Source: Candidatus Thorarchaeota archaeon
GTDB lineage: Archaea > Asgardarchaeota > Thorarchaeia > Thorarchaeales > Thorarchaeaceae
Length of the DNA stretch: 13,702 nucleotides
Assembly: GCA_048882325.1 (NCBI GenBank)
Contig: JBHLRS010000062.1
Span: 1-13,702, forward strand
Direction: 5' to 3'
In this document: positions 1 through 13,702 of the stretch, one piece after another
Numbering within the stretch: the first letter of the stretch is position 1
Layout: each line of letters starts with the position of its first letter
Notes under the pieces: generated by a model
Told to the model about the DNA's origin: nothing
The model's database searches: none
The model's input: the letters and a program-made list of their open reading frames with translations, nothing else
Made by a program: the position numbers and the translations under genes

Positions 1-2144
1 GGATTATCAATATCATACCAACCAGACCCGTCCCAAAATTGGATTAACACTTCTTCACCTGCAAGAGGTGGTGTGCCGCCAAGATATGTTAGTACTCCTT
101 GAATATCAAAAAGGGTTTCATCCACATATAGTTGAGTGGGAGCTGTGATCGCTATCTCGAGATAGTATCTCTGAAGCTGAATCTGTGGTGCGATTGAGCT
201 AAAAGCATTATCATAAATCGGTGTCCAGGAGGTCCAATTCACAAGAACGTCTATAGAACCAGGATTATCCTGAGTCGGTGTGCAGTTGTAGAGCATTTGG
301 TAGTATCCAAATGCATCGGTCTTTTTCTGGAAGACAAATGTCCCAGTTGCATTGACCCAGTGAATATAGACAATCTCAGATGCGATGGGAGTACCATTCG
401 CGAACTGGAGAAAACCATAGAGTAGAACGGTTTCATTAACGTAGTAGGTCCCGAAGTCCTCCTGAATCGATATGAGGGTACCAGTGGCAACAACATCAAG
501 TGGTACAAGTGAGGACTGGCCATCATAGACATTATAGTATGGAGATGAGTAGTTTGCCCAAATGGTGACTGTTTCGGTGGCTTGTCCTATTGGAATTGTG
601 TATTGATGTAGATATCCGCCGGTGGAGTTAGTCATAACGCTTCCAATATAGAAGACTCCAGTGCTATTCTGTAACCAGAAATCTACCCACTGATTTGCCA
701 ATGGTAGTGAGAACTCCGAAAGCGACAGATTACCTTGTATATCGATTGGCTGGAGCAAGAACACAGGATTAGGAGTGACAAAGATTGGATCTAGGGAAAC
801 ATCGAACTTCTTCACGGTTAGGAATCGATGGATTGATTCGCAACTTGCCAGTGTCGGTGAAAGCGACGTGAAGTTTGACCAGTACTCAACCAGACCATCA
901 TCAGAATCCAGAAGTGTATAGTTCAACTCGTAATATCCATCTGGGGCCGTGAGAACAGAACCCAAGTGAATCAAGGACCCATTGTTCCACCAGATATCCA
1001 CCCATTGACCTCCAATACCAGTACCATTAGAAACATGTGTCAAATATCCAAAGATTGTGATATTATAGCCAACATAGTATGGATCAGGCAACCATTGATT
1101 GATTGAGAGCTGGGTACCACTAGAACCAACATTGATTGGGATATAGGTACTCCAGTTCCCCGCAATAAGAGGCCATGGAGAACTCCAGTTGGCATAGGCG
1201 AAGTAGGTTCCATCAGGTTGACTGACTGGTATTGTGTAACTCCAAGTGAACCCGCCAGTAGCGTTCAGGCCGCGTGTTGTGTTTGCCTGCGAGTGAAAGA
1301 ACACACCAACCTGTTGGCCCATAGGCAATACTGTGCCATTAAGGAAATAGACCACCCCATCATAGTCTATTGTTGACCCTGCAGGAACATCGGTTGGAAG
1401 TACTGTGAGATTAAAGCCCACTCTTCCCCATACCTCTGTCGTCGAGTTATCGCCAGAACGAGCCTCATTCAAACGAGGTATACCGTATTGGTCCCAGTCA
1501 CCCAAGTACCAAGACCAGACCTCATGGTCACCAACTGTCATTAAAGCGAGGGCTAAGGGATCCACGTAGATATCAAGCTCGTAGTACCCGTACTCATCAA
1601 TTGAAGCATTGCCCATGAACGTGTTGCCCCAGTAGATACCGATGTTACGATTATCGTATTTTGAACTATTGACAGGGACTCCTCCTACCTTCATTGTACC
1701 ATAGACATGGATAGTGTCCTCCCAGAATGCAAAATGAGTATCCACACCCTGACTCACATTGAGCTGCCTGGTTTCGCTCAGGACAAACCCATCAACTCCA
1801 GATGGGGGTGAGGGAGATGAGTCAGGATTAGGTGTTCCCACCGCAAAGATGGCAGTGCGGTTTGTAATAGAGAAATTGGCAGCAGTCCACGTTGCCGCAA
1901 TGATGTGATAATCCACAGTCGCATTTGATGGAAAGACGTAGGTCACATTGGCTATTGGTTTGTCTGGTGATTGGCCTATAGTTTGAACGCCAATGAACTC
2001 GGTGTCGGTTTCGTCATAGAAAGTGATGGTTTCAGGAGTTGTGACTGGAACACCATCGACAGTGATGTTCGCACTCAGCATGAAGGGAGTTCCAATCTGT
2101 TCCCAGGGTTGTCCATTAGATGGCCAGACGTTAAGCTGAACATT
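1..2144 (-). repeat. At least 7 degenerate protein-level Ig-like/beta-sandwich repeats (~100-110 aa each) within the surface protein
   Basis: Recurring pattern P..Y/F(V)G..I.I.G.L....G.P/G.....V.I.W.N......G...T...G.Y...YT.P......G.....AN(W/Y/F)(S/T)S. Approximate units: 2144-1840, 1766-1430, 1420-1125, 1115-812, 806-485, 479-175, 164-<1. A Pro/Ser linker GTPNPDSSPSPPSG lies at ~1795-1840. Not obviously repetitive at DNA level. Confidence 0.7.
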
Positions 2145-3431
2145 GGGTATTGGTGCGTTGGTTGGGACTTCATCGCCGCCCATATCACTAGGTAATGCCA
2201 AAGGAACGACCTGAATCCATTCCCCTTCGGTGGCTCCGGACATTGGTATAAAGACTTCTGACCAGAATGCCATATGTCTGACCTTGAGGGTTCTGTAGGA
2301 ATAGGTGGGATCAGCCTCTCCAACCGCATATCCCAAGGTCAATCGAGCTGGAATACCAAGTCCACGCATGAAGACACAGTAGGCAGTGGCAAAGTCCATC
2401 GGGAGTCCACCACCACGCTCTAGGAACCAGTCAGTGACCTCTTGACCAGCCGGTGGTCTCTCGAGGGAAGTGTAGGTGAGGTTGAACGTGGTCTGGAAGT
2501 AGAGATTCACAGCCATTGCAGTCTCATAAGCATTGTTCCCAACTCCAATGAACTGTGAGATGTTGTCTTGGACTCGCTGGGTGAGTGGGTCAGGTAAGTC
2601 CAGATAGACATCTGCCCAGCCTGGAGCAGAGGAGCCGGGTTGTGCATTTGCAGCAACATTAGCAAGGTCTTGGGTATCATAGGATAGCTGGAATGTAACG
2701 ATGACCTCCTCTCCAGTGGTTCCCTGAATGAATGGAGTGAAGAGAAGTGTATTGTAGGCGTCAGTTTCTAGATCATAGTCAAGTAGACGACCAGGGTCAG
2801 GGTAAGGATTTCCGTTCCCATCTATACTCCAGGTCACGAATGAGTCCTCAATGACTCTCAGGTCAGGATGAAGTGAAGGAAGCTCGATTGCCCCAACATT
2901 GGCTCCAGCTGTGGCGTTGAAGACAACTGTATAGATCTCGTTGGTTGCCTCACCGGTGGAGATAAGCTGTGTAAGGGCATCTAAAGGAATTGTGCCAATC
3001 TGGGTCTTCCCCCAATGTGCTCCGTCGTATGAATCATACGCCCCCACCCGCCATAGTTGCGGCGGGTCCGCTGGCGCTACTGTAAAGATGATGTTGTCCA
3101 GCTGGTCTAGTATGTCATCCGGTAGCTGTTGGTCGAGAGGGACATCTGTGTAATTGACATTGTCAAACCAGTTTGTCCTTCCTCCTGCAAACTGGTTATC
3201 ATAGGGCCAATATGGGATGTACTCGTACGGAAAATGAGGACTATAATCACGATTTGCCCCCCATTGAACAATCGCAAAATTATAGGTTGCCCAAACGAGA
3301 CTGGCGACTATGAAGATTGAGCTGATGAGGGTAGTAAGACCCATTCTTCTGCGGGAAGTTCTTGTTGCGGCGCTCACTGGACTAATCCTCTTATTCACCA
3401 TTTGGGAGATTTGGCGTGTCGTATAACTCAT
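1..3431 (-). CDS. Large membrane-anchored surface glycoprotein: N-terminal TM helix, TgpA/DUF3488-like segment, degenerate transglutaminase-like domain, tandem Ig-like repeats (3' end outside the window)
   Basis: Absent from the ORF track. Manual translation shows no stop from ATG 3431 (upstream in-frame TAA at 3444-3446) to base 1, i.e. 1143 codons; alternative starts are ATG 3401 and GTG 3398/3377. N-terminus MSYTTRQISQMVNKRISPVSAATRTSRRR, then hydrophobic MGLTTLISSIFIVASLVWATYNFAIVQW. It has LWRVGAYDSYDGAHW (TgpA-type WR...YD.YDG..W), DWFLERGGGLPMDFATAYCVFMRGLGIPARLTLGY...AFWSEVFI...EWIQVVP (transglutaminase core pattern), and then beta-rich ~100-110 aa repeats. Confidence 0.9.
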   Translation of the reverse strand, partial: MSYTTRQISQMVNKRISPVSAATRTSRRRMGLTTLISSIFIVASLVWATYNFAIVQWGANRDYSPHFPYEYIPYWPYDNQFAGGRTNWFDNVNYTDVPLDQQLPDDILDQLDNIIFTVAPADPPQLWRVGAYDSYDGAHWGKTQIGTIPLDALTQLISTGEATNEIYTVVFNATAGANVGAIELPSLHPDLRVIEDSFVTWSIDGNGNPYPDPGRLLDYDLETDAYNTLLFTPFIQGTTGEEVIVTFQLSYDTQDLANVAANAQPGSSAPGWADVYLDLPDPLTQRVQDNISQFIGVGNNAYETAMAVNLYFQTTFNLTYTSLERPPAGQEVTDWFLERGGGLPMDFATAYCVFMRGLGIPARLTLGYAVGEADPTYSYRTLKVRHMAFWSEVFIPMSGATEGEWIQVVPLALPSDMGGDEVPTNAPIPNVQLNVWPSNGQPWEQIGTPFMLSANITVDGVPVTTPETITFYDETDTEFIGVQTIGQSPDKPIANVTYVFPSNATVDYHIIAATWTAANFSITNRTAIFAVGTPNPDSSPSPPSGVDGFVLSETRQLNVSQGVDTHFAFWEDTIHVYGTMKVGGVPVNSSKYDNRNIGIYWGNTFMGNASIDEYGYYELDIYVDPLALALMTVGDHEVWSWYLGDWDQYGIPRLNEARSGDNSTTEVWGRVGFNLTVLPTDVPAGSTIDYDGVVYFLNGTVLPMGQQVGVFFHSQANTTRGLNATGGFTWSYTIPVSQPDGTYFAYANWSSPWPLIAGNWSTYIPINVGSSGTQLSINQWLPDPYYVGYNITIFGYLTHVSNGTGIGGQWVDIWWNNGSLIHLGSVLTAPDGYYELNYTLLDSDDGLVEYWSNFTSLSPTLASCESIHRFLTVKKFDVSLDPIFVTPNPVFLLQPIDIQGNLSLSEFSLPLANQWVDFWLQNSTGVFYIGSVMTNSTGGYLHQYTIPIGQATETVTIWANYSSPYYNVYDGQSSLVPLDVVATGTLISIQEDFGTYYVNETVLLYGFLQFANGTPIASEIVYIHWVNATGTFVFQKKTDAFGYYQMLYNCTPTQDNPGSIDVLVNWTSWTPIYDNAFSSIAPQIQLQRYYLEIAITAPTQLYVDETLFDIQGVLTYLGGTPPLAGEEVLIQFWDGSGWYDIDN

Positions 3432-3597
3432 GGTGGAGGCGAGTTACTCTCAAACGTCCTTTCCTAGCAATTAAAGGGTTGCTCAGCTGAACTCAATCTT
3501 GTTTATCGAAAGTAACTTGGCGAAAGAAACACCAGTAAATCACTATATTTGATGGTGTATAATAAGCACAACCACATAATAACAAGAGGTCAGCACA

Positions 3598-4182
3598 GTG
3601 GAGTTAGGTCATCGGTTGATTGAGGAATTTGTCAGAGAAAGTCTGGAGGAGAACAGCAAAGGAGCGCATACCTTTGACCATACAAAGAGAGTCTATGCTT
3701 TGTCAATGAAGATTGGGGAGGATGCAGGTGCGAATCTGAAGACACTTGGTGCTGCAGCACTCTTACATGACGTCGCTAGACCAATGGAGAGAGAAGCAGG
3801 GATTTCTCACTCCATTCTGTCAGGGGAGATGAGCAGGAGGGTATTGGATAAAGCTGGTTATGACTCTGAAGAAATTGCGAGCGTGATAGATACAATCAGG
3901 ACTCACAGATTCAGTGAAGGACTTGAGCCCAACTCACTTGAAGGAAAAATACTGAGTGATGTGGATAAGCTTGATGCCATGGGAGCTATTGGGGTGTTCC
4001 GAGCCATTGCTCAGGCTGAAAGCACAGGAGTAGGAATCAAAGGTTTCCTCGACCATGCTGATGAGAAACTACTACGCCTGAAAGACCTCATTTATACAGA
4101 GGGGGCTTTAGCAATTGCGGAGGAGCGCCATAGGACACTCGAGGCTTTTGTGTTACAACTAAGAGATGAGCTGCATTCATAG
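3598..4182 (+). CDS. HD-domain metal-dependent phosphohydrolase (YpgQ/YedJ-like)
   Basis: Motifs AHTFDHTKRV, AALLHDV, THRFS and SDVDKLDAMGAIG give the H..HD..D metal ligands. GTG start with GAGGT SD at 3586-3590. Confidence 0.9.
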   Translation: MELGHRLIEEFVRESLEENSKGAHTFDHTKRVYALSMKIGEDAGANLKTLGAAALLHDVARPMEREAGISHSILSGEMSRRVLDKAGYDSEEIASVIDTIRTHRFSEGLEPNSLEGKILSDVDKLDAMGAIGVFRAIAQAESTGVGIKGFLDHADEKLLRLKDLIYTEGALAIAEERHRTLEAFVLQLRDELHS

Positions 4183-4188
4183 TTTGCA

Positions 4189-4779
4189 TCATTTCCGGCT
4201 CAAGTATAACTCTAGATACGAATCACGGACCATATTATTTGAATCAATTCCAAGTTCATTCAGTATTTTGAAAATAAGCGACTTAGCAGATTCCATCTCA
4301 TCCTTTTTGTGAACAATGGACTCAAGTTCCAGAAATTGTCCAACTTGTTCTACGTCATCAACACTGATTGTGATATCACGGAGATCAAAGAATATCCTTT
4401 TCTTCGTGACAACTGCAACGGGTTTGAAATCAAGACTCTGTAAGATAGATGATACTGCATCAGTTTTATCGATTCCAACAGAGTATTCCAGACGGGTTTT
4501 GGTCTTCTTGTCTACCTTCGGACCTTTGTAGGTCAACTCATTTTGAGACCGTGTGGTATCTAATTCTTGGTCATCGAGAGGTCTTCTTGTCCGCACTCTA
4601 ATTGCTTCGTCAGTTTCCTGAAAAGATCGACAGGGATGATCATAGTAAGTGTCAATCTGAATCTCGCTGTTCAACATTTCAGCCCCGATATCAAGAAGTC
4701 TCTGTTTCATCTCTTCAGAATCCGTGATTATGGCCTTGACCTCAACCTCATATGACTCGGACACGATAATCATCCTCAA
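4189..4779 (-). CDS. cyaB: CYTH / triphosphate tunnel metalloenzyme, CyaB (class IV adenylate cyclase)-like
   Basis: N-terminal ExExK (YEVEVKA), QIDTYY, AIRVR, LTYKGPK, KTRLEY, VTKKR, DDVEQVGQFLELE and C-terminal SYLEL. The start is uncertain (TTG 4779, ATG 4773 or GTG 4764). The real activity may be triphosphatase rather than cyclase. Confidence 0.88.
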   Translation of the reverse strand: MRMIIVSESYEVEVKAIITDSEEMKQRLLDIGAEMLNSEIQIDTYYDHPCRSFQETDEAIRVRTRRPLDDQELDTTRSQNELTYKGPKVDKKTKTRLEYSVGIDKTDAVSSILQSLDFKPVAVVTKKRIFFDLRDITISVDDVEQVGQFLELESIVHKKDEMESAKSLIFKILNELGIDSNNMVRDSYLELYLSRK

Positions 4780-4854
4780 GAGATACCCTGAGTTTCAGGT
4801 TGTTAGGTGTTTCCATCCATAACCCAAATAACGGCGATGTATCAACCCTGAAGG

Positions 4855-6120
4855 GTGGGTGTCACTGTGACTAGTATCAAGACCATCAAATGTGCGAAAT
4901 GTGGCAAAGAGTATGACGAGTCCTCAGTACCTCCTAATGATGGATGTGGGGGAAGAATAGACTTTGAGTTTGATCTAGAGATAATCAAAGAAACAATAAC
5001 CAGAGAGAGTCTTGAAAGAAGAACCCCTGGACTCTGGAAGTACTTCGAACTGATGCCTTTGAGGGACCGCAGGAACATTGTGACATTGGGAGAAGGCGGA
5101 ACACCACTGGTTGACAGCAAGATGTTTGCTGATGCATGGAAACTGAAGAACCTCTCATTGAAGATTGAAACAGTGAATCCTTCGGGATCCTTCAAAGACC
5201 GGCCAATCTGTGTGGGAGTAAGCAGAGCTCTGGAAGATGGTGCAAAAACAGTTTCAGCAGCATCATCAGGAAATGCAGCAGCCTCAATGTCTACATTTGC
5301 AGCACGGGCAGGACTCCAGGCAGTTGTCTTTGTACCAGAGGATGCACCTAAGGGTAAATTGATTCACCTTCGGACACTGGGAGCAAAGGTCTTCAGGGTC
5401 AAGAAAGTCAAGGAAGGAATAGATCCTACAACCACTCTTTTACACGCCGCTATTGCAGAGTTTGGTTGGACGCCTACACCGTCATTCGGGCCATTCAACT
5501 GCTTCCAGTTCGAGGGTACCAAGTCAATGGGCTATGAAATAGCTGAACAGACCCAATGGGATCCACCAGACTGGATTCTTTTTCCAACCGGCAGTGGTGG
5601 ATTGATGGCGGGTACAATGAAGGGCTTCTGGGAGTTCAGAGAGATGGGACTGATTGGCAAGATACCGAGACCTGTGGTAGTGCAGCCAGAGGGCTGTGCG
5701 CCAATAGTAAGGGCATTTAAAGAGGGACAAGACCCCCTAGATATCATTCCTTGGGACTCCAATGAAACCGTAGCGGGTGGTCTTGCAGATCCATTTCCAT
5801 GGGATGGTGATGCAGCCCTCAAGTATCTCAAGCTAGCAAAGGGTGAGGTGGTTGCAGTACCAGACGACGAGATTGAGAAAGCATTAGTTCTTCTTGGCAA
5901 ACTAGAAGGAGTATTCGCTGAACCAAGTGGAGTCGCAGCCATGGCAGGACTCAAGGCCCTAGTGGACCAGGGTACAATAGACAGATCTGACAGGATTGTA
6001 GTGCCAATAACTGGCTCAGGATTCAAGGATTTAGATACCCCAGATAGGCTGACAACAGAGGTGCAGTTGATACCTCCAGACACGGCAGAACTCAAGAAGG
6101 CACTCGAGAGTTACGATTGA
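4855..6120 (+). CDS. Threonine synthase-like fold-type II PLP enzyme with N-terminal Zn-ribbon-like segment
   Basis: TLGEGGTPL, NPSGSFKDR (Schiff-base Lys at 5194-5196), ASSGNA, PTGSGG, EGVFAEPSG, ITGSGFKD; N-terminal CAKC...GCGG. Residues for the substrate phosphate look altered (see findings), so the thrC symbol is withheld. Confidence 0.85.
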   Translation: MGVTVTSIKTIKCAKCGKEYDESSVPPNDGCGGRIDFEFDLEIIKETITRESLERRTPGLWKYFELMPLRDRRNIVTLGEGGTPLVDSKMFADAWKLKNLSLKIETVNPSGSFKDRPICVGVSRALEDGAKTVSAASSGNAAASMSTFAARAGLQAVVFVPEDAPKGKLIHLRTLGAKVFRVKKVKEGIDPTTTLLHAAIAEFGWTPTPSFGPFNCFQFEGTKSMGYEIAEQTQWDPPDWILFPTGSGGLMAGTMKGFWEFREMGLIGKIPRPVVVQPEGCAPIVRAFKEGQDPLDIIPWDSNETVAGGLADPFPWDGDAALKYLKLAKGEVVAVPDDEIEKALVLLGKLEGVFAEPSGVAAMAGLKALVDQGTIDRSDRIVVPITGSGFKDLDTPDRLTTEVQLIPPDTAELKKALESYD

Positions 6121-6129
6121 GGTGGTAGC

Positions 6130-6582
6130 ATGGATGAAACAAAGATAAGAGAATACATGGCTGAAGCAATTGCCGAGGCTAAGAAAGGTCTTGCAGCTGG
6201 AGGAATACCAATCGGATCAGTGTTGGTAATAGATGACAAGATTGCAGGTAGAGGGCACAATCAACGGATACAGAAAGGTAGCGCTGTTTTGCATGCTGAA
6301 ATGGATTGTCTTGAGAATGCTGGTAGGTTGACTGCCAAAGACTATCAAAAGTCGGTGCTGTTCTCGACTCTATCACCATGCGACATGTGTAGCGGAGCTG
6401 TCCTACTTTATGGAATTCCTAAGGTCATTGTAGGCGAGAATAAGACCTTCCAAGGTCCTGAGCAGTATGTCAGTGACCGCGGCGTTGATGTCACAGTTCT
6501 CAATGACTCTGAGTGCATCGAGATGATGGAGAAGTTCATTGAGCAAAATCCGACTTTGTGGAACGAGGACATCGGTGAGTGA
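6130..6582 (+). CDS. Zn-dependent cytosine deaminase, Fcy1 (yeast)-type, CDA fold
   Basis: HAE and SPCDMC Zn motifs. GGIPIGS, GRGHN.R.QKGSA.LH, ENAGRL, YGIPKV.VGEN..F and C-terminal W.EDIGE match the yeast Fcy1 pattern as recalled. GAGGTGG SD at 6119-6125. Confidence 0.88.
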   Translation: MDETKIREYMAEAIAEAKKGLAAGGIPIGSVLVIDDKIAGRGHNQRIQKGSAVLHAEMDCLENAGRLTAKDYQKSVLFSTLSPCDMCSGAVLLYGIPKVIVGENKTFQGPEQYVSDRGVDVTVLNDSECIEMMEKFIEQNPTLWNEDIGE

Positions 6583-6604
6583 ATGACACAGCATTATTGG
6601 GGAT

Positions 6605-7591
6605 ATGAAGATGTCAAGTAAGGAACTCCGGCAAAGGGCAAAGGAACTGGCAAAGGAGTACGGATATCTCCAATACATGATTGAACGTTATCTATCGCTT
6701 TGGGGCGAAGAGGACACTCTGAGGTTCATTGAGGCTTGTGAGCAACAAATCAGAACTTCAATTCGAGTGAACACACTGAGATCGTCAGTGGGTGAAGTGA
6801 TTCACAGACTTCAAGGGAAAGGGGTCACACTTGACGAAGTGCCTTGGTTAGAGGAGGGCTTCTATGCTGACTTCAATAGTACTTCTCCAGGTGCCCTACT
6901 TGAACACATGTTGGGATTCTACTACATACAGGGAGTTCCCTCCATGACTGCTGTTTCTGTGCTGAATCCACAGCCAGGAGACATAGTCTTGGATCTGGCT
7001 GCTGCCCCAGGAGGAAAGACAACCCACATCGCTCAGTTAATGCGGAACGAAGGCATGGCCATAGCAATCGAACAGGACAGGCAACGCATGGCTAGTCTTC
7101 AAAGTAACATAATCAGGTGTGGCGCTACGAACACTCTTGTACTCCGTGGAGACGCGAGAAAGCTTGGTAGTATCCCCTTCGAGCCAAATAAGATTCTCCT
7201 AGATGCACCCTGTTCTGGAGAGGGACTCATTCCTCTGGATCCAACGAGAAAGACAAGTAAGACCATGGCTGACATTAGATTTTGCGCAACAAGAGAAGAT
7301 GAGATGCTAGAGGCTGCTGTCAATATCTTAGCCAATGACGGTACTATGGTTTACTCAACTTGCTCCATTGCTCCTGAGGAGAACGAATACATTGTAGATG
7401 ATATTCTAAAACGACATCCTGAGATGAGAGTAATGGAAATCACGACTGAGTTTGGTTCCCCTGGTTATTCTGACCCTTATGGTATCAAACTGAATGAGTC
7501 TTTGAAATTGTCAAGAAGATTTCTGCCTCATCTTCACGGAACTGAGGGGTTCTTCATCTGCAAACTGAAGAAGGAGGACAGCTCAGAATGA
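6605..7591 (+). CDS. RsmB/Nop2/NSUN family RNA cytosine-C5 methyltransferase
   Basis: IRVNTLR, YYIQG, motif I DLAAAPGGKT, motif IV LLDAPCSGEG, motif VI YSTCSIAPEENE and PHLHGTEGFF. Both catalytic cysteines are intact. Confidence 0.93.
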   Translation: MKMSSKELRQRAKELAKEYGYLQYMIERYLSLWGEEDTLRFIEACEQQIRTSIRVNTLRSSVGEVIHRLQGKGVTLDEVPWLEEGFYADFNSTSPGALLEHMLGFYYIQGVPSMTAVSVLNPQPGDIVLDLAAAPGGKTTHIAQLMRNEGMAIAIEQDRQRMASLQSNIIRCGATNTLVLRGDARKLGSIPFEPNKILLDAPCSGEGLIPLDPTRKTSKTMADIRFCATREDEMLEAAVNILANDGTMVYSTCSIAPEENEYIVDDILKRHPEMRVMEITTEFGSPGYSDPYGIKLNESLKLSRRFLPHLHGTEGFFICKLKKEDSSE

Positions 7592-8130
7592 AGATAGAGC
7601 TTGTAGATCCAGTTGATTGGGGCTCTATCATAGAGCAGGTTGACGTCGAGTTTGGAGCAGGAGTGATCAAGATACTTCTTGGAAATCGAGTGCCTGTAGT
7701 GATGGCTAGAGGGAGTACCAGAATCTTCTATGCAATTCCGACAGAGTGGATGTCGAGTCTTATTGAGAACGTGAATTTACTTGATATCCAGTTTATTGGT
7801 AAGGAGCTCGGCTCAATCGAAAAGGGAAGATTCAGACTTAGCTTGCAAATCCTGAGTGAATTGGCTGAAATCACTGATAGTTACTTGATAGTTTCTAGAC
7901 AAGGTGCAGAAGCCTTCACATATGGGAGGAGCATCATCAGAGAGTCTGTGAAGGAATTGAACACATCACTTGTGAGAGGTCAGAGGGTACTTGTGCTAAA
8001 TGAGAAAAGAGAGTGCCTTGGAATAGCAGCGCTCTCTGTAGATGCGGCAAAACTCACTCGACTTGGAGGAGACAGACTGGTTGCTAAGAATCTTGTAGAC
8101 ATAGGTTGGTTCATAAGACGCCTGGGTTAG
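7588..8130 (+). CDS. Nip7-like PUA-domain ribosome biogenesis protein
   Basis: 180 aa with G.ELG..EKGRFRL, AEAFTYGRSI, V.VLNE..ECLG.A and C-terminal NLVDIGWFIRR, typical of archaeal Nip7. ATGA overlap with the methyltransferase stop; AAGGAGG SD at 7571-7577. Confidence 0.78.
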   Translation: MKIELVDPVDWGSIIEQVDVEFGAGVIKILLGNRVPVVMARGSTRIFYAIPTEWMSSLIENVNLLDIQFIGKELGSIEKGRFRLSLQILSELAEITDSYLIVSRQGAEAFTYGRSIIRESVKELNTSLVRGQRVLVLNEKRECLGIAALSVDAAKLTRLGGDRLVAKNLVDIGWFIRRLG

Positions 8131-8873
8131 ACGAACATGTCGCTTGAACGGTCTGAGTCCTCGATTGATTTTCTCATTTTCTCGAGTCGTTCTATCTCAC
8201 GAGACTCCTCCAGAAGTTGCTCCACATTGGCTCCAACTCCATAGATATCATTGATTTTTTCGAGCATTGTTGCTGCGGACCGTGGATCGGGGCGACCTCT
8301 AGTTGCGTATGTGAGAAGGCCGATTGCTGGAGCCCCATGCATCTCAAGCTCAGCCAGGAACAGCGCCAGCGGACCTGCAACAAACAGACCTTCCTCAAGA
8401 AGTGGTACCTTCCATTTTTCAAGCATCTCCTTGTATGCAGTTGTGGGAACACAACGCATTTCCTCTTCATCCTCTTTGAATGATGCATCGAGCCCTCCGA
8501 GAAGCAAGGTCTCTTTGAATTTGTTCTCAGCTACCCAGCTTGCTAGTTTGTCGATGAATCCCCATTGCTCGGACTGGTGTGGTTGAAACCGAGGAACTAG
8601 GAAGATCATCTTCTTCTTTTTGTAGGAATAGAGTTCGAATGGTAAAACAAGACGTTCATTCTCCATAGAAACGAAGAGTGGAAGCATATCACTCTTGATG
8701 AACCCGACGCGATCAGCATCTAGGGTCCGGGTCAAATGTGCAGTGCTCAGAAATCCTACTTCACCTAGACCATGAAATCCACAGATGAAGGTGGATCCGG
8801 GTTCAATCTTGAAGTCCTTCTTCAGGATGATTTTGAAAGATGAATCAGTTGTAGCTACGAAAGCCATGACCAT
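8127..8873 (-). CDS. PAC2-family archaeal proteasome assembly chaperone/activator (PbaA/PbaB-like)
   Basis: ICGFHGLGEVGFL, LPFELY, LLLGGL, GPLALFL, RPDPRSAA, V..L.EE...IE coiled tail and C-terminal MFV (HbYX-like). GAGG SD on the minus strand at 8879-8882. Its stop overlaps the Nip7 stop (8127-8130). Confidence 0.88.
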   Translation of the reverse strand: MVMAFVATTDSSFKIILKKDFKIEPGSTFICGFHGLGEVGFLSTAHLTRTLDADRVGFIKSDMLPLFVSMENERLVLPFELYSYKKKKMIFLVPRFQPHQSEQWGFIDKLASWVAENKFKETLLLGGLDASFKEDEEEMRCVPTTAYKEMLEKWKVPLLEEGLFVAGPLALFLAELEMHGAPAIGLLTYATRGRPDPRSAATMLEKINDIYGVGANVEQLLEESREIERLEKMRKSIEDSDRSSDMFV

Positions 8874-8948
8874 TCAAGCCTCAGTTGAGAGAAGATAGTT
8901 TAACCTCTCTCGGTTACAAGGAAGAAATTTGGCGGTTGCTTTTGAGGC

Positions 8949-8955
8949 TTTATAT
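8949..8955. promoter_or_regulatory. Candidate archaeal TATA box in the divergent PAC2 / Hel308-like intergenic region
   Basis: TTTATAT on + reads ATATAAA on -, about 75 nt upstream of the PAC2 start. Orientation is unresolved. Confidence 0.35.
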
Positions 8956-9090
8956 GTGTCTACGTAAGATTGGCATTGTAGAGTGGATTACACACGCCTT
9001 GGGCCGCCATTGAGGACTATAGGAATTGTTCATTTTTGGACGAGCTCTACGGTATAGTGACCAGCCACACATAAAACTAATAGGAGTTCA

Positions 9091-9108
9091 TGATATGTCC
9101 TCATATCA
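9091..9108. promoter_or_regulatory. Perfect inverted repeat TGATATG-N4-CATATCA, candidate operator or leader hairpin
   Basis: 7-bp arms with a 4-nt spacer, ending 12 nt before the start of the Hel308-like gene. Confidence 0.35.
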
Positions 9109-9120
9109 CCTTATGCGCAT

Positions 9121-11340
9121 TTGATGGAGCGGGATTATTTGAGCACCCTAAGGGAACTAGAACTTCAACAGGTTGCTCCCCGTTTGTTGGAGTTACTCAG
9201 AAGGCAGGGACTTGCCACACTCACTAGATTTCAGTCCGCTTCAGTTCAACAAGGTATTATGAGGGGGATTAGTCAGTTATTAGTGACCTATGACTATAAT
9301 GAGGCATATATGGTAGGTGAGATTGCACTCCTCAACCGTGTTGCTTCTGACCACAGAGCAAGGGCGATAGTACTCTGTCCTCACCCTCACCAAGCGGAGA
9401 GGCGGTTTCGGTCATTAAGTCAGAAATGCAGTCGTTTGGGCATCGAGGCTTCAGAGATTATCCGTAGAAGGACTGCAACCACAGAAGGAGCAGGTTCAGG
9501 TAGAGTGGTTGTTGCAACATATGCATCAATGGATATTGCATCACGTGTAAACCCAGAAATTCTTGATGGTGTGGTCTACGTACTGATTGATCGACTTGAC
9601 CTCATTGGACAGCCACGTATTGGAGCGCGGCTCGAAACAGTTCTTGTGACATTATTAGGTCATGCAGATGTTCAGTATGCAGCAATCTGTCCTCCTCTTG
9701 AAGACATGGACGAATTGGGCACCTGGCTGGATGCAGAGATAGTGGAAGATCCGAAAGCAGATGTGAAACTGATTTTTAGTGTGAAAACCTTTGAGGACTC
9801 GGATGATTCAGTTGCAGATTTGACCGAATTTGTCACACGAAAGCAGGGACAGGTGATGATTCTCTGTTCTAATATTGCAACCTGCGAGGATTTTGCGGTT
9901 CAACTGGCCGGAATTGAAACAGGGAACAAGACCACAGCTGCAAATCTCAGACTGGCTCCTGAATACAGAGATGACCTTAGACATCTCTCACTTGACATAA
10001 AGAAGTGGTATAGCCAATGCGAAAACACAGTAAAGCTTAGCAAGGTAATCACAAAAGGGATCGCTTTCATCCATGAGGGAGTCGGAATGATCCAGAGAAG
10101 GACCATCTCTGAGGCATGGGAGGATGGTCTTCTACCTGTCATTGTGATGCCAACACGCTTTGCTATTGCAAGTGGTCTGAGGGCTACTGTCGTGTTCTTG
10201 ATGGGCGTGTTCATGCAGGAACTCGGCAAGGATGCCTCTCAGGAGGAATCAGTCACTATGTTGTCTGAGTGGCAGCTGAGTGATGTTCTTGAAGCAGCTG
10301 GCAGAAGGGGAATTGACAATGAAGCATTTGGAATCGTTGTGGTAGACAATGCGTCTGAGAGGGGTCGGGTTCTAAGCAAGTATTTCGAAGAGGACCAAAG
10401 AGGAAATCTAAAGGCAAGACTTGGTGAAGTTGACAGCGTAATGGATGAAACTGAGAATGTTCAAGACTTAGTTTTGCGTCAACTGTGTGGAAAATCTGGA
10501 AAAGGTGATGATCCCTTCTCAATCATTGATCGTACATTCTGGGGAAGTAGCAGTCTTGTGACTGACGTCAGACAAGCGGAAAAGCCAGATGAGTCATCAG
10601 TAGAGAAGCTCCTGACACTCCGTTCAACGAGGTCCACATCTTCCAGAGCGCAGGATATACCTGATTCAAGTGTGAAACTCACGACAGTAAGACCTGACAA
10701 GATAGAAGGTCTTGTACACAGCGGGAGCAGGGAGATATGGCACTATACAACACTGAAGGCGAAAGACGGTGTTTCATGTTCATGCGAGTCATGGAAATAT
10801 CAGGGTATACGAAAACACAGACTTTGCAAACATCTTATCAAGTTCGCCCGATTCGCAATGAATGAAGATGATACAAAACCCTATGCAGCAGGAGTGATAA
10901 TGCAGGCACTTCGAGGTCTTGAAGTATTCGGGGAGTTAGAGGCAGACAAGCTCATAATTCGTGATGAGAAAAGCACAAGATGTACGGAATTGGGAAAGGA
11001 TATTGCAGTTCTTGGAGTTCCTGTTAAAGACACCAAGAGAGTGATGAATGCAATCGCTGATGAGAAGAGTGACTTGAAGACAATCCTAAGGAATGTGGTC
11101 CTGACTCAAACAACCATTCCAAAGGATGTTGTGAAGCGTGTCCTGGATAAACTCCCTGCGAAGACCATTGAGGACATAATCTGTGAAGATGACATGCCAG
11201 GAATTGTCGAGAACTGTCTGGAAGAACTGGAATATGTAAACTCAATCCTACTGAAACTCCTCAAATCTAAACATCCAGCAAAGGAGGAGAGTAGGAAGCT
11301 TGGACAGAGTCTTCTTGCTCTTCTTGAGCCCATGAAGTAA
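9121..11340 (+). CDS. Catalytically degenerate Hel308/Ski2-like SF2 helicase with an inserted SWIM zinc finger
   Basis: Collinear with Hel308: Q-motif (GLATLTRFQ), motif Ia (AIVLCP), VVVATY, IDRLDLIG..R.GARLE, ELGTWLDAE, GIAFIHEG...R..I.EAW.DG.L.VIV, AAGRRGID, and the WH signature CTELGK.IA. SWIM motif CSC-x13-CKH at 10777-10833. TTG 9121 or ATG 9124 start. Confidence 0.82.
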   Translation: MMERDYLSTLRELELQQVAPRLLELLRRQGLATLTRFQSASVQQGIMRGISQLLVTYDYNEAYMVGEIALLNRVASDHRARAIVLCPHPHQAERRFRSLSQKCSRLGIEASEIIRRRTATTEGAGSGRVVVATYASMDIASRVNPEILDGVVYVLIDRLDLIGQPRIGARLETVLVTLLGHADVQYAAICPPLEDMDELGTWLDAEIVEDPKADVKLIFSVKTFEDSDDSVADLTEFVTRKQGQVMILCSNIATCEDFAVQLAGIETGNKTTAANLRLAPEYRDDLRHLSLDIKKWYSQCENTVKLSKVITKGIAFIHEGVGMIQRRTISEAWEDGLLPVIVMPTRFAIASGLRATVVFLMGVFMQELGKDASQEESVTMLSEWQLSDVLEAAGRRGIDNEAFGIVVVDNASERGRVLSKYFEEDQRGNLKARLGEVDSVMDETENVQDLVLRQLCGKSGKGDDPFSIIDRTFWGSSSLVTDVRQAEKPDESSVEKLLTLRSTRSTSSRAQDIPDSSVKLTTVRPDKIEGLVHSGSREIWHYTTLKAKDGVSCSCESWKYQGIRKHRLCKHLIKFARFAMNEDDTKPYAAGVIMQALRGLEVFGELEADKLIIRDEKSTRCTELGKDIAVLGVPVKDTKRVMNAIADEKSDLKTILRNVVLTQTTIPKDVVKRVLDKLPAKTIEDIICEDDMPGIVENCLEELEYVNSILLKLLKSKHPAKEESRKLGQSLLALLEPMK

Positions 11341-11410
11341 CATTTTTACGTGAGTAGACTCGTGGCGGCTCAAACCCAGGGTGTTGCTGACCCTGAGCGG
11401 TGGTTGACCA

Positions 11411-12556
11411 ATGAAGTTGTTTGAACATGAGGCTAAGGACATCTTCCGAGCCTTCAAGATGCCAACGCCTACAGGCGGTGTCGCTCGAACGCCAAAAGAG
11501 GCGAAAGAACGTGCTGCCGAGGTTGGAAAGCCTGTTGTCGTAAAGGCGATGGTTCTTGCGGGTAAACGGGGAAAGGCTGGAGGTGTGAAGTTCGCAGACA
11601 CCCCACAGGATGCAGAGAAGCGTGCTGAAGAGATTCTGAGAATGCGTATCAATGACTTGCCAGTTGAAGCGGTCTTAATTGAGGAAAAACTGGACATTCA
11701 ACAGGAGATCTATGCTGGAATCACCATTGACAGGAATGAACGCAAGTATGTCATAATCGGTAGTGCGGCTGGAGGAATGTCAATCGAAGAGCTCGCAGAG
11801 GAGAGTCCTGAAAAAATCATCAAAATGCATGTAGACCCCGGACTAGGTTTTCAGCCGTTTGAAGCTAGACAGATGGCTATTGCCATGGGTTTCAAGGGCA
11901 AGCAAATCAATCAGCTTGGAAGCTTCTTCCTGAGATTGTGGGAGATTGTCGAAACTTATGATGTAGAACTCACTGAGATTAACCCACTTATTCTTACGAA
12001 GGATGGTAGGTTCTTTGCTGCTGATGCTAGATTGAATATCGATGATAACTCACTATTCAGACACAAAGCAATCATCGAGCGGCTCAAACGTGAACCTGTC
12101 GAACAGAATGAGCGGGAGAGATTGGCCTCAGAGAACGATATGGCATATGTTGAACTAGAAGGAAATATCGCTTGCATCTGTAATGGTGCAGGACTTACTA
12201 TGGCGACCCTTGATGCTGTGTCACTCTACGGCGGCGAGGCGAGTACATTCCTTGATTTAGGAGGAGGAGCAGATGCAGAGCGGGTTGAGAAGGGCATTGA
12301 GATAGCGCTCATGTATCCCAATGTAAAGGCAATCTTGGTCAACATAATGGGAGGCATCACAAGATGCGATGAGGTGGCTAAGGGCATATTAGCAGCGAGA
12401 AAAGACGGAGATATCACTGCACCGATGGTGATTCGCATGGTTGGAACCAACGAGGAAGAAGGCCAAGCCATCCTGAATAAAGCAGGGATACCATTTTTGA
12501 AGACGATGGAAGAAGCTGCCTCGAAAGTGGTCGAGCTCGTGAAGGAGGTTACTTAG
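11411..12556 (+). CDS. sucC: Succinyl-CoA synthetase (NDP-forming) beta subunit
   Basis: MKLFEHEAK, GKRGKAGGVK, SAAGGMSIEE, EINPL, DDNSLFRH, NGAGLTMATLD, FLDLGGGA, NIMGGITRCDEVA and R..GTNEEEG. GGTGG SD at 11399-11403. Confidence 0.96.
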   Translation: MKLFEHEAKDIFRAFKMPTPTGGVARTPKEAKERAAEVGKPVVVKAMVLAGKRGKAGGVKFADTPQDAEKRAEEILRMRINDLPVEAVLIEEKLDIQQEIYAGITIDRNERKYVIIGSAAGGMSIEELAEESPEKIIKMHVDPGLGFQPFEARQMAIAMGFKGKQINQLGSFFLRLWEIVETYDVELTEINPLILTKDGRFFAADARLNIDDNSLFRHKAIIERLKREPVEQNERERLASENDMAYVELEGNIACICNGAGLTMATLDAVSLYGGEASTFLDLGGGADAERVEKGIEIALMYPNVKAILVNIMGGITRCDEVAKGILAARKDGDITAPMVIRMVGTNEEEGQAILNKAGIPFLKTMEEAASKVVELVKEVT

Positions 12557-13426
12557 ATGGCAGTTCTAGTTGACAAAGACACTAAGGTCATTGTTCAAGG
12601 AATCACTGGAGGACAGGGAACGTTTCACTCCGCAGCGATGTTAGAGTATGGCACCAAGATTGTTGCTGGAGTGACTCCTGGAAAATCTGGACAAGAGGTC
12701 AACGGAGTTCCTGTCTTTGATAGTGTGATTGACGCAAAAGAGGACACAGGAGCAAATGCTTCAATCATCTTTGTTCCAGCACCGTTTGCAGGCGACGCGG
12801 CTCTTGAAGCGATTGCTGCGGATCTTAATCCGGTGGTTCTAATTACAGAGCATGTTCCCGTAAAGGATGAAATTAAACTGATTCACGCTGCAAAAGCGAA
12901 GGGAATTACGGTTATTGGGCCAAACACACCCGGAGTCATCACACCCGGGGTAAAGCAGAAAGTTGGCATAATGCCTGGACATGTCTTCTCACATGGCGAA
13001 GTAGGACTCATGTCCCGAAGTGGTACACTGACCTATGAGATCGCAGCAGGAATGACTAATGCAGGTATTGGAATATCCACAGCCATAGGTCTCGGAGGAG
13101 ACCCGTGTGTTGGACTCACTACAATTGAGGCTGTTAGACTCTTCAAAGGAGACAAAGACACCAAGGCATTGGTCTTAGTGGGTGAGATTGGCGGCGATGC
13201 AGAGGAACGTGCTGCAGTCTATATCAAGAAAGAGTATGACCTTCCAGTCGTCGGATTCATCGCTGGGAGGACTGCGCCACCTGGAAAACGTATGGGACAT
13301 GCTGGAGCAATCATCAGTGGAAGTTCAGGAACTGCAGCTGCAAAGGTCAAAGCACTCAATGATGCAGGAGTTGCAGTGGCGGAGAAACCAAGTGATGTTG
13401 CTAGGCTCCTTAAGGAAGCAATGTAA
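12557..13426 (+). CDS. sucD: Succinyl-CoA synthetase alpha subunit
   Basis: VIVQGITG, GVTPGK, IGPNTPG, SRSGTLTYE, GEIGG and APPGKRMGHAGA (phospho-His). AGGAGGT SD at 12543-12549; abuts the sucC stop. Confidence 0.97.
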   Translation: MAVLVDKDTKVIVQGITGGQGTFHSAAMLEYGTKIVAGVTPGKSGQEVNGVPVFDSVIDAKEDTGANASIIFVPAPFAGDAALEAIAADLNPVVLITEHVPVKDEIKLIHAAKAKGITVIGPNTPGVITPGVKQKVGIMPGHVFSHGEVGLMSRSGTLTYEIAAGMTNAGIGISTAIGLGGDPCVGLTTIEAVRLFKGDKDTKALVLVGEIGGDAEERAAVYIKKEYDLPVVGFIAGRTAPPGKRMGHAGAIISGSSGTAAAKVKALNDAGVAVAEKPSDVARLLKEAM

Positions 13427-13464
13427 AGGGTTCTATGGAATCTTTTTGTGGAAAGAGCACAAGC

Positions 13465-13472
13465 TTTTAAAA
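13465..13472 (+). promoter_or_regulatory. Candidate TATA box for rpl40e
   Basis: TTTTAAAA preceded by purine-rich sequence, about 75 nt upstream of ATG 13548. A T5 tract at 13443-13447 may terminate sucCD. Confidence 0.4.
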
Positions 13473-13547
13473 CACAACACGGCTGGAAAGCCGAGCGGGC
13501 TAACTAGAAACTACTCTGTTCGCTATCAATGATATGAGGTTCAGAAG

Positions 13548-13702
13548 ATGCCAGTAGCTGACATCGAAAAACGAAGGCTAGCACAGCACTATTTGCTGTA
13601 CAAGTCCATTTGCCGATACTGTGGAGCAACTAATCCACTGAAGGCAAAGAAGTGCAGAAAATGCAAGAACAAGGACCTCAGACCAAAGAGACGTTCAAAG
13701 AG
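13548..13702 (+). CDS. rpl40e: 50S ribosomal protein eL40 (L40e), truncated by the window end
   Basis: Absent from the ORF track. Translates as MPVADIEKRRLAQHYLLYKSICRYCGATNPLKAKKCRKCKNKDLRPKRRSK..., with the C-x2-C...CRKC Zn ribbon and LRPK of eL40. GAGGT SD at 13536-13540. Confidence 0.93.
   Translation, partial: MPVADIEKRRLAQHYLLYKSICRYCGATNPLKAKKCRKCKNKDLRPKRRSK

Follow-up and report, generated by a model that had tools for sequence, protein, structure and literature searches.

A Thorarchaeia gene for a probable ATPase-dead member of a SWIM-bearing Hel308-like family, kept by selection

What can a protein be doing that lines up with the archaeal helicase Hel308 but carries other residues at the positions where such an enzyme binds and hydrolyzes ATP? 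The question is raised by an open reading frame in a 13,702-nucleotide stretch of a Candidatus Thorarchaeota contig (JBHLRS010000062.1; the window), whose product is labeled only "hypothetical protein" in public records. Translation of positions 9121 to 11340 on the forward strand gives 739 codons (ATG at 9124; residue numbers count from 9121) with zero internal stops. The ORF list and the translation agree with the original prediction of an intact frame, and the motif residues and coordinates that it named are all correct to the base. It had placed the helicase-like protein at 9121-10330, a span that holds for the two RecA-like domains and stops short of the full gene, as a winged helix split by a SWIM zinc-finger module and a helical ratchet run on to 11340. 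The true start is likely the TTG at 9139 because this start position is common to 20/20 same-genus orthologues (TTG in 19, GTG in 1) and several orthologues have in-frame stops just 5′ of the equivalent site. From this codon, the pseudo-helicase gene (9139..11340, forward strand; stop codon 11338-11340) encodes 733 residues.

By profile comparison, the resemblance to Hel308 is far beyond chance. HMMER aligned the protein with the solved structures of Hjm (2zj2, E 4.5e-18) and Sso Hel308 (2va8, E 6.8e-14), and in those alignments the altered strings face PTASGKT, DEIH, SAT, TPTLSAGIN, and QMLGRAGR exactly. NCBIfam Hel308 models match residues 16-437 (E ~5e-23); the match to NF040935 spans profile positions 9-428 of 704 and scores 81.2 bits versus an equivalog cut-off of 1200 bits. 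The former Walker A motif (motif I; 9286..9309, residues 56-63; this and the features below lie on the forward strand unless stated) reads TYDYNEAY where the HMMER register with Hjm/Hel308 has xPTxSGKT. It is devoid of the Gly-rich loop, the Lys, and the Thr; the clade is fixed for G>E61, K>A62, and T>Y63, and the replacement is itself conserved among orthologues as (Y/H)DYxEAY. The former Walker B motif (motif II; 9589..9600, residues 157-160) reads DRLD instead of DExH, with a conserved Arg in place of the catalytic Glu (E>R158) and an additional H>D160 change. Former motif III (9688..9696, residues 190-192) is CPP rather than SAT (A>P191, T>P192), and former motif V (10150..10176, residues 344-352) is PTRFAIASG rather than T(P/T)TLAAG(I/V)N. 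The 15-residue window at 346-360 (RFAIASGLRATVVFL), which overlaps former motif V, has a conservation of 0.90, among the highest in the clade. Former motif VI (10282..10305, residues 388-395; DVLEAAGR versus QxxGRAGR) has lost its Gln and first Arg and keeps the second Arg (R395).

The structural flanks of these motifs, which the original prediction had described as retained, are indeed present in the alignments to Hel308 relatives (Q38, RLE, ELxxWL, GxAFxHxG, and AGRxGxD). Residues of the contact motifs are also kept (P87, T133, R142, G313, H318, G320, R326, T622, G625, and G694, with an aromatic residue at 705), as is the motif IVa Phe, while the clade has a rewritten motif V and a motif IV that is partly so. 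In 99 active relatives, 87 positions show conservation of at least 80%; of these, the clade has kept 35, relaxed 27, and switched 25 to a different conserved residue, the last group including K62A, T63Y, E158R, H160D, A191P, and T192P. These alignments show that every residue for ATP binding and hydrolysis (Walker A Gly, Lys, and Thr; Walker B Glu) has been replaced, as have motif III and, in motif VI, the Gln and the first Arg, and that the clade is fixed for most of the new residues. Because of these changes, ATP-dependent 3′-5′ translocation and unwinding are predicted to be lost. To our knowledge, no SF2 enzyme works without the Gly-rich loop, the Lys/Thr pair, the catalytic Glu, and motif III. 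The absence of all these elements makes it very improbable that the protein is still an enzyme hydrolyzing NTP, or catalyzing another reaction, at a remodeled non-canonical site, even though the remodeled cleft residues are strongly conserved and both the Q-motif Gln38 and Arg395 survive. The reading that we prefer is a protein that could neither translocate nor unwind and would act as a rigid, ATP-independent binding module, with the former nucleotide cleft probably filled and stapled by the new conserved side chains, namely the aromatic and acidic ones of YDYxEAY together with Arg158, Asp160, and Arg395/396.

The fold predicted for the protein agrees with this ancestry. The AlphaFold2 (AF2) model (pLDDT 85.6, pTM 0.85) places RecA1, RecA2, a SWIM-split winged helix, and the ratchet in this order, and its best Foldseek matches over the full length are Hjm, Hel308, Pol theta helicase, and Brr2 (E 7e-26, TM 0.67-0.72). 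Hjm 2zj5 ranks first (E 6.8e-26, TMq 0.67, TMt 0.72), followed by 2va8 and 2p6r. The Hel308/Ski2 fold that had been proposed from the motifs is thus borne out by the model and the structure comparison, and the model shows the four-domain Hel308 shape to be kept. According to the HMMER alignment and the AF2 secondary structure, the RecA1-like domain (9148..9750, residues 10-210) keeps the Q-motif Gln38, the motif Ia Pro87, and the motif Ib Thr133. The RecA2-like domain (9766..10425, residues 216-435) largely keeps motif IVa as GxAFxHEG...R326; the hairpin between former motifs V and VI retains its fold, with a tip that is variable by conservation and modeled at low confidence. According to the AF2 model and the alignment to Hel308 relatives, an N-terminal winged-helix part and linker follow (10450..10653, residues 444-511), with a loop at residues 478-487 that is modeled at low confidence. 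Beyond the SWIM insert come the C-terminal winged helix, made of helices and a wing with T622 and G625, and the helical ratchet (10876..11337, residues 586-739). The ratchet helix itself spans residues 693-713 (nt 11197-11259), where G694 is kept and the Trp of the family is replaced by a conserved Tyr705. The protein ends with the ratchet, its final model helices covering residues 693-713 and 720-738, where Hjm continues for ~90 residues. Domain 5, a helix-hairpin-helix (HhH) domain implicated in annealing by Hel308 and HELQ, is absent here: no HHH Pfam match was found in the query, while three relatives do match.

Could the frame be a decaying pseudogene, or open by chance? All catalytic motifs are lost and the public label offers no function, as such a reading would have it. 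However, orthologues were found in ~82/85 genomes, covering all 16 genera of one Thorarchaeia family (41-83% identical), and the 733-739 codon frame is unbroken in dozens of genomes from these 16 genera. The degenerate motifs recur in all 34 orthologues taken from 34 genomes (again 41-83% identical), and the loss, whose sharing among orthologues the original prediction had made a check, extends to every orthologue compared. Nei-Gojobori dN/dS for the closest pairs is 0.05-0.09 in each domain, values that are only approximate because the dS of these pairs (0.9-2) is near saturation and that nevertheless lie below 1, as anticipated for purifying selection. With wide intact orthologues, low dN/dS, conserved sites, and a confident AF2 fold, the pseudogene or chance-frame reading is refuted and retains a negligible probability; judged by its sequence evolution, the gene is selectively maintained and not decaying. 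A pseudo-helicase that is near universal in one Asgard family and under strong purifying selection across the whole of it must therefore have a task for which no motor is required.

Within the protein, conservation peaks in a predicted SWIM zinc-finger module of four strands and two helices (10672..10863, residues 518-581). It interrupts the winged helix after the first helices and ahead of the wing, which is the same insert site as in the SWIM-bearing Asgard family according to alignments and the model. Conservation reaches 0.95 in the window at 550-564 and 0.92 at 527-541. The putative zinc ligands are C553, C555, C569, and H571 (nt 10777-10833), and these four are the only invariant columns across 26 SWIM modules. 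The Pfam SWIM profile PF04434 scores 16.6 bits on the query versus a gathering threshold of 19.6 (E 0.0056), and 6/19 family members match it with E values no higher than 0.01 and as low as 2e-6. Modeled in isolation, the module reaches a pLDDT of 93.3. A Foldseek search of this isolated module against the PDB gave no match at E <= 0.001, the best TM-score being that of ZSWIM8; in an exhaustive VIA search of 48,161 chains, the top structural neighbors were ZSWIM8 (Z 6.8; 79 residues superposed, rmsd 3.1) and Shu2 (Z 4.3; 78 residues, rmsd 3.3). The CxC...CxH ligand pattern and the strand-plus-helix fold seen in the model are those of a SWIM module. The corresponding chains, 6dex_B for Shu2/SWS1 and 9rwz_M for ZSWIM8, share the CxC...CxH ligands with the query, and their host proteins are unrelated to it. 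Shu2/SWS1 proteins bind RAD51 paralogues and have an extended motif, CxC...CxHxxA (PMC6316741). The CxHxxA part is not matched by the query: in its CKHLIKFA, the Ala follows the His by five residues and not three. The module is also basic (pI 9.4 versus 4.4-6.0 in the other domains), and we suggest that a partner protein or nucleic acid would dock mainly here.

The presence of this module bears on the origin of the gene. The original prediction had called it a Hel308 paralogue, and the separate canonical hel308 with intact motifs that this implied is present in the genome. As a duplicate of that canonical gene, though, the protein could not be sustained: it is a member, on sequence grounds, of a SWIM-bearing Hel308-like family, mostly without domain 5, that has so far been seen only in Asgard archaea. 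The protein falls within this family and apart from canonical Hel308 with SH-aLRT 99 in both the full-length tree and the tree of the C-terminal half, and the sampled family members with named sources come from Loki, Heimdall, Odin, Thor, Hod, Hermod, Baldr, and Jord lineages. The SWIM-bearing Asgard Hel308-like proteins, such as the 840-aa Promethearchaeum syntrophicum protein (P0171) and a second one of the present genome (L049:5690-7888), have the same layout, down to the position of the SWIM insert, and most of them, like the Thor protein, are without domain 5. The active relatives keep PSGSGKT, DEIH, SAT, and QILGRAGR, whereas the Thor clade has lost them all. Partly eroded forms from Hod (P0131), "Ran" (P0134), and Odin (P0135, P0140, P0150) share with it the SWIM signature CxCExW(K/R)(F/Y)...CKH and cluster with the Thor clade (support 97 at full length, 91 with the C-terminal half only), but are only 19-24% identical to the Thor protein. 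Most of them retain Walker A, as GKT or GKS, while Walker B and motifs III, V, and VI are degenerate; Odin P0150 is the only eroded form also without Walker A. The stem of the Thor clade is very long, at 2.3 substitutions per site. On balance, we consider it fairly probable that the protein is a selectively maintained, ATPase-dead descendant of the SWIM-bearing Hel308-like family. The sister forms in other Asgard lineages appear to be caught at intermediate stages of motif loss, which makes them a natural set in which to follow the change from helicase to non-catalytic adaptor.

Comparison with named systems sets the limits of the resemblance. Archaeal Hel308/Hjm (2zj2/2zj5, 2va8, 2p6r; NF040935) is the best match in both sequence and structure, with the same fold and motif order, but differs in that the query has all ATPase and coupling motifs replaced, a SWIM module in the winged helix, and no HhH domain 5. 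Motor-shaped pseudo-enzymes without an engine are well known in eukaryotes, the second Brr2 cassette and Utp25 being examples. The C-terminal cassette of Brr2, to which the protein had been likened, is enzymatically inactive yet kept, has a Ski2/Hel308 fold, and is represented by Brr2 chains among the Foldseek matches, so this part of the analogy stands. The pocket and the fusion do not, which leaves the likeness loose: the Brr2 cassette is reported to retain its nucleotide pocket, to be fused in tandem to an active cassette, and to carry a Sec63 unit (PMC8220420, PMC10946056), whereas the query has no P-loop and no HhH/FN3 part and is a stand-alone 733-aa ORF between PAC2 and sucC genes. Utp25, described as a DEAD-box-like "pseudohelicase" and an assembly component of the yeast SSU processome (PMC9539457), is likewise a stand-alone SF2 look-alike without catalytic motifs; it differs from the query in being DEAD-box-like rather than Ski2/Hel308, in having no SWIM module, and in belonging to another pathway and another domain of life.

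The precedent of Brr2, where an inactive Ski2-like cassette is reported to regulate an active one (PMC8220420), makes regulation in trans conceivable, the dead copy pairing with the active SWIM-Hel308 or canonical Hel308, or competing for their partners, and so tuning activity. Both of these proteins are encoded in nearly every genome that bears the pseudo-helicase, and the two SWIM paralogues have a common architecture. We nonetheless hold this to be unlikely: the active SWIM paralogue (L049:5690-7888) and the pseudo-helicase are just 21-23% identical, with the four zinc ligands as the sole invariant positions between their SWIM modules, and their genes are far apart, on contigs C62 and C11.

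What the protein does instead is probably ATP-independent binding, as an adaptor centered on the SWIM module that works in recombination or repair. Its ancestry probably points to such a DNA-related role; in the same genome, the operon of the active SWIM paralogue holds XPD-like, FEN1, and two RadA-family genes, and the genes around it are XPD-like, RadA-like, KaiC/AAA, and FEN1. Part of the nucleic-acid-contact scaffold would survive in motifs Ia, Ib, and IVa, the winged-helix TxxG, and the ratchet Gly and aromatic residue. A motor-free precedent exists in this fold, ATPase-null HELQ being still able to anneal naked DNA (PMC13623763). The same contact residues, from P87 to G694 with the aromatic 705, and the conserved motif IVa Phe would also suit a stand-alone clamp or annealing factor that grips single-stranded DNA or RNA through the RecA/winged-helix/ratchet ring, with no turnover and no obligate partner, and both HELQ and Hel308 are known to anneal strands without ATP (PMC13623763). 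This reading is weakened because the protein is mildly acidic overall (clade median pI 5.9 versus 8.35 in active SWIM relatives) and the hairpin tip is not conserved; with motif V and part of motif IV rewritten and domain 5 missing as well, we regard it as quite unlikely. Charge as a clue to DNA binding was itself rejected, the active SWIM paralogue of the same genome having a pI of 5.5.

A more specific version of the preferred adaptor reading, which we advance only as a doubtful proposal, has the protein mediate recombination without a motor: it would be a platform of Hel308 shape, with RadA-family paralogues or some other repair factor docked on its SWIM module. A complex prediction of residues 7-739 with the ATPase core of canonical RadA (residues 105-352), run without controls, scored 0.00 versus a mark of 0.32 and speaks neither for nor against binding. 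If the mediator version were true, the protein would correspond, in function and perhaps in ancestry, to the pairing of SWIM proteins (Shu2/SWS1) or HELQ with RAD51 paralogues in eukaryotes, and the Hod/Odin/Thor series would record a stepwise conversion of helicase to adaptor in the lineage closest to eukaryotes.

A full-text literature search found no description of a SWIM-bearing or motif-dead relative of Hel308, in line with the original prediction, to which no described stand-alone archaeal example was known; a term search of the text of a 2024 survey of archaeal Ski2-like helicases, with 27 Thorarchaeota genomes, likewise gave no SWIM and no motif-dead form (PMC10946056). We have found no prior description of a stand-alone Hel308-derived pseudo-helicase in archaea, and the SWIM zinc-finger Hel308-like family, so far Asgard-only, is apparently undescribed. 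The gene offers a handle on accessory factors of recombination and repair in the archaeal group closest to eukaryotes. Annotation pipelines label the protein "hypothetical protein" or "replicative superfamily II helicase," and it should not be tallied as an active helicase in genome inventories.

The gene lies next to a divergent gene for a PAC2-family protein (8127..8873, reverse strand; Pfam PF09754), and the genes for succinyl-CoA synthetase beta and alpha (sucC and sucD; Pfam) follow downstream in the same orientation (11411..13426, forward strand). This order of PAC2, pseudo-helicase, sucC, and sucD is kept in 14 distant genomes. In the same 14, conservation extends over the entire stretch that starts at the CYTH gene and runs past sucD, and a transglutaminase-like gene is likewise in place wherever the compared stretch extended to it. 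Because the whole region is syntenic, no functional link can be drawn from the neighbors, and a connection to PAC2 or sucCD was rejected as general family-wide synteny. The Hod and Odin relatives have unrelated metabolic genes as neighbors.

The target gene, a Hel308-like open reading frame (ORF) at 9121-11340 on the plus strand of a contig (C62) from a 3.6-Mb, 93% complete genome, comprises 739 codons and is open throughout, as the original prediction stated. In HMMER searches, residues 16 to 437 of its product, hereafter the pseudo-helicase, aligned to the NCBIfam Hel308 models (E value of about 5e-23) as well as to the solved Hjm (2zj2; E = 4.5e-18) and Sso Hel308 (2va8) proteins. The replaced strings initially read from the nucleotide sequence lie exactly opposite the catalytic motifs in these alignments, i.e., TYDYNEAY for PTASGKT at the former Walker A (9286-9309, plus strand), DRLD for DEIH at the former Walker B (9589-9600, plus strand), CPP for SAT at motif III, PTRFAIASG for TPTLSAGIN at motif V, and DVLEAAGR for QMLGRAGR at motif VI (10282-10305, plus strand), and the flanking scaffold motifs said to be kept are present. 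We then compared 38 Thorarchaeia orthologues (the dead clade) with 99 active relatives at 87 positions conserved in at least 80% of the actives. In the dead clade, 35 positions were unchanged (including Q38, P87, A92, T133, R142, G168, L171, E172, W202, G313, H318, G320, R326, A393-R395, D399, T622, G625, and G694) and 27 were relaxed, among them the Gln and first Arg of motif VI. The other 25 had switched to a different residue that is conserved across the 38 members (including G>E61, K>A62, T>Y63, E>R158, H>D160, A>P191, T>P192, T>P344, T>R346, and N>G352). Motif loss is common to the orthologues, a point the original prediction had left to be checked. Compared with the 99 active relatives, the pseudo-helicase has no glycine-rich loop, Lys, Thr, catalytic Glu, or motif III. 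From established knowledge of SF2 helicases, this loss is predicted to exclude ATP binding and hydrolysis and hence translocation; that the protein is a residual non-canonical enzyme is very improbable. Since the motifs gave way to fixed aromatic, acidic, and basic residues instead of drifting, the sequences suggest that the old nucleotide cleft is now structural in role.

An AlphaFold2 model built on a 68-row alignment (mean pLDDT 85.6, pTM 0.85) was searched against the PDB with Foldseek. Hjm (2zj5) ranked first (E = 6.8e-26, TMq 0.67, TMt 0.72), providing the anticipated structural match to Hel308, followed by Hel308 (2va8, 2p6r, and 9b15), the Pol theta helicase domain, and Brr2. In the model, RecA1 (about residues 10 to 210) and RecA2 (about residues 216 to 435) precede the first helices of a winged helix. 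An insert follows (residues 518 to 581), built of four strands and two helices, before the winged helix resumes (wing at 612 to 621, family-wide TxxG at 622 to 625) and a helical ratchet domain runs to the C terminus. Alignment, model, and Pfam all indicate that the protein lacks the helix-hairpin-helix domain 5 of Hel308. The pseudo-helicase has the fold of Hel308 but falls outside the Hel308 equivalog because of its score, its catalytic motifs, and the missing domain 5. The inserted module scored 16.6 bits against the Pfam SWIM threshold of 19.6, with relatives down to E = 2e-6, and its CxC-x(n)-CxH ligands are the sole invariant columns among 26 SWIM modules. Modeled alone (pLDDT 93.3) and compared exhaustively with 48,161 solved chains, it best resembled the SWIM fold of ZSWIM8 (Z 6.8, rmsd 3.1, 79 residues) and then that of Shu2 (Z 4.3, rmsd 3.3, 78 residues), with unrelated chains below them at Z 4.1 or less. 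On sequence and model, the module is a SWIM zinc finger with putative zinc ligands; it has no match to the extended Shu2/SWS1 motif CxHxxA (PMC6316741).

A class-level search covered 87 genomes, i.e., this one, 85 others of the same family, and one of a sister family. Orthologues were detected in nearly all of them and in all 16 genera of the family, the best matches having E < 1e-200 and 45 to 83% identity to the query; the closest public homologues are likewise nearly all labeled Thorarchaeota. Within this set, three MAGs (65 to 92% complete) lacked an orthologue, a few genomes had fragments only, and none was found in the lone sister-family genome, which does carry an active SWIM-bearing paralogue. 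In an alignment of 34 orthologues, no pair of which is less than 41% identical, 12% of columns show no variation and 32% reach 90% conservation or more. The most conserved windows were two in the SWIM module (0.95 and 0.92). Next came former motif V at 0.90, then former motif VI and the N-terminal helix at 0.88 each; the ratchet helix and the former Walker A and Walker B sites stood lower among the top windows, at 0.84. Nei-Gojobori dN/dS, predicted to be below 1, was 0.05 to 0.09 overall for the closest pairs, with medians of 0.074 for RecA1, 0.068 for RecA2, 0.034 for SWIM, and 0.061 for the C-terminal part, values that are approximate given a dS of 0.9 to 2. The gene is therefore maintained and not decaying, and the chance that it is a pseudogene is negligible. 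Its true start is probably TTG at 9139, judging from the 20 same-genus orthologues, of which 19 have TTG and one GTG at this position, and from in-frame stops directly upstream in several orthologues; such a non-ATG start may reflect deliberately low translation. TTG or GTG is found within the genus, at 9139-9141 of the window and in loci L010-L028, and ATG is apparently used in more distant genera.

The separate canonical hel308 that had been asked about was found in the same genome with intact motifs (PTSSGKT, DEIH, SAT, and QMAGRAGR; 604 bits over the full profile). A third relative, of 732 residues, has the same SWIM-containing architecture and all motifs intact (the active paralogue). With such helicases in the cell, the pseudo-helicase could regulate active helicases in trans, which we regard as unlikely. 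Scanning all 1.8 billion representatives turned up many SWIM-bearing Hel308-like proteins, the named sources being Loki, Heimdall, Odin, Hod, Hermod, Baldr, Jord, and Thor archaea; the cultured Promethearchaeum syntrophicum is one of the Loki sources. A maximum-likelihood tree separated these proteins from canonical Hel308 (SH-aLRT 99), and architecture and tree place the pseudo-helicase within this unnamed family. The dead clade, on a stem of 2.3 substitutions, grouped with five Hod, ‘Ran’, and Odin proteins (support of 97), as it did (support of 91) in a tree of the C-terminal half, restricted to winged helix, SWIM, and ratchet and leaving out the eroded RecA domains. The five Hod, ‘Ran’, and Odin proteins share the SWIM signature CxCExW(K/R)(F/Y)...CKH and mostly keep Walker A intact with motifs II, III, V, and VI degenerate. 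The grouping with the dead clade may still reflect long-branch attraction, since the Hod form shares about 35% identity with active members but 24% with the Thor protein. One of the five, a shorter Odinarchaeia protein (P0150, 593 residues), also seems to lack Walker A (CTPMSCWE), reads DYLH for DExH, and may have lost its ATP site completely in a separate, second event.

The order RsmB/F, PUA, PAC2 (divergent), pseudo-helicase, sucC, and sucD is kept in 14 distant genomes. It belongs to a longer block (window 3598-8130; loci L029-L042) of HD, CYTH, PALP, deaminase, RsmB/F, and PUA genes leading into PAC2, the pseudo-helicase, and sucCD, constant in 14 or more genomes drawn from different genera and unusually stable for MAG-derived archaeal genomes. 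Adjacency to PAC2 and sucCD was consequently rejected as a functional clue, being family-wide synteny. Neighbors of the Hod and Odin relatives are unrelated metabolic genes. The active paralogue (L049:5690-7888) lies within a long co-oriented minus-strand operon (L049:681-13735, i.e., G000:C11:88680-101734) that also encodes an XPD-like helicase (652 aa), proteins without an assigned family (781, 546, and 321 aa), a 244-aa KaiC/AAA-type protein whose Walker A is intact (GSGKT), a 239-aa Rad51-family protein whose Walker A is degenerate, and FEN1 (330 aa). This operon links the parent family with recombination or repair.

The analysis establishes that the protein is Hel308-shaped, lacks an ATP site, evolves under purifying selection, and carries a SWIM module that is invariant. 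Our favored reading, held with some confidence, is that it works without turnover as a binding adaptor in recombination or repair. The SWIM module (pI 9.4 vs. 4.4 to 6.0 for the other domains) would be its main docking element, and the remodeled cleft would fix both RecA lobes in one state. Alternatively, it could be a nucleic acid clamp or annealing factor acting without a partner, which seems slightly less plausible even than regulation in trans. According to a 2026 Hel308/HELQ review (PMC13623763), a HELQ lacking ATPase activity remains able to anneal naked DNA, and annealing is controlled by a motif IVa Phe. The motif IVa Phe of the pseudo-helicase, perhaps the equivalent residue, is conserved, but domain 5 is missing here. 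By analogy, the protein may work like other pseudo-helicases in a broad sense only, such as Utp25, which is DEAD-box-like and belongs to the yeast SSU processome (PMC9539457). The proposed parallel with Brr2 holds to that extent only, since the Brr2 C-terminal cassette has a nucleotide pocket and a fused active partner (PMC8220420). Full-text literature searches found no description of a SWIM-bearing or motif-dead Hel308 relative, and a term search of the text of a 2024 archaeal Ski2-like helicase survey (27 Thorarchaeota genomes; PMC10946056) found neither SWIM nor an account of a motif-dead form.

The canonical hel308 gene (L001:1459-3735 on contig C9, plus strand) comes immediately after an MCM gene on the same strand, and its frame contains no ATG, GTG, or TTG before Walker A. 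This suggests a rare start codon such as ATT at L001:1504; a GGAGAGG stretch lies a few bases upstream. Three relatives of canonical Hel308 recovered among the representatives (P0195, P0201, and P0268) carry insertions of ~130 to 160 residues exactly inside motif V or VI that terminate in ...HNC or ...HNS and look like inteins. Finally, the minus strand at 3-3431 encodes a possible pseudo-transglutaminase surface protein of more than 1,143 residues, open at the window edge, with a transglutaminase-core Pfam match (E = 2.6e-12).

Follow-up and report, generated by a model that had tools for sequence, protein, structure and literature searches.

A gene in the window, the 13,702-nucleotide stretch of Thorarchaeota DNA analysed here, encodes an ATPase-dead, SWIM-bearing Hel308-like protein. 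We consider it probable (roughly 60%) that this protein belongs, as a non-catalytic paralogue, to a family of Hel308-like SF2 helicases found across the Asgard archaea, in which a SWIM zinc finger interrupts the winged-helix (WH) domain at its H2-H3 loop, and that it acts as a motor-less adaptor, competitor or regulator. The family is an uncharacterised clade with a SWIM platform in its substrate-recognition domain, undescribed in the literature searched. An earlier reading, made from the sequence only, had proposed that a SWIM finger inserted into a dead Hel308 marks a Shu-like recombination mediator. This was partly supported: the SWIM insertion, the Asgard relatives and, at family level, the link to RadA held up, while the Shu-like signature and the idea of an insert specific to the dead protein did not.

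Gene and helicase core

The gene lies on the forward strand at positions 9121..11340, giving 739 aa when counted from the TTG at 9121. Translation more likely starts from the ATG at 9124, and the gene call on record begins at residue 7 of the 739-aa ORF. The fold of the encoded protein is Hel308-like. Hjm/Hel308 was both its top sequence match and its top structural match, and the ring of RecA1, RecA2, winged-helix and ratchet domains seen in archaeal Hel308/Hjm (PDB 2zj2, 2va8, 2p6r) is present. The nearest solved folds are the DNA helicases Hjm, Hel308 and Pol theta; Brr2 and Mtr4 rank behind. The AF2 model on which we rely (mean pLDDT 86.6, pTM 0.85) superseded a poor one built on 23 close orthologues (pLDDT 61). 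When scored against NCBIfam NF040935 (Hel308/Hjm), the protein reached 81.2 bits over residues 16-437 only, below the equivalog cut-off of 1200 bits.

Compared with Hel308/Hjm, the window protein lacks motifs I, II, III and VI. Alignments place VTYDYNEAY (9283..9309, forward strand) where the Walker A sequence PTxSGKT is expected, IDRLD (9586..9600, forward strand) where DEIH or DEIQ is expected, and a degenerate motif VI, QLSDVLEAAGRR (10273..10308, forward strand), where HQxLGRAGRP is expected. NEAY, DRLD and DVLEAAGR thus stand at the positions of motif I (GKT), motif II (DExH) and motif VI (QxxGRAGR), and the ATPase motifs are not intact. In the alignments, the VTYDYNEAY replacement is kept in nine Thor genera. 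Pfam DEAD and Helicase_C gave no match in the window protein, and both match its relatives. A second, independent loss of the ATPase was found in an Odinarchaeial family member.

The ratchet-like helical domain (aa 623-739; 10987..11337, forward strand) is shortened when aligned to canonical Hel308, the match to Hjm stopping at about residues 640-657 of 720. The helix-hairpin-helix domain 5 of Hel308/Hjm is absent, as the alignment ends earlier and HHH_5 gave no match. Relatives of the protein carry Pfam Helicase_dom4_arc, and some of them HHH_5.

The SWIM insert

Alignments, the family profile and the AF2 model all bore out the claim that a SWIM module is inserted inside the WH domain of an ATPase-dead Hel308-like protein. 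The module is genuinely inserted, at the H2-H3 loop of that domain (domain 3). Aligned to Hjm, the family profile broke off after residue 450 and resumed at 458; with Sso Hel308 it did so at 467 and 476, so that about 118 profile positions (472-590) have no counterpart in either protein. In the window protein, the insert measures approximately 125 residues. The span originally assigned to it, 10560-11030, takes in the C-terminal half of the WH domain as well; on its own, the insert covers about aa 475-600 (nt 10543-10920).

All parts of this region lie on the forward strand. The N-terminal half of the WH domain (aa 436-474; 10426..10542) aligns to Hjm 406-450, and the model places H1 at 444-456 and H2 at 465-479, followed by three linker helices within 483-511. 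The insert opens with its ascending linker (aa 475-512; 10543..10656), delimited by model and conservation, which is partly disordered (478-487, pLDDT <50) and then helical. It leads into the SWIM module (aa 513-585; 10657..10875), identified by Pfam and the model, with four beta strands at 518-553, a predicted Zn knuckle and a helix. Helices were modelled at 556-565, 570-581 and 586-596. The order typical of SWIM, strands and then a helix with the CxH pair, is found in strands 518-553 and helix 570-581, and the block has a pLDDT of 74-94. Positions 10876..10986 encode the return helix (aa 586-600) followed by the rest of the WH domain, its C-terminal half, where the model has H3 at 602-608 and a wing hairpin at 612-621; this half matches Hjm from residue 458 onwards and Sso Hel308 over 476-527.

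The motif CxC-x13-CxH was found where it had been reported: VSCSCESWKYQGIRKHRLCKH corresponds to aa 551-571, so the motif occupies aa 553-571 (10777..10833, forward strand). Its loop is basic, with a net charge of +4 over 19 aa. A Pfam scan, suggested earlier as a check, returned SWIM (PF04434) as the best domain match, with 16.6 bits for the whole protein and 18.5 bits for aa 436-665, slightly below the gathering cut-off of 19.6 bits. Homologous inserts scored 21.5 and 27.7 bits, the latter in a Baldrarchaeial member, and SWIM was the sole Pfam family to recur among the relatives (8 of 20 at E 0.01 or better; best E 4.4e-07). C553, C555, C569 and H571 are invariant across 23 Thorarchaeota orthologues. 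The same holds for 19 family members sharing ~20% identity and only 21 invariant columns, and for 20 members of similar identity (~20%) with only 6. The concern that the Cys/His set might not be conserved in orthologues therefore falls away, and these four residues are the predicted Zn ligands. Across the family, knuckle charges range from +6 to -4, which speaks against one shared ligand.

Asgard relatives and gene neighbourhoods

The SWIM insert defines a clade of Hel308-like helicases that is Asgard-wide, with strong full-length matches to the WH-SWIM profile in 21 of 33 sampled Asgard families. Dead and active SWIM-helicases form one clade against canonical Hel308. The insert is not, as had been assumed, a hallmark of the dead protein; it is ancestral to the clade, whose members are mostly catalytically intact. 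The active members, among them the paralogue on contig C11 of the window's own genome and the Baldrarchaeial protein P0158, are uncharacterised; they have the same insertion site and the same four ligands as the dead copy. Unlike it, they keep GKT, DEIH/DEIQ and GRAGR and are matched by Pfam DEAD and Helicase_C, and some keep domain 5. Thorarchaeaceae possess two copies, one active-type and one dead, and other Asgard families have one.

The suspected restriction to Asgard archaea agrees with the searches, as all named relatives are Asgard. A phmmer search with aa 440-739 against 1.84 billion representatives yielded 23 matches, the named ones being exclusively Asgard. A word-index search returned three proteins, and all scores in the ESM Atlas feature search were <0.8. 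The Atlas shape search gave one cluster, commonest in Thorarchaeota and aligned over 665 residues, which is presumably the active paralogue; the remaining shape matches were ordinary Hel308-like proteins. The architecture, SWIM in the WH domain of a Hel308-like helicase, had been thought undescribed, and it was found nowhere in the literature searched: queries combining SWIM with Hel308, Ski2-like or Asgard gave nothing relevant, and a published survey of Ski2-like helicases in archaea, covering 75 Asgard genomes among others, does not mention the clade (PMC10946056).

In the tree, the dead copy groups with Hod, Odin and Ran sequences (98 SH-aLRT) on a very long stem (2.02). A Thor-specific duplication as its origin was not rejected by the AU test (p 0.46). 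The knuckle comprises 13 residues in the dead copy and in Hod, Odin and Baldr members, and 10 in the Thor-active, f2 and f16 copies. The length common to the dead copy, Hod, Odin and Baldr favours the Hod/Odin/Ran grouping over a Thor-specific duplication.

Active copies have RadA-family genes within ~7 kb in seven Asgard families. Their clusters usually also hold an XPG/FEN nuclease, joined by XPD in the Thor order. On contig C11, the gene order is XPD, an unknown 781-aa protein, the active SWIM-helicase, an unknown 546-aa protein, a KaiC/AAA_25-like protein (244 aa), an unknown 321-aa protein, a Rad51-like protein (239 aa) and XPG/FEN. This order is repeated in another Thor genus, with a RecA/Rad51-family protein of 354 aa, and recurs in f2, the sister family, where XPD and a RadA-type protein (HhH + Rad51, 211 bits) are present. 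RadA-family genes lie within 7 kb of the SWIM-helicase in f16, f19, f14, f18 and f21, and XPG within 12 kb in the first four of these. Some of the neighbouring RadA-family genes are degenerate. The clustering of active copies with RadA-family, XPG/FEN and XPD genes ties the family to recombination and repair. The link to RadA is not universal in the family, since no such neighbour was found for the Hod and Odin members (the closest non-Thor relatives) or for the Baldr, f30 and Loki g60 members. PADLOC detected only generic helicase-core matches in the active-copy cluster (HamB, BrxH; DinG for XPD) and none for the other cluster proteins, so that no known defence system was recognised.

The expected association with RadA thus stands as a conserved genomic link of the family, but not for the dead copy of the window, which has no RadA-family gene on its contig. 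The RadA/XPG/XPD neighbourhood is that of the active paralogue, on a different contig, and the genome's seven Rad51-family matches are all on contigs other than that of the dead copy. Canonical Hel308 is encoded separately in the same genome, adjoining MCM. The block around the dead copy is a conserved housekeeping neighbourhood, with CYTH, a PALP enzyme, an RsmB-like methyltransferase, a UPF0113 PUA protein and PAC2 upstream, and sucC, sucD, L40e, L38e, beta-CASP, Alba and TruD after the helicase. This position of the dead copy, outside the RadA/XPG cluster, is an observation that runs against reading it as an adaptor.

Proposed role and rival readings

The likeliest role for the dead copy is that of an adaptor or regulator without motor function in a recombination/repair pathway. 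The SWIM-helicase family would play a role in recombination or fork repair, and the SWIM-WH unit may form a docking or substrate-recognition platform that juts out of the helicase ring. The dead Thor copy appears to have retained ring and platform but not the motor, so that whatever nucleic-acid structure or protein partner the active enzyme recognises, the dead copy would bind it too, without translocating. As such, it could be an adaptor, competitor or regulator of the pathway of the active enzyme, comparable to the inactive C-terminal cassette of Brr2. That cassette is fused to an active one, with a Sec63 unit and no SWIM, whereas the dead Asgard ring is a separate gene.

Mtr4 and Ski2 are eukaryotic RNA helicases. 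Their arch (stalk + KOW) resembles the Asgard insert in being an accessory module within the WH domain of a Ski2-like helicase, and in its succession of ascending helices, a small beta-rich globule and descending helices. It differs in having a KOW barrel in place of SWIM and in being much longer; the two were compared at the level of the domain. Accessory modules have thus entered the WH domain of Ski2-like helicases also outside the eukaryotic Mtr4/Ski2 lineage. Hel308/HELQ and RAD51 paralogues govern recombination tract length and fork repair, and how they are coupled in eukaryotes is an open question. The SWIM platform, the linkage to RadA, XPG and XPD and a selected motor-dead paralogue together provide a prokaryotic system for testing the coupling between helicase and paralogue. 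In Hel308, substrate recognition falls to the WH domain, and HELQ is a binding partner of RAD51 paralogues (PMC13623763); in Mtr4 and Ski2, the arch is inserted in the WH domain (PMC10946056). A complex prediction of the window's WH-SWIM unit with two RadA-like proteins from contig C11 gave 0.17 (mark 0.32) and counts neither for nor against an interaction.

The sequence-only reading envisaged a mediator of the Shu2/SWS1 type, in which RadA paralogues dock on the SWIM of the dead scaffold and RadA filament formation at forks is thereby promoted or restrained. Shu2/SWS1 SWIM proteins do bind RAD51 paralogues (PMC6316741), HELQ binds the BCDX2 complex (PMC13623763), and the SWIM-helicases share with Shu2/SWS1 the CxC...CxH motif and, at family level and in the neighbourhoods of the active paralogues, an association with RadA/RAD51-family genes, which they adjoin in seven Asgard families. 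We nevertheless find this identity doubtful, as the window copy lacks a RadA-family neighbour and the alanine of the CxHxxA signature (PMC6316741) is missing, position H571+3 being a near-invariant lysine (K574) and T or K in relatives. Moreover, the insert profile matched no solved SWIM protein, sequence similarity to Shu2/SWS1 was not detectable, and Shu2/SWS1 are small, stand-alone proteins rather than inserts embedded in a helicase. It is likewise rather improbable that the Asgard helicase joins the HELQ-BCDX2 and SWS1-SWSAP1 axes, its SWIM docking the RadA paralogues of the cluster and the dead copy being a Shu2-like mediator derived from it.

The surroundings of the dead copy could instead suggest a scaffold on the RNA side, with RNA, or factors that process it, recruited by the SWIM-WH platform and a part for the dead helicase in ribosome biogenesis or RNA surveillance. 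In three Thor genera, it is syntenic with the RsmB/NOP2-like methyltransferase, UPF0113 (PUA), L40e, L38e, beta-CASP, Alba, TruD and PTH2; the adaptor domain of Mtr4/Ski2 likewise sits in the WH domain, and the basic knuckle belongs to an overall acidic protein. However, this synteny is confined to one taxonomic family with generally conserved gene order, the genes do not form one operon, the closest solved folds are DNA helicases, and the active relatives adjoin DNA-repair genes, which makes a function on the RNA side unlikely. Far less probable still is a SWIM acting as substrate adaptor for a proteasome or ubiquitin-like system, the alternative offered earlier. Its sole basis is a divergent homologue of the PAC2 proteasome-assembly chaperone, 247 bp upstream, which recurs in other Thor genomes but is separated from the dead helicase by a 224-aa gene in another genus; no further proteasome or ubiquitin-like gene lies nearby, and the PAC2 context was unseen in the family outside Thor.

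The loss of all ATPase motifs could also point to a decaying pseudogene or an annotation artefact, a possibility that is refuted by the selection data. Of 85 genomes in the family to which the window belongs, 79 carry the dead type with an intact ORF of ~735 aa; its replacement motifs are themselves kept across nine genera, and its fold is confidently predicted. A dN/dS of ~0.06 shows strong purifying selection on the dead copy. This selection is strongest on the SWIM module, which has the lowest dN (0.078) and the highest column identity (0.83) in the protein; the ascending linker is the least conserved part (0.63).

A Hel308-like protein with a lost motor and a SWIM insert

The ATPase-dead Hel308-like protein (dead copy) is encoded by one long ORF in the window at 9121-11340 (+), which comprises 739 aa when counted from TTG. 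An ATG is present at 9124, directly after TTG 9121, and the gene call on record begins at residue 7; we number residues by the 739-aa reading, as the sequence-only reading did. The N-terminal 435 residues resemble archaeal Hel308/Hjm (NCBIfam Hel308, E 4.8e-23; PDB 2zj2, E 4.5e-18). When the protein was scanned with Pfam, neither DEAD nor Helicase_C matched, because motifs I, II and VI are replaced. Alignments revealed VTYDYNEAY in place of PTxSGKT (motif I), IDRLD in place of DEIH (motif II) and DVLEAAGRR in place of QxLGRAGRP (motif VI), and these replacements are kept as such in nine Thorarchaeal genera.

The SWIM motif CSCESWKYQGIRKHRLCKH occupies aa 553-571. Pfam SWIM was the sole domain match in the insert region, with 16.6 bits for the whole protein and 18.5 bits for aa 436-665, against a cut-off of 19.6; on homologous inserts of relatives it reached up to 27.7 bits. 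It matched 8 of 20 aligned inserts, among which no other Pfam family recurred. The four predicted ligands C553, C555, C569 and H571, whose conservation had been set as a test, were found to be invariant in 23 orthologues and in distant relatives as well: they belong to just 21 invariant columns among 19 full-length relatives of about 20% identity, and to just 6 among the 20 aligned inserts.

The sequence-only reading had placed this module within the winged-helix (WH) domain, and this placement was confirmed. When the family profile was aligned with solved Hel308 proteins, the match halted at Hjm 450 (Sso 467) and restarted at Hjm 458 (Sso 476), leaving about 118 profile positions without a counterpart. 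The same gap was observed with a profile of the insert region alone and in a direct alignment of the dead copy with the canonical Hel308 of its own genome. The flanks of the insert are the two halves of the WH domain, H1-H2 upstream and H3 plus wing downstream. Finally, a confident AF2 model computed from 61 diverse sequences (pLDDT 86.6, pTM 0.85) places WH H1 at aa 444-456 and H2 at 465-479, followed by the insert with linker helices (483-511), four strands (518-553) and three helices (556-565, 570-581 and 586-596), and then by H3 (602-608), the wing (612-621) and a helical ratchet-like domain that extends to the C-terminus.

Distribution and paralogues of SWIM-bearing Hel308-like proteins

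Among 85 genomes from the GTDB family of the window (Thorarchaeota under public names), 79 yielded the dead type in a search with the C-terminal 300 residues. Weaker matches were obtained in 725-850-aa ORFs of other Asgard families, which carry CxC...CxH at the same site and keep GKT, DEIH/DEIQ and GRAGR intact. The Pfam architecture of these active relatives is DEAD, Helicase_C, SWIM and Helicase_dom4_arc, with or without HHH_5. Of the 33 Asgard families sampled, 21 gave strong full-length matches to a WH-SWIM profile (E < 1e-24), and all publicly named relatives are Asgard (Thor-, Hod-, Odin-, Baldr-, Ran- and Promethearchaeota). In a shape search of the ESM Atlas, a single cluster, commonest in Thorarchaeota, aligned through the insert. 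The SWIM insert is a family trait and not peculiar to the dead protein. We found no account of a SWIM module within Hel308-like helicases in the literature, and the architecture is absent from a survey of archaeal Ski2-like helicases that included 75 Asgard genomes (PMC10946056).

The genome of the window (G000) has four Ski2-like genes: the dead SWIM copy in the window (contig C62), an active SWIM copy with intact ATPase motifs (C11), a canonical Hel308 adjoining MCM (C9) and an ASH-Ski2-like protein (C10). The last, at L004 820-3441, is an 873-aa helicase that has a Cys cluster at its N-terminus and DUF5814 at its C-terminus, in agreement with the reported occurrence of ASH-Ski2 in Asgard genomes (PMC10946056). 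Both SWIM copies were present in all five Thorarchaeal genomes examined in detail, G000 included; a single copy was seen in f2, the sister family, and in each of ten further Asgard genomes examined.

The SWIM proteins formed one clade when the tree was rooted on canonical Hel308. The Thorarchaeal active copy paired with the f2 copy (support 100), and the dead clade grouped with Hod-, Odin- and Ranarchaeal sequences (support 98) on a very long stem (2.02). A Thorarchaeal-specific duplication was not rejected by the AU test (p 0.46). A 13-residue knuckle and a WK[FY] motif are common to the dead copy and the Hod, Odin and Baldr sequences; the knuckle has 10 residues in the Thorarchaeal active, f2 and f16 copies. 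According to the alignments, ATPase decay is a trend in the Hod/Odin/Ran group, where the motifs are partly eroded. A 593-aa protein of Odinarchaeia (P0136; L068 7001-8782) has lost the ATPase motifs independently (I, TPMSCWEL; II, DYLH; VI, ASLGIN) and retains the SWIM ligands.

Gene neighbourhoods of active and dead copies

The active copy on C11 lies in a co-directional cluster of at least ten genes (L069, C11 86000-102520; ORFs 2681-15735, minus strand). The order is XPD, a 199-aa ORF, an uncharacterised 781-aa protein, the helicase, an uncharacterised 546-aa protein, a KaiC/AAA_25-like protein (244 aa), an uncharacterised 321-aa protein, a Rad51-like protein (239 aa) and an XPG/FEN nuclease. 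The stop of the 781-aa gene overlaps the start of the helicase gene, and one more Rad51 match lies at the end of the contig. This gene order is repeated in another Thorarchaeal genus (L071), led by a 354-aa RecA/Rad51-family protein, and in f2 (L072), with a RadA-type protein (HhH and Rad51, 211 bits) and XPD. Downstream of the f16 helicase come a 139-aa ORF, a Rad51-like protein (268 aa), an uncharacterised 446-aa protein, a TPR protein and XPG/FEN. Rad51-family matches were located 0.4-7 kb from the SWIM helicase in f19, f14, f18 and f21, and XPG 4-12 kb from it in f19, f14 and f18; in f4, one is about 9 kb away. By our arithmetic, the chance of a Rad51-family match within 7 kb of a given gene is about 1-3% (3-12 matches per genome of 2.3-6 Mb). 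No RadA/XPG-type neighbour was seen in the neighbourhoods examined for the Odin, Baldr, f30 and Loki g60 members, nor on a Hod contig longer than that of the genome set, whose length is insufficient for a judgement. PADLOC recognised no known defence system in the C11 cluster, five of whose proteins had no Pfam or PADLOC match. This cluster may represent an undescribed recombination/repair module.

Three Thorarchaeal genera share the block around the dead copy, in which CYTH, a PALP enzyme, an RsmB-like methyltransferase, the UPF0113 PUA protein and PAC2 (divergent) precede the dead helicase in this order; after it come sucC, sucD, L40e, L38e, a beta-CASP nuclease, Alba and TruD. In the window, the RsmB/NOP2-like methyltransferase and UPF0113 genes (6605-8873) share a 4-nt stop/start overlap and are followed on the opposite strand by the PAC2 proteasome-assembly-chaperone homologue; these three housekeeping genes are all eukaryote-like. 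At 3-3431 (-), an ORF of at least 1143 aa runs off the window edge; it encodes a membrane anchor at the N-terminus and numerous N-x-S/T sequons, and a relative's orthologue carries Transglut_core and DUF4129. In Baldrarchaeia (L070 9001-12895), an active SWIM helicase precedes a CoA-binding/Succ_CoA_lig protein, comparable to the dead copy followed by sucC and sucD at 9121-13426. These succinyl-CoA-ligase neighbours may be left over from an old synteny or have come together by chance.

Constraint and possible role

Compared with ten same-genus orthologues, the dead copy showed a mean dN of 0.13 and a saturated dS of about 2, a ratio of about 0.06. Within it, dN was lowest (0.078) and column identity highest (0.83) in the SWIM module, and the linker of the insert had the lowest column identity (0.63). 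The dead copy is a protein in use, with its strongest constraint on the SWIM module. Knuckle charge ranges from +6 to -4 across the family, which argues against one ligand family-wide. Knuckles of the dead clade carry +3 to +4 on a protein that is otherwise acidic; such a basic knuckle would fit nucleic-acid contact.

Our preferred reading of the family is a recombination/repair branch of Hel308 whose substrate-recognition domain has gained a platform. Hel308 needs its WH domain to bind and unwind DNA, and HELQ binds RAD51 paralogues (PMC13623763). The adaptor-binding arch of Mtr4/Ski2 is likewise an insertion in the WH domain (PMC10946056, PMC4731217); the helix/beta-globule/helix layout of the SWIM insert resembles it on a smaller scale. 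The dead copy retains ring, wing and SWIM platform, and its motor is absent. Most economically, it would bind without translocating, and it could serve the active enzyme's pathway as an adaptor, decoy or regulatory partner. A known precedent for such a motor-less role is the inactive Brr2 cassette, which in a structure comparison was the part of Brr2 that matched the dead copy best.

The proposal of a Shu2/SWS1-like recombination mediator gained indirect, family-level support from the RadA neighbourhoods but failed in each test applied to the window's own gene. None of the genome's seven Rad51-family matches lies on the dead copy's contig, the CxHxxA signature is absent (H+3 is Lys), and a search with the insert profile found no likeness to solved SWIM proteins.

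SWIM-like modules also occur elsewhere in Asgard genomes. Family f14 encodes stand-alone proteins of 192-195 aa (L030 3423-4001 (-); L031 3243-3830 (+)) with a WH-like N-terminus and a module (HxC...CxH) resembling the helicase insert. The L030 gene lies directly 3' of a 437-aa ORF in which an Orc1/Cdc6-like P-loop was recognised by eye, and the L031 gene downstream of a 411-aa ORF. In genome G002, a 403-aa ORF (L075 1549-2760 (-)) combines an N-terminal part of DUF72-type appearance (by eye) with a C-terminal SWIM-like module of the same kind (HDCADW...CKH), and similar ORFs of 400-440 aa were matched in several Asgard genomes.
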